Notes: generated from the sequence alone by a model not told the origin. Shown: positions 1 through 64,000, counted from the stretch's first letter. The stretch: DNA of 64,000 nt from Neodothiora populina (GCF_041146345.1 NW_027191417.1:124001-188000), one strand, 5' to 3'. Numbers and translations: made by a program.

Positions 1-150
1 CTGTACCACACTCCACTGTTTATCTGCCTAGATGACTCAAAAGATGCAAATATGGTCCACAAATAGGTATGGAGATCTACCGAAGTCGACCAGCAGTCCA
101 GGCTTGAATCGCAACTTCAAGATAGTAAAGCTTGCAGTAAGATAGCTGAG

Positions 151-382
151 AAGTGACAGCGAAGCAGTACCGAAGCAGCAATAAGGCCGTGATAAGGCCT
201 CGATATATCAACAAAAAAGCTACTGTGGAGCAACAATGAGGCAGAAGCGACTTGAGGATCAAACCGTAGTAAATCAGCAATGAAATAGCAGTAAAGCAAA
301 AGTGAAGCGGAAGTGAAGTGGTAGTAAAGTAGCAATGAAGCTCAAATGAAGCGGTAGAAAGGACACAGTGAATCAGCAGCAA
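151..382. repeat. Degenerate 11-bp tandem minisatellite (~21 units, consensus approx. AAGCAGCARTG)
   Basis: The sequence parses in exact 11-nt register: aagtgacagcg aagcagtaccg aagcagcaata ... aatcagcaatg aaatagcagta aagcaaaagtg aagcggaagtg aagtggtagta aagtagcaatg aagctcaaatg. Confidence 0.7.
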
Positions 383-1363
383 TCGCCATATTCAAATTCT
401 ATTCCGTGCAAGGGTTTGTCGTGACTGGACCTACCGAGAAGTTATTTTGAACATCGAGCCTAGTCTGGATGGTATCTGTGATTTTTGCAGATATGGACGT
501 GATACATCGAGGGTGACGGTTTGGGCTATCAGGTCTCGGAATGTGGCATGAAGAAAATTCGATGGTTTGGAGGAGAAGAAGAAGAAAGATGCATAACGCT
601 TTGGAGCATTGGGATTTCCTATTATTGCTCGACAAAGATGTAACTCTGGATTTTGAAGGTTTTGCAATATGGCGTTTGGGAGTTCTGGAAATTCTGCAAT
701 ATTGAATTGATAAGTGAGGTCTCCCTGCTGCAGCAACTGGCTGCATCTCGAGGACTCATACCAAGAGGGAAGGGTTCTGCTTTAACATGAAGTCTTGATC
801 CTTATGAGGGGGAGGGCAGGTGTCATTGGCTATCAGATTTGAATAGTCTGTTCGAGCTAGGACCTTGATTCGACGGCTCGAGGGACCAGGAATTAGTCCG
901 GGGAAGGCGATAAGTTCATCTACGGCTCCCGACGACTCATTGGTCATCAGGTATATGTTTGTATAATAATGGCAATCATACCCAGACAACTTAGTTTCTC
1001 TCTGTCTGGAAGTATCAATTAGATATACCACGATATATGGAATGAATGGCTACAGTACAGTACATGTCTTTCTAAAGGTGATGTTGAATTCTTGAAAGTG
1101 ATATTATATTCCAGAACCTGGGGCTTCCTTCCGCACTTAGTAGAAACAACTTGCGAATAGGTTAAACACGTATCATGGTGACTGAAGGAACCTTCATACT
1201 TCATGCATATGAATCAAAAGCGAACAAAGGTGGCAAAGAAGTGTTGACTAATTTATCAAGCTCTATATACAGTCCACTCATCATATGCCTTCATACAGTT
1301 GTAGCTGTTTCTGTCTATACATTCATTGTTCGGTAGCTTGGGTCTTTATCTTGGCACAACTAC

Positions 1364-2484
1364 TTAAAGTGGAGGAGTATCTGCGTAAAGAACAGCAGCA
1401 AAAGCTGCCGGATATCTAGTTCCAGCAATCTCGGCCTTGTTGCATGCATCTCTTATCTCTTGCTCCTCCTCGGTGGAGAGATAGACCTTTGTGGCGCCTA
1501 AGTTCTCCTCGAGACGCTTGGGGTTGGTCGTACCCGGGATGGGGAAGAAGTCATCGCCCTATTGTATTTGAATCAGTATGGTGAACAGGGAGAAGGCAGA
1601 GAACAAACAAAACATACCTGAGCCATGATCCATGCTAGTGTGAGCTGGGCTGTAGTGATGTTCTTCCTGTCGGCAATGGCGGTAAGAGCTTGGACCAACT
1701 CCAAGTTCTTGTTGAAGTTCTCCGGCTGGAATCGAGGAGCCATCTTCCTGAAGTCGCCCTCCTCGAAATCGTCGGGGCTCTTGATGGCACCAGAGAACAT
1801 ACCGCGTCCGATTGGTGAGTAGCAGACAATTGCAACTCCGAGCTCACGAGCAACACTCAGCACGTTAATTTCATCACTCTCGATTTCGAGAGCAAAGGGA
1901 GAGTACTCGATTTGCACAGCCTGGACGTGGTGGATCTTGCATGCTCTGCGCAGAGTATCGGCAGAGACCTCGGAGAGACCGATATACTTGATCTTGCCCT
2001 CCTCAACGAGCTCCTTTAGTGCCTCCATGGTCTTCTCGATCGGCGTCTCCTTGTCGACACGGTGAACATAGTAGAGATCGATGTGGTCTACTCCAAGGCG
2101 AGCCAATGACTTGGCACAAGCCTTCTTAGCATATGCCGGGCTCGAATCGATCCATCGCCTGCCGGTCTCATCAATGCAGTTGGCAAACTTGCTGGCGAGG
2201 AAGATCTTCTCCCTCTTGCCAGGGTTCTGCTTGAACCACTCTCCTAGCAGGTCCTCGGAGTCGCCATACATATCAGCCGTGTCCCAGAAGTACTCTCCGG
2301 CCTCGTAAAGCTGGTCTAGGATGGCAAATCGCTCGGCATCGGGCTTGGGCTTGCCGTAAAATGCAGACAATCCCATGGTACCAAATCCCAACTGTGGCAC
2401 ACTGGGACCTTTGTGGCCGAGCTGCTTGTGAGGGATCTTGTTGATGCCAACGGCATTGGACACGGCGTTGATAACACTAGCCAT
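1364..2484 (-). CDS. Aldo-keto reductase (YakC/pyridoxal reductase-like); exons 2484-1618 and 1558-1364
   Basis: AKR motifs LGFGTMGLS, WDTADMYG, ASKF, IDLYYVHR, IGLSE and YSPIGRG. A GTATGT...TAG intron (1617-1559) restores the C-terminus GDDFFPIPGTTNPKRLEEN...TPPL*. Confidence 0.93.
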
Positions 2485-3122
2485 TGTGAAGTTTTTTTGT
2501 GACGTAGAGACCGAAACTTTCGAAGAGATGTTTTTAAATTTATGGTAGCAGAAGAAAAGGAAATGCTAGATAATCTTTGAACAAACGGTATAAAATTGGC
2601 CAACTGTGATCTGCGTGTTATATACCTGCCGCACACAATGCCGTGGTTTGGCTCTTGGTATGAGCCGTCGACTTTACCCCGCCGGACATTATGCACGTCA
2701 TGGGCCATAGCTCCGACTCTTGCAGCTTACCTCCGTGGGGTGCGTAAACCTACCTTATTTCCAGAACATACATACTCCTCGGAGTGCCGCTATTATTGTA
2801 CACTATAGCATCTCATCTTACCTCAATCCTGTGAAAGCGGGTCTTTCTCTCATCTCAGCAGGAAAAGTTGTGGATTGTTGGACCGGTTAACACGATACTT
2901 TCACGACCTATGACGATTTATCAAGGACGAATTTGCGGTGAGGATCTGCCTAGAACAGTGGAGGATTTCACATATATTGGGAAAACAAACATGAAGGGGA
3001 TTGAACGAAAGTTTGATCTGAGCAACGAATTCGTCGTTTGATTTGTAAGACTTGACATTTTCTCGGTCTTCTGCTCCTTTCTCTGGAAACCATGGAGGAT
3101 GAATGATGCACCGTACGAGACA

Positions 3123-3173
3123 TACCTCATAATTCGTTCAAAAGTAAAAACATATTGAACGAATTATGAGGTA
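3123..3173. repeat. Perfect 19-bp inverted repeat with a 13-nt spacer
   Basis: TACCTCATAATTCGTTCAA (3123-3141) is the exact reverse complement of TTGAACGAATTATGAGGTA (3155-3173). Confidence 0.85.
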
Positions 3174-3361
3174 AGGTACCTTAGGTATGTGTGTACGAAT
3201 TATCCCAGAGCGGCGTCCCTCACTCTATCGCCCCGATTAAATACTGTCCATTCATCGCAAATTCAACGACCAACAAGTGGGTATCAGCAATTGTACGAAG
3301 AAAGCAATGCGCACGTCATCAATAGTCGTTAATAAAAATACTCATGGTCGACCACATTCGA

Positions 3362-5854
3362 CTACTCGCCGACCTGGTGCTCGTAGATTAGGTCTACCTG
3401 CTTGACAGGATGCAGAAGCATCGCCGGCAAGCACATGCGGCCCTCCCCTGCCAGCTCTGCTTCTTCGCCGCCGTCGTTGTCGACTTTGTAGCCCAGCCAG
3501 CGTTTCCACAGGTTGGCCGGGAAGCCTGCATGGTAGTACCACGTCGTGCCGAGAAAATTATGTTGGCGCTCGTCGCTGAAGATGCTCGTCCTGGCACCGC
3601 CTGCGGCACCATTGCGTCCATTGTTGAAGATGGCAGCAAGATAGGAGGTGGGCCATCTACGATCAATATAGACAGGGTGAGGGGCATAAACTGCTTTGAA
3701 GCCATGGTGGAGAGCGCAGCTACCGGGCCACATCTCGGAAAACATTGTGTGCCGTTTCAAGGCAGTCTCGCGGTGCATTGTCTCGAGCAAGCGACGACTG
3801 AGACGGGATGCCGTGATGATGGCTGTACGACGTGGGGGAAAGCTCTCTGAAGTGTTATAGCCAGTGACATCTTCCGCCAAAATCCAATTGGTACCGTCGG
3901 GATCAAACAGCGGGTTGAAAGTGATGAAGTCGGCTTCTTCACCTACGCCCCACTGGTAGTCATCTTTGGCATATTCTGTGTCTGGGATCACGTCCATATC
4001 TGTCTCCAGTTCATTGCCAGGGCCTGTCGGAGGATGAGGGCCCCAGACGGGTGCTTCGGGCCGTTCAGCAGTGTCTGCAACAGTTTTGGGATCCGAGCCC
4101 GCCGCAATCTTGTTGTACATGCTCGATTTGTGTGCGGTGCCGTGTTCGGTCTGCACTCTCACCAGATGCTTGAAGTCGTCCCAGCTACCGTGCTCCGAGG
4201 GAATGTAGAAGCGACTGTTGCGCTCCCAGAGACCTTTGCGAGGCTGTTGCTTAGCCCACTTGCTGACTTTGTCGAACAAATGGTAGAAATGACCTGTGTA
4301 GCGAACATCCATCTCCCAGTGCCAGAAAAAGTCGTACTCGGGATGCATGTGGGCAAAGTATTGGACGGGCATGTATGTGGAACGGTAAGCACCATGAACC
4401 GGGAGATCGCGGTAGAATGATTCCTCGACTCCACCATAGATCAGGCCCATTTGTCTTTCGGACCAGAGAGTGCCCATGCCGCGGAATTCGTCGGGGAGAG
4501 CGTCGTTCAGCACACGCTGGTACGTCTCGTCGTCGCTCCAGATCTGCATGTTATCGTCCTTGACATGAATGAGAAAGTGGATGGTGTACTCTCCACCCGA
4601 CTGAATGGACAACTCGTTGACCAAGGCACGGAGGTAGAAAAGGTCTTCATAGTCGTAGTCGTAGTCCCACCAGGTACGGATGAGGACCGCGGTGCGGGGG
4701 AGAAGCTTCTTACCCGATTTGCTCTTCTCGGGATCGCTCTTTTCTCCTGATGTAGACTCGGGACCTTCTTTGTCCAAGCCACCGCTGGCCATGGTCTGGA
4801 AGAAGTGATTACGCGCCTTCGGTCTCGACTTGAATCGGAAGCGATTGGCCTCGTTGCATCGATCTTGAGCGTCTCCCCACCTCACCGCCCTGTAGTCAAC
4901 CTCTAGGCCATCGCCCCATACCTCCTCGGCTCCCTCTCTGTCGCCAGCCATGCCGGCTCCGCTACCGCCCCATTTCCTGCTGTAGCCATAGCCGTAGGGA
5001 CCGAGACGACCATATCGCTCGAAGCAGACATCATTGTCCAGACCGAAGAGTTCATACGAGCCCATGACGGGATCGGGAAAGCCCTCGGTCACGCCATGAT
5101 ATACATGCAGCCGTGGGGCACTGATCTTTCCCTCCTTGTCCAGAGTGCACTTCACCATGGGATCATGCTCCTTCTTGTACTCTTCCGATGTGTAGTTGGG
5201 GTATGGGTTGTATGCATCGGCGGCAGGTGCTCTTTTGTCGACTTCGGCAGGGGCCTTCGCTGGGTCGGGAGAGAGTGAGTTGTTGTCAGGATCAGGATAT
5301 TCGGGCTTATTGTTGCTGCGTGGGATCAATGTGCGTAGACCGCCATGGTAGCGTTTCAGGAAGGGAAACTCCTCCCAGGCTGGTGGCTTCGAAGGAGGTC
5401 TGGCAATGTTCCCTGCCGCCAACGCAGCTCTTTCGGTCCAGCTGGCGTGAGACAAGACGAAGATGAAGGCAATGATGGATGTGGCAATCACGAGGGTGAA
5501 GTAGCGGGTGAAACGGCGTCGAGGAAGAGCATACGAAAGGGCGACGCCACCCTTTCTCGTCGAAGCAGACCTCGCTCGCTGGAGCAGCATCGGCTTGTGA
5601 GAATCCATCGAATCGTATGCTCGTCGTATTGACGGATTGTAACCACCGTCGTCCGAGCCGTCATACGGGGAGTCTTGAAAGTCGTCGTGTGAGTCGTGTG
5701 AGCTGTTGTTGTGTGAGGAATAGGAAGGAGCCTGGTGCTCCTGCTCATCTGACACGCGTTCCTTCCTCTTTTGCTGCGGCTTTTCTGCCGTGTCCACGTA
5801 AACACCGTCCAATGATGTATATCCTTTGACATTTTTGTAACCTCTCGGGGCCAT
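3362..5854 (-). CDS. DUF3405-family fungal type II membrane protein, 830 aa, intronless
   Basis: Long ORF with a single TM segment (FTLVIATSIIAFIFVLS) and motifs I recall as typical of DUF3405: RTAVLIRTW, FFWHWEMDVRYTGH, WGVGEEADFITFNP, RLSRRLL, AVYAPHPVY, MLLHPVK. Confidence 0.85.
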   Translation of the reverse strand: MAPRGYKNVKGYTSLDGVYVDTAEKPQQKRKERVSDEQEHQAPSYSSHNNSSHDSHDDFQDSPYDGSDDGGYNPSIRRAYDSMDSHKPMLLQRARSASTRKGGVALSYALPRRRFTRYFTLVIATSIIAFIFVLSHASWTERAALAAGNIARPPSKPPAWEEFPFLKRYHGGLRTLIPRSNNKPEYPDPDNNSLSPDPAKAPAEVDKRAPAADAYNPYPNYTSEEYKKEHDPMVKCTLDKEGKISAPRLHVYHGVTEGFPDPVMGSYELFGLDNDVCFERYGRLGPYGYGYSRKWGGSGAGMAGDREGAEEVWGDGLEVDYRAVRWGDAQDRCNEANRFRFKSRPKARNHFFQTMASGGLDKEGPESTSGEKSDPEKSKSGKKLLPRTAVLIRTWWDYDYDYEDLFYLRALVNELSIQSGGEYTIHFLIHVKDDNMQIWSDDETYQRVLNDALPDEFRGMGTLWSERQMGLIYGGVEESFYRDLPVHGAYRSTYMPVQYFAHMHPEYDFFWHWEMDVRYTGHFYHLFDKVSKWAKQQPRKGLWERNSRFYIPSEHGSWDDFKHLVRVQTEHGTAHKSSMYNKIAAGSDPKTVADTAERPEAPVWGPHPPTGPGNELETDMDVIPDTEYAKDDYQWGVGEEADFITFNPLFDPDGTNWILAEDVTGYNTSESFPPRRTAIITASRLSRRLLETMHRETALKRHTMFSEMWPGSCALHHGFKAVYAPHPVYIDRRWPTSYLAAIFNNGRNGAAGGARTSIFSDERQHNFLGTTWYYHAGFPANLWKRWLGYKVDNDGGEEAELAGEGRMCLPAMLLHPVKQVDLIYEHQVGE

Positions 5855-6888
5855 GTTTGGGGTACTTTTGCGTGCCGTCTATCCGCCTAAACCCTGTCGT
5901 AGTTCTCGCGCTTCACTGCTTTCTAACCGTCAGAGAGAAAAAGCCAAATCTCCAGTATGCCGAAGTCGGCCACGTGATCGTTATTGGACTGGACACCGCG
6001 AATGTCGACAATATCTTCTGCTCAGCGGAGATCTCTCCAAGTCGCCAGGTATGGAATCGAGACTGTATGTCGTATCCGATGTGGTCGTGTGCCTATAGTA
6101 TATCGGACTGTATACAGTCAATATACGGAAATAAGGCTTATCGCCTGCCTGCCACGTGCTTGTCAGGACGAGGCCGTTGCTTTACGACCAACTTTACGAG
6201 GTGGAATGGCAAGAGGCGCATACCTTATGTAGATTATGACGATTGGTCTCCGCCAATTCTGTACCTGTCGTGAGACGTCTTGAATGAAGAAATTGCAAAG
6301 ATACAACTCGACCAACTCGGTAGGAAAAGAAGGCAGGAATCAACATGTTCCAGCCAAGGACAATCGTCGTCGTAATATGCCTCCTCATCAGCCAGATATC
6401 CCGACTTGGCGGGCACTACAGATCCGTCTTGGCAAAATACGCCCGTTGACACAGTGACGGGCGAACATGCCCGAGCTGCCGACTTTCAAGGGACCAACCA
6501 TACTTGTAGCACGTTAAGGTATCCTATCTCGTCCACAAAGACCTCCTACAGCACGGCAATGAGTACCCGTAGACAGAGGAGCAAGCGATGCATATATCTT
6601 GACAGATCCCTGTTACGCCCTTCTCATCCTTATTATTGGGCTAGCTTGTACACAAGTTTTCCTTGAACTTCTTTCTACACGTGCTGTGATTTATGCCCTT
6701 CTGTCCAATCACCGTCCACCATTCTGCACGCCTCTCGGCCAGTCGTATATCAGGAGGCTTTCTTCGTTCCGAATGCAATATATAAGTATATCATGCATCA
6801 TGTGGTGCAGTACCTCGTCCTGTCCGCCGCATTTTTTTCTGTTTTCCTCATTTCATTCATAAGCTTGCGAGCCGGCCTTCTTGTAGCC

Positions 6889-8423
6889 ATGCGGTATAAT
6901 CATGCCCTGCCCATCGTGTCTGCAGTCGTATCATCTGCGCAAACTCCTGATCGATACGCGGACTCTACCACTGTAGATCTGTCCTGGCACAGGCCTGCAG
7001 CATCAGAAATAAATGATCTGGAATCGGCTATTAATGGGACAGGAACCTATGGCTTCATCTTCAACTCTTCGTCTTTGCCAGATAGGGTTCCATACGGTAC
7101 TGCTTACCATTGTGCACCGACTGGCGTGTGATCTTATACTCACAGTTCATAGGCACGTACAACTGGTGCAACATGCCTCATGCTAGATCACAAGAGTATC
7201 CTATAGTGAATTCGTCCTTTGAGCTGCAGTATGTAGAGGTTATACATCGCCACCATAAGCGAACGCCTTATGCCTCCAACACTTTCCCACGAGAAAACTA
7301 TCCCTGGTTCTGTGACGATGAGGGGCTTTTCTACTATGGAGCTCCTCTCCCGTCTGGCAGCGCCAATCGCTCAGCTGCAGGATATTGGTCAGTCTATACG
7401 TCTGACTCTAATCCCCTCGCACCTGCAGGCTTTAATGGTACTTGCCAGTTCCCGCAGATAACTCGCGGTGGCCTGGATGACAGTCATCAGCATGGCAAGG
7501 ATCTCTTTGACGTCTATGGCGATCTACTTGGCTTCATACCAAGTAAATATGACCCGGAGCTTGTCTCTTTTCGCGTCACCAACAATGTCATCACTTCCAA
7601 GGTAGCTGGGATGGTCATCGCTGGCATGTATCCCGACAATGCAGGGGCTGATGTTAAATTATCCATCCAGCCCGATTCGGTTGATTCACTCGAGCCGGCA
7701 TACATATGCACGACAGCCAAGTCTCTATTCTCTTTTTTCGCCAGTGGCAGCACGAATGGCACATGGGCCCATCATCTTCAAGCTTCGGCGTCACTTTACT
7801 CTGCTCTCGACAGAGTTTCGGGAGTCAGTCCGGGTACCTCAGCATGGCACGTAAGCTGGGATCATTACTTCGATAACCTCTCAGCTCGTCTGTGTCACTC
7901 GAAACCTCTCCCTTGCAATACAGAAGACGGCCATCAGTGCGTCGGCATGGCTCAGGCCGAGGAAGTCTTCCGACTCGGTGAATGGGAGTACAGCTATACC
8001 TACCGTGACAACCCCAATTCTCTTCGCGCCAGCGTCGCCAGCTATGGTATCTACATCGCTGAGCTGGCCCAGAACATTCGGCATGCCATTGACCCTACTC
8101 AACCCAGCAGTGTCTCGGCGAACGACACTGTCAAATACAGACATAACGTCGCCCATGATGGCAGTATCTCGCGCTTGCTCAGTATCCTACAAGTCGACAA
8201 GATGTTCTGGCCCGGAATGGGCTCTGAAGTCATCTTCGAGCTTTACAAGCAGAAGACCACCAGCGAGTACTTTGTGCGCGTGCTCTGGGGTGGTCAGATC
8301 CTCAAAAGTAGTCATCCCGCATTTGGCGAGATGAACATGGTTCCTCCACAAACCTTGCTAGCGTATTTTGATGGACTTGTCGGTGTTGGGGCAGACAAGA
8401 TACCGGGCTTGTGTGGTGAATGA
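6889..8423 (+). CDS. Secreted histidine acid phosphatase (clade 2); exons 6889-7096 and 7153-8423
   Basis: Signal-like N-terminus MRYNHALPIVSAVVSSAQ. A GT...TAG intron (7097-7152) joins YG|TYNWCNMPH. Catalytic RHHKRTP motif and C-terminal HD (HNVAHDGS). Confidence 0.85.
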
Positions 8424-9404
8424 ACAAGACCGATTCAGGTCCACGTAACCATTAGTCAGATACACCAGAAAAAGAGGTGCATTATCCGAGATACTTCACA
8501 CGTGCATTCTCCAGATATGAATGATCCCTTTGTGTCTTCATCCGACCCACGTCAGTCGGAGAAAAAAGTGGACTGCTTTCCCCGATAAACCCACTTTTTC
8601 CTTTCTCCGTCTTTGCAGACTACTGCACGCGCCAAACAAATTGATTGTTCTTTTGGAGGTAACGCCGAAAGTAAGCATAGGCACAGCAGGGCCTCGGTGT
8701 CTGTCCCTGGAAGAACGCGATGTATCGGGAAAATGTCAACAAGTGCATGTGCTGGCTTATATTGCATGGTCGATCTCAGTGTAGATATGTCACACGTGGT
8801 ACAGTACACGAATCAGTCTCAGACATTGACCACACCTAAATCTCCAGCACTATCTTTGTGATGTGATGTATCCTCCCGTCGTCGTGAACATAATGCAATA
8901 CTACACAAGAGGGTCATCTACACATCTGCTGCGGTATTATTGCATGACGTGAAAGGAACAATAAGATCTTATTACCCTGCTTTAACGAACATTCCTTTGT
9001 ATCCATATATACCCATGATATCCGCAATAACCGCGATTTTGAGTACCATACCCTGAGACTACCAGCAATCGCAGATGCTACAGCACTACTGAACAGGAAT
9101 AGATGAGTCGGTTTACACGGCAAGCTCCTGCATCTCCTTTCATAGGCCTCGCACTCATTGGCTGACTCTTCGGTCTTAAACACATGAGGTTACATTGTTC
9201 GAGTCAATTAAGGAGGGGCTTTATGTAGAAGGACAATGGTCGCTCAATAAGGTGCATGGACACACATGTACACTATCATAAGAGGCAGCCTTCTGTAATT
9301 CTAGGGCGATGTGTAAGAGAAGAGCACAGGTAGCGAAAGGCGAGTCAATAGATATATCACGCTTAGTAGTATTGCAACGAGGGGGCTTAATAAAGGAATA
9401 GTCA

Positions 9405-9602
9405 TGTCAGGTTTCGGAGTCAGGAATAAAGATCAGTACGTAGATATAGGTCCAAGTTATATGACGAGACGTAGACAGGGGAGGAAAGACAGTACTAGGT
9501 CGAGGACAGGGAAGTACGGCGTTGAAGCCACGAGTCAGGAGTATAGGTCACGTGATCTATACTAACTCAGGTGTCTCGGTGGTTAACGACCAAACCGTGA
9601 CA
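9405..9602. mobile_element. Solo LTR (198 bp) of an LTR retrotransposon with 5-bp TSD AGTCA
   Basis: TGTCA...TGACA termini; AGTCA on both sides (9400-9404 and 9603-9607); near-identical inverted copy at 10011-10208. Confidence 0.9.
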
Positions 9603-10010
9603 AGTCACAAGGATGAATAATGTCATGGAATGTTGACCTTCTAGGTCCTCACTTAATACACACTACCTAAGGCAACAAGTCGCGCTACAGAACCTAAGAA
9701 CATATTTGTCTATGTACATTACTATTTGACTTAAGCGATTAGGCAACGAGAAAGGGCGGAGCTACAGCTTAAGTGAACCTTAAGCGACCATGACCTTGTA
9801 CCGTGCCTCAATTGATGGAACAAACACTAGCACCTAAGCCGCAGGTATTCACTACTACAATAAGTATTACAAATACCACGTAGCAAAGACTCTAGAGTTG
9901 TCCCATTAGGCGCACTGTATCATCCGATCTCGCGTGAGATATGTTATCATTAAGACATCCACAGTCCTTACGATTCGAATCACGACGATCATGTGCGAAC
10001 CTAGTCTGCG

Positions 10011-10348
10011 TGTCACGGTTTGGTCGTTAACCACCGAGACACCTGAGTTAGTATAGATCACGTGACCTATACTCCTGACTCGTGGCTTCAACGCCGTACT
10101 TCCCTGTCCTCGACCTAGTACTGTCTTTCCTCCCCTGTCTACGTCTCGTCATATAACTTGGACCTATAGTTACGTACTGATCTTTATTCCTGACTCTGAA
10201 CCCTGACAATACTCTTAACTTGTGGCTTTAACGCCGTACTTCCTTGTCCTCGACTTAGTACTGTCTTTCCTCCTCTGTCTATGTCTCGTCATATAGCTTA
10301 GACCCATATCTACGTACTGATCTTTATTCCTGACTCTGAACCCTGACA
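10011..10348. mobile_element. Composite LTR: full LTR (10011-10208) followed by a partial LTR (10209-10348), inverted relative to 9405-9602, with 5-bp TSD CTGCG
   Basis: TGTCA start; TGACA ends at 10208 and 10348; CTGCG at 10006-10010 and 10349-10353; the partial copy carries many C>T and G>A changes. Confidence 0.9.
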
Positions 10349-10784
10349 CTGCGTCTCGTGAGAATGCTTTGCTCTGCTCATGACTATATATCCATGTGGT
10401 CTTCGCATCGTAAGCAAAGCGCTGCGTCCAATCATGGCACGGGGAGAAATACTAAGCCAGGACTGAAGAGAAAAGGTGACGTACAGTACAGTACAGTACA
10501 GCCAGTCTTCAGAGCAGCGTAAGCGAGAGCCACGACCGTGGGAATAGCATAATTAGTCCATGTCCGAGTCAGGTATTCCCGGGTTCCTACACGGTTGAGC
10601 CTGGGGTACGTACACAAACGACCAAGAATGAACTTTCTCATAAAGTATTCTTCGCCTGTTCCAGTCCCCTTTCATCTCCGCGTCGCTTAGAACGGCGCGG
10701 GTTTGCGACGCAAATATACACGAGCTTCCATAGGAGTGACGGACAGCACGACATCCAATCACTCTGATCACCGAAGTCCTCAAT

Positions 10785-10935
10785 CCCGCGATTCCGATGG
10801 ATGGTTCCCGTTGCCCGATGCCCGATTGCACTTGCCCGATTGTACCAAGCCCGATCCCGATTGCACCTCAACCCCGGTGCCCGATGTCCGATCCCCAGGC
10901 AGTCCCAAGTCAGTCCCAAGTCAGTCCCAAGTCAG
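10785..10935. repeat. Degenerate CCCGAT(G/TG) tandem run followed by AGTCCCAAGTC x3
   Basis: Repeated cccgatg/cccgattg units, then agtcccaagtc repeated three times. Confidence 0.6.
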
Positions 10936-11496
10936 TCTTCCGTCATACAAGTACAGTACAATACAATACAAAATACCTTACAGATAGCAGAGAAAAAAGA
11001 AGGTTTGATAGCCGGCCCGCAACCCAACGGCTCTTCGGGGCTTTCGCGGCGAGGCGCTGGTTCCCGTGCCGTCTTGTCTGTGTCTTTCGGCAAAATCTTG
11101 GATGGTTGCTTGCTTTGACCTTTACTTGGAGGCAGTAGTAGCATCTGCTGGCAAGGGAATTAGTCTACTGCAATATCACATTCGAAGACTTCAGATTGTT
11201 TGGATGAAAGATGGAGGAATTTCAAGGAAGTAGTAATCGTTTCTTCTTGTATGAATCTCGTCTAAAGAGCAGCTCTCTATATCTGCTCGTGGTATCTCTT
11301 ACAATCCAAACCCTCATCAATCTATAAAGATATCTAATGTATAATGTATACACATGCATCGCGTCATCATCAACAAATGCATTCTGTACTCCTGAGGATG
11401 CAAATCAAACAACGGAAGAAGAAAAAAAGGGTTCATAAAAATATGCTCATAGCTCTCTTTTTGTGTTCGTTGAAACGCTGTTCCCGCGGAAACAGA

Positions 11497-13278
11497 TCAC
11501 ACGGGCAAGTTGTCCGCCTTGCTGACACGTCGTCCACCATTCGCCTTGCGGTCCGCGGCAAGAGTCTGCGCAAACTTACTCCTCTCGCGGATGACATCGC
11601 CCTTCCAGTAGAAGATGTAGATGGGGATGACGATTAGGCAGGAAAGGCATGCTAGGATGGTACTGGCGTATTCGGTGGGATACTTGTCGCCGATGTTCTC
11701 GTACAGCGGTGTTGCGTACATGGCGGCGATACCGGCGAGGAAGTCGCGCGCGAATGCGTTGCCTCCTGTCGCAGAGGCGGAGTAGACGCCGTATGCCGCA
11801 ATCATGTAGTCGACCGAAGAAAAGTAAATGGCGTAGTTTGCGATACCGATCAGGCATGAGAAGATCATGGGTGCGATCCAGTGCACTCGAGGCGGACCCA
11901 GCGATGTCCATGCGAATCCGAAGAGACCAATGGGCTCGAGAGGTGCGAGCCACAAGAGCCACTTGAGACGTCGCTCGGGTACTAGTGCGTCGTTACCATG
12001 CTTCTTCCGGATAGCTGTGTCGCGCATGAACCACGGCCAGTAGCTGAAGTAGGTGATGAAGTATGCCAAGTTGATGGGAATGAAAGCCCACGCCAAGGCA
12101 AGAATACCAAAGTCCCACTGCTTGTAGACAGCAGGGAAACTCTCGAGGAAAGTGAAGATGATTGCGTCGGAGAATCCAGAGAGGAGGGAAAGACACAGGA
12201 CGATGGGTTCACGGAGGAACATCTCAAAAGGTCGCAGCCAGATCTTGCCGGCTTCCTTGAGCGAGATGCGAGGCGTCTTGAGCTCGTTGGGTCCATAGAT
12301 GTTGGGGTCTTCTCCAGTCTTGCGACGACGTTTGGCTTCTCTGTCCATGATGATGGTGGAGCGAGACTCGGGCATGAAGAAATGGATGGCTTGAGCGAAG
12401 CCACCGAAGATTAGCTGGATCCAGAAATTCCATCTCCATGACAAGACTGTGAATTGCGTTAGTATTAGGTCGATGATGTCTTTGGGTTTTGTAATACATA
12501 CATCGCTGAATAGGTCCACCAATCACACCACCGATACTAGTACCGATGCAAGAGGAAAGCACGATGAAGGCAAGAGGCCACTGTTGTGTCTCGGGCTCAT
12601 AAAGATCGGCAATCAAGCCGAGTGTGACACTACCGCCAGCGGTAGAGAGACCACCCTAAATCTGTTAGCTTTTGCGCATCGAAACAATTCTGCATAATGC
12701 TTACCAGCGCGCGTGCGACGACGATGCTACCCCAGTTCGGGGCTAGAGCAGCAGGCAGCTGCCAGATGTTGATCAAGAACATGGAAAGCTGGAGGATAGG
12801 CCAGCGTCCAAACTCCTCACTCCACGGTGCCCACAACTCGCATCCGAAGGAGTACATCAAGAGATAGACCATCTGACCCACTCTTGCCTCCTGCTCACTG
12901 ATCTTCCAGTACGTTGCCAACGGCGTCACAGCATTGGGGAAGACTGATGCTCTGTCAGTTTGACATTCCATAGTGCAGGCTACGGGAAAACATACCCGAC
13001 GTGTTGTAGTTCATGGAGATCTGGATGGTGGCAATCGATGAAAGGTACATCCACTTCTTCCAGGTAGGCCATGAGTATGCGAGGATATCGTAACAATCAT
13101 CCTCAGTCAGCTCTCGCTTGCCATCGGGGTGGATGTTCTCCATCTTCTCTCCACCTTCCGCCAATGTAGGGCTGGCGCTGCGAGGAGTTTCATACTCCTT
13201 CTCGGACGGCGTTCTGCTCGAATCGCGATCCTTCGTGGCGGGCTCTTCTAGTCTTCGGTCCTTTCTTGTGTCCGCCAT
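11497..13278 (-). CDS. MFS transporter, DHA1 (drug:H+ antiporter)-like; exons 13278-12996, 12943-12705, 12655-12502, 12446-11497
   Basis: Motifs WPTWKKW, WAPWSEEFGRWP, WRWNFW, PES, PERRL and SASATGGNAFARD; multiple TM segments; three canonical introns restore one reading frame. Confidence 0.9.
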
Positions 13279-16200
13279 CTTGAATTTGTTTTGCAGAAGG
13301 AGCTTGCGTGACTGCCAACGAAGGGGGGAGACATGGTGTTAATATTGATGTCCAGCAACATGGGTACCCACATAAATGACGTTGTTCCATTGCAGAGATG
13401 TCGTTGCAGACGAGGGGAGCTCCACATGTTCTTGATGAAGATCCTAAGCAGAAAAATCGGGGTGAATGGGTTGTTGGTTGGTGTGGTGGTGTTCCACATG
13501 CACACCGACGTGAGTGATGTCATTTGCGCTAAAATGAAAGATTTACCTACAGGGTGTCTTTATGGTTGAGGAAGACTTATCAGCGCTAAAGCAGGGCTCA
13601 AATCATCGTTTAACCGTATCTGCCTCCTTTCCGAGTAGTTTCCTTATAGGAATGGAGTCCGCCTATGCCATAGTGGGTCATGTATGCGATTGTAGTCCCC
13701 GGTTCACTTGTCAGATGCCGGTTGTGGCTTCGGATAGTCCGTAGTCCCCTTACTCGGCGCATACCTTGTTTCCTCGGTGGTCTCAAACCGGCGCGGTTGA
13801 CCTACCTCGAGTGATGAGATTTCTTTGCAATACGTGATTGTTTCCGTCAAAGAGGCCAACTACCGATGCATAGCAAGCACTACGGCATGGTGCGGCTGCA
13901 CTACCAAAGTACTTGTTATCTAGTCTTTGATAATCCGATTCAGACCTACGCCAAGATCGCCGTTGTGCCGTCAGAGTCGTGCGCATGCAGTTGTAGTTAG
14001 GATCCTACTGTGTGCTACTGTGCTACATGGAGGTAGTGATCGTTGTATGGGCGGGAGGAAGATTAAACCCACTTATTTTCAGTGGGCTCTCCTCCATCAT
14101 TACGTCCCGCACTTTTCTTCTGTCCCAGTTTTTTCCTTCTCAAATGCGAGAAGAAGCGGAGGTCATCCGCATTTTCCTCGCAGACATCTTGCGGAGTTGA
14201 TCTTAAGCGGGTAATGGAGAAAAAGGACCCTTGGGGGAGCAGGTGAATATGTCATTGGGGATCGATATGATCAGAATGTTTTCCGACAAACACCAAATTC
14301 GCGAAGTTCCACCGGACGCGTCGGGCGGAGAATTACGTCAACGCTCCGCTTTTGCCTTGTGGTTTCGGGAGGTGAATGATTAAACAAGTCGTACCCATTC
14401 CGGACATCGGCCGGTGGTTGTTTCTGACGACGTGTACGCACGTAGGGGCGTACAGGTATATGATGCTGCATCGGTGCTGCTCCTTTTTCGATTGTCGTAT
14501 CAGCCTGAGACATTTAATTTGGGATGAGATCCGGTCTGGCTGACATCAAGAGCCGCGTTGAGCATTTAAGATTGACTTTTTCTTCTGCAGTGAACCAGTC
14601 GGCTTTACTGTGATTCCGCAAAATCGAGTTTGGAGTTCGGGTTTCTGGCTCAATGGATCTCACATGGCAGAGCCTCGAAGACCCCGATGTAGCTGACCGC
14701 AGGCTCGAGAGTAAGGTAAATTGTGTATAGCGATCGTGAGTGTCGCACATGCAGGACTTGTCTTATTAAATGTATGATGTAGTAGTGAGTCTACCTAAAT
14801 GGGCAATGCAGATCACGGGTCCCACCCATCGGAGAAACTAAATCCATACCTTCTGTTCAGGGTAATGCCAGGGACAATCAAATAGTTCACGAGGGGTCGG
14901 TCAACAGACGTGGTTGCAAAGTTCAAGGCTCGCGATTCTGTGCTCAGACGGTGTGTATCTCGTACGGGTAACTTGGTCACATACATATATATAGTACGTG
15001 GTAAGGAAGTAATAAGCATTTCCTGGCACTGTGGTTGGTAAAGCAGCCATGAATGTCGTCGAGCACGCGATACAGGTGCACATATTACTACTCAATACCA
15101 ATACATTCATTCACTTCTCAAGTAATGAATCAGTTTCGTTAGAAACATCGTCAATACAACCTTGGTTCCGTGAAATTGTTCTCTGCACACATAATCACAT
15201 CACAGTCAGAGGAAGGAAATGAGAAGTACCTACGATGCAGCGGCATCAAGACAGGGTCGCCCGTCTAATTGATTGGGCATGGACCCTGCCGCGCATCACT
15301 GTCAAACACATACATACATCCGATCCATAATACTCTCATGATCTATGAATAGGACAATAAAACAGTATCTATGAAGAATCACTCGAGTTAGTCACTAGTC
15401 ATTTCGTGAGAAATACAATGATGTTGTAGACCTCACGCGGCACAAAATGTGCATAACCAGGATAAGTCAACAATCATCAGGAAGGATACGAAACAAGATG
15501 ATGGTACATTATTTGCGCGGTTTTGTTTTTCTCTAAGGACAAAGGAAAGAAGAGTGATAAGACCCGAAAAATCAGGTTCACCGTAGCAGTGGATACATCC
15601 CAGTCCATTCGCAAGTATGCGACAGAATCCTTCTCTCCCTCTTCTACGGTTCCACCCACTCCTCGACAATATCACACCGTTGACAAAGGGAAGGAACAAG
15701 CAAAATATATATATATATATATATGTATATATACGTAAGCCAATTGTGGATACGGTCAGATCTGAAAATGGAAAACGAAACAAAAAGCATAAATGGGTTT
15801 CTTGTTTTTTTCTCTTTATATCTTCTCCTTCTTCCGTTTCAATCCCCACTCTTTTTTTCCCTGAGCGAGAATAACGGAAAAACAAGAGAAAGCAAACCCC
15901 TGCGACACACTTCATTTTTTGATCCGACAAGACGACGACAAGGATGACTTTGACCCAGCTGGGAAAACGCCCAGTAGACGCGACGATGTTGATAGTTCGA
16001 CAATTCAAAGAAAAAGAAACAAAACAGGGAAGGGTAAATTATTATATAAACAGGGTGAGTTTTCGTCAAAGGCAAAGGAAAAAACAGAACAAGGAAAAGG
16101 GGGGGGGGGTGGTATTTCAGTTGTTGTGCAGGTGTAGACAAGAGCGGAGAGCTTCGACAGACCTCGAGCGGATGACTTAAGCCCCGAGTCGATATTTCGA

Positions 16201-16904
16201 ATTCGGAACACGGTTTCAAGAAAAGTCCGGACAAGATTGAAGCTCGGTATGGAGGCGAAAAAGACGAGTACAAGGAAAAACAAGGTATTTGGGGACGAGG
16301 CCGAGAAGCAACAGCAGAACAGAACGGGATGACAGAGAGACTCGAGAAATGCACAAAAAGAGCAAATGCAAGCAATTTCCAGATTGTCGTAAGTCGTGTG
16401 CAGGTGTGAAAACTTGTGGATGCGCGCTGGTTTTCCGCTATTCTTTTCCTCTCCCTGTATCTGTTGTGGTGTGGTGTGCCGTCATGGAAATGACACGGTA
16501 AGAGGACTCGCGGACAAAGATGGTCTTTGAAAGTCGCCAGCCGTTGAGAAGCGAAATATGCAGGTAATGTAGAAGAGAGACCGTCTTTTACATGGCAGTA
16601 GTAGCAGCGGGCGCCGCACAAGCAGTAGCGAACCACAGCAGCAGCAGCAGTCGCCGCCGGCAACCCAGAGACAATGGAGGAAGGTGCGACGGTGATACAG
16701 GGCAGAGCACAGCAAAGAACAGCGCGGCAAAACGCAGCAGGTCAGGTCACCAGAGTGCATTTGCATACCCGTCGCCTGCGGCTCATCATCCGACAGAAGA
16801 GAAGAAAACCAAAACCGCCGAAGAAAGCAAATTTGTTCTTTTTGTTTCGTAAGACGACAGACGACAAGACAACAGACAGGAGGACAGATGCATTCCGAGC
16901 ACAT

Positions 16905-18186
16905 CTAGCCGCAGCAAAGCACCTTGAGGATCTTTTGCATACCGCTTGGCTTTTGCTCCGGCTGGCTCTGGGCCTGTTGCTGTTGTTGGGGCAGCGATCT
17001 TGGTGCTTGTTGGGTGGCGGTGCTCTGTCTCGTGGGCTGTTGCTGGGGTGTGGGAGCGGCACTGACACGGCTGGGCAGGTTGCCCGAGCTATTGGCAAAC
17101 TGCGCCGCAGTGCTGCCTTCTGGCGGGGCGAGATCGCCGCCGTTGCTCCTCCTCTTTGCGTATTCTGGGCCAAATTGGTCTCTGCGCGCGCTCTGGTGTC
17201 TTTGACCAGCACCAGGCTGGCCAGGACGGGTAGCGCCAGGCTTGGGGAGTTCGGCCTCGAGACGACCGGGAGGAATGGGCGTCTTGGAGATGCGGTTGCC
17301 GTGGATGTCACGGGCGGACGTGTTGGGACCCTGGTTGTGGTGGAGATGTGCCTGGGAGGGATGGGCCTTCATTGCTTCCCAGCCCTTGCCGCCGTTGAGC
17401 TTCATCCAGTCGTACTCGCCGTCCTCGACCTCGCCCGTGCCCTTGAGGGCCTGGGTGAAGAGGTCGCGCAGGTAGTCATAGTCGGGAGTGTCCTCGAAGC
17501 CGAGGTTGCGGACGTATGAAAGGTACTTGTTGAATTCCTCTGCAAGAAGGGGTTAGTTCTGATGGAATGAGGCAACGTTAGTCATGGCGAGGAAAACGCA
17601 CCGGGGAAGCCATCGCACAAGTCCTTGATGGCCGTCGTCTGCTTCTTCTCGCCAATCTTCTCGTACTTTTGCTTGTTGGTGGCAGCCTTGAGGCCCTGCC
17701 ACGGTAGACCGCCGCGCAGGAAGTACATGAAGACGTGGCCCAGAGCCTCGAGGTCATCTCGCCGCGACTGCTCTCTGCCCAAGTGGGTGTTGATGGACAT
17801 GTATCTCGCCGTGCCGGACAGTGATTTGCGCTCTCTGTAGGGAATGTGCTGTTTTGTTTTCGGGTCACGGTATTGCTTGGCCATACCGAAGTCGACGACG
17901 TGGATGACATTGGCCGTCTTGGTGCCCGGTCGGCCGATGAGGAAGTTGTCGGGCTTGATATCCCGATAGATGAGGTTCTTTTCGTGGATTGTCTGCACAC
18001 GCGAGAGCATCTGCTTGGCAACCATGACTACAGTCTTGATGGTGAACCGGCGGTTGCAATGGTCGAAGAGATCCTCGAGCGAAGGACCGAGGAGGTCGAT
18101 GACGAGGATGTTGTGGAGGCCTTCTTGTCCGAAATAATACACGTTCGGGATACCGGCTGACGGGAGAGACTGTGTTAGTTCTATGC

Positions 18187-18221
<35 letters not shown>

Positions 18222-18512
18222 GCTGCAAAGGCAAAGCAATGCGAGTCACTCACGGCATCCGACAAGAATCCTGTACGTTCGGTACTCATCTCTCAATTGA
18301 GGGGCATCACTCTTGCGCGGTTCCTGAGCAAGACATTGTCAGCTTCCGTGTCTTCGAACATGCACGTGTTGGATGTTACATACAAACTTGATGGCAACCT
18401 GAGTGTTGTTCAACAGATTCGTTCCCTCGAAGATGACACCAAAGGAACCCTCGCCGATCTTCTTGCCTACACGGTAGTGCACACCGACGACATTGCTGCT
18501 GCTGGACGCCAT
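16905..18512 (-). CDS. Casein kinase I gamma-type (Yck1/Yck2/Cki1-like); exons 18512-18384, 18323-18254, 18156-17602, 17539-16905
   Basis: [47 protein letters not shown] and EQSRRDDLE motifs; Q-rich tail; C-terminal LCCG palmitoylation-type end. Confidence 0.95.
18186..18221. repeat. (CAA)n microsatellite in CK1 intron 2
   Basis: About 12 perfect CAA units. Confidence 0.9.
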
Positions 18513-21225
18513 TGATGAGGCGCCCTTGGACGCTTCGTACACAACAGCCAGTTTGGCAAATAGCGCGCCGGATCTTTTGCTTGGGTGACAGCAACGTCAG
18601 GAACGCGTTGTGTCTGGGTTTGTTGACGATGTTGACGGATTGATGGTGCCGACTGGTTGATGTTCACTTTCGAGACGACGTTGGCGTCACTGTTGTCCTG
18701 GTGTTGTTGACGGAAGTGTACGTGTCGTCGAGGATGACGGCCGGTGTTTGTCTTCGGTCGATGACTGAATTAATTGTCGGAAGAGTTATTCACGGACGGT
18801 CGGAGAAGTGATGGACTCGATGAAGAGTGGACCGGCGTGATGGGATGAATGGTGGTGATGATTGGAGATTGATGAATGATGAATAACCCCGAAAAGGAGC
18901 AAAGCAGGGGAGGATACGGAGTACTAAAAGGGTGGAGAGGGAGGAGGGAGAGGCCAGAAGCAAGCCGGGACAGAGCAACACGAGTAAGGGAGCGTGTGCG
19001 AAGTAGAGATATAATTATTGCAATGAGTCAGTCGTGTTTGGATAAATTGGGCCGAGACGGGAGTATGAGAAAGGGACGACAGCGGCGACGGCGAGGGACG
19101 GCGACAGCAAGGAGACAATGACCACAACAACAACAAGCCACGCTGGAAGGGACAGCGACGACGTGGCAAGATTGATGTGGACGACGATGGACGGACGGGA
19201 GAGAAGAGGATGGGGAAAGGGTGGGAAACACAGAAACGAGAAAAGCGATGGATGGTTGGTTGGTTTGGTTGCTTCGCTGGACTTTTGGTCGAACGGGGCT
19301 TCCGTAAACGTAAACGGGGGGATGAAGGTTGACGACGAGCGAAGCGTGTCTTCGGGATAGGATACAGATCGAGCCCAGCCTAAAAAAAAAGCCCAGACGT
19401 CTTTTTGGATGATGAGATTGAAATGGGAGATGCTGCTGTGCTGTGCTGTGCTGTAATAATGCTGTGCTGTGCCGTACGACTACTGTACTACGGTACTGAC
19501 TCTACCTGTACCCTAATTTTCACTAAACTACAGCGTGATCGGCTAGCAATGTACAATGCCGAGAACTGCACATCAAACTTGCATTATTAGTACCATTACT
19601 CCTGTGCTCCGTGGCAGCCTGAGCCTGAGCATGAGCCTGAGCTGAGCCTCTCCCTTTCCCCCCGAAGTCTGAGTCTGAGCCTCGAGGCTAAGCCTGAGCA
19701 TGAGCCCAACAGAGCCAGAGCCTTGCTTTTAAGATAAACACCAAGCAAACCGTCCATGCGAGCCTCTCTCTTCTGCATATGCAAGCAACCTCTGCGATCG
19801 ACCCAGTTCAGACCCGACCGAGCCCTCGGCTTGTAGCGTGGTCGTGTTTTGTCGTGCGAGTAGTGTGAAGAGAATCGTGGCTCATCAAATGCCGCTACAG
19901 TTGACAGTGCAAGCCAAACACTTCTTTTGGCGCAGTACATGTGCAAAAGTACCTACCTTATCCGTATCGCCAATCTGATATTGCTGCTATCGAGCCGTCG
20001 GCCCCCTTGAGCGTTCGACTTCCTGTTCATGTTTTGACCCGAAAAGCGGGCACGTTCGGCAAGTCGATTCGGGTCCAGGGCTCTTTTCGCATGCATCTGT
20101 TATTAGAGTAATAAGAAAACAGAAAGTATTGAAGCGTGAGGACCAAAAGGAAAAAAAGAAGTCCCAATAACCATGAAAATGATGATAAGCATCATCATTG
20201 ACAACATGGTCCTCGCCATCGTCGTCGTCGTCGTAGGACCATTCGCATCAATTAAAAAGAAATCTTAGCGTTCACGAGTTACACCATTTCCAGTCACAAC
20301 CCGACTGCACATGTAGCTAGCTTCAGGTGCAACTTGTACCTCTATTAGCCCCTAGCTTTCCCACTTTCGCAGGGACAAGACAAGACCACAGCAAGTGGTC
20401 GAGGCAAGACCTGATCCTCCCCCGTATCGCAACGCATCGGAGAAAGCGCAAGTCGCCTAGCAGCTAATGATTGTCAGGGCATTGCATGGTCAGACCACTG
20501 CAGAGGACAAGCGCGCGTTTCCGTTGTTTTTGTCTTGTTGTTTTGGTTATCTGTCCAAGCACTTGTTTCGCTCTGTTTGGACTGGATTGGATTGGATTGC
20601 CAGCTCATTGTTTATTTCGCCGAGACTTTTGATTTTTTTTTGATTGGAAGGTTGCAGTGCAGCAAGTGACTCGAACCAGGACGAGCAGAAACTCAGGGAC
20701 CTTGCATACTCTGGTTGGGATATTATCCGTCTTTCGCTGCACCTGTTGCTTGCTACCTTATAATCAAATAGCTTGCCCGGGTCCTGCTCGTCTGGTTGCT
20801 TGCTATGGTTGCTTGCTTGCTTGCTATGTTCTCGCCCCTGACGCTTGCCCGACCGACTACTGCAGGTACACCCTCAATAACTGCACTAATCTCCTCACCA
20901 TGCAGCATCTGCTCATTTGTACGGAGGACAAGCATTATAGATGAAATAAAGATGCACGCTAGGCACAGAATCTTATGCACCCGTCACTCTACTTGTACAG
21001 TTATAAACCCACAAAGTACATCGACTTAGGTACCTTACCTTAGCTCGCTGCCACAGGCGAACGAACGAGTTTTCCCATCTGCAAAAAAAGCAAAGAAAAA
21101 GAAAAAGAATCTCAGATCCTAAATACCGATCGAGTGTGCACCCAATTTCAATCTCAGCCCGGCCACTTTCTTTCTGATACTGGCGCACGCGCGCCGCCAA
21201 GCGCTGATTGCTGGTGCAGCTGCAT

Positions 21226-21263
<38 letters not shown>

Positions 21264-21842
21264 CTGTGTCTCTGTCTCCCTTTCGCTTGCCAAGCCCGGC
21301 GTTGCAAGGTATACAGTACAGCACAGTGCAGATCAGACCTTCGCCAACGTAGAAGCACGGAAGCAATGGCATGATTAGTCGCGCTCTGTTGTACTGTACT
21401 GTACTGAGAGACAGGAGCCGCGAGACTTTTGTTCTTCTCGCTGGCTGGCTAGCTGGACCCCCTGATTGTTGAAGTTGGAATTTAACCTTTTTTATCGCGA
21501 CGACTCGTGCCTCGTTCATTCTGCTCGAGCCGTGGCTGCTGGTGTTGGCTAGGTACCTTGTCTTAGATAGCTGGTGAATATATACAGTACCTTATACATA
21601 TCGTGTGAGCTCCGTGTATCGTAACGAGAAGAACCAATGGTGGTGTACGTTTATAGAAAGAGAAACAGGTAGCGATTGACGAGGGAAGATGATGACTTTC
21701 CTTGCATACTGTGATCGTGACATTTGGGGTTTCCTTTCTTTTCTGGTGGATTGAGAGAGTACCCCGGCGGGAAGTACTGTTGCGCCAATCAGTCTACCTG
21801 CAGCTGGTATCGTTGTATTCTTCCTTCTTCACACAATCCTTT

Positions 21843-24800
21843 CTACTCCATGTCGACGTCTGCGTCTTCTGCTCCATCGGTGACGACGTGGCCGTTGACT
21901 TGCTCCTCTCCTTCTTCTTCCTCTTGTCCTTGCGCATCACCGACAACAACGCCATCTACCTCGTCAACAACCCCACCATCAACCTCGACAGCGCCTCCCC
22001 TGCCCTCTTCATCTCTCAACCGCCCCTCGAGATCTGCGCCCCACCCCTCCTCCCGTCTCTGTGCCTGGGCTTCGTCCTCGACGACCTTCTTCCCTTCTTC
22101 CGCGATGATGCCCCACCAGTGCACGAGCCTGCATTTCTCCATCATCTCTTGCAGTTCCGAGTCTTGCAGGCGGTAGTCGATCAGTAAGGGGTCGATCAGG
22201 TCGTCGACATGGTAGCGGTGGGTGAGTTCTGGTTTCGTCGTCGCTGCGCCTAGAGTGTGGCTCGGGTCTAGGAAGGTGAGGCCGGTTTGTGGGGTGAAGA
22301 GTGCTGCGGGGTCATGTGTCAATGGTGTCCTTGGATAGCAAAATGGAAAAGAAAACATACAGTTCTTCAGTCCGAGAGCATACGTCTTGCAAACCATGCT
22401 CTCTCTCACCCGCTCCGTGACGAACTTGTCGCTCTTGCGTTTCGTGTTGTTGATCAGCTCCCAGTCGTCGCTCAGCCAACATCTTTTCCAGATCAGCTTC
22501 TGCAGCATGTCGAACTGATCTGCCGGGAGTTCCTTCTTTGACGACGACAGAACCTGAAGCGCGAGATAGAACTGTGAATCGGAGAGCTCAGACTCTGCCG
22601 TCTCCGGCGGATGAGGATCCATCAGCGTCAAGACATCAATCAACCGTTCGGCCGAAAGCACAATGTTCTTCAACATGTCTTCGAACGCGATCTCCATTGA
22701 TTGGTGAAAAGAAGGTAGACGACGCTTTAGTGTCAATGCATAGGCGTCCGAGACCAATTGCACTTCGGCTTCCGTGTCCACGGCAGCAAAAAGGATTGGC
22801 TCGAAGGAGTCTTTGACTTCTTCTTGGATCGAAACGATGTTGAGGTCCGATTCCTGTCGGGCGAGCTCGTGCTTGACGGTGGTGCTGTCGCTTTTCTTTT
22901 CTTTTGCTTCCTCCTTGACTGCGAGCGCGGAAAGCTTACCGAGAGACAACTCGATCTTCTTGTTCCACAGCTTGCTTTCTTGACCTCTTGCCAGTTCGCC
23001 GAGCGCTTTGCTTGCTTCGGTAAAGTCTTGCTCGCGAAGAATGTCGTGGATCCAGCCCAGTCTGCCTCGCGACGGATCCGCGCGGAGGTACTTTGTCAGG
23101 TCATTCTGGTATTTCTCCGCCTCACGTAGCAGTCCATAACTGTGATGTTCGTGGAGGTGCGCGTCGAAAAAGGCATTGGCCCAGCCCTCACCAATATCCT
23201 TGAAGTAGCGCTGGATCGTGGTCTCGAGCTCGTCTCGCTTGGCCTTGATCAGCCCCGTCTGGAACTCATCTGCCTTGGACTTTTCCAACTCGGTTCGCAG
23301 AAACTCAGATTGGCCGATGACAAGCTTGACCATGGTCTGCAGGTCATGGTACTTCTCCGCAACAGCAATTCCAGCACCGTCCTGGCCGATCTCACCGAGT
23401 GAGCGGAGGTGGTGGGCACGAGCCGCAGTGAAGGCCTCGGCGAAGTTCTCTGGATACTGTGGACCTCGTTCGCCGTAGTGGACCGAGATGTAGGCGATGC
23501 GCTCGCGATACAACAGGCACAGGATGGTGACGAGCTTGACGTTCTCCAGAACGACCTTCTGCACGAACGGATTCTTCTCGTCTTTGACGTAGGTGTGGCC
23601 GCTAAAGTCACGCGCGACGTCGATGAACTTGTTGTAGGCGTTGAAAACATCATGTGTAGAGGTCCACGGTTCGGGCAACTCGTCCCAGCCTTCTTCCAGG
23701 ATACCTTCAGACAGAAGAGCATAGCTGAAACCATAGAGCTCGGCATTGTCGCGACGGAAGGCGAAGACGGCGTCGTAAATGCCGAAGATGATGTCGTCGG
23801 CCTCGCTGATGATCTTCATGAGATCCTTGTGTTTGCCACCCTCGTACATGCCGATAACGCCTAAAAGCACCGTCGTTCGCAATCGGCCCATATTCGCGAC
23901 ATCGTTGATGAACCATTGGCGGACGGGATCCGTCTCTTGCTGCGGCGGTGCTGTCTTCGCAGAAGCTGTTTTTCCAGATCTGCTGTGGGGCTCCTTCATT
24001 TCCAAGGCCTTGATTCCAAGTGGCAACATGACAGGCTTTGGCGAATCCTTGTTCGCTGCCGAGAGCTTTTCGTCGTACGTCGTCCAGATGGAATAGGCGG
24101 CGGCGAGCTTTTCAGCGTCGGCCATGAGCCTCCACGAGGTGACTTTCGACATGCCTGGGTAGTGAGTTCTGAGGAAGATGATCAAGGCCTGCGATGCTCT
24201 GGCGCGGGCGGAAAGATGGGCTTCGGTGGTCGGCAGAGGGGCTGGTAGATAGGGGTTGGTGGAGCACAGGATCTCATTGCTGATGCGAAGTGCAGCCAGC
24301 TCGACGTCCTCGATGTCATACTGATCGCCGAGCTTCGCCTTTCTCGACAGGTCAAAGATGTTGTCGGACATGGTGCCGTAGAAGATGGCCTGCTCGATCT
24401 TGCTCTTCATCGAGGGTCGCGAACGAGGGTTGCCTGCGGGCTCGTTGGCGGTGACTCGGGCCAGACCATAGCCCTTGACGAAGATGGCGCAGGCAGACGA
24501 TCCGCGGCTGTCGGCGAGACTCTCCTCGCAGCATCCCTCGATGGCCAGATGCTTCCCAGATCGCAGCCAGATGGCATCCTGGAACAGAGCGAGCTCGGAC
24601 TGGGACTCGGCCATCAACTGTGCTTCCGGACCGTCGTCAGGCGGCATGGTGACCGAGGCGAAGACGATCTGGTTCTGAGACACGATATATGCAGTGTGCC
24701 CAGGCTTGGGGACCAACAGTCGCGGGCGCGTGTGAGCTGGGGCGATTGCCGTCTCCAGACGGATGGGAATCAGCTGCTCGAGTCGGGCATTCGAGCCAGA

Positions 24801-26359
24801 CATGACGACGTTTGCGATGGTGGAGGACGGACCGAGGTCAGGGCGCTGGATTGTCTGGACGAGGAGCATCAGGTCGAGCGGGGTGTCGGCCTTGGGGAGA
24901 GACAATTCGTCGCCCCTGGTGTGTGTGGGAGTGATGGCGACGTCGAGCACCTTGACACTCCTCTCGCGCACAGGCAAGCTGGACGAGGCGAAGTGGGTGA
25001 TTTCGCGCTGCAGTATCTCGCGGAAGTCAAAGCTGCCCTTGTACACGCTCTGTCCAGACCAGGCCAGATCCCAGATCTGGATTTGAGCATTCTCAGTTCC
25101 GGCGATGACTTGGATTTCTCTTTTGTTGTTGACTGGCCTCGTGTGCACCGAGACAATGTCGCGCTTCCACACTCCCAAACCAAAGGTGCTCTTGATGCTG
25201 CCGAAGATGCCACCGCTGCCCGCAGCATCGTTTGAGCGCAAGAAAGTGGCGGCGATCTTGGGCTTGCCCCGTGCGTCGGCCAGGCTGATGTGTGCGATGC
25301 GACCAGAGGAAAGGGTGACGATGAAGCCTGCGTGGTCGGCCGAGGTCATGTCAATGGCGGATTCACCGCCGAAGAGACCTCCCAGGTTGCCTTGGATGCC
25401 AGTGTTGCGGTGTTGAAAGAGGCTCAGGGACTCGGCAGTCTCAATGTTCTCCCAGTAAGTCATGTTGCCCGTGGCCGCCGAGACAATCAAGAGTCCAATG
25501 GCTCGCGTGTTGGAGTTTGTCACGAGGGCGCCGATGGGCAGAGGATCGCTGGACTTTGTGGGCTGGGCGACATCGAAGGTTCGCGGGTGCGTGACGGGGG
25601 TGGACGAGGTGTAGTCCCAGATGTATGCGCGTTCGTGGGTGATGGCCAGAGCCAGAGGGGGCGACTGCAGGATGGATCCGCGGTAATCTGTCAAGTCGTC
25701 AGCGGTATGCAGAAAGAGAGAGAGAAGCAAAGATCGAGACTTACCACTGGCGCTGTTCCTGAGAATGTCCGGAGTGCTGGGGAGATGGCGCACCGAGTAG
25801 TGGTCATTCTGTGCCTGTTTTTGCCGAGTCAGCATTGATAGAGCAAAGAAGTGAAGGAGAAGTGAAGAAGAAGAAGAGAAGAAGAAGAAGAAGAAGAAGA
25901 AGAAGAAGAAGAAGAAGAAGAAGAAAAGGAAGAAGAAGGTACCAATATCGTGCTGCCGTCACTCCTGGCTGCTCGCTTGGGCGCCGCCTTCTTCGCGCCT
26001 CGAACGACAAGCTCGGCCATGTGTTGTTGCTGATCCTTTTCCAGCGGCACCACCGAAGCTCTCCTCGACGACGTTGATGATTGCCTGACGTGTCCATTTG
26101 CGGTTCCTCCTCGAGCAGCAGCGGCAGCAGCAGCAGCAGCAGCAGCATTGCCGTTCATCTTGGCCGCACGAGGAGCAGCGGTCGACGGCGCTTCGTCTTG
26201 ACTCTTGTGATCAGAGGGCGCGTGGAATGTGTCGGTGGAGATTTTGCTTCTCTTCCGGCGCGGTTGAGTGGGCAGGCTGTCTGATTCCGGTCGTTGTCTC
26301 CTGCGTGGGTTTCGCGTGGACCGTCGCGAGCCCTCTGTCGTGGCTTCCGGCTGCGACAT
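21843..26359 (-). CDS. NUP133: Nucleoporin Nup133; exons 26359-25943, 25814-25745, 25687-22361, 22303-21843
   Basis: Disordered N-terminus, beta-propeller region (TYWENIETA) and helical C-terminus (AEKYHDLQTMV, LGWIHDI, KKIELSLGKL, LIWKRCWLSDDW). Introns have canonical GT-AG ends and branch sites; two are 57 nt and in frame. Confidence 0.88.
25865..25938. repeat. (GAA)n microsatellite filling Nup133 intron 1
   Basis: Long GAA run between the donor (25942) and the acceptor (25815). Confidence 0.9.
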
Positions 26360-26416
26360 TTTGTCGGATCAATGATATGGAAGATGAAGCGCGTGCGTCC
26401 TCTGGCTGGCGCTGGC

Positions 26417-26675
26417 GCTGATGCTGATGCTGATGCTGATGCTGATGCTGATGCTGATGCTGATGCTGATGGAGATGGAGATGGAGATGGAGCTCAAAGG
26501 TACAATGGAATGGCAGCGTTGTGACTGTGGTTGTTGTGGGCGGGTCAAGTTGATGACGCGATGCAGTTGCGCGGCTGCAAGATGGTGGTCGTGGTGCTGA
26601 AAGTCATGTAATATTGTACAGTATAGGTATAGGTATAGGTATAGGTATAGGTATAGGTATAGGTATAGGTATAGG
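26417..26675. repeat. Hexamer microsatellites (GCTGAT)n, (GGAGAT)n and (GTATAG)n upstream of Nup133
   Basis: About 9 GCTGAT units near 26417-26470 and about 9 GTATAG units near 26621-26675. Confidence 0.85.
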
Positions 26676-27469
26676 CATAAGTAAAAGGTGTTTGCAAAAC
26701 ACTCGGTTGCGATGCAATGATAATATCAATGGCTTTTGCGGAGAAGCAGCAGCAGCAGAAGGAGCACAAGTAGAGGAAGAAAGAGAATCGATAACTGAAA
26801 TCTTGTGGCTCTGTATCTCAATCCTCTCTTTATACACTCCGTGCAAAAGAAGTACAGCATTTATTTGCACTTGCCTCAGTTTTATCGCATCTCATCCTCG
26901 AGGAGTCCATCTTGATTACCTACGTACTCTCTCTTTACTCTACTGTACATTAAGGTATAGGTATACTATTGCAGTGGTGAACGCGATCCAGGCCTTGGCT
27001 GCCACTCCACAGTACCTTACATTATGGTACAAGAACATTGAGGTACAGTAGGAACATTGATTTATGAGAAGATGATTAATCTTCAATATTGTTTGATGGA
27101 TTTTACATCTTCCGTCTGCTCCTTCGTGGAGGAATCGTCTTCATCAGTAAAGGTGTCATTTCGACACAGATATATCATATTGACCAAAAGCATAACAGAA
27201 AAACAGCCTTTGCCCAGTCAGTTCCAGGTCTAGCCAGGATATCCGAAAACAAAAACAAAAACAAAACCCGTGTCATGCATGATTTCTGCATCGCACTGGG
27301 CTTGATCTACCATGTGACTCCGAGCGCCACCTCTCTTCCACGAGAAGGCTTCCTGGTGTGCATGAGATGGAAACAGAAAGAAAAAAAAAGGAAAAAAAAA
27401 ACTCCTGGCCCTTGGTGTTTCTCTTTCCCGAGATGCATGGCACATGTTCCTTCGTAACAATCTCCGTGT

Positions 27470-28614
27470 CTAAAGCTGAATCGGGTTGCTGAGCAGCTTG
27501 ATCTCCTCGCCAGGCTTGAAGGCGGGAAGGCCAATGTAGGGGCAGCCGTCACATCTGAAGGCATCTCCCAGCGCACAGTTGCCACAGCTGCCCACTTTGC
27601 CTTGGACAGTAAAATCAATCTCGGAGAGATCGTTGGTGTCGAGCTTCATCGTGTTGAGCGCCTGATCTGCCGCCAGTCTCTTCTGTGCGTCTTCGGCTTC
27701 GATTTTCTCCTTCAGTCCGCACGAGCAGTCCTTGCAGGCTCGTCTTCTCTTGCCGTTGGGCTTGCATGCCTCGGCTGTGTCTGTTGTCAGCCTGTTGTTA
27801 CGTTTGCCATGTCAGAAAACTGTGCACACTTACGGATGTTGATGGGCTTCTTTCTGTCCTCGTCCGTGAGTAGCGAGTTGGGGTCAATGGTGTCACCCTT
27901 CATGAGGTCCGCCTTGCTGGGAATACCAAAGTCGTCGTCCTCGTCGTAGTCGTCGTAGTCCATGTCGAGATCATCACTGAAATCAACAAAGCCGACACCG
28001 GCCGGGGCCGCCTTGACCTCCTCGATCTTCCTCTTCTCGCCAGTCACGGGCGCCGCAGCCGTGTTTGCAGCCTCGACGGCATTGGCGGGTTGAGCGGCAG
28101 CGTTCGCCTTCTTCTTGCCAAAACTCAGCTTGACCGTCTGTGTCGCCGTCTCCGCAGGCTTCAGCATTCCCTCGCCCCCATCTTTGACCAGTCCCGCCAA
28201 GACAGCCTCCGTCTGCTCTGCTCCGGGTGCGCTTGCGAAAGTGCCATCCTGGCTCCTGAATCTGCCTCCTGCCTTTAGCGCATCCACCAGCTTGGGGAAG
28301 ACGGTTCTGTCGAGGAACTTTGAACTCTCGGTGCGGGTCCCGTCGACGTCTGTGAGCAGCAGGATGACGTCGTAAGTGGCGGTGGGCAGCGAGACGAGAC
28401 CCAACGCCAGGCGATCTAGCATCTGAATGTCTGTGGCATTGCGGTCGTGTGCCTCGAGGATGCTGTTGAGAGACTCTGGGTTGGCGGCGACTGATGGTGG
28501 GGCCAGGAGGAGGGTCCTGGAAGATTTCACATTCACAGGCGTCTGCGTCGTGGCGGGGTATGACGAGGGCGTAAAGTCCATGTCTGAAGTGTCAATCGTG
28601 ACACCGGGAGCCAT
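27470..28614 (-). CDS. DRE2: Fe-S cluster assembly protein Dre2 (anamorsin); exons 28614-27834 and 27774-27470
   Basis: RTLLLAPPS and DIQMLDRL N-domain. After the GTAAGT intron: [18 protein letters not shown] and [29 protein letters not shown], the two Cys motifs of Dre2. Confidence 0.95.
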
Positions 28615-28818
28615 TGTGGTGTTTCTCTGATTGTGTACGTTTGCAGATTTGGATGAGAGATTAGTTGTGATGTCGATGTTGATGACAGATACCGATGATG
28701 ATGATGATGATGATGATAAAAAAAACAATGAGGATTGGTTGGGCCTTGAGTGTGCAGAAGGTACGGTACGGTACTGAACGAACTTGCGCTTACGTGAGTT
28801 GACGTCCTGACTCGGCTT

Positions 28819-28873
28819 AGGCTCTCAGGCTCTCAAGGCTCTCAAGGCTCTCAAGGCTCTCAAGGCTCTCAGG
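28819..28873. repeat. 9-bp tandem repeat AGGCTCTCA(A) x6 upstream of DRE2
   Basis: Direct reading of the sequence. Confidence 0.85.
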
Positions 28874-29046
28874 TTGCCGGAGTTGTGTGTCTTGCACCAA
28901 GAAACCCTTATCTGCTGACCAACACCTGCGGCAGCTAGGGCGCTCTTGAATGCTAACCTTACCTAGTCTTTTTAATGCTCTAATATAGAACTTCCGCCGT
29001 TCTTCGACTAGTTATGGCTCCGAAAAAGGGTCCAGATCTTGGCCTG

Positions 29047-29988
29047 TCAGGGTCCAGGCCACCACTTTTGCTCTCCCGCGCTTTTGCTGTATTTGTCTCT
29101 TTTGGTCAGGGGAGAAAAGCCGATTAATGTTACATAAGACAGACAGATATTGTGAATAATTAAACACCCACTGTTCGAAGGTGCGTTCTTGGCAAAACTC
29201 CTGCCAACAGCTGAGGTGCGGCATCGCAATTCGCCAGCCTCCGTCTGCTCGTCCTTGGCTTCGGTGAGTCTGGTGCTGCAGACCCTGAAATTGCCATCAT
29301 CACGCTCCATCACCTCACCCTCGACTGTTTTTGGTTTCATATCTAGGTACCTAGGTAGTCGTCGTCGTATCTCCCGCCACGTAATCAACCATTGAAGCCA
29401 TCCAGACGACAGCATGACCGATATAGTCCACGACTCGCAAACGAACTGACACTTCGACACGGATGACGCGATGATTGTTTCCGCTGCCGTGCCGTGGAGA
29501 GGGTTCTCCATGCTCTCCTCGTGAATTAATGTACACGGCTTTATGCACCCCACATACTCTGTGGAACGACTTGGGGTAGCGTCAGAGAGCGTGTGGTGTT
29601 TCTGTATAAAGTCGAGGACAACGTCTCCCTTGCACTCGCGCATATTCCAGTCCTCACTATAGCAGTGTCTTGCGTGCAACAGAAGGACTTTCACTCTTTC
29701 GTGCTTGTATAGAACAATATTGAGACTGCTTCTGTAAGAGTCACAACTCCAATAAATCACGACAGCCAACTCGGACCAACGTCTCGAGTTACCCCAATCC
29801 AGACAGCTCTCTACCCCGCCATGGTCATGTGGACTGCACCTCGCGTACCTTACCCTGAGTACTCTCTCCTCTCGCCATGGCATAATGGAAAGCAAAGAAT
29901 CGATCAAGAAGCACGAGATCATAGGGACAGAAACAGACGCCTCATCGACGGCATTGGGAGGCTTGCAGAAGATTCTTGAATAAATCAT
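29047..29988 (-). CDS. Hypothetical orphan ORF (313 aa)
   Basis: ATG-initiated 942-nt ORF in otherwise intergenic DNA; no recognisable motif. Confidence 0.3.
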   Translation of the reverse strand: MIYSRIFCKPPNAVDEASVSVPMISCFLIDSLLSIMPWREERVLRVRYARCSPHDHGGVESCLDWGNSRRWSELAVVIYWSCDSYRSSLNIVLYKHERVKVLLLHARHCYSEDWNMRECKGDVVLDFIQKHHTLSDATPSRSTEYVGCIKPCTLIHEESMENPLHGTAAETIIASSVSKCQFVCESWTISVMLSSGWLQWLITWREIRRRLPRYLDMKPKTVEGEVMERDDGNFRVCSTRLTEAKDEQTEAGELRCRTSAVGRSFAKNAPSNSGCLIIHNICLSYVTLIGFSPLTKRDKYSKSAGEQKWWPGP

Positions 29989-30276
29989 CTCACTTGCTGG
30001 GACCCATCGGCACAGCTTCCGTTGTAAACACTACTTTTGCCGTACTTTACTACTGACCTTTGACCAACGAAGAAAAGTCACGCGAGCTGAGCTGACGAAG
30101 ACATCAGAGCTACTTTAAGCTCCAACATTCCTCTGCTTCACCTCGACTTCTTAGCAGACTTTGTTCTGTATCTCATCGACCTTTCCAATCCAGATCTACC
30201 ATCACCAATTGCGTTTATACTATCTACAATCGATTCATCCATCCGTAAATACACCACACAAAGCTTCCTCGCCAAG

Positions 30277-30901
30277 AGTATGATCTTCCATCCCTTCAGA
30301 GATCCTATGTGCTACCCGTCTGGTGCCGCCCGTGACACCATTGTCTAGCTATAGATCTCTTTTATGACCATTGTACTCACATCTACGTTACTGACATATT
30401 ATTTCCAAAAGTGACCCGCTCACACAAGATGAATGACCGTGACCATGTCGGCCTTGCCAATGGCACCGCCAGCCCCGAAGAACACCTTCCACGCTACTTT
30501 GCCAAGAGTGGTCGTGAAGGTGACGACCCCAAGTCGGCCAAGAAGATGGGCTTTGGCAGAGGCAATTGGTGAGTCTCTATAGTCACTTTCCATCCTCATC
30601 ATCCATCAATCGAGATACTTGTTGATATGACTTCTCACATCGAAAAAGGGGCCGCGAAATGGACGAGCTCGAAGACTACACATACAACTCGACCAAACCC
30701 AGTCGTCGCAGCAACTCGTTTGGCCACAACGCCAACGCCATGAGGACCAAGTTCGAAGTCGCCGAAGAAGCCCCCGTCTTCGAAGAAGCCATCCACGGCG
30801 CCTCGGCTCCCGACTATCAGAGCAACCTCGAAGGCATGGAGAAGCTGGAGAAGCAGAGCACTTCTTCTTCCATGGACAGCGTCGAGGAGAACAAGGAGTG
30901 A
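30277..30901 (+). CDS. Stf2/Tma10-like small hydrophilic protein; coding exons 30277 (1 nt), 30412-30568, 30649-30901
   Basis: The spliced product MTRSHKMNDRDH...LPRYFAKSG...KKMGFGRGNWGREMDEL...SRRSNS resembles yeast Stf2. Introns are GTATGA..TACTGAC..AAG and GTGAGT..AAG. Confidence 0.8.
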
Positions 30902-31765
30902 GTGACTGTCTGTCGCGATAGAAATGTGCCATTCGAGCAACGAAGCTTTGCTTTCCGGCAAAGTGGTTGTCGATGCTGCAGATGTGTAGTGTGGTCAAGA
31001 GGTACTTGCTGGCCAAGGAACACGATGATACGGCGCAATTCTGTACCTTTAGCTTTCTTTCTTTTCTCTTTTCCTTCTTTCGCTTCGACTCGGTGATGGA
31101 AGCGAGCATTTCTCACCGCACACAATTGCTCGAAGAGGACATCTTACTCCGAACGAGGAGATGTATCAATGAAAATCGATAAATATGAAATGCAAAACAA
31201 TGAACTTCAAGAAAACAGTACCTCCTCCAATCTTATGTTCGATCTTCGCCTCGTCAGTCGACGTGTACACTCGAGAGAAACAACCCCAGCTCGACTTCTA
31301 CAGTAGCGCTGTAGCCGTGTGATACTCGCCTTTCCCATCATAAAACCACAGCATCGAATACCATCGGAGCGAAGCAATCATCCATCAGTCACTGCTGTTG
31401 ACCGATTCACAACGTCAGAATCAAATATGGAGGCAGCGGTTGCAGCAGTGTATATGAACAAGATAACGAGGATTCATTCATTAGATCCATCAACAAAGAA
31501 GAATATAAGAAGAAGAATCACATAGATAGATAAAGAAGAATAAATAGAAGGAGAAGGAGAAGAAGAAGAAGAAGAAGAAGAAGAGAAAAATACCCGTCAC
31601 TGCCCCAATCCGCCAATCACTAAACTGCTCTAATCCACCACTCACTAAATTCGTGATATACAACCCCGCCCACCATCCTCCTGGAATCTACTCTTCAGCG
31701 TCTATACGCTCTCCACTCCCAGATCGCGACAGCGAAAGCAGAAGCATACAGCCGAAAAGACACTC

Positions 31766-32863
31766 TCACCACATAACGGCAGCAGCACCAACCGCAGCGC
31801 CAACCACGGCTCCAATCCCCGACGACGACCGCCAAGAAAGCGAGACGGCGCCGCCGGTGAACGTGCCTAATCCCGCACTTACGGTCCCCGTCGGCGCCCC
31901 TGCGCCACCACTTGCAGAAGGCTGCACACTAGCTATCGAAGCAGCGACCGACTGGCTCGCAGCGACTTGCGCGACACCCGCCGCCGCAGGGATCTTGCTC
32001 CATCCACTCGAGCCCGTGACGACGGTCTGGAATTCCTGTTGCCAGTGGCCTGGGTTGTTCGCCGAGGAGCCGTTGAGGACTCCTTGTCCTTCGCTGCCGT
32101 AGAGCATGCATTTGTAGCTTGTCATTGACGCCGGGTTCGGGCACCAGTAGCCCCATACTGTGGGGTAGGTCGAGTCGTTTGCTGAAGGCGCCAGTGAGGG
32201 GTCGCGCGAGATGTAGAGGTTGAAGGATGTGCATGTCGTTCTCTCGTCGCAGGCTGCTGCGCAGGCGGGCGCGTTGTAGGTTGTGAGAGTCTTGATGCCG
32301 AGGTAGGTCAGGTTGTGCATGTCCTTTGCTGATGAGGGGGATGTGATTGCGTCTAAATCGAGGAAAGTGCGAATGTATGGTGAGACTGCTCCTTGTGATG
32401 ATGGCGATGGGACAGAAGGAATGATCGTGCTAGGTGCTGCGGAAGCCATGGAGTGGAAAGGTGGGTATTCTAAAAAGGCAGATGGCGTGTCTGGGGTTGG
32501 CACTGGTCCGTAGCCATCTGGTTGTGGACCGCAAGGATCCAATGGATTCAGGAATCCGCAGAAAGTCCCTTCTTCGGGCTGTGTTTGGCATGGCTGTACT
32601 GCACTCGTTGTTGCTGTGCCCACGCTGGCTACGTTGACAGTGTAACCTGTTGCTAATGCAGGGTAGTAGGGGGTATAAAGTGAGGTCACTGGGGTGGCCG
32701 TAGGCGGTGTTGTGGTCATACTCGTCGACGTCGTCAACGTTGTCATGTTCGCTGTCACAGAGAAGGCAGTGAGGGAGGTGAGGTTCGCTGATTGTGCGCT
32801 TGCTACAGAAGCCGCAATGGCCATATAGGCAGCCAAAGGCTGCAAAATTCTGTCTGAATGCAT
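31766..32863 (-). CDS. Secreted, probably GPI-anchored, Ser/Thr-rich protein with a Cys-rich PAN/apple-like module
   Basis: Signal peptide (MHSDRILQPLAAYMAIAASVASAQ), T-rich stalk, CAAACDERTTCTSFNLY...CPNPAS...KCMLYG and a hydrophobic C-terminal tail. Confidence 0.75.
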   Translation of the reverse strand: MHSDRILQPLAAYMAIAASVASAQSANLTSLTAFSVTANMTTLTTSTSMTTTPPTATPVTSLYTPYYPALATGYTVNVASVGTATTSAVQPCQTQPEEGTFCGFLNPLDPCGPQPDGYGPVPTPDTPSAFLEYPPFHSMASAAPSTIIPSVPSPSSQGAVSPYIRTFLDLDAITSPSSAKDMHNLTYLGIKTLTTYNAPACAAACDERTTCTSFNLYISRDPSLAPSANDSTYPTVWGYWCPNPASMTSYKCMLYGSEGQGVLNGSSANNPGHWQQEFQTVVTGSSGWSKIPAAAGVAQVAASQSVAASIASVQPSASGGAGAPTGTVSAGLGTFTGGAVSLSWRSSSGIGAVVGAAVGAAAVMW

Positions 32864-34679
32864 TGTGCTTTGCAGAGATAAGATGATGTGGAAGTTGTTG
32901 CTTCTTGCTGTACGCAGTGCCGATTGCGAGAAAAGAAAAGAAGATACAAAGACACCTACTACCTCGTTGTCCACAATAAACGGGCCGCCCGCGAATGATA
33001 TATATTTCACAAACCGCAAAAGGCTGATGCTAATGCCCGTACTGCCTCAAGCTCAGCTCGCCATAAGCGACGCTTATGCCGTCCTTCCCTCCCTTCAACT
33101 GAGGCTATAGCAGTCAAGGAAAGCCAAAAGAGAGAAAGGCAAACCATGGTGCCACTGTACAACCGTGGTTCAGCCACAAGTTCTAACGTACTAAACTCCA
33201 ATCATGTGCCCATAGCTAACTTCTAGGAGTGGAGCAGATTGAACTTGCAGGCGAAAAGCAAGAAAACACTCTGAACCACTTGCCATTTCGGTGCATCGCT
33301 TTCGTATCAGTATCTCATCTGACGTGCTATAGATGGTAGTGGATACTATGGACCGAGATAAAAGTGAGACAGGGGCATGGGATAAAGATGGGGAGAAAAA
33401 GAAGCCCTCAGCTTCCGGACCTGCCACAAACGTTACTAGGAAAACTTCTCAGCCACGTGAGGGCCATGGGCGTACACCAACTGCTCCCCACAACGTTTGG
33501 AGTCCTAGCCGTCTTCTTTCCGATCTCGAAACGGTTTCTTTCCACCGCCCGTTACTGCTATCTGGAGCCACGTACCATGAACCGTCAACGGCTATAGTAA
33601 GAATCTCTATACCAAGACGCGTTTCGAACACGCAAAGAGGGCGCCGGGAGTCGCATTGAACACCCACCTGTCTGCACCGCTCTCTGCCTCTCACTCGCCG
33701 ACCCGTGATGTCGTATAGCGATACGATGAAGGAGGTGCCCTGAGACACGGGCTATAGTGCACCTAGAGAAAGCAGGCAATGATAAAGTGAAGGATCATAG
33801 CCCAAGAATGTGCCAGAGTACAGCCTTCAGAAATGTCTCGGACGACCCAGATTCGAGTTGGGATGAAGCGTCGCGCTTTTTGGCTGTGGACCGTTGACAT
33901 CCGCCGTTGGCGCTAGGTTCGTCGATATACGGGGGGTTTTGTAAACGTTCTCCGCTTCGATTTGTCGTCACCAGCCACTCGAATAAAGCTCGCGGCGAGA
34001 TCTAGAAGCACATCTTTCGTCTGTGGGCAGAAGAAAAGAAAAGTAGAGGTATGCGTCGAGGGTTGGATGACTTGATTGTTCTAGCACTGGACGTCACGAG
34101 AAGTGATGTTTAAGGTCCAAGGTTACGCTCGGAGATTTTGGACAAGGGAAGGATTAGGGAGCGCGCCCTCCGGCCCGCGAAGCCCCCTCCTTGATGCCAC
34201 CCGTGACCCGACCCTACCAAGAAGTCGCTTGGTAGGCTGAATTCGTGCATGCAAACCATGGATACACACGAACTATCTCTCCTGCTCTAGTCAGAGTCGC
34301 CTTATCTATAGGTATTCGTCTGTACGAATAGCACTCATAGAGTTCAGGAGTCGCGAGGCATTGCCGGCGCAGTGCTGCCCTTTGCTATCCGCGAACCTTG
34401 CTTGCGCCAACCGGTAATACCTCGACGACTCGCGATACCAAGTATAGTGTCCTGTGTCTCGAATGCTAACTCCATGCTGACACGCCCATGCGGCTCGTAT
34501 ATAGAGTATCTCGTCAGAGTAGATTAGGTATCGTGGACTCGTAGAGTGAATCGGGATTCTCTGGCACTTCACTACGTCAGGCTCACGTTACAGTAGCATG
34601 AACGATGTAGGTAGTCAGCTCCTTCACGTGCCTATACGTCGTGCCGTGCATGTCTTGCCTGATGGATTAGCATGTCAGC

Positions 34680-35575
34680 CGTGTGCAGGTTTTGATCATT
34701 TATCCTACCCACTTCTGTCTTGACTCTTCCTTGGACTAGACGAGCGCGTAGGTACCGAGCTGATTTAGTCCCGGCAATGCATAGTCAATTCATGGTAACG
34801 ATAGTCAGAGAATCGCATTAGTAGGGAGGTGGCTGAGAATTCTCGCTTCGCCGAATGATTCGGCCCGTCCATGCTTACTCGCAGTCATTAATGCAGCCGA
34901 GAACATCTCCCAAGAACCAGCCGACGAGCCAGCTGAAGATAAGCCACCGACTCCACTTGCTTCGGCATGATTTGGTTCTGCTTTGAAGTTCGTCAAGGTA
35001 CCGTCGGAGTAGAGGCGTGGAAGGTACCAAGCCAAGCCTGAGCTATCAATGAGGCCGAGCTACAATTTCTCAAACAAAACATCAAGTGAGCGAGTGAGCT
35101 GAAGACAAGCCACAGACTCGACATGCCTGCCATTGCAGATTTTGGTCTTCACCCTACATCTTTCTGATTTCTATGCAAGTGGACAAGCGCGAAGCACCGA
35201 GCCTTAGCGTAGAGAGCTTGTGGTTCAGCACCAGCAACGAATTGTCAATTCATGGTAGCGATGGTCTTTCAACTAGTCCGTACATGCTTTGAACGAGGGA
35301 GAGAAAAGCCACGGACTCGACCTACTCGCGCAGGATCTGATGTCTACCTAGGATACGATTTAGGGCTGAACACCACACTATCAACCCATGGCCAATTTCC
35401 AAGAAACAAGTACCTATCCACTATAGCCGAAGGATTCTCACTTCGCCAATACATCGGCTCGTCCGTGTATGGATACTCACTCGCGGCCATGCCACCAGTG
35501 AAGCTGAGAATTTTTTTTCAAGAAACCATCAAGTGAGTGAGGGAGCCGAAGGCTGAGCCACAGACTCCACTTGTG
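34680..35575. repeat. Diverged tandem duplication in intergenic DNA
   Basis: Shared blocks: gtcaattcatggtarcgat (34784 and 35244), attctcrcttcgcc (near 34838 and 35433), and gcygaag...agccacmgactc (near 34932, 35098 and 35546). Confidence 0.6.
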
Positions 35576-35689
35576 CTCGCGCTCGAACAAGCGCACTCGA
35601 AGGAGATCGGTGGAAAGTAGTATTAGATTCATGATCTGACTTCACATACGATGACGAAAAACTCCCAATCTGTATCCCAAATTAATCAT

Positions 35690-37289
<1,600 letters not shown>

Positions 37290-37377
37290 TCAGATACTCG
37301 GGGTAGAGGTGTACTAGGTGGAGGGAGGGGGAGAAGAGGGGAGCGGTCGAAGGACAATATAAGTTTTGGGGGATGGC

Positions 37378-37384
37378 TGAGTCA
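37378..37384. promoter_or_regulatory. AP-1/Gcn4-type bZIP site TGAGTCA in the GLR1 divergent promoter
   Basis: Perfect TGA(G/C)TCA immediately followed by an ACGTCA half-CRE, about 230 bp upstream of the GLR1 ATG. Confidence 0.35.
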
Positions 37385-37939
37385 CGACGTCAGATGCCAA
37401 ATCATATACAGAATAAGGTAAAGAATAAGGTAAGATAGACTCGAGTATGGGATGGGATGCTGTAGATAAAGATACAGACTAGTAGTGTAAACGGTGCTGG
37501 CAAGAAAGGAACGGAGATTCAGAAAACGTTTACTTTTGCGGGCAACAGAGACAGAGACAGAATCAAACGACTTACATGAATTCGGATACTCGAAGAACGG
37601 ACTTCTAGCGATTGTGATTATAATGCTAAGATAACATGTGTCGATGTTACTGCCACCGCTGCTGTGCTTACCAATTCTTTTTCTTTGCACCTTCCTCTGG
37701 ATCTCAGATAATGCGGGCTTCTCCCCCTCCATGCATTGCACGGACCTTCCAATTGCCGGAAGCGGATGTCGTCATTCTAGAGCAAAGTGAAGCTCTCCCC
37801 GCAATGGAGACCGGGAACCATCACCTGTCTGCCAAGACTTTATCTTTATTCGACATCCCATGCCTTGACTTGCTCATACCTTGCAGCACTGCCATCCAGA
37901 CTTGCAATAGTAGCATCGACGAATCCCGCCTTCTCAAAT

Positions 37940-38389
37940 ATGGGTGGTCGACTCAGCATGCCGCGCGGCGTGGCAGGAACCACAGAGCTATCACATCCCA
38001 CAAAATCACCCTCGGCCTACTCGCGGCGGGTGAACTCTCGAACACTACTCGCGCCCGCGGCAGCCTTCACAATGGCCATGATTCTCTTCGTGTACACGCG
38101 CACATCCATCCGCGCCGCCAAAGCCAACGCTCAGCGGCATCGAGACGCCGACAGTGGTGGCCAAGGACTGGATCTGTACAACGAGAGTCGCAGGCGCCAT
38201 GGCTTGGCTGATCAGGTCAGAGACGACAAGAAGTACGGCGCCGTGGGTGAACTCGCCAGTGAGGCTAGAGCGCAGCTGCTGGGGAAACAGAGCGAGAGCG
38301 AAGAGAGGAGAAAGGAGATTGCATCAGGCCGAGGTGCGGGTGAAGACAGGTTGAAAGCGGCCATGCGGAAAAGAGCGGACGAGGAATGA
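37940..38389 (+). CDS. Small single-TM fungal hypothetical protein (149 aa)
   Basis: ATG ORF MGGRLSMPRG... with TM segment LLAPAAAFTMAMILFVYT and a charged C-terminus; divergent from GLR1. Confidence 0.7.
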   Translation: MGGRLSMPRGVAGTTELSHPTKSPSAYSRRVNSRTLLAPAAAFTMAMILFVYTRTSIRAAKANAQRHRDADSGGQGLDLYNESRRRHGLADQVRDDKKYGAVGELASEARAQLLGKQSESEERRKEIASGRGAGEDRLKAAMRKRADEE

Positions 38390-39318
38390 GGAGAAGCTGG
38401 ACTTTGTGGTCTTGGGAACAACAAAATTTCTGTCCTTGAGACGCTACCGGCAAGGCGGGTTCGGAAGATGAACTCGAGAACCTCGAGTAGAGGCGCCGCG
38501 ACATTGAGTCAAGGCACGGAGAAAGGGCAGCTGCTTTCGGAGAATCGAAGCCTCAGCAAATGACCACCAGCAATCTACCGAGAATGGCCAGGAAGAAAAG
38601 ATGGCCCGGAGACGGATTCCGGGAGATAGCATGCCCCCTGGTCATGACCGAAGACTTGCTGGAACAAACCTTCTCCTCTCAAACTTGTAATCGTAGATGC
38701 TGTAATGAAAAGCATCATTGTTCCGCACATGCATATCTCGCCGTATGTTCCGATACTATGATAGCATTTATAAAGCCTCACCAAACGATCATACATGCAG
38801 ATTGGCGGACTGGTCATAACACATACCCTTGCATGCGATAGCAGAGGAATTACTTGATTTCATTGAGCAAGCGCAGGTATCGGAGCTTTCTATCTTTTTT
38901 AAGCGAGAAGCCTCCGGTTCCTGTAATGATTGCATCGATACGCCTTTGCTTGCAATAGTTACTGAGGTCAGACTCATCAGGTATACTTGGTATTGCTCTG
39001 AAGGATGATATTCATGAGCTATCATGTCCCGATAAGAAGTAGAGTTGTCTCATTAGCAGAGCAATTGAGGCTGAATGTTCCTTGAGTCTCTTCCTCCCTG
39101 ACGACAGTACAAGAGAAACACGTGCCTGCCTTATTGGGGGCAACATGCCCGAAGTCGGTAGACCAACTCTGGTCAAGATTCCTTCACTTGCATATAGAGT
39201 CTTCTGCAGGGTCAAGTCTAAAGACAATACCTACGCCCACTGCATCCTATCAAATACCAATCTCTTATCCTTTGGCTTCCGCACGACAACCCTTGACCAT
39301 CTCCCGTCGCCGTCGAGT

Positions 39319-39735
39319 ATGCCGCACGGTGAATACCATCCCAACCATCATCGCGCCATCTTTGTCGTAGCTGCACTCGTCGTTGCCGGACTCTGCACCT
39401 TGAAGCCGCAAGGGATATTCCGCGACTACGATCGAAAAGAGAAACAGAGACAGCTGGAACGAGTCAGAGACGTCGACGAGCGTAAGTCCAGATGGAACAG
39501 AGACGACGAGGATCAATCCTCGGAAGAAGACGAGCCGCTGCCATCGAGGGAAGCGAGGACTCCATCTTCCCGAGGTGGGAGGACGACGACGACGACGACG
39601 ACGACGCAGGCTCGGGACTTTCAGGACTCGCAACATCCGTCTCGCTACCGCGATCAGTCCCCGGAGAAGAAAAAGACAAAGAACAAGAGCAAGGATCCCT
39701 TCTCTTGGGAAGAGATCATAATGGGCTTGGGATAG
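39319..39735 (+). CDS. Hypothetical single-TM protein (138 aa)
   Basis: ATG ORF with N-terminal TM segment (AIFVVAALVVAGLC) and a charged low-complexity tail. Confidence 0.45.
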   Translation: MPHGEYHPNHHRAIFVVAALVVAGLCTLKPQGIFRDYDRKEKQRQLERVRDVDERKSRWNRDDEDQSSEEDEPLPSREARTPSSRGGRTTTTTTTTQARDFQDSQHPSRYRDQSPEKKKTKNKSKDPFSWEEIIMGLG

Positions 39736-39964
39736 ACTTGTCGCCCCCTATGTAAGGTCTTTTGTGATCATTGAATGTTGAAGGCGGCTGATACCGCACG
39801 CGGACAGCAGTGCTAGCACTTTTGTACCATCGCCTTCGACTCCCATATCAACTCCGCTTCCACCGGCAATCTTAGATCGCCTCTCGGGCAATGCTGAAGA
39901 CACCAGCTCTGGTGGTGAGCTTTCCGACGCAAGTAGCTTTGCCCACCTCCTGGCCAGAAAAGAA

Positions 39965-41572
39965 ATGAGCAAACGCAATTTCAAGAAAGTCATGACGGGG
40001 CCGAGTCACCTCGCTCTGGCGTGTCCTGCTCCTGTCGCTTCAACGGTAGCCACTGCAAAGCTGTCTCCTACGATACTCTCTGTTTCTGCACTTGTATCTT
40101 CTACAACCCCTCATGAAAAACGGCCGTTGACTTTCTCGGAAGCACTGGACAGTATGTCGGATTTTCGGGGTTCTCCGACATCAAGCTTGGGTACGTTACC
40201 CGTCATGCCGGAACGACCTAGATATGCTAGGAATACGCGCTCTTCATCAGAGCGGACGTCTTCCTTGAGTCCGCGTTCGCGCAGAGGCTTCAATCCTCGG
40301 GCATTGAATCGCAGCACGGCGAGCTCGAATGGTTCGCTGAGGGCACCAAGACGGCCAGATGTCACAGCGCGCGTGTCATTTGCTACATTGAAAGATGTCG
40401 AAGAGCGAGAATCTCCAAAGGGTCATAGCGAAAATGCGATTGGAAAACCTAATGTCACAGCAGTCAGGGCCGACGACCAAAATGAAGGAAGTCCGGATCT
40501 TCCTTTAGTCACGCAACTCAAATCTGTTGATAAGAAACAAATCAATTATCCTATCGAGAAGAAAATGTCCCTTGCGTTAATACCATGTCGACAGGAGGTC
40601 AAAAGAAGGCTGCATGTGGCGCTATCACGATGGTTGGATTCGTCGGGCATCGTTGTGCCCAGTGCCAGAAGTGCAGCGACCAGGAAGATGAGCATCGACC
40701 AAAGTACGCGCAGAGCCTCAGTGGGGCATTTGTCTCTGACCAATTCGAGGCAGAGTTGTATCGAAAGGATGGGGAAGTTGTTCGCAAAGCGCCATATACC
40801 CCCAAATGAACATCAGTCCCCTATACTGTCACCTTTCTCACATGAAGGCTGGTTATATGCGATACAGACGTCTACCAGCGCGGCGCTTGTCGAACCGTCT
40901 AGCACCCAACGACGCCGGAACATGCAGTCGTCGATATCATACTACGACAGCGACGGCAAGCGCTATGTGATGCCAAACAACATCAACAAGACGACGACAT
41001 GGCTACCTTCAGAGATGCGACGCATCAACACACCACCATCTGGAACTGGGCCACTCGACAACAAGCAGCTCAAAGCATCGAGGGGGTTCTTCTTTGACCA
41101 CCGAAGACCTCCTAGTGAGGACGTCTCAGGGGAGATCAGACGCGCCGATCCCTGGGAATTTCAGTCGCCATCGCCGATGCAGAGAAGAATGACGGCAGAA
41201 GTGGTATACTCGACTTCAACAGCGAACAGGTCGCGCGAGTCATCATCGCTCTGGAGTCGGGTGAAACAGAGAAGAAACCACACGCCTTCTTCGTTCGGGA
41301 ATGCCGAATCGACTGCGGATTTGTTCGATTATGGACGGACGGATTACTTCCGCCAACGAATCAACGTCACCGACGACACACCCATGACCAAAGATGTTCA
41401 GTACGACTATACTATACCTGATCATCTTCCGACATCCCCACTTTGCCCCAGAAATGCGGAGCAATATGGAATGAGAAGAAGGTCAGAGGAGGGTGGGTCG
41501 CGGCTGGCATGTCCAGTACATGAGAGGGCGTCACACCGAGCGGACTCGAGGCATTTGGACATACGGTGGTGA
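39965..41572 (+). CDS. Hypothetical disordered S/R-rich protein (535 aa); start uncertain
   Basis: Long ORF with WLPSEMRRINTPP and a C-terminal PDHLPTSPLCP...CPVH Cys/His motif. Confidence 0.65.
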   Translation: MSKRNFKKVMTGPSHLALACPAPVASTVATAKLSPTILSVSALVSSTTPHEKRPLTFSEALDSMSDFRGSPTSSLGTLPVMPERPRYARNTRSSSERTSSLSPRSRRGFNPRALNRSTASSNGSLRAPRRPDVTARVSFATLKDVEERESPKGHSENAIGKPNVTAVRADDQNEGSPDLPLVTQLKSVDKKQINYPIEKKMSLALIPCRQEVKRRLHVALSRWLDSSGIVVPSARSAATRKMSIDQSTRRASVGHLSLTNSRQSCIERMGKLFAKRHIPPNEHQSPILSPFSHEGWLYAIQTSTSAALVEPSSTQRRRNMQSSISYYDSDGKRYVMPNNINKTTTWLPSEMRRINTPPSGTGPLDNKQLKASRGFFFDHRRPPSEDVSGEIRRADPWEFQSPSPMQRRMTAEVVYSTSTANRSRESSSLWSRVKQRRNHTPSSFGNAESTADLFDYGRTDYFRQRINVTDDTPMTKDVQYDYTIPDHLPTSPLCPRNAEQYGMRRRSEEGGSRLACPVHERASHRADSRHLDIRW

Positions 41573-42038
41573 CGGACGGGATTCATTTCTTGGCCGGCCA
41601 GCAACACTAGACACAACAAAGGACTAGGGGAGTCGACAAGCGTGTTTCTTGTATAGGCAGGAGGAATTGTCAGACACTATTATTCTACAACTCAATGAGA
41701 CCTATATGCAGCCCGTGCGACCTGTCGTGGAGTGGTCAAGATGTGCTGTAAAGTAATAGGTGTAATTAGCTAAGGTGTTGATGAAGCGCAACGATGGCAG
41801 TCTTGGCAACCAGGAACTTGTGCTCGGGGAACCTTCCACTTCCGTCGCGCAAAGTGTAATGCACCTTCCTTCTCCATCAACGTTGCTCTACCACACTCGT
41901 GTTTGGTGGATGATTTCGACTTCAATTCGACTTCCATCGCTACCATCACCATCACCTTCGCTTCACCACTCACCAGTCCATCGCGCGCACTTGCAGAAGA
42001 GAAAAGAAAGATCACACACCCTTTAGTCCCTCGCAAAG

Positions 42039-43425
42039 ATGGCGTCGGCCAACCAAGACGCTCTCCTGCTCTTTCGCGCCTGCATCGCGTCCAAGACACC
42101 CCCGATCCCTACCACCTCATCAGATCCCAGCTCCACCGCCGATTACGCCGAACTCCCTGCTGCGACACACGTTCTCTTCAATTCACATTCGTCAACAGAC
42201 GGACCTTCGCATATCGCCCTGCCCTGCTCGACACCGACGCGCTTCATCTCGACCAGCACAACCAGCAGCAGCAAGGCGGAAGAGACAAGCGACAACAGCA
42301 CAGCATCAGCAGGGGGACTAGATCTGCTCAGTGTCTTCTGGTGTTGGCAGAACAAGGACAAGGGTGTTGGTGAATACATCGCCGCCACCCAGGCACTCAA
42401 CTCGGCACGGCAAGAAGCAACCCTGTCTCCCGTGACGAATCTCGTCTTCGCCGAGAAGCTCGACCTGGTGAATTGGCTCGCCGGCGATGTCGGTGAGGCT
42501 GAGAGCGAGTTCATCCGTCCGCTGGGTGACACCGAGGAGACACGGCGATTGGCTGGCGAGGCAGCTGAGTTGGCCAAGGGTGGAGAGGCTGGCGATGTCC
42601 CCATGGGTGGCGTGGAAAGAGACGGCGGTGACGGAGACAAGGCCGACAGGATGAGGGTGATTTATCGACAGGAGCGAATACTGGGAGACCGGAATACTGT
42701 CCTGCGGGGGATCAAGCAGACGGTTAGTTCTTGTAGAGGAGAAGAGGACGAGCAATCCGAAACTAACTGGACTCTAGGACTTCTCCCACGTGCGGAAATA
42801 CACTGCTCTGTTCCTGTCACGTAGCGGCAGCAAGTCAGCTCCCGCCCCAGCACTGACTCCCGCCCTGCGCGCACCTCCTTCATCCAAGGGCTCCTCTCGC
42901 AAACCAGAACCCATCATCCTTTTATCGCCCTCTGCATCTTCGCTATTGCGCCTCTCGAACATCAAATCTTTCCTCGTTGACGGCCTCTACACTCCTCCTT
43001 CGTCAGCTGCGACAGTAACAAACATGGCGCAGATATCCCGTGTTCTGCCGTCGATCGACCCTCTACGACCCACCCGTTTTATTCTTGTCGAGAGCCCCGA
43101 GAACTTCAAGCCCGATTACTGGAATCGCGTCGTCGCCGTCTTCACCACTGGCCAGTCCTGGCAGTTCAAGGGCTACAAATGGAGCCACCCGGCCGAACTC
43201 TTCAATCGCGTGCTGGGTGTCTATGTCGGCTGGAGAAACGAGGGCATTCCTGATGTCATCAGGGGCTGGGGAAGAGGCGTCAAGGCTGTTGGTGTCGAGT
43301 ATTGGCGCGAGGGACAAGGCGCTGGCGAGCGGGATGTCGGCATGAGATGGAGAGACAGAGAGGTAGTCGAGGAGATCTGGAGTGCGATTGAGGCCAGCAT
43401 GAGAGCCAAGGGATTCGGAAAGTAA
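42039..43425 (+). CDS. CDC73: Paf1 complex subunit Cdc73; exons 42039-42722 and 42778-43425
   Basis: LVFAEKLDLVNWL, DRNTVLRGIKQT|DFS, PIILLSPSASSLL, DYWNRVVAVFTTGQSWQFKGYKW and RWRDREVVE motifs; GTTAGT..ACTAAC..TAG intron. Confidence 0.93.
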
Positions 43426-44333
43426 AGAGGATAAAAATGGCCGAGTCTGCAGCAAGGAACGACATCTCTGGCTTGGGTACACGAAATGGAGAGATACAGA
43501 GAGAGATGAAGCGAGGAGAGTACCTGCGTCGCCCGGCCCGAGCTAGGGAGAGACATTGACGAACCCCTCCAATTCTCTTCTTTTCCTACCCGAATCTCGA
43601 ATTGCGAGGGCACGCCTTACCAGGAAGAACCGACGCATCCTCGCATTGCTGTATACGAAACAAGATGCCTATCTAGCCGGGAGGGAACGTTGTAACAACA
43701 ACATCAACGGCAATCCTAAAATCGAGGACTGAAAGCCGCCGCCCAGAGAGTAAAAGTCGACTCTTCCACCACACGAAGAGATTGTGTCAATAAACCCGCC
43801 AGAGCTGGTCACTATATCCACCCTATCTCTCTTGCAATGGTGGCCATCAGAACTCTATATCATTCCCCTTCGATCTGCAAGCAATGACCAGGGGCAAAAG
43901 CAGAAAATAGAAGAGAAACAGGCAATCCGGCACGTATGCAGCATCAGTACAGTACGAGAAAATAAAACCCCAGCACTTCTGATCAAGGCGAGGACTCGTC
44001 TCGATAATTAAATATACGTGGGTTTCACGAAAGAGAATATCAGACGAAACCCCTGCTCCACCTTCATCGGTTTATCATCGCTTAGCTCATGTTTCGTGAT
44101 TGATCGGGCGTTGTGTTGCTCTTGCCATGAGCATATGAAGAATAGCTAAGTTTCTCCCTCACCTTGATGCTCGTAAGTCGCGGAAATCGTGTCCCAGGTT
44201 CTCGCATGTTGAGAGAGACAGGCAGTCACTCCATGACTCACCTTCACGTACATGATTATTCATATCAAGAAGCCAGCTGTTCAGCTCGCAAAAGGGGTTC
44301 AAGACGTGAGAAGAACAGGAAAAGAGAGTAAAA

Positions 44334-45704
44334 TTACTGTCTCCAAGCCACGCAATCGACCCTACTATCCCACAAGTCAAGCGCCATGTTTCTATCCATA
44401 CTCTGCCCCGCCTCCTTCCCACGGTCCAACTTCGCCGGCAACCTCCAAACAGTGATCCCAAACCCACTCATCTTGAGACTAGTGACGAGCGGACCGAGCG
44501 TCAATCTCTTGACCACAAACCCTCTTTTCTCCAAGTCCCGAACAGCCAGTTCCGCGAAGCGCGCCAGGACTTCGTCGGAGGTGCTGCCTAGTGAATTCAA
44601 GACGAGCACGACCTGGTTGTCTTTCTCTTCAGCTGCCGAGTTCTCGACCCCAGAAAAGCTGGAGGCGCTGAACGGGATGAAAGCTCTGTCTGCGTCAGAT
44701 GTGTCGACTAGCAGATCGATCATTTGATGAGTGAGATCTTGTGGCGAGGGAATCGGGTGGATTTGACGCAGGCCTGGCTCGCCGTGGGCGCCCATGCCGA
44801 GTTCAATCGTTGCTGGAGGCAGGGATTGGAGATCTGTCAGAGTGGCGTTGGGGAGGGCAACGCTGTTTTTTGTCATTGTTAGTAGAAAGCAGATTTGATG
44901 TGAAGCAGGAAAAGAAGGCAGCCTCACCGATCAAAAGCAACACCCACAGTGCCCACATTCGCCGCAACCACCTCCATGACGCTCGCAACCCTCTCGAGCG
45001 ACTCGCCCCTCTCCGCGAGCGCACAAGCACATTTCAACGCAATCAAATGCCCACTCAAACCTCTCCTGCCCACTTTCCCCCCTTTCTTCCGTCCGACAGC
45101 CACGTCGTCCCCAACAGGCACAAACCTTACATTATACCCGGCCGCCTGGGCTCTCGTGATGGCGAGTCCCGCATTGAGTATATCACCCGTATAATTCCCA
45201 CAAACGACCAACGTGCCCCTCGCTTCCCCTCCGCTTCCCTCATCGCCACCCCTCGGCTGACACAGCTTGATAGCCTTGAATATCTGCGCCGCGGTAGGCG
45301 ACGCGAATACGTTTCCCGACACATACGCGGATAGGAAATTCGACCCCACGAAGCCGCCGAACATGGGCTCGTGGCCGCCGCCGCTGAAGCCGATTGTGGT
45401 CACGTGGTTTGAGGACCGGAAGCTTTGCAGGTCGCTGCGGTAGAGGATTTTGTGGTGCGGGATGTAGGAGAGGTTCGGATGCAGGTGGGTTAGGCCTGTT
45501 AGGGCGTCGGATATTGCGTCTGGGGGATCTCAGTTCTACGGATCTGCGACGGGGGAAGACTCGGGGGATTTTGTGTTGTTGACCGAAGAGGATGGGGTGC
45601 TTGTGGAAGAAGAATGCTTACGCACCGGCCGGATCATTAATGAAATGGAACGTCTCCTTTGCAGTGGGAGAAATCACTTGTCGTGTCTGCACTGCTGCTG
45701 CCAT
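44334..45704 (-). CDS. Dihydroxyacetone-kinase-family protein, DhaK (Dak1) domain only; exons 45704-45626, 45519-44928, 44862-44334
   Basis: HFINDP, FSGGGHEPMFGGFVG, GNVFASPT, NYTGDILN, VGDDVAV, VGRRGLSG, ELGMGAHGEPG, NSLGST and TSLKMSGFGIT motifs. Stops at ...DCVAWRQ* with no DhaL domain downstream. Confidence 0.9.
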
Positions 45705-46489
45705 GGCCTCACGGATTGGATGTAGCAAATCCTTCGTGGCCTAATAAGACTAAGAGTCAAGAACCACCCTCAAGTACGTCTTGTGTACCACTCAGATCAT
45801 GGAGCACTCAGGTTACAGAGAGTAAGAAGAGCACCAGGCTTGTGATAGCTCGGATTGTCCAAGGAAAAAGTATATACAGGATGACAACAACAAAAAAGTG
45901 CAAGACCCATGGATGGGCTCAAAGTAAAGTACTACATCTCTCAACCGAGATCGAAGCTCTTCAGCCCGGATATCCAAATGAAGTACCTCAACCTCCCACA
46001 CCCGACACACAGAATAATCCCACTATTCGTTGCACAAGATACAGAACAGGAAGTAAGCAAGCAGGCTGCTCGGGAATGGACGTCACGCCTCGGATTACCG
46101 TATTAGGCAAACCCCCGACGAACGTCTCCAGATAGTGAGTGCGGGGCTGAGGATTTGGAGATCCGCCCCCACCATGATTACCGGGAAGGAAAACTACTTT
46201 ACGATACAAGTCATTAAAAGGTTCTTCGGATCGGGTGGACGTCTAGCGATGATAAGGACCGGGTTCTTTGTGGAATATATCTTGACACTCCCGTTGTCGC
46301 ATCTTTGAGCGCTGTGTGTTTGTCGTCTTGTAATTGGATATAGAAAGACAGAAAGAATATATCCTCATTCGCATCCCCGCACGCTTCACGTACTGTATAC
46401 TCCCCCCCCCCCACATCATATTACACCGGCTTCCGACTACTATCATTTCGACATATCACTCAGCAGACGAACTTAGAGGGAAAGGAAAA

Positions 46490-48247
46490 ATGGCAATAGT
46501 AGTAGAGCAAACAATCCCGTTCGAACCCTCTGATCTGGATATCACGAATCCCACTCGCTGGTCGGATCTTCTCCCTCTGCTACGACCATCACTCAGACCC
46601 GTCGCTTCGAAAGACCAGACGGCGACGATACTCGTCGATCAATCTTTCGCTGCTGCGAGTGATCATGATGTTCGAGTGGCGACTGTGGTGAGACCCGGGA
46701 ATTTCCCGAGCGGGTTATTGGAGAGAACGAGACATGCGTGTGCTTTTGCTGTCGGTCAGGTATCGGCGGATGATGTGGTGAGTGCGATGAAAGAAATAGG
46801 GATGGGTTTCGGTCAGGGTCTTGTGGTTGTGCGCAGGGGAGTGCAGAGGAAGGTCGAGATCGAGAGCCATGATGTGCTGAAAGTCGAAGTCGACGACGAT
46901 TTGCTGTTTGATCATGTCATGCAAGTTCTGGGGAGTGCGACTGAGTCGACTAGGTAAGTCTTCTTATCTCTCGATATAGATTCAGATATGCCAATGAAGG
47001 GTGTGTTCGAGTGTAACAAGGATCGGCTCAACCAGGAAAAGGATTAGGGCGCTAACGGTGTTCGTACAGATCCAACTTGCAGCGAACGACAGAAATGCTG
47101 CGACTACTGGTAAGGTCGTCTGTGGCTGTGCAATCCACATTTCAGACACAAAAGTCTCGGGGAAATCTATCCATCTCGAGTGTAGGTGGTCCTGCGGAGA
47201 CCTATGCGCAAGCTAAGTATGCCGTGGAACAGAGCTTGGGTGGTCTGTTGCAGTCTTTTGCTGCACAGGACGGCGTCACCCATTCTGTGCATTATGTGGA
47301 TGTGAATGGTCTTTCCAGACTCGAAAACTATATCATTGGTATGGAGATTGGGCAATTCTTTGGTGAGTTTTGCGTGTCCTTGTTTCGGCTGGACAACTAT
47401 CGTTCCGTTGTTTTTATGCATATTCCATAAGAAAACTGCAGTAGACATGGGAGAATGCTGACTGTTAGCAGAATCTCACGAAATTCCCTATGCACTTTCA
47501 ACTTCAATGGTCCTACAGCATGATGACATGGCCCGCGGCTTTGCGATCTCGATATGTCCAGTGCCGGTACAGTATATCGAACCTCAGTCCAGACCAACAA
47601 ATCCCCTGCTGGACGAGCAAGCAAATGAAGAAGGCTTGACTAGGGTTGACTCGAGATACATTAGGTTCTCTGACGTCCAAGTCCGAAATTGTATAGAATC
47701 CGGATGCGATGCTGTGATAGCGGCAGAATCAACAATCACTCGATACGACGAAATCGTCGGCGACGGCGATTGCGGATATACATTACGAGACGGAGCAAAG
47801 CAAGTCCTCAAGTTCATCGGCAACCAAAACCTCGGTGATCTACCTCAGATTGTTGGCGAATTAGTCCATGACCTGGAGGTCAATATGGGTGGAACGTCTG
47901 GTGCCTTGTATTGCATTTTCTTGACTGCCTTGTCTGCCTCATTGGCTTCAAGTGAATCAGTCAGGGATGCGGTTACAGTCGCCCTCGAACAGTTGATGAA
48001 ATATACAAGGGCAAGGGAAGGAGATCGGACAATGATGGATTGTTTGATCCCGTTTGCGCGTACTTTTGCGAGGACTGGCGATGCAAACAAAGCCTTAGAG
48101 GAGGCGCGTCGCGGTGTGGATACCACGAAAAACTTGGAGGCGAAGCTTGGGCGAAGCACATATCTTGACGAGAGCGCCATAAAGGGTATTCCTGACCCGG
48201 GTGCATATGGCTTGCTCGTGTTGCTTGAGGGGATGTGTAAGGCTTGA
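46490..48247 (+). CDS. Dihydroxyacetone-kinase-family protein: degenerate DhaK-like N-terminus plus intact DhaL (Dak2) domain; exons 46490-46953, 47070-47362, 47469-48247
   Basis: DhaL motifs ITRYDEIVGDGDCGYTL, MGGTSGALY, AREGDRTMMDCL, AKLGRSTY and PDPGA. Two canonical introns join it in frame to an upstream region with DhaK remnants (VNGLSRLENYIIG, MARGFAISI). Confidence 0.85.
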
Positions 48248-48973
48248 GGTCGAATCTTATGCTAGATAATCGTAATCAGAAGTCATCAAGAAGCAATTGC
48301 CCTGATCTTGTTTGACGCGATATGTACTTGTAATATAGACAAGTAGGAATTAGCACTACAATGTCTTTGTCAGGTCGTACGTCCCATATCGATACTGTCC
48401 CTAGTGTGGTTGATCGCCTGCTCATTCGTGTTAGCAGTCGATCGACTGGTGAGAGTCTTGCTACACGCGTCCCTTTTAATCGCTCTACTGTCTGGAATAC
48501 AGCGCTTGAGAATTGTCTTGGTTAAGAACAAGTGAAGCCAAAGATAAGTGGATTGTGATCTAGTACAAGTCGGCAATAGTATAATGCGCTGTGACCGAGG
48601 TGGATGTACTGGAAACCCCTGAGAAGTCAATGGATGCACAGATGCAGGTAAAAACAGAGACTACCAGGGGCTCTATCGATCGAAAACGCTAACAGAGAAC
48701 TTACCTTAGACATCTAGACTAGAAAGCTGCTGAAACCCTCCTGTATGCAGCCAGACCTGCAGATTACGAACTCCCAAACAAAGCTTTCCATTGTTTCCTG
48801 AAGTATGGTCCCTCAAGCAGATTTTGCGTGAAAAGGCAGCAAAGACAGTGAAGTACTAGATCAGATAGGAGGGAGGACGATAGTAAGGTACATAAAGGAA
48901 CGGAGTGTTGCAATGCAAGTCCATAGATGGGTAAAGGTGGACGTTCAAGAACGTCAAGCAAATGACAGATGCT

Positions 48974-49122
48974 AAAAGAAATGGCGCCCGGCTGGGTTCG
49001 AACCAGCGTCGGGTCTTCTTAGGGGCATTTTGGGATTTGGCAGGAAGTGGCAGGGGAAGGGGATAGGGAAGTACCTTTGGTGGCTGTAGAGATCTCAGAC
49101 CATTAAGCCATCAGATCTCCAC
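48974..49122 (-). ncRNA. Putative RNA polymerase III tRNA-like non-coding RNA (not a canonical tRNA)
   Basis: Minus strand has an A box TGGCTTAATGG (49110-49100), a T-arm/B box GCTGGTTCGAACCCAGC, a 3' CGGGCGCCA and then TTTCTTTT, with TATATA upstream. The acceptor-stem halves do not pair. Confidence 0.5.
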
Positions 49123-50796
49123 GGATGAGGGCTCAGAATAGCCATTGTATATACCCATGATTCAAGCTCACTTACTGTCAACGAAAGGACCCAGTCCTTG
49201 TCCTAGAAACTATCTTCCTATACATCGAAGTAGGTGAGTACTCGTAAGCCGCTCAAACTCAAGAGAGACCGAGCCAGCTCTGTCGCGTTCTCACTATCAG
49301 CCCATCATTGATGCTAGAAACACAGTAGAGCTTTTGTGTGCAGCTTTGGCAGATCGGCTCAGTGGTGACTGCTTATAAGGAAAGCTCTTCCTGCCACCCC
49401 TCGTCACTTTTGCCATCGACTTCCACCTTTCGCATCGTGAGTCCTACCACAGCTACGCCATCGCAAGTCGCTTGAAGGTGCAGACTTACGATCTCTGATA
49501 TGTTCTTCATTCATCTCAGGAAAAGAAGCTTGGGCTCGCTGAGTGATCAGGCCATCAAAGCTAGAACTCACGCATTTTTCCGCTCCAAAACAGATTCCAT
49601 CATCGACTTGATGATGGCTAATGCGGCATCGCCTCCCAGATCCTGGCATCCAGGAAAGACTATCACTGTCGCCCCAGTCGGACGTTTCCTCAAGATACAT
49701 GGATTTGGCGTTTTGAAGTCGATCCATGGACATAGCAATCTTCCTCTGGGCTTTTACCACTTCACGGGTCCGGAAGGGGCCTGGGCAGCGACCATCGATT
49801 GCTTATCTGAACCTAGAAAGACGACATTGGGTTCCCAGTCTTATTGTAACGAGGGATATAGGTCCTAGCAGGTCAGGCCCCCCGGCTGCACGCAAACAGA
49901 TTAAAGCATTTCGTCCATGAGTCCTACATCTGGCACTTGTCCACGTTAGCAAACGACAAGCGACATCCTGTAAACCTTCCACATTGGTGGTCTGCAGCTA
50001 CATCTTTCGGTTGATTGCGTCCACGATGAATGCAGAAGGGCTGGTCCGGGGGTGTTGACGATATTCACGCCAAATCATAGATGCCGGTTCCGTTTGCAGT
50101 CTTCTGCACTGGAAGTGTTAGTCCTGGTAACCCATACTGGCAACAATTGAATGTGCACTTCTGGCCATGATGGAGCTTTGAGTTAAGCTGGATTGTAGTA
50201 AGATCGGAACAGTGGCCGAGAAGTAGTGGCTGATTCTACCAGAACATATCGAATACGAAAACAACAACTGTTGCTTCCCAATATGTTACCAGGAGAGTAA
50301 CATCTGACCCCGGACCAATGAGATGGTACAGAAATTGATCAGAGTCGACCAATCAACTATATCTTGCTTCGATGATCTTTGTCAGTCTGTTCGTTCTTAC
50401 TGGAGATGCTATTTGCCATAGGTATCTCTAATTCAGCTAAGCACAGAGCTTCGAGTATCATTGTGTGGAACTTTTGACAGGCAATGGAAGCCATGATGCG
50501 CGGCTACGCAAAGTCAAGTTCACACGCATTAGTACATCACAGTGCTAGTAGCTGGTGAAGCTAATCACCTACTACATGCTGTGTTCAAATAACGATCTCG
50601 AGTCATAGGAAGCGCAGTATTCAAGTACGACATGCCTCGGCTTAAAAACGGCTATATGGTAAGGTTGCCCCGCATACATAAGCAGGAGAGAAGCATCCAC
50701 CAGTACTGCTAAAGTATGGTGATAGTCACTTGGAATTGGTGATTTCCTGTCATACTCACAATTCACTGCATTACAGAACTCATTCATTCATAAGGA

Positions 50797-51693
50797 ATGG
50801 CGCCGATATCGTGGAAACCAAAGTTCGAGGCGTCGCCACCAAAAGTGAAGCATTGCATGTTATCGTATCCAGCACCTTCTGTACTGCTGGTGCGGCTTAA
50901 CAGGCCAAAAGAACTCAACTGTATCAACAGTGAGGGTCATGCTGAGCTCGATGCTGTCTGGGAATGGCTTGACCATGAGCCTGCCTTGAGTGTGGGCATT
51001 ATCACTGGTACAGGCCGAGCATTTTGCGCAGGCGCAGATCTAAAAGGTACGCATTCTCAATGAGATTCACGGCCGAGTCATCAATACTGAAATACAATAG
51101 AATGGAACAAATCTACGTCAGAGGGCAAGCAACGACCTCAAGCCGAGTCCGGTTTTGGAGGGCTTTCTCGACGAGGTGGTCGCAAGCCCGTCATCGCTGC
51201 AGTCAACGGGATCTGTTTTGGAGGCGGATGTGAAATGATTGTCAACTGTGATCTCGTAACAGCTTCGTCAAAGGCAACATTCGCACTGCCAGAGGTCAAG
51301 CGAGGTGTCGTAGCCATCGCTGGCGCACTCCCTCGTATTGTCCGTACTATAGGAAAGCCACGAGCTATGGAGATGGCACTAACAGGACGAACCGTACCAG
51401 CTGCCGAAGCAGAGAGATGGGGCCTGATCAACAAAGTCGTTGGCGATGCCGAAGGCGAGGTTGTGGATGCAGCGGTGGAATACGCAAGGATGATCGCGGA
51501 GAACAGTCCGGATTCTGTCATCGTGAGTCGCGAAGGCGTGAAACTTGGTTGGGAGGGCCTCAGCGCCGAGGAGGGGACCAAAGAATTGATGCAGAAATGG
51601 TATCCAGGCCTCGCGAATGGTGAGAATATCAAGGAGGGTTTGAAAGCATTTGTAGAGAAGAGGAAGCCAAAGTGGATAGCTTCGAAATTGTAA
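50797..51693 (+). CDS. Peroxisomal enoyl-CoA hydratase/isomerase (crotonase family); exons 50797-51046 and 51101-51693
   Basis: RLNRPKELN, AFCAGADLK|E, PVIAAVNGICFGGGCE and FALPEVKRG motifs; C-terminal PTS1 SKL. Confidence 0.92.
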
Positions 51694-51895
51694 TTATAAT
51701 GTTGCCGTCGCATTCTGGCGGCTTTTCTCCTCGAACTTATTTCGGAAGTTATAGCCGTGATATGGACAAATCTGGTGTAGAAACGTGCGCACGGCCATTC
51801 CAAAGTAAAGTCCACGCCTGCCTGCTACCAACACAATGACAGACCAGATATTGAGATATTCGCAAAGCTTTCACTCTACCAGCACCAACAAAGAC

Positions 51896-52416
51896 ATGTC
51901 GAATATCACGATAGCCTCAGTGCCTCGCATCACGCGGGAGAAGCTTTCGACACTTGTCCGTAGTAAATCTCCCTCACTTGCAGTCATCGACGTCCGCGAC
52001 TCTGACTATATCGGTGGCCACATTGCGGGTTGTCAGAATGTGCCCGTCCATACTCATGATTACAAGATGCCTGAGTTGGTGAGAACGCTGAAGGACAAGG
52101 AAACTGTGGTATTTCACTGTGCGTTGAGCCAGCAAAGAGGACCGACTTCAGCGCTCCGCTATCTTCGTGAGCGAGAAAGACAGGTTGGCGGCAAGGTTGA
52201 GAAGGCGAATGAAGGTGCCGGGGATGCACCCGAAGTCAAAGGACAGACTGTGTATATCCTTGAGGGTGGATTCGTGAAATGGCAAGAACTGTATGATCCC
52301 CTCATAAGCCCCATTATTTACTCTGGTCATGCACTTACATTCTGTACTTTAGGTATGGAGAAGACAAGGATCTCACCGAAGACTACCAGAAAGACATTTG
52401 GGAATTTGGATACTGA
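51896..52416 (+). CDS. Cdc25-like rhodanese phosphatase / arsenate reductase (Ibp1/Ych1 family); exons 51896-52290 and 52353-52416
   Basis: AVIDVRDSDYIGGHI, VFHCALSQQRGP (HCX5R) and YILEGGFVKWQEL|YGEDKDLTEDY. Confidence 0.9.
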
Positions 52417-54463
52417 AGATTGTGCATCAATTTGCTTCTTCGGCGATTCATGATCCACTTCGATGAATTGATAGGACTTATGCCGACCTTGATAAATGCA
52501 TCACGTCTCATCATCAGCACCGATTGACCAAGATCGGTCGCAACAATCGACCTTCAACCTCACTCACCTCACCAGAGTGCGCTCCGATGTGCCTCTTCTC
52601 TTACCTGAGACGATCTTGAAGTTGGACGCTTGACCTTGACGTGCTGAAGTGACATACATCACGAACATTGACTCTATGTGTTTCAGATTTAGGAGAGCAT
52701 CGAGACTCCACAGGCACGCACGGGAGCTTGAGTCAAAGATTAAGTGGAAAAATAGGCTTCAGAGCGTCAAGACATACACGATCGTCTCTTCGTACCACGC
52801 AATTTACATAGTATGTGACCCCTTTTGGATATCAGACGCCCTTTTATGCACCTCACTGGAATTCGGGATTAATTATCACGCATGAGATGTGGAAAATAGG
52901 ATATCGATTCTTCAAAGAGTGAATTCATGTGTACTGTAGAGATGACGGCGCAAATTGTGCGGTCCAAGTTTAAATTGCGCTAAGACGAAAGGGGGTCCGG
53001 GTGGTCAATGTCGGAGATACTCTTATTTTTTTCTGCTTTCACCAACTTGCCGACCTTGATATCTCACCTTTCCACAACACCTTAATAGAGACTCGAGAAT
53101 CGTCTCGTGATTACGAAACATTATATGAGACGCTTTCATACTCATGAGATGGACTCGGTCTGATTAGCGTGTCGTGCCGCAGTGTATACAATCGCACTGT
53201 AGCCTTGTAGCTGCCATGGAACTCGACTCGAGATGTGTACACACATCGCAAGATACAGTTGACCAGGTCATACTATACGTACGGAGCTCCACGCTACTCT
53301 CTTTCCCCTATCTTTCCTCAGGAACACAATTGTCACGCCCGGCTCCTCCTATTTCCCCATGAGAGTCAGGGCCCTCATCATTGTTCCAAGAACAAGTATT
53401 TTTTTGCTTGCACGTTTAATTGGCTTGCTACGTCTTTCTGCGTGGCGTAGGAAGTCTCATTGCGTGTTGACATCTCCCCATCCATATTGCATACTTTATT
53501 CCACTTTTTGATCTTTTGTTACTCCGGACTTGGTTTTTCACGCAAAGGTTGGCCTGTCTCTGCTGTTTTAAGTCTCTCATAGTTCCACAATCAAGCGTAT
53601 TCTCTTGAATCTATGTTGTCTTTGTGCTCTGGAAACCCGAAGCTCCGTTTCCCAATGGCTTTTACTGTCTCCGTATTTACAAGCTCTTCCAGACTTTGTT
53701 CTACTCTTTGATTCGGATAATGCCCCATATCGGCGCCTTACCCAAGATATCGTGATAGTTCAGATGTGGTCAAAGACCTGGTTCTGCCCATGTCTCTTGA
53801 CTCCTGGAGTCGAGTCTGACAGCAGATCCCTCTATCTCACACGGGTTGTTCTCTATAGCTGCGATCGTGCCTCTCTAAGTCGTATGACAACCTTCGGAAT
53901 TGTATCCTTGTGACGAGGACGCAGAAGCCTAGATCAAACATCAAGCAGTTTTAAGCTTAGTAGTCCGTCAATATTAATGTTCACGATATTCGTTGATGTG
54001 AAAAGGAAATCTTAAAAGCTACCTCATTTGATAAGGCAGCAATTATTAGGCATGAATTTGGCTACTAGTGACGCTCCTGGCCATACAAAATGCCCCGCGC
54101 CAAGATTCGGCTGCAGCTGCCTGCATTGTTTTGGGATACCGCTTTCCACCCACCATCATATATGACTCTCTGCAATTACCTCCACCGACCACTTTCACTT
54201 ACCGTGTAGTGCTTGTCTCGCTGGGACACCGAGCTACCCGTTTTCCACTTGGCTCATATAACATAAGACAGACCTGTGAAGCCTTCGCTTTGCTTTCAAA
54301 AAGCATCTTGATTGAATCTAAAAGTGCAGATCAAAGCTTTTTCTTGCGTCTGCTGGTTTATGCCCCACCATTATAACCTTTGTTTTGTAGATTACATCAA
54401 AGCAAAGCAAGGTGATCTGAAAGTGTCCAAGACACTACAAGAGACCCATTCCAACAAGCCGTT

Positions 54464-56890
54464 ATGGCTTACCAGGATCATGCTCCGTACAAGGCTCAGG
54501 TATCTAATGAAGTTTCACTAATGCTCCAGGGTTTGGAAGAACACACCAAAGGCAAAGGTGGCAAAGCTGGCTTCTCGGCAAAGAAAAACACTTTTAACGT
54601 AGCAGGATCAAATGTTGCAGTCGATTCGTGGCGCATGCAAGAATGGGACTACAAGAAAGACGGCCTGCCAACTTACGCCCGAGGTTTGTTCACTACTGTG
54701 AATAGCACAGGCCAGCCCGAGATCGTGACCAGAGGATACGACAAGTTTTTCAACCAGGGTGAAGTGAGCAAGACTCAATGGGCCAACGTGGAGAAGAATA
54801 CGAGGGGACCTTATGAACTCAGTGTCAAGGAGAACGGATGCATCATCTTTATCTCCGGTCTAGAAGACGGTACTCTACTTGTCTGCAGCAAGCACTCTAC
54901 TGGCAAAAGGGAGGATGCGAACATCAGTCATGCCGAGATTGGCGAGAAATGGGTGGAGAAACATCTAGCTACAGTTGGCAAGACGAAAAAGGATCTTGCT
55001 TTCGAGCTACGCCGCATGAATGCTACCGCTGTTGCCGAGTTATGTGACGATGAGTTCGAGGAGCACGTCCTTGCTTACAATCCGGAAACGGCTGGTCTGT
55101 ATCTTCACGGAATCAACCTGAACTTACCGGAATTTGCCACTTATGCTGGCCATCTCGTCGATCGTTTTGCTGCCGAATGGGGCTTCAAGAAGACCATGTA
55201 TGTTGTGGAGAATGACATTATCCAGGTGAAGACGTTCCTCGACAAGGTCGCCGAGACTGGTAGCTATGCAGGTCGAGAGACGGAAGGCTTCGTCATCAGG
55301 TGTCAGTCGCGAGCAAATCCAGAAAGCCCTTGGGAAGATTGGTTCTTCAAGTACAAGTTCGAGGAACCTTACCTTATGTACCGCCAATGGCGAGAGTGTA
55401 CAAAGGCCATCATTGCTGGAAAGCCACCTAAATTCAAGAAGCATAGAAAGATAACAGATGAGTATCTTCACTTTGCACGCAAGCAACTCCTGGACAACCC
55501 GCAGCTCGGCAAAGCATACGCGCAGAACCACGGTATCATCAAGCTGAGGGACGACTTCCTTGCTGCTCGCGGCTTGAAGGGGTCTGATATCATCAGGCAG
55601 GAACTCGAAGGCGGCGAGGTCGGTTCGGACATGGTCGCAGACAACGTCGTTCTGGTGCCGGTCGCAACCCTGGGCTGCGGAAAGACAACACTTGCCATAG
55701 CCTTGAGCAAGCTGTTTGGCTGGGGACACATACAGAACGATAACATTACGAAGAAGCCCAAACCGCTCAACTTCGCGCGAGGAGTGTGCGAAGGCTTGGT
55801 CACGCATCCCGTTATGATCGCAGACAGGAACAATCACCAGCGTCGCGAGCGTAAGCAGATAATGGACGACGTTTCGCAGACCGTCCCAGAAGCCAAGTTC
55901 GTTGCTCTATATTATGTTCACGATCGCTCCAAGTACGACCAGATTCGTGCCGCGACCCGCGCAAGGGTCCTGAGCCGCGGTGACAACCATCAAACTATCC
56001 AAGCAGGCTCAAAGAGCCAGGATGAAATTGTTGGCATCATGGAAGGATTTATGAATCGTTTCGAGCCTGTCAATCCCGAAAGGGAACCCGACGACAACTT
56101 CGATCTTGTTATCGATCTCGATGTTACCTCGTCGTCGCGCGAGAACCTTGAGACTATCGTCGCACGTTTGAACGCGGAATATCCCAGACTATTTGGAGCT
56201 ATGCCTACCGGGGAGGATTTGGATCGCGCGACTGAGGCTGCTTTGAACGACTACAAGCCAGACATCAAGCATGATATCGGTGGTGCCAAGCGGGAGATGA
56301 AGAAACAGCAGAAGCAGGCACAGCAGCAACCAAAAAGCCAGAAACAAGCCAAGCTGGAATATTTTGGTGTCAATCTTTCTGTTGAAAAAGTCAAGAATAT
56401 CCTCGAAGCAGCTTTTCAAAACGCTGATGCTGACACGGCGAGAATGTGGCATCAACTTCAGGGATCGAGAAGAGTGCAGTCGGAGTTTCATGTCACTTTG
56501 ATCCATCGTGTACTCGCTACACAATATGCCGAGTACTGGGATCAGCTTTGCAAGATGCATGCTGATGCGGCCGAGAAAGCAGGTGTTCCTGAACCTGAGA
56601 TCGGCAAGTGCAAGGTGCAATTGGAGCGCCTTGTGTGGGACAACCGACTCATGTGCTTCGTCGTCCGACTCGTCAGCGCAGATGGAGGCATGGAGTGGAA
56701 GAGCGTCAACGACACGGCACATGTGACTGTTGGCACTGCGGATCCCAGCGTCAAGCCAAAAGAGAGCAATGATCTCCTGAAGAAGTGGCTTGAAGTCGGC
56801 AGTGGCCCAGGCACTGGACTTATGGAGACTCAGATCACGGGCCACGTGGAGCTTGATGGTAGCGTCAGGGGTATGCTTCAGAAGCGATAG
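54464..56890 (+). CDS. TRL1: Fungal tRNA ligase Trl1 (ligase, kinase and cyclic phosphodiesterase domains), 808 aa
   Basis: KENGC (motif I), SKHS, EGFVIR, FFKYK, P-loop ATLGCGKTT, DRNNH, and two HVT 2H-phosphoesterase motifs. Confidence 0.96.
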   Translation: MAYQDHAPYKAQVSNEVSLMLQGLEEHTKGKGGKAGFSAKKNTFNVAGSNVAVDSWRMQEWDYKKDGLPTYARGLFTTVNSTGQPEIVTRGYDKFFNQGEVSKTQWANVEKNTRGPYELSVKENGCIIFISGLEDGTLLVCSKHSTGKREDANISHAEIGEKWVEKHLATVGKTKKDLAFELRRMNATAVAELCDDEFEEHVLAYNPETAGLYLHGINLNLPEFATYAGHLVDRFAAEWGFKKTMYVVENDIIQVKTFLDKVAETGSYAGRETEGFVIRCQSRANPESPWEDWFFKYKFEEPYLMYRQWRECTKAIIAGKPPKFKKHRKITDEYLHFARKQLLDNPQLGKAYAQNHGIIKLRDDFLAARGLKGSDIIRQELEGGEVGSDMVADNVVLVPVATLGCGKTTLAIALSKLFGWGHIQNDNITKKPKPLNFARGVCEGLVTHPVMIADRNNHQRRERKQIMDDVSQTVPEAKFVALYYVHDRSKYDQIRAATRARVLSRGDNHQTIQAGSKSQDEIVGIMEGFMNRFEPVNPEREPDDNFDLVIDLDVTSSSRENLETIVARLNAEYPRLFGAMPTGEDLDRATEAALNDYKPDIKHDIGGAKREMKKQQKQAQQQPKSQKQAKLEYFGVNLSVEKVKNILEAAFQNADADTARMWHQLQGSRRVQSEFHVTLIHRVLATQYAEYWDQLCKMHADAAEKAGVPEPEIGKCKVQLERLVWDNRLMCFVVRLVSADGGMEWKSVNDTAHVTVGTADPSVKPKESNDLLKKWLEVGSGPGTGLMETQITGHVELDGSVRGMLQKR

Positions 56891-57460
56891 TGCCGTTCTG
56901 TCACTCCACCCCATACTGGCAGCAGTCGCATGCGTGCGAATGCTGTTCTGAAGAACAAGGATAAAAAAGGCAAGAAAGGCAAGAAAGGCAAGCAAGGCAG
57001 GAAGCCTCATGTCAAGCCCTAGTCTGTGGAGTGTATTAACTCTCGGAAACAGGATCACCGTCCTCCAAAGCTGTAGACCTCGACTCGAATTCACGGACCT
57101 TCCAGGACAAGAGGATGGTGAGCCTGGCAGGGGCAATTCGACTATGAGATGACGTGAAGCCATGGGTACGGGATGTTATGGTACATGAATACGTCTTCGA
57201 CTAGAAGCAAGAAACAGGGACAGTCTTGCCATTCCTGGCAGCTCTGGTCTCCTGCTGCATGCTTAAACGGCGTCCAGGTATTTGTCTTTTATCAAGATGG
57301 ATCGGCCATTTGCATCGTTCACATATCATCAATAGCAAGATAGATTACACGAAAAGCATCTTCAATCTTTTTAAAACCCACTTCACCGACTTTCAATATA
57401 GCCTAGACATCTTTTGGTGAACTGTTTTCCTGCGATTGACATTAGGAGCAAGGGCTACCC

Positions 57461-57992
57461 TTATTCGCTCTTTTGTGCTATGCTATACCTTTTGGCTACC
57501 TCAGCGTTTATCCTCCCCCGATCTTGGCTACCCTTCCTCTTCTGACAACATCTTGGTACAGCTAGCATTTTCCCTGTGTACTCCTCCGGATTGACTGGCA
57601 AGCATAGATGTTCCTTTGCATATGCTCCCCGGTCGTCATCGAGCTCAATGATATTAATTTGCAATACGTCTGGATCGGAGTCGTCGGCGGGGACAAGGTG
57701 GTCAAATGTAACGCCGTAGTAGTCGATACGTCTGGTCAAGGAATAAGAGCTGGGAATCATGTCAAGGCCGTTGTCTCCAGACACGGACGCGTCCTTGCGT
57801 TAATGGTTTCTCTACCACCAAGCCCAGATATTCATCTCGTATGACCATATCACCGTCGACCTTGTCATCGACTTCCTTGCCATGGATCTTCTGGTACGCC
57901 AACTCTGCGAGAGTGTGGGATATAGAGCTTACCAGCCATGAGAATTGTAGTGAGACGAGGTATGGAATCTTCCTCGTATTAGAGATCCACAA
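57461..57992 (-). CDS. Small fungal hypothetical protein; 5' exon structure unresolved
   Basis: Protein-like terminal segment IDYYGVTFDHLVP...LAVPRCCQKRKGSQDRGRIN; an overlapping upstream frame reads ELAYQKIHGKEVD; splice sites are ambiguous. Confidence 0.45.
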
Positions 57993-58539
57993 GATATTGT
58001 TACGGATGATAGCCGCCCAGGGGCACTCCGTGATGCCTCATGACCATACCATTGGACAAGAATGTCCTGTCTACTTTGCAGATACTGCCTCGTCGAGTCA
58101 CTGCCGCTTTCAACCACGCTGTACGGCACATAACATCCCCCCTTCATCAGACTATGGAAGGACATTCGACCACCATGATGCACATGCGTCCAGATACAGG
58201 GCATGACATCGCGTCTAGCCTGTTAGATGGCCCCAGTGACACCAAGGAAGAGCGATTACATGGGTGGTGTAGCAGTGGTTAGAAGAAGAAGAAGAAGTGA
58301 TGAGAGAAGTGATATAGATATAGCTTGGCATCAGTGTCTCTTCTGGGGATAGTGCGGGGAAGACAGAGCAACAGCTCCGTCATGGCGATTGCTATTATTT
58401 ATCTATATTATATTTCTATTCCATCATGATCATCATCATGAAATGACAAAGACGTCAGCCGAGGGCTCGATGGCTATGCTTCGGTGACCTCTGATGGCTA
58501 TGCCGCCATTGTTCCGGGTTCATAATACAAATCTATACC

Positions 58540-61500
58540 ATGTTCCTATTTCCCATGCCTATCGCGCCTCACAGCCTCCCGCCAAACCCATCGCTTGTTG
58601 CGATTATACTCATCGTCACGACCCGCCGTGGTCCACGCTTTGTGTTTCATTACCCTGGCATTCCCGAGCCCTCCCAGCAGAGCAACAGCTGGGCTTTTGG
58701 CTCCATCGGCAGCGACAGCGAGTCGAGCGATGACAGCAGCGACGAGGGCACAATCACCTCGGAGCCTGGTGACACCGCGAGTCGAGCCGGCAGCGTGACA
58801 TCGAGAGACGGAACGAGCAGACAAGGGAGTCACAGCGGCAAGACGGGGAAATGGTCGGCCGCCTCGGCGAGCACCAGGAAGACAACACGGACGCTGCGCG
58901 AAGATGGCCCCGACGACGACGAGGATGTCGACGATGACATCGAGGCCTTGGACCTGACCAACACGGATAGCAGAGACGGCAAGAAAGAGAACAATGCCAC
59001 CGAAGACGGCAATGGCGGTGCGGTCAAGGACAGGTTGGCCGACTGGGAGAAGGTGCTCGGCTACCCCACCGAAGGCCTCGAGAAATTGCTCAGTCCGCCT
59101 GATAAGTTCAGGAAAAAGAGATTCGAGGTCAGTCTTGAGGAGCTAGTCTTTCTGGGCTATCCCGTCTTTGCCAAGGAGGATGGGTCGTGGAAGAAGAAGC
59201 AGCACAAACACAGCAAGAAGAAGCGGTGGGAGAGAGAGCATCGTGAAGACCAGGACGATGACGATGCCGTCCCACACGACGACGACACGGACCACAATCT
59301 CACTACAGAAAAGCACCCTTTCGATGATCAGATGAAAAATCATGCATCAGGTCGACCGCAGGACCTGAATATAACCACATCCAGGCTCGAGCGTGTCAGT
59401 AGTCCCGAATTGTCGCCCACCACCACTCCCGATGATGCCAGAAAGCACAGTGACCCAGACAGCCTCAATCCACAATCTGGACTCAACGACTTGTCTCATA
59501 GCTTTGATTCTACAGGTGGCATGAGTGAAGCTGCCTCGGAGGTCAAGAGCATGTCCACCACCTCGGGCAGCCAGAACGGCGACGATGTGAGTATGTTCCA
59601 TGTCGTCTTTGTCATGAACCCTCCCACTCTTGAGTACCACATACGTGTTCAGGAAATGTACGATAATGTCGTCAAGAAGTTTTCCAAGGCACTCAGGTAC
59701 GAGCAGTCACGGTCAGGATGGGTGGAGAAGGAGGCGAGGAAGATCCTCACCCTCAAGAACCAGGCCAAGGAAAACAAAAAACCCACCCCCATGTCTATTC
59801 TGTGGCCCAAGATTATCCAGCAGTCGCCTCTTGCCAAGGCGATCGCGAATATCTACACCAGTATCGCCTCCAACAAGATCGCCCATGTCAGCATCGGCTC
59901 GACCTTTGATGCGTCCATACAGATCCCCCAAGCGATCAGCACCTCATATGTCGCCACGCCCATGGAGCCCCAGTTGCCCGGACTATGGCTGACCACTGCG
60001 TCGATGCTCGAGGACGACGATGGCGTGTCCACTCTGAGCCCACACGCCGCCCTTCTGCTGCTGGAAGACAAGGAAACCATGCTCAAGGAGATCCAGGGCG
60101 AGAGCAAAGAGAGAACCGACCCGCTCATGGAGTTCATTGGGCATCTGAGTCCCACAAAGTCTCTGTCCAAGTTGTCAGCGTCCTTGAGGCTGTCTCTTTC
60201 TGATATGCAGTTTCTCGCGCGTCACTTGATCTATTGGCGGCGTGCGAGAGCGATCCCTCCGCTTCACATCAGAGACACGTATATCGTATCGCCAAATTGC
60301 GACATGAAGAGTTTGTCTCGCGCGACGACGCTGTACGCCCAGCGTTTCCACGCACTGCCGAGCTTGCCCAACATGTTGCAGCTGCTCAGCGGCAAGCCAA
60401 AGCAATACGGCTACCACATCCCAACCAAAGACCACAAGGCTACATACATGGAGATATTGGCCTGGCTCATGAGAGGTGGCTGGGTCACTCAGCTGCGCAC
60501 ATTCGCATGGGTCAAAGTCACCCCTGCAGTCAAAGCAGCTGTTGCAGTGCAGATCCGCAAGGAGGCCGAGAGGGCAAACGCCAGGGCCAGAGCGGTCATG
60601 ACAAGGCCAGACATCACAGGAGCAAAAAGGACCGACATGCTCGGGTCCATCTCGAGCGCATCGCCGAGCGCCCGACGCACCTACAGTGAAGACGACTACA
60701 TCTCGTCCAACTCCACATCACGCAAGTCTTCCAAATCAAAAGGCCAGCCGACGAGTCCTCGTCTAGACGCGATCCTGAGTCCCTCTATTTCCGGCAGTGC
60801 CACTACAGCGATGCGCGTCAGTTCAAACTCCATGGCACGCGATCGCGCCTCGATCTCCGACACGGAGAGTATTTCCAGCGCGCGCACAGCGATCCCACCT
60901 TCGTCCATGTCGAGTCTGCCGATAGCCGTGTCTTCCCCAGCGCTCATCCCACTTCGCCCCAGCCCTCTTCACGCGGTGGATAACATCAACCCCTTCTCAC
61001 CCCCGAACCACAGCAACAACAGCATGCCGAGCACATTCAGCGCCAGCGTCAGCGGCACTCAAAGCAACACCAACACCAACAGCATCAACGAGACCGACTC
61101 GGCATCCGTAGCCTCTGTGCCCATCAGCGCGACAGGCAACGGCATCATCTCGACCGGCCCGGACGGCGGAGCTCCAAACAACCCCCACACCAACCCAGCC
61201 CCAACAGCGGACACAGCGACCGAAGCCGGCGCCGAGACTCAAATCAGCGACACCGCCACAACGACCCTGACCACGCTCCCGAGCACCGACGAGCGCGACT
61301 ACGAAACAACCCTCGTCCTGTCCCCTCACCGCGCCAAGACGCTCGAAAGCAGATGGCTGGCGCACATCGGAGCCAACGTGCTGAAAGACAAAGAGCTGCG
61401 CGAGTCGTGGGCGAGCCTGGTCAAGTATTTCGATGGCAAGAGGGCGATCGAGGAGATTGCGGGCAGGGAGGGGTGGAAGAGGCGCAGGGTCGATGAGTTG

Positions 61501-61551
61501 ATGCAGAGACTGGAGAGGGAGGGCGTGCTGGTTGTTGTTCGGCATTGGTGA
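58540..61551 (+). CDS. NPR3: Nitrogen permease regulator 3 (SEACIT/GATOR1 subunit), 1003 aa
   Basis: LVAIILIV...GPRFVFHYP, KRFEVSLEELVFLGYP, FHVVFVMNP, ALRYEQ, HLIYWRRARAIPPL, VTQLRT and KYFDGKRAIEEI motifs. Confidence 0.93.
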   Translation: MFLFPMPIAPHSLPPNPSLVAIILIVTTRRGPRFVFHYPGIPEPSQQSNSWAFGSIGSDSESSDDSSDEGTITSEPGDTASRAGSVTSRDGTSRQGSHSGKTGKWSAASASTRKTTRTLREDGPDDDEDVDDDIEALDLTNTDSRDGKKENNATEDGNGGAVKDRLADWEKVLGYPTEGLEKLLSPPDKFRKKRFEVSLEELVFLGYPVFAKEDGSWKKKQHKHSKKKRWEREHREDQDDDDAVPHDDDTDHNLTTEKHPFDDQMKNHASGRPQDLNITTSRLERVSSPELSPTTTPDDARKHSDPDSLNPQSGLNDLSHSFDSTGGMSEAASEVKSMSTTSGSQNGDDVSMFHVVFVMNPPTLEYHIRVQEMYDNVVKKFSKALRYEQSRSGWVEKEARKILTLKNQAKENKKPTPMSILWPKIIQQSPLAKAIANIYTSIASNKIAHVSIGSTFDASIQIPQAISTSYVATPMEPQLPGLWLTTASMLEDDDGVSTLSPHAALLLLEDKETMLKEIQGESKERTDPLMEFIGHLSPTKSLSKLSASLRLSLSDMQFLARHLIYWRRARAIPPLHIRDTYIVSPNCDMKSLSRATTLYAQRFHALPSLPNMLQLLSGKPKQYGYHIPTKDHKATYMEILAWLMRGGWVTQLRTFAWVKVTPAVKAAVAVQIRKEAERANARARAVMTRPDITGAKRTDMLGSISSASPSARRTYSEDDYISSNSTSRKSSKSKGQPTSPRLDAILSPSISGSATTAMRVSSNSMARDRASISDTESISSARTAIPPSSMSSLPIAVSSPALIPLRPSPLHAVDNINPFSPPNHSNNSMPSTFSASVSGTQSNTNTNSINETDSASVASVPISATGNGIISTGPDGGAPNNPHTNPAPTADTATEAGAETQISDTATTTLTTLPSTDERDYETTLVLSPHRAKTLESRWLAHIGANVLKDKELRESWASLVKYFDGKRAIEEIAGREGWKRRRVDELMQRLEREGVLVVVRHW

Positions 61552-62422
61552 TGTTTTCTTTTTGGTTTTCTTCCTTTGCCCTTGGCTGTTTGTTGCCGCT
61601 CCTCTTTTCTTATTTTTTTTCTTTTTAGTTTCTCTGCTCCGTGTCAGCTGAAAAGGGACCAAGGAGAGACGTCGAGAAGATACGAGAGAAAGAGAGAGAT
61701 AGAGAGCACTTTCTTGACTGAAGGAAGCGTTTTGATTCTGATGTAGACACGATGAATAGATAGATACCCAACAACACAAACACCTGCCTCTTGTTTTTTT
61801 TCCACGAAGAAATAAAGAGAAGAACAACAAGACGAGACGAGAGCGAAAAAGAATAAAGCCAAACAACGGATTGATTCTCTTCGACACCGGTCACCTCGAC
61901 GCATGTGCCCTATTTATCACGAAAGAAAGAGAAAACGAAGAGACGAGCACGAGATGAACGACTGGGCATGAGAAGGAGGGGGTATATTGCGAGTCTACGT
62001 ACTTATAATAGGAAACACATTCTCGATGGAAGTGAAGACAAAACAGTGATTGCACCGCACCAAAAGGTTTGGAAATGAAGAAAAGAGAAACGGAAATGGT
62101 CATCTATCCTCTTCTTTCTTCGTGTCGACGCCTGGTCAGCTTGTGATCTGAGAAGCAGAAGCAGAAGCAGAAGAACAAAAAGAAGAAAATCTGTATACAA
62201 CAGAGTTCAATCTGGAAAAGAAACAAAGAAGCAAGGAAAGAAAAAGGTTTCGTTCCCTTGCGCTGCGTGCATGACCCCCGTGTATCGCCCATGGTTCTCA
62301 TCATTGCCGTTCGCTGATCTGTCATTTTCTCCTGTCCTGTGGCATGGCCCAGCAGTCCAAGTCGGTCAGTAAGTCACTTTTGCTTGCATCAGCGGTGCGT
62401 GGGGTTGTGGTGAGAAAACAGA

Positions 62423-63856
62423 TCAGTAAACGCTCTCGTCTCTGACGTCCAGACTCATGGCGCCACTGGGTCTACGAAGCAGCGACGGACTGCCCAGCGG
62501 CGATCCACTGACGCTCTCGTTCCTGCCGTGGCCGAGCGCGCCACTGCGCACGCTGCCCTCGTAGCCCCTGAGACTGGCGCCGTCGAAATTCAGTAGACTT
62601 CGACCGTCCGCGCCACCGCCTTGGAGGTGTACGCTACGCACGCTGCGGCCGTCGGCGTTGTTCGAGTGGTTGTTGTTGGCGGCAGCCTTGTGGCTGCTTG
62701 CGTAGAATGAATTGCGCTCACTCACCAGAGCAGGAGCCGAGACGCCCTGATTGGTATACACGCTTGCTCGTTCGTCACGAAGTAGATTATTCGGACGCGG
62801 CGCTGACGTGGGCTCGGCGGGAGCAGAGGTTATGTAGTTGCTGTTGTTGTTACCGCCGCCTCCACTGAGTACAGAAAGCGGAAGGGATTCGCGGCTGTCG
62901 CCCCAGACACTACGAGGAGCCATGGCGCGCACAGAGGCATCAGTGTCCATCGAACGACGACGACGCTTGGATGAGCTCGCAAGTGTCAGGATGGAAGCGT
63001 TATCGGTAAGGAGGTTATGGGCTGTGGCAGAAAAGTAGGTCGTGGGTTGGTGCGGCTGCTGAGAGGCGGTCTGGAGATGAGAAGGAATGGCCGAGGCGGC
63101 GACAGGGTACTGGTGAGAGAAGTGGACAGGCGGAGTGGAGTGGGCAGTGGGACTACTATTGGTTTGAGGATTGGACGTCGGGTTGGGATTGGTGGGATTC
63201 AAAGCGTTGCTCGACTGAATGGTGGTAAGCGTCGTCGTCAAGGAACGAGTAGACTGATTGGGAGAAGAGAAAGTGCTGTTGGCACCGGCGCCATCGATGC
63301 TGCTGAGTGCACCACCAGCGGTAGTACCAGTGAGGGCACGAGAATACCCAGCGTCCGAGTGTATTGTGCCCGGCTGGGTTTCGACTGTGGGCGCGTTCGA
63401 TCTACTTCGGTGATACATGTCTACGTCGTGGCCGTGACCGTGGCCGTGAGTGTCTTCGCCGTCCTCATCTCCCTCTAATCGACTCTCGGGGAGTGACGAA
63501 TAACTGCCTCGACTGCTGTCCTGCTCGTGGTGTTGCCGACTGGGTGGAGTGACGTATCCGTCCGTGTTCGAGTGCGATGAGTCCGATGGTCTGTAGTCGG
63601 CGCGCCCTGATTGCGGATATGGGTTGTTGTTCTTGGATGCCTTCTTCGACTTCTTGCTCAACGGGTCTTTTGGGCTGTTGTGCGATTTGTTAAGGTTGGT
63701 CACGCGCTTGAGCCATGATGCGAATGGTCGTTTGTGTCCGATACGCTCTGCCACATGCACTACGTTAATTGCTTGGTCTCGAATGCGCCCGACTGTTCTT
63801 CAAACGAATACGACCGACATACCGGAAGGGCGAGGAGCAACATCTGCCGCTGCCAT
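62423..63856 (-). CDS. Disordered fungal hypothetical protein; exons 63856-63823 and 63759-62423
   Basis: ATG exon plus a GTATGT..TTAAC..TAG intron joins the 445-aa ORF. It contains the motif-like block DNASILTLASSSKRRRRSMDTDASVRAMAPRSVWGDSRESLPLSVLS. Confidence 0.75.
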
Positions 63857-64000
63857 GGTAGAGCAGGAGTCTGACCCTATCTAGACTGCGGCTGAGGGTA
63901 CTGCAGGAGCGGTGGTTCTCTCGAACGGCGTGGTTGGCAATGGGAGAAAGAGAGCGTGATGTATTAGATAGGCAGGCTTGGCTATGCTGCTGTTGATGCC

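What the first reader, a model, noticed from the sequence alone, without database searches (positions are those of the whole stretch)
44334..48247. Head-to-head DhaK-only and 'dead-DhaK'-DhaL genes: a candidate split, heterodimeric DAK-type kinase
Seen: two divergently transcribed genes share a 785-bp intergenic region. The minus-strand gene encodes a complete DhaK domain with the substrate-binding motifs (GGGHEP, NYTGD, GMGAHGEPG) and stops where the K-L linker would begin. The plus-strand gene has an intact nucleotide-binding DhaL domain. In front of it are about 290 aa that keep only DhaK C-terminal remnants (VNGLSRLENYII, MARGFAISI) and lack GxGHEP and HGEPG. Known: eukaryotic DAK/triokinase is normally one K-L fusion, and in the Citrobacter DAK homodimer the K domain of one chain works with the L domain of the other. 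Inference: a duplicated DAK was subfunctionalised into two complementary subunits. A K / K*-L heterodimer would rebuild one active site, with co-expression from a bidirectional promoter. The substrate may differ (tetrose, erythrulose or another ketose), or the pair may act as a sensor, analogous to bacterial DhaQ/DhaS.
Basis: partly seen in the sequence, partly recalled or inferred. Interest (0 to 1): 0.85.

Follow-up and report, generated by a model that had tools for sequence, protein, structure and literature searches.

The report
Split fungal DAK kinase with dead-K scaffold
Two head-to-head fungal genes encode the substrate-binding half of a dihydroxyacetone-kinase-type enzyme and, separately, its ATP-binding half fused to a degenerate copy of the first half, and they probably work only as a pair, an arrangement kept in three fungal classes and apparently not described before.

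Summary
The window is Neodothiora populina. The minus gene (AAFC00_004470, 399 aa) is a complete Dak1/DhaK domain with all three substrate motifs and a true stop. The plus gene (AAFC00_004471, 510 aa) is an intact Dak2/DhaL domain. It is preceded by 290 aa that lack every DhaK motif (0 of 63 orthologues) but fold as DhaK (Z 18 to DhaQ and DhaK). Both families occur in Dothideomycetes, Leotiomycetes and lichen-forming classes. They are neighbours by locus tag in six named species and head-to-head in 15 metagenome loci, but separated in Mycosphaerellales-like lineages. A complex model scores 0.87 against 0.00 for the best control. It pairs K with K* and puts the L domain on the K-only active site. 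Solved DAK complexes are alike, so this pass may come from memory. Conserved K* residues concentrate in that interface. The shared promoter carries a TGCGGGG element (CreA/Mig1 type) in 13 of 13 loci. One divergent relative lies between RpiB-type and TIM-type isomerase genes, as in the Yarrowia erythritol cluster, which hints at erythrulose. I found no paper describing this. Verdict: a new variant of a known kind, most likely an obligate K/K*-L heteromeric ATP-dependent kinase. The substrate, stoichiometry and expression are untested.

The parts
44334..45704 (-). K-only gene (AAFC00_004470, P0007, 399 aa): a stand-alone Dak1/DhaK domain. Exons are 45704..45626, 45519..44928 and 44862..44334, the last including the stop codon.
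   Evidence: The spliced translation equals P0007 exactly. Pfam Dak1 matches at E 7.1e-84. The motifs GGGHEP, NYTGD and GMGAHGEPG are present. The C-terminus WRQ is kept in 42 of 50 orthologues.
45705..46489 (.). Shared 785-bp intergenic region, a candidate bidirectional promoter.
   Evidence: The ATG-to-ATG distance is 785 bp. The same head-to-head layout, with 359-659 bp between the genes, occurs in the 12 related metagenome loci whose spacers were measured, out of the 15 that show it.
46140..46146 (+). TGCGGGG element, which contains GCGGGG, a match to the CreA/Mig1 consensus SYGGRG.
   Evidence: Position. The 7-mer is present in 13 of 13 intergenic regions of the pair: 3.84 sites per kb against 0.07 per kb in the rest of the loci. 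The consensus is taken from passages of PMC8844935.
46375..46381 (-). Second TGCGGGG element, in the opposite orientation.
46490..48247 (+). K*-L gene (AAFC00_004471, P0001, 510 aa). Exons are 46490-46953, 47070-47362 and 47472-48247, the last including the stop codon.
   Evidence: The spliced translation equals P0001 exactly.
46490..47584 (+). K* domain, residues 1-290 (the span includes the two introns): a degenerate DhaK fold without the substrate motifs.
   Evidence: The AlphaFold2 model has mean pLDDT 86.5. VIA-align gives Z 18.1, rmsd 4.1 A over 254 residues to DhaQ 2iu4_B, and Z 17.8 over 249 residues to E. coli DhaK 3pnm_A. The ESM Atlas model gives TM 0.67-0.70 to Dak1 clusters. The motifs are absent in 0 of 63 orthologues.
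47585..47659 (+). K-L linker, about residues 291-315.
   Evidence: Residues 297-307 have low pLDDT in the monomer model. In the complex model, residues 291-311 touch the K-only chain.
47660..48244 (+). L domain, residues 316-510: an intact Dak2/DhaL nucleotide-binding domain.
   Evidence: Pfam Dak2 matches at E 5.8e-43. VIA-align gives Z 22.6, rmsd 2.2 A over 192 residues to E. coli DhaL 3pnl_B. DGD.G, GGTSG and GD[RK]T occur in 63 of 63 orthologues and PDPGA in 62 of 63.

Best explanation
The two genes encode the two subunits of one ATP-dependent kinase of the dihydroxyacetone-kinase (DAK) family. The enzyme works only as a hetero-oligomer, most simply a 1:1 heterodimer. The 399-aa K-only protein supplies the only substrate site: the histidine that binds the carbonyl substrate covalently, plus the His and Asp catalytic pair. 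The 510-aa K*-L protein supplies the ATP/Mg site in its L domain. Its degenerate K* domain has lost the substrate site. It has kept the fold and the surface with which DhaK domains pair. K* therefore takes the place of the second K domain in the usual L2-K1-K2-L1 DAK dimer, and the linker swings the L domain over the active site of the K-only partner. The result is an asymmetric enzyme with one composite active site instead of two. The genes are, or ancestrally were, transcribed divergently from a short shared promoter. That promoter carries a conserved CreA/Mig1-type GCGGGG element, which fits a catabolic enzyme for an alternative carbon source. Shown here: the domain content, motif loss and motif retention, the predicted fold of K*, the conservation and linkage of the pair, and the promoter element. 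Inferred: binding, stoichiometry, kinase activity, ATP as the donor, the identity of the regulator, and the substrate. The substrate is probably a small ketose or aldose such as dihydroxyacetone, glyceraldehyde or erythrulose.
For: 1. Complementary loss. The K-only family keeps N[YF][ST]GD and H[GN]E[PA]G in 50 of 50 members and G.HEP in 47 of 50. The K* part has these in 0 of 63, while the L motifs are kept in 62-63 of 63.

2. K* has a DhaK fold. Z is 17.3-18.1 over 249-260 residues to DhaQ and DhaK, against about 11-12.6 to FakB/DegV. Foldseek gives E 6.8e-9 to DhaK 3ct4_A, and an independent ESM Atlas model gives TM 0.67-0.70 to Dak1 clusters.

3. Complex model. The score is 0.87 (three runs: 0.86, 0.87, 0.88) against 0.00 for the best of 3 controls. 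The runs agree in at least 63% of their contacts, and the partner's pLDDT is at least 81. This mark was reached by 51 of 78 solved complexes and 2 of 108 mismatched pairs. The interface joins the K* helix 234-250 to the K helix 28-39, and the K* N-terminus 15-33 to K residues 316-331. It also joins L residues 384-437 (around GGTSG at 392 and GDRT at 436) to K residues 74-78 and 137-153 (around GGGHEP at 73 and NYTGD at 135).

4. Conservation maps to that interface. 22 of 52 K* interface positions are at least 90% conserved, against 23 of 238 others (Fisher p 1.3e-7). The family-specific tails, N-terminal MAVVVEQTIPF and C-terminal WRQ, lie in the interface too.

5. Linkage. Locus tags are adjacent in six named species of three classes. 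15 metagenome loci are head-to-head. 35 of 47 genus-level labels with K-only also appear among the 120 listed K*-L hits.

6. Shared promoter element. It is present in 13 of 13 intergenic regions, which otherwise share at most 7% of their 10-mers. Only 2 of 500 shuffles give any 7-mer in all five distant representatives.

7. The composite inter-subunit K/L site of DAK homodimers is established knowledge (passages of PMC13663913).
Against: There is no experimental datum of any kind. No RNA run could be listed.

The complex pass may come from memory of solved look-alikes (C. freundii DAK 1UN8/1UN9 and E. coli DhaK-DhaL 3PNL). The tool did not use my alignments.

I could not model the competing assemblies, a K-only homodimer or a K*-L homodimer, because the cap was one job. 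Stoichiometry is therefore open.

The conservation test does not correct for burial.

In Mycosphaerellales-like lineages the two genes are not adjacent. 13 of the 24 K-only loci with at least 2 kb of upstream sequence have no K*-L within reach. In some genomes the two genes lie on different contigs (Recurvomyces and Friedmanniomyces).

Profile comparison of K*-L with the K-only family gave only a probability of 0.2%. A K* exon-1 profile found no Dak1 protein among 1.84 billion representatives. The homology of residues 1-229 therefore rests on predicted structure alone.
Confidence: 0.65

Rival explanations
1. The chemistry is the same but the assembly differs. K-only forms its own homodimer, as E. 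coli DhaK does, and two K*-L chains dock through their L domains only, giving K2(K*-L)2. K* then serves some other purpose, such as regulation, binding of a different ligand, or solubility.
For: E. coli DhaK is a dimer that binds two separate DhaL subunits (3PNL appears among the fold matches; organisation described in passages of PMC13663913). K-only keeps the whole Dak1 domain, so it may keep the ability to self-pair. K* also has conserved residues outside the predicted interface (D141, H142, K183, H229, D232).
Against: The model pairs K* with K through the usual K-K surface with very low expected error, 0.4-0.8 A for the best pairs. About half of the conserved K* positions lie in that surface.
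Confidence: 0.15
2. The two proteins act independently. K*-L alone is a nucleotide-dependent enzyme, for instance an FAD-AMP lyase (FMN cyclase) like the isolated L domain of human TKFC. K-only is a ligand-binding or regulatory protein, like the co-activator DhaQ or the isolated K domain of TKFC.
For: Passages of PMC13663913 state that isolated L-domain constructs keep appreciable FMN cyclase activity, and that the isolated K domain has a regulatory activity in human cells. The best structural match of K* is DhaQ. The genes are unlinked in some lineages.
Against: The two families co-occur and are adjacent across three classes, with a shared promoter element. No DNA-binding partner lies beside them in the window. 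K-only retains all catalytic residues, not only the ligand-binding ones. The complex model also argues against independence.
Confidence: 0.1
3. One or both genes are decaying relics of a duplicated DAK and have no function of their own.
For: K* has lost all its substrate motifs.
Against: Both reading frames are intact, with canonical introns. K-only is 65-82% identical, and K*-L 41-59% identical, across classes that diverged long ago. The intron after exon 1 of K*-L is kept in the same place in distant loci.
Confidence: 0.02

Closest known systems
ATP-dependent dihydroxyacetone kinase / triokinase (fused K-L homodimer: C. freundii DAK 1UN8/1UN9, K. phaffii DAK 26VK, human TKFC)
   Same: Both domains are present. 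The L domain and the end of the K domain align with fused DAKs: probability 100, 26vk_A at 191 bits and 1un9_A at 119 bits. K*-L keeps the K-linker-L order. The predicted assembly mirrors the intertwined L2-K1-K2-L1 dimer with inter-subunit K/L sites (passages of PMC13663913).
   Different: Here there are two different chains. One is K with no L. The other is a fused chain whose K has lost GHEP, NYTGD and the HGEPG histidine. One composite active site is expected instead of two. K-only is only about 37-44% identical over the query exon to most fused fungal DAKs.
PTS-dependent DhaK/DhaL/DhaM of bacteria (E. coli 3PNL, L. lactis 3CT4/3CR3)
   Same: The substrate-binding K is a separate polypeptide from the nucleotide-binding L. 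K-only matches E. coli DhaK at E 1.9e-56. The L domain superposes on DhaL at Z 22.6.
   Different: The L domain is fused to a pseudo-K domain. By sequence it is nearer to the ATP-dependent type: 191 bits to 26VK against 57 bits to E. coli DhaL. No DhaM was seen. That fungi lack a PTS is recalled knowledge, not tested here.
DhaQ/DhaS co-activator pair of Lactococcus lactis (2IU4, 2IU6)
   Same: DhaQ is a DhaK paralogue turned to a non-catalytic use, and it is the top structural match of K* (Z 18.1).
   Different: DhaQ still binds dihydroxyacetone (recalled). It works with a DNA-binding partner, DhaS, which from recall is a TetR-type regulator. K* lacks the substrate motifs and is fused to an intact L domain. 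No regulator gene lies beside the pair in the window.
Fatty acid kinase FakA/FakB
   Same: It is a two-protein kinase of the same superfamily. FakA carries a Dak2-like ATP domain (Z about 18 to the L domain). FakB/DegV and the FakA C-terminal domain have the DhaK-like fold (Z 11-12.6 to K*). FakA is therefore another case of an L-type domain fused to a non-catalytic K-like domain.
   Different: The domain order is reversed, L first in FakA. The substrate is a fatty acid carried by FakB. K* is clearly closer to DhaK and DhaQ than to DegV.
Yarrowia lipolytica erythritol utilisation cluster (EYK1 erythrulose kinase, EYL1 of RpiB type, EYL2 of TIM type)
   Same: A DAK-family kinase is transcribed divergently from a short bidirectional promoter (438 bp between EYK1 and EYL1) and clustered with RpiB-type and TIM-type isomerases (passages of PMC9835291 and PMC5992420). 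The related locus L037 has K-only, an RpiB-type gene, K*-L and a TIM-type gene in a row.
   Different: From recall, EYK1 is a single DAK-family protein rather than a split pair; I did not check its sequence here. In the window and in all other loci examined, no RpiB or TIM gene lies beside the pair.

Membership tests
DAK family, K part (Pfam Dak1, PF02733) | A Dak1 domain above the Pfam gathering score | tested here: met
   K-only P0007 scores 281.8 bits against a cut-off of 31.4. K*-L P0001 has no Dak1 hit even at E 10. Of the five K*-L proteins scanned, only P0006 gives a sub-threshold 16.7 bits.
DAK family, K part | Substrate-site residues: the GHEP histidine, the NYTGD aspartate, and the H(G/N)EPG histidine that binds the substrate covalently (roles recalled; His220/His221 is named in passages of PMC13663913) | tested here: met
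   In K-only the three patterns occur in 47, 50 and 50 of 50 members. In K* each occurs in 0 of 63. The feature is therefore met for K-only and not met for K*.
DAK family, L part (Pfam Dak2, PF02734) | A Dak2 domain with the nucleotide/Mg motifs DGDxG, GGTSG, GD(R/K)T and PDPGA (motif roles recalled) | tested here: met
   P0001 scores 147.2 bits against a cut-off of 27. The motifs occur in 62-63 of 63 orthologues. Z is 22.6 to DhaL.
ATP-dependent fused DAK / triokinase | One polypeptide carries a catalytic K domain and an L domain, and forms a homodimer with two composite sites | tested here: not met
   The only fused chain has a K domain without the catalytic motifs, and the catalytic K domain is on a separate chain. 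Homodimerisation was not tested.
ATP-dependent fused DAK / triokinase | ATP-dependent phosphorylation of dihydroxyacetone or glyceraldehyde | not testable with these tools
   This needs an enzyme assay.
PTS-dependent DhaKLM | Separate DhaK and DhaL subunits plus a DhaM phosphoryl donor | tested here: inconclusive
   K is separate, but L is fused to K*. No DhaM was searched for, because no genome is held for the window. The L domain scores higher with ATP-type DAKs.
DhaQ/DhaS regulatory pair | A DhaK paralogue partnered with a DNA-binding regulator encoded next to it | tested here: not met
   Pfam scans of 26 long reading frames between 29 and 64 kb of the window found no DNA-binding regulator beside the pair.
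Erythrulose kinase of an erythritol/tetrose cluster | The kinase gene is clustered with TIM-type and RpiB-type tetrulose-phosphate isomerases | tested here: inconclusive
   The feature is met in the divergent relative L037. It is not seen in the window or in the other 64 loci. The isomerases could lie elsewhere in the genome, which I could not search.
FakA/FakB fatty acid kinase | An N-terminal Dak2-like domain with a C-terminal DegV-like domain, and a DegV-type lipid-binding partner | tested here: not met
   The domain order here is K* then L. K* matches DhaK and DhaQ at Z about 18, against about 11-12.6 for FakB/DegV and 10.9 for the FakA C-terminal domain. The partner is a bona fide Dak1 protein.

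The most novel reading that the evidence does not exclude
The pair is an obligate asymmetric heterodimer with a single active site, in which a pseudo-enzyme domain (K*) has been kept purely as the dimerisation partner of its catalytic paralogue. Its physiological substrate is not dihydroxyacetone but a tetrulose, L- or D-erythrulose. On this reading it is the kinase step of a glucose-repressed polyol (erythritol/threitol) catabolic route in black yeasts, rock-inhabiting fungi, plant-associated Leotiomycetes and lichen-forming fungi. Polyols are major carbon currencies for these organisms (recalled).
Probability: 0.3. Interest if true: 0.75.

Novelty: new variant of a known kind. Interest (0 to 1): 0.62.

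Why it matters
DAK/triokinase enzymes of eukaryotes are described as homodimers of fused K-L chains with two composite active sites (passages of PMC13663913). This pair would be a natural experiment in which that symmetric dimer was split into a catalytic K subunit and a pseudo-K/L subunit.

- It would give a clean system for asking what each domain contributes, and whether one active site suffices.
- It would show how pseudo-enzyme domains are kept as scaffolds.
- It would correct the annotation of hundreds of fungal genes now labelled hypothetical protein, Dak phosphatase or dihydroxyacetone kinase 1/2.
- If the substrate is erythrulose, it would identify a missing step of polyol catabolism in ecologically important fungi.

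The conserved short bidirectional promoter could also be a useful co-expression part.

Tried and rejected
- Whole-genome search of the window's own assembly for Dak1 and Dak2: no genome is held. Whether N. populina also has a canonical fused DAK is therefore unknown. Cercospora berteroae has all three types: CBER1_04795 (K-only), CBER1_06635 (K*-L) and CBER1_08590 (fused).

- RNA evidence: no RNA holder was listed for window 44200-48400.

- Earlier findings of the scan: none was returned.

- Sequence-level proof that residues 1-229 derive from DhaK. hhalign of K*-L against K-only gave probability 0.2%, although the register was topologically sensible. Pfam gave one weak hit in one orthologue. 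A K* exon-1 profile against 1.84 billion representatives gave 55 hits at E up to 0.001. The 50 strongest match most of the profile and look like the same narrow family, mostly exon-sized fragments. A few of the weakest are long proteins with many short repeat-like stretches.

- Looking for a metabolic cluster around the pair in the window. The neighbours are Cdc73, an enoyl-CoA hydratase, a rhodanese, tRNA ligase and NPR3. I rejected this as a source of functional clues.

- tblastn with the L037 RpiB, TIM, rhaM and FAH proteins against the window found nothing.

- Literature searches for a description of a split or heterodimeric fungal DAK listed nothing relevant. Only open-access full text and bioRxiv were searched, and supplements were not.

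- A first attempt to align whole K* domains from metagenome loci failed because in-frame introns carry stop codons. I used exon 1 only.

- A pseudogene reading and a missed DhaL exon were considered and rejected.
Full report
**What is there.** The window comes from the dothideomycete Neodothiora populina. Both genes match deposited proteins of that species at 100%.

Splicing the window at canonical GT-AG introns reproduces both proteins letter for letter.
- The minus-strand gene has exons 45704..45626, 45519..44928 and 44862..44334 and gives P0007 (AAFC00_004470, 399 aa).
- The plus-strand gene has exons 46490-46953, 47070-47362 and 47472-48247 and gives P0001 (AAFC00_004471, 510 aa).

**The K-only protein.** P0007 is one complete Dak1 domain (281.8 bits, profile positions 2-302 of 313). 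It carries GGGHEP at residue 73, NYTGD at 135 and GMGAHGEPG at 246. It ends where the Dak1 domain ends.

No DhaL exon has been missed. tblastn with two fused DAKs finds no Dak2-like stretch in the 64 kb other than the one in the plus gene. In addition, 42 of 50 orthologues end with the same three residues, WRQ.

**The K*-L protein.** P0001 matches Pfam Dak2 only (147.2 bits). Its L domain keeps DGD.G, GGTSG and GD[RK]T in 63 of 63 orthologues and PDPGA in 62 of 63.

Profile comparison aligns residues 230-510 with positions 272-592 of fused fungal DAKs at probability 100. So the end of a K domain, the linker and the L domain are all recognisable. The first 229 residues have no significant sequence match:
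- Pfam gives one weak Dak1 hit in one of the five K*-L orthologues scanned.
- hhalign against the K-only family gives probability 0.2%.
- A profile of exon 1 finds 55 proteins among 1.84 billion representatives. By length and matched range, the strong ones all belong to the same narrow family.

The three substrate-site patterns are each absent from the first 300 residues of all 63 orthologues.

**K* has a DhaK fold.** I built an AlphaFold2 model of P0001 with 63 orthologues. Its mean pLDDT is 86.5, and it is poor only at residues 1-9 and 297-307.
- Residues 15-290 superpose on the whole DhaK fold. Z is 18.1 (rmsd 4.1 A, 254 residues) to DhaQ 2iu4_B, and 17.3-17.8 to E. coli DhaK. Z to FakB/DegV proteins is 11-12.6.
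- Foldseek gives the same ranking.
- The ESM Atlas's own model gives TM 0.67-0.70 to Dak1 clusters.
- The L domain superposes on E. coli DhaL at Z 22.6 (rmsd 2.2 A, 192 residues).

**Conservation and linkage.** The K-only family comprises the first 93 rows. All carry Dak1 and no Dak2, and the named rows are 65-82% identical to the query exon. It occurs in Dothideomycetes, Leotiomycetes and lichen-forming classes. Most fused DAKs are only about 37-44% identical.

A profile of K*-L proteins found 171 hits at E up to 1e-20. None of the 120 listed carries a precomputed Dak1 hit, and they come from the same classes. Of 47 genus-level labels with K-only, 35 recur in that list. The remaining 51 hits were not shown, so the 12 misses are not evidence of absence.

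Locus tags are consecutive in six named species:

| Species | K-only / K*-L tags |
|---|---|
| Neodothiora populina | AAFC00_004470 / 004471 |
| Candelaria pacifica | M1812_006300 / 006299 |
| Mollisiaceae sp. | EG329_001132 / 001131 |
| Oculimacula yallundae | VTL71DRAFT_7039 / 7038 |
| Drepanopeziza brunnea | L3040_001764 / 001763 |
| Pseudogymnoascus sp. | V494_05336 / 05337 |

In several Mycosphaerellales the two genes share a contig but lie 21-703 tags apart. In Recurvomyces and Friedmanniomyces they are on different contigs.

Of 65 metagenome loci with a K-only relative, 15 show K*-L directly upstream on the other strand. Among the 24 K-only-type loci with at least 2 kb of upstream sequence, 11 have K*-L there and 13 do not. 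Spacers of 359-659 bp were measured in 12 of the 15. The loci without it are nearest to Mycosphaerellales proteins. Those with it are nearest to Aureobasidium, Leotiomycetes or Pycnora.

The head-to-head pair is therefore widespread and probably ancestral, but it is not universal. The intron after exon 1 of K*-L sits at the same place in distant loci.

**Do the proteins bind?** The complex test scored 0.87 (three runs: 0.86, 0.87, 0.88) against 0.00 for the best of three controls. The runs agree in at least 63% of their contacts, and the partner's pLDDT is at least 81. This mark was reached by 51 of 78 solved complexes and 2 of 108 mismatched pairs.

The tool did not use my alignments. Similar complexes have been solved (1UN8/1UN9, 3PNL), so the pass may reflect likeness rather than this pair's own affinity.

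The geometry is informative all the same:
- The K* helix 234-250 packs on the K helix 28-39, and the K* N-terminus 15-33 packs on K residues 316-331. This is a pseudo-symmetric K-K* pair.
- The linker, residues 291-311, crosses the partner.
- L-domain residues 384-437 (around GGTSG and GDRT) lie on K residues 74-78 and 137-153 (around GGGHEP and NYTGD).

This is the L2-K1-K2-L1 logic of DAK homodimers with inter-subunit sites (passages of PMC13663913), with one half silenced.

Conservation gives partly independent support, since it comes from the alignment rather than from the complex model. 22 of the 52 K* interface positions are at least 90% conserved, against 23 of 238 other K* positions (Fisher p 1.3e-7). 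This test is not corrected for burial. The two family-specific tails, the N-terminal MAVVVEQTIPF of K*-L and the C-terminal WRQ of K-only, are in the interface as well.

**Promoter.** The 13 intergenic regions, the window plus 12 loci, share almost nothing (at most 7% of 10-mers). Yet all contain TGCGGGG/CCCCGCA, usually as two copies in opposite orientation. In the window these are at 46140 (+) and 46375 (-).
- There are 23 sites in 5,984 bp of intergenic sequence against 6 in 90,398 bp of the rest of those loci.
- It is the only 7-mer present in all five distant representatives, and 2 of 500 shuffles reach that.
- Across the whole window the word is not enriched: 8 found, 6.7 expected.
- It also lies about 60-240 bp upstream of K-only in 12 of 18 loci where K*-L is not adjacent.

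The core GCGGGG fits the CreA/Mig1 consensus SYGGRG (passages of PMC8844935). Glucose repression is thus a reasonable but untested inference. No RNA run could be listed.

**Substrate.** The window gives no metabolic context. The neighbours are Cdc73, an enoyl-CoA hydratase, a rhodanese, tRNA ligase and NPR3.

One divergent relative, L037, has a K-only protein 47% identical to the window's. It holds, in a row, a Zn2Cys6 regulator, a fumarylacetoacetase-type gene, a rhaM-like gene, K-only, a LacAB/RpiB-type isomerase, K*-L and a TIM-type isomerase. The kinase and the two isomerase families are the ones found in the Yarrowia erythritol cluster. There, the DAK-family erythrulose kinase EYK1 and the RpiB-type EYL1 also share a 438-bp bidirectional promoter (passages of PMC9835291 and PMC5992420). 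This favours erythrulose for that relative. For the main family it is only a lead.

In Mycosphaerellales-type loci K-only is instead followed by a rhaM-like gene (17 loci). In two of them a beta-hydroxyacid-dehydrogenase-type gene follows that.

**Verdict.** I found no description of such a split eukaryotic DAK in four literature searches (open-access full text and bioRxiv only). I rate it a new variant of a known kind. Binding, stoichiometry, activity, substrate and expression all remain to be measured.

Noticed in passing
window 46140-46146 (+) and 46375-46381 (-); intergenic regions of L006, L008, L010, L011, L032, L036, L042, L043, L050, L058, L060, L062: A TGCGGGG element, usually two copies in opposite orientation, is the only 7-mer shared by all the otherwise dissimilar K/K*-L intergenic regions. 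It also lies upstream of K-only in 12 of 18 loci where K*-L is not adjacent.
   Followed up: yes
L037 1-11098: A divergent relative of the pair sits in a compact cluster: P450, Zn2Cys6 regulator, fumarylacetoacetase-type gene, rhaM-like gene, K-only, RpiB-type isomerase, K*-L, TIM-type isomerase, NAGLU. The kinase and isomerase families match those of the Yarrowia erythritol cluster.
   Followed up: partly
L002, L004, L017-L020, L022, L023, L025-L028, L041, L046-L049 (for example L020 6292-6735, minus strand): A rhaM-like gene (PF05336) lies immediately downstream of K-only, convergent, in 17 Mycosphaerellales-type loci. The Hortaea werneckii gene models P0047 and P0048 fuse a PF05336 domain to K-only. 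Its role is unknown.
   Followed up: partly
L020 7248-8534 (+); L033 8518-9993 (+): A beta-hydroxyacid-dehydrogenase-type gene (NAD_binding_2 plus NAD_binding_11) follows the K-only/rhaM pair in two loci. It may be part of a small catabolic cluster.
   Followed up: no
window 51091-51690 (+); proteins P0171, P0172, P0175: An enoyl-CoA hydratase gene lies about 3 kb downstream of K*-L in the window. Three Aureobasidium gene models fuse K*-L to enoyl-CoA hydratase domains, probably by merging neighbouring genes, so this synteny is kept within Dothideales.
   Followed up: no
proteins P0062, P0063, P0174, P0181: nr entries labelled Quercus suber belong to both fungal families at 47-81% identity to the Neodothiora proteins, some fused to an F-box-like domain. 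They look like fungal sequence within an oak assembly.
   Followed up: no
L008, L010, L011, L050, L058 (K*-L genes) and window 46954-47069: The first intron of K*-L falls after about 155 codons in the window and in distant Leotiomycete-like and lichen-like loci. In several of these it is in frame and carries stop codons.
   Followed up: partly
protein P0190: The Neofusicoccum parvum K*-L orthologue is named 'RecF/RecN/SMC domain-containing protein' by its source. Other orthologues are called 'Dak phosphatase' or 'dihydroxyacetone kinase 1/2'. The family's annotation is inconsistent.
   Followed up: no
window 42778-43422 (+), 51809-52450 (+), 54416-56887 (+), 58495-61548 (+), 35693-36952 (-): The neighbouring genes are of housekeeping type: the Cdc73 C-terminal domain, a rhodanese, a fungal tRNA ligase, NPR3, and a pyridine nucleotide-disulphide oxidoreductase.
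   Followed up: no
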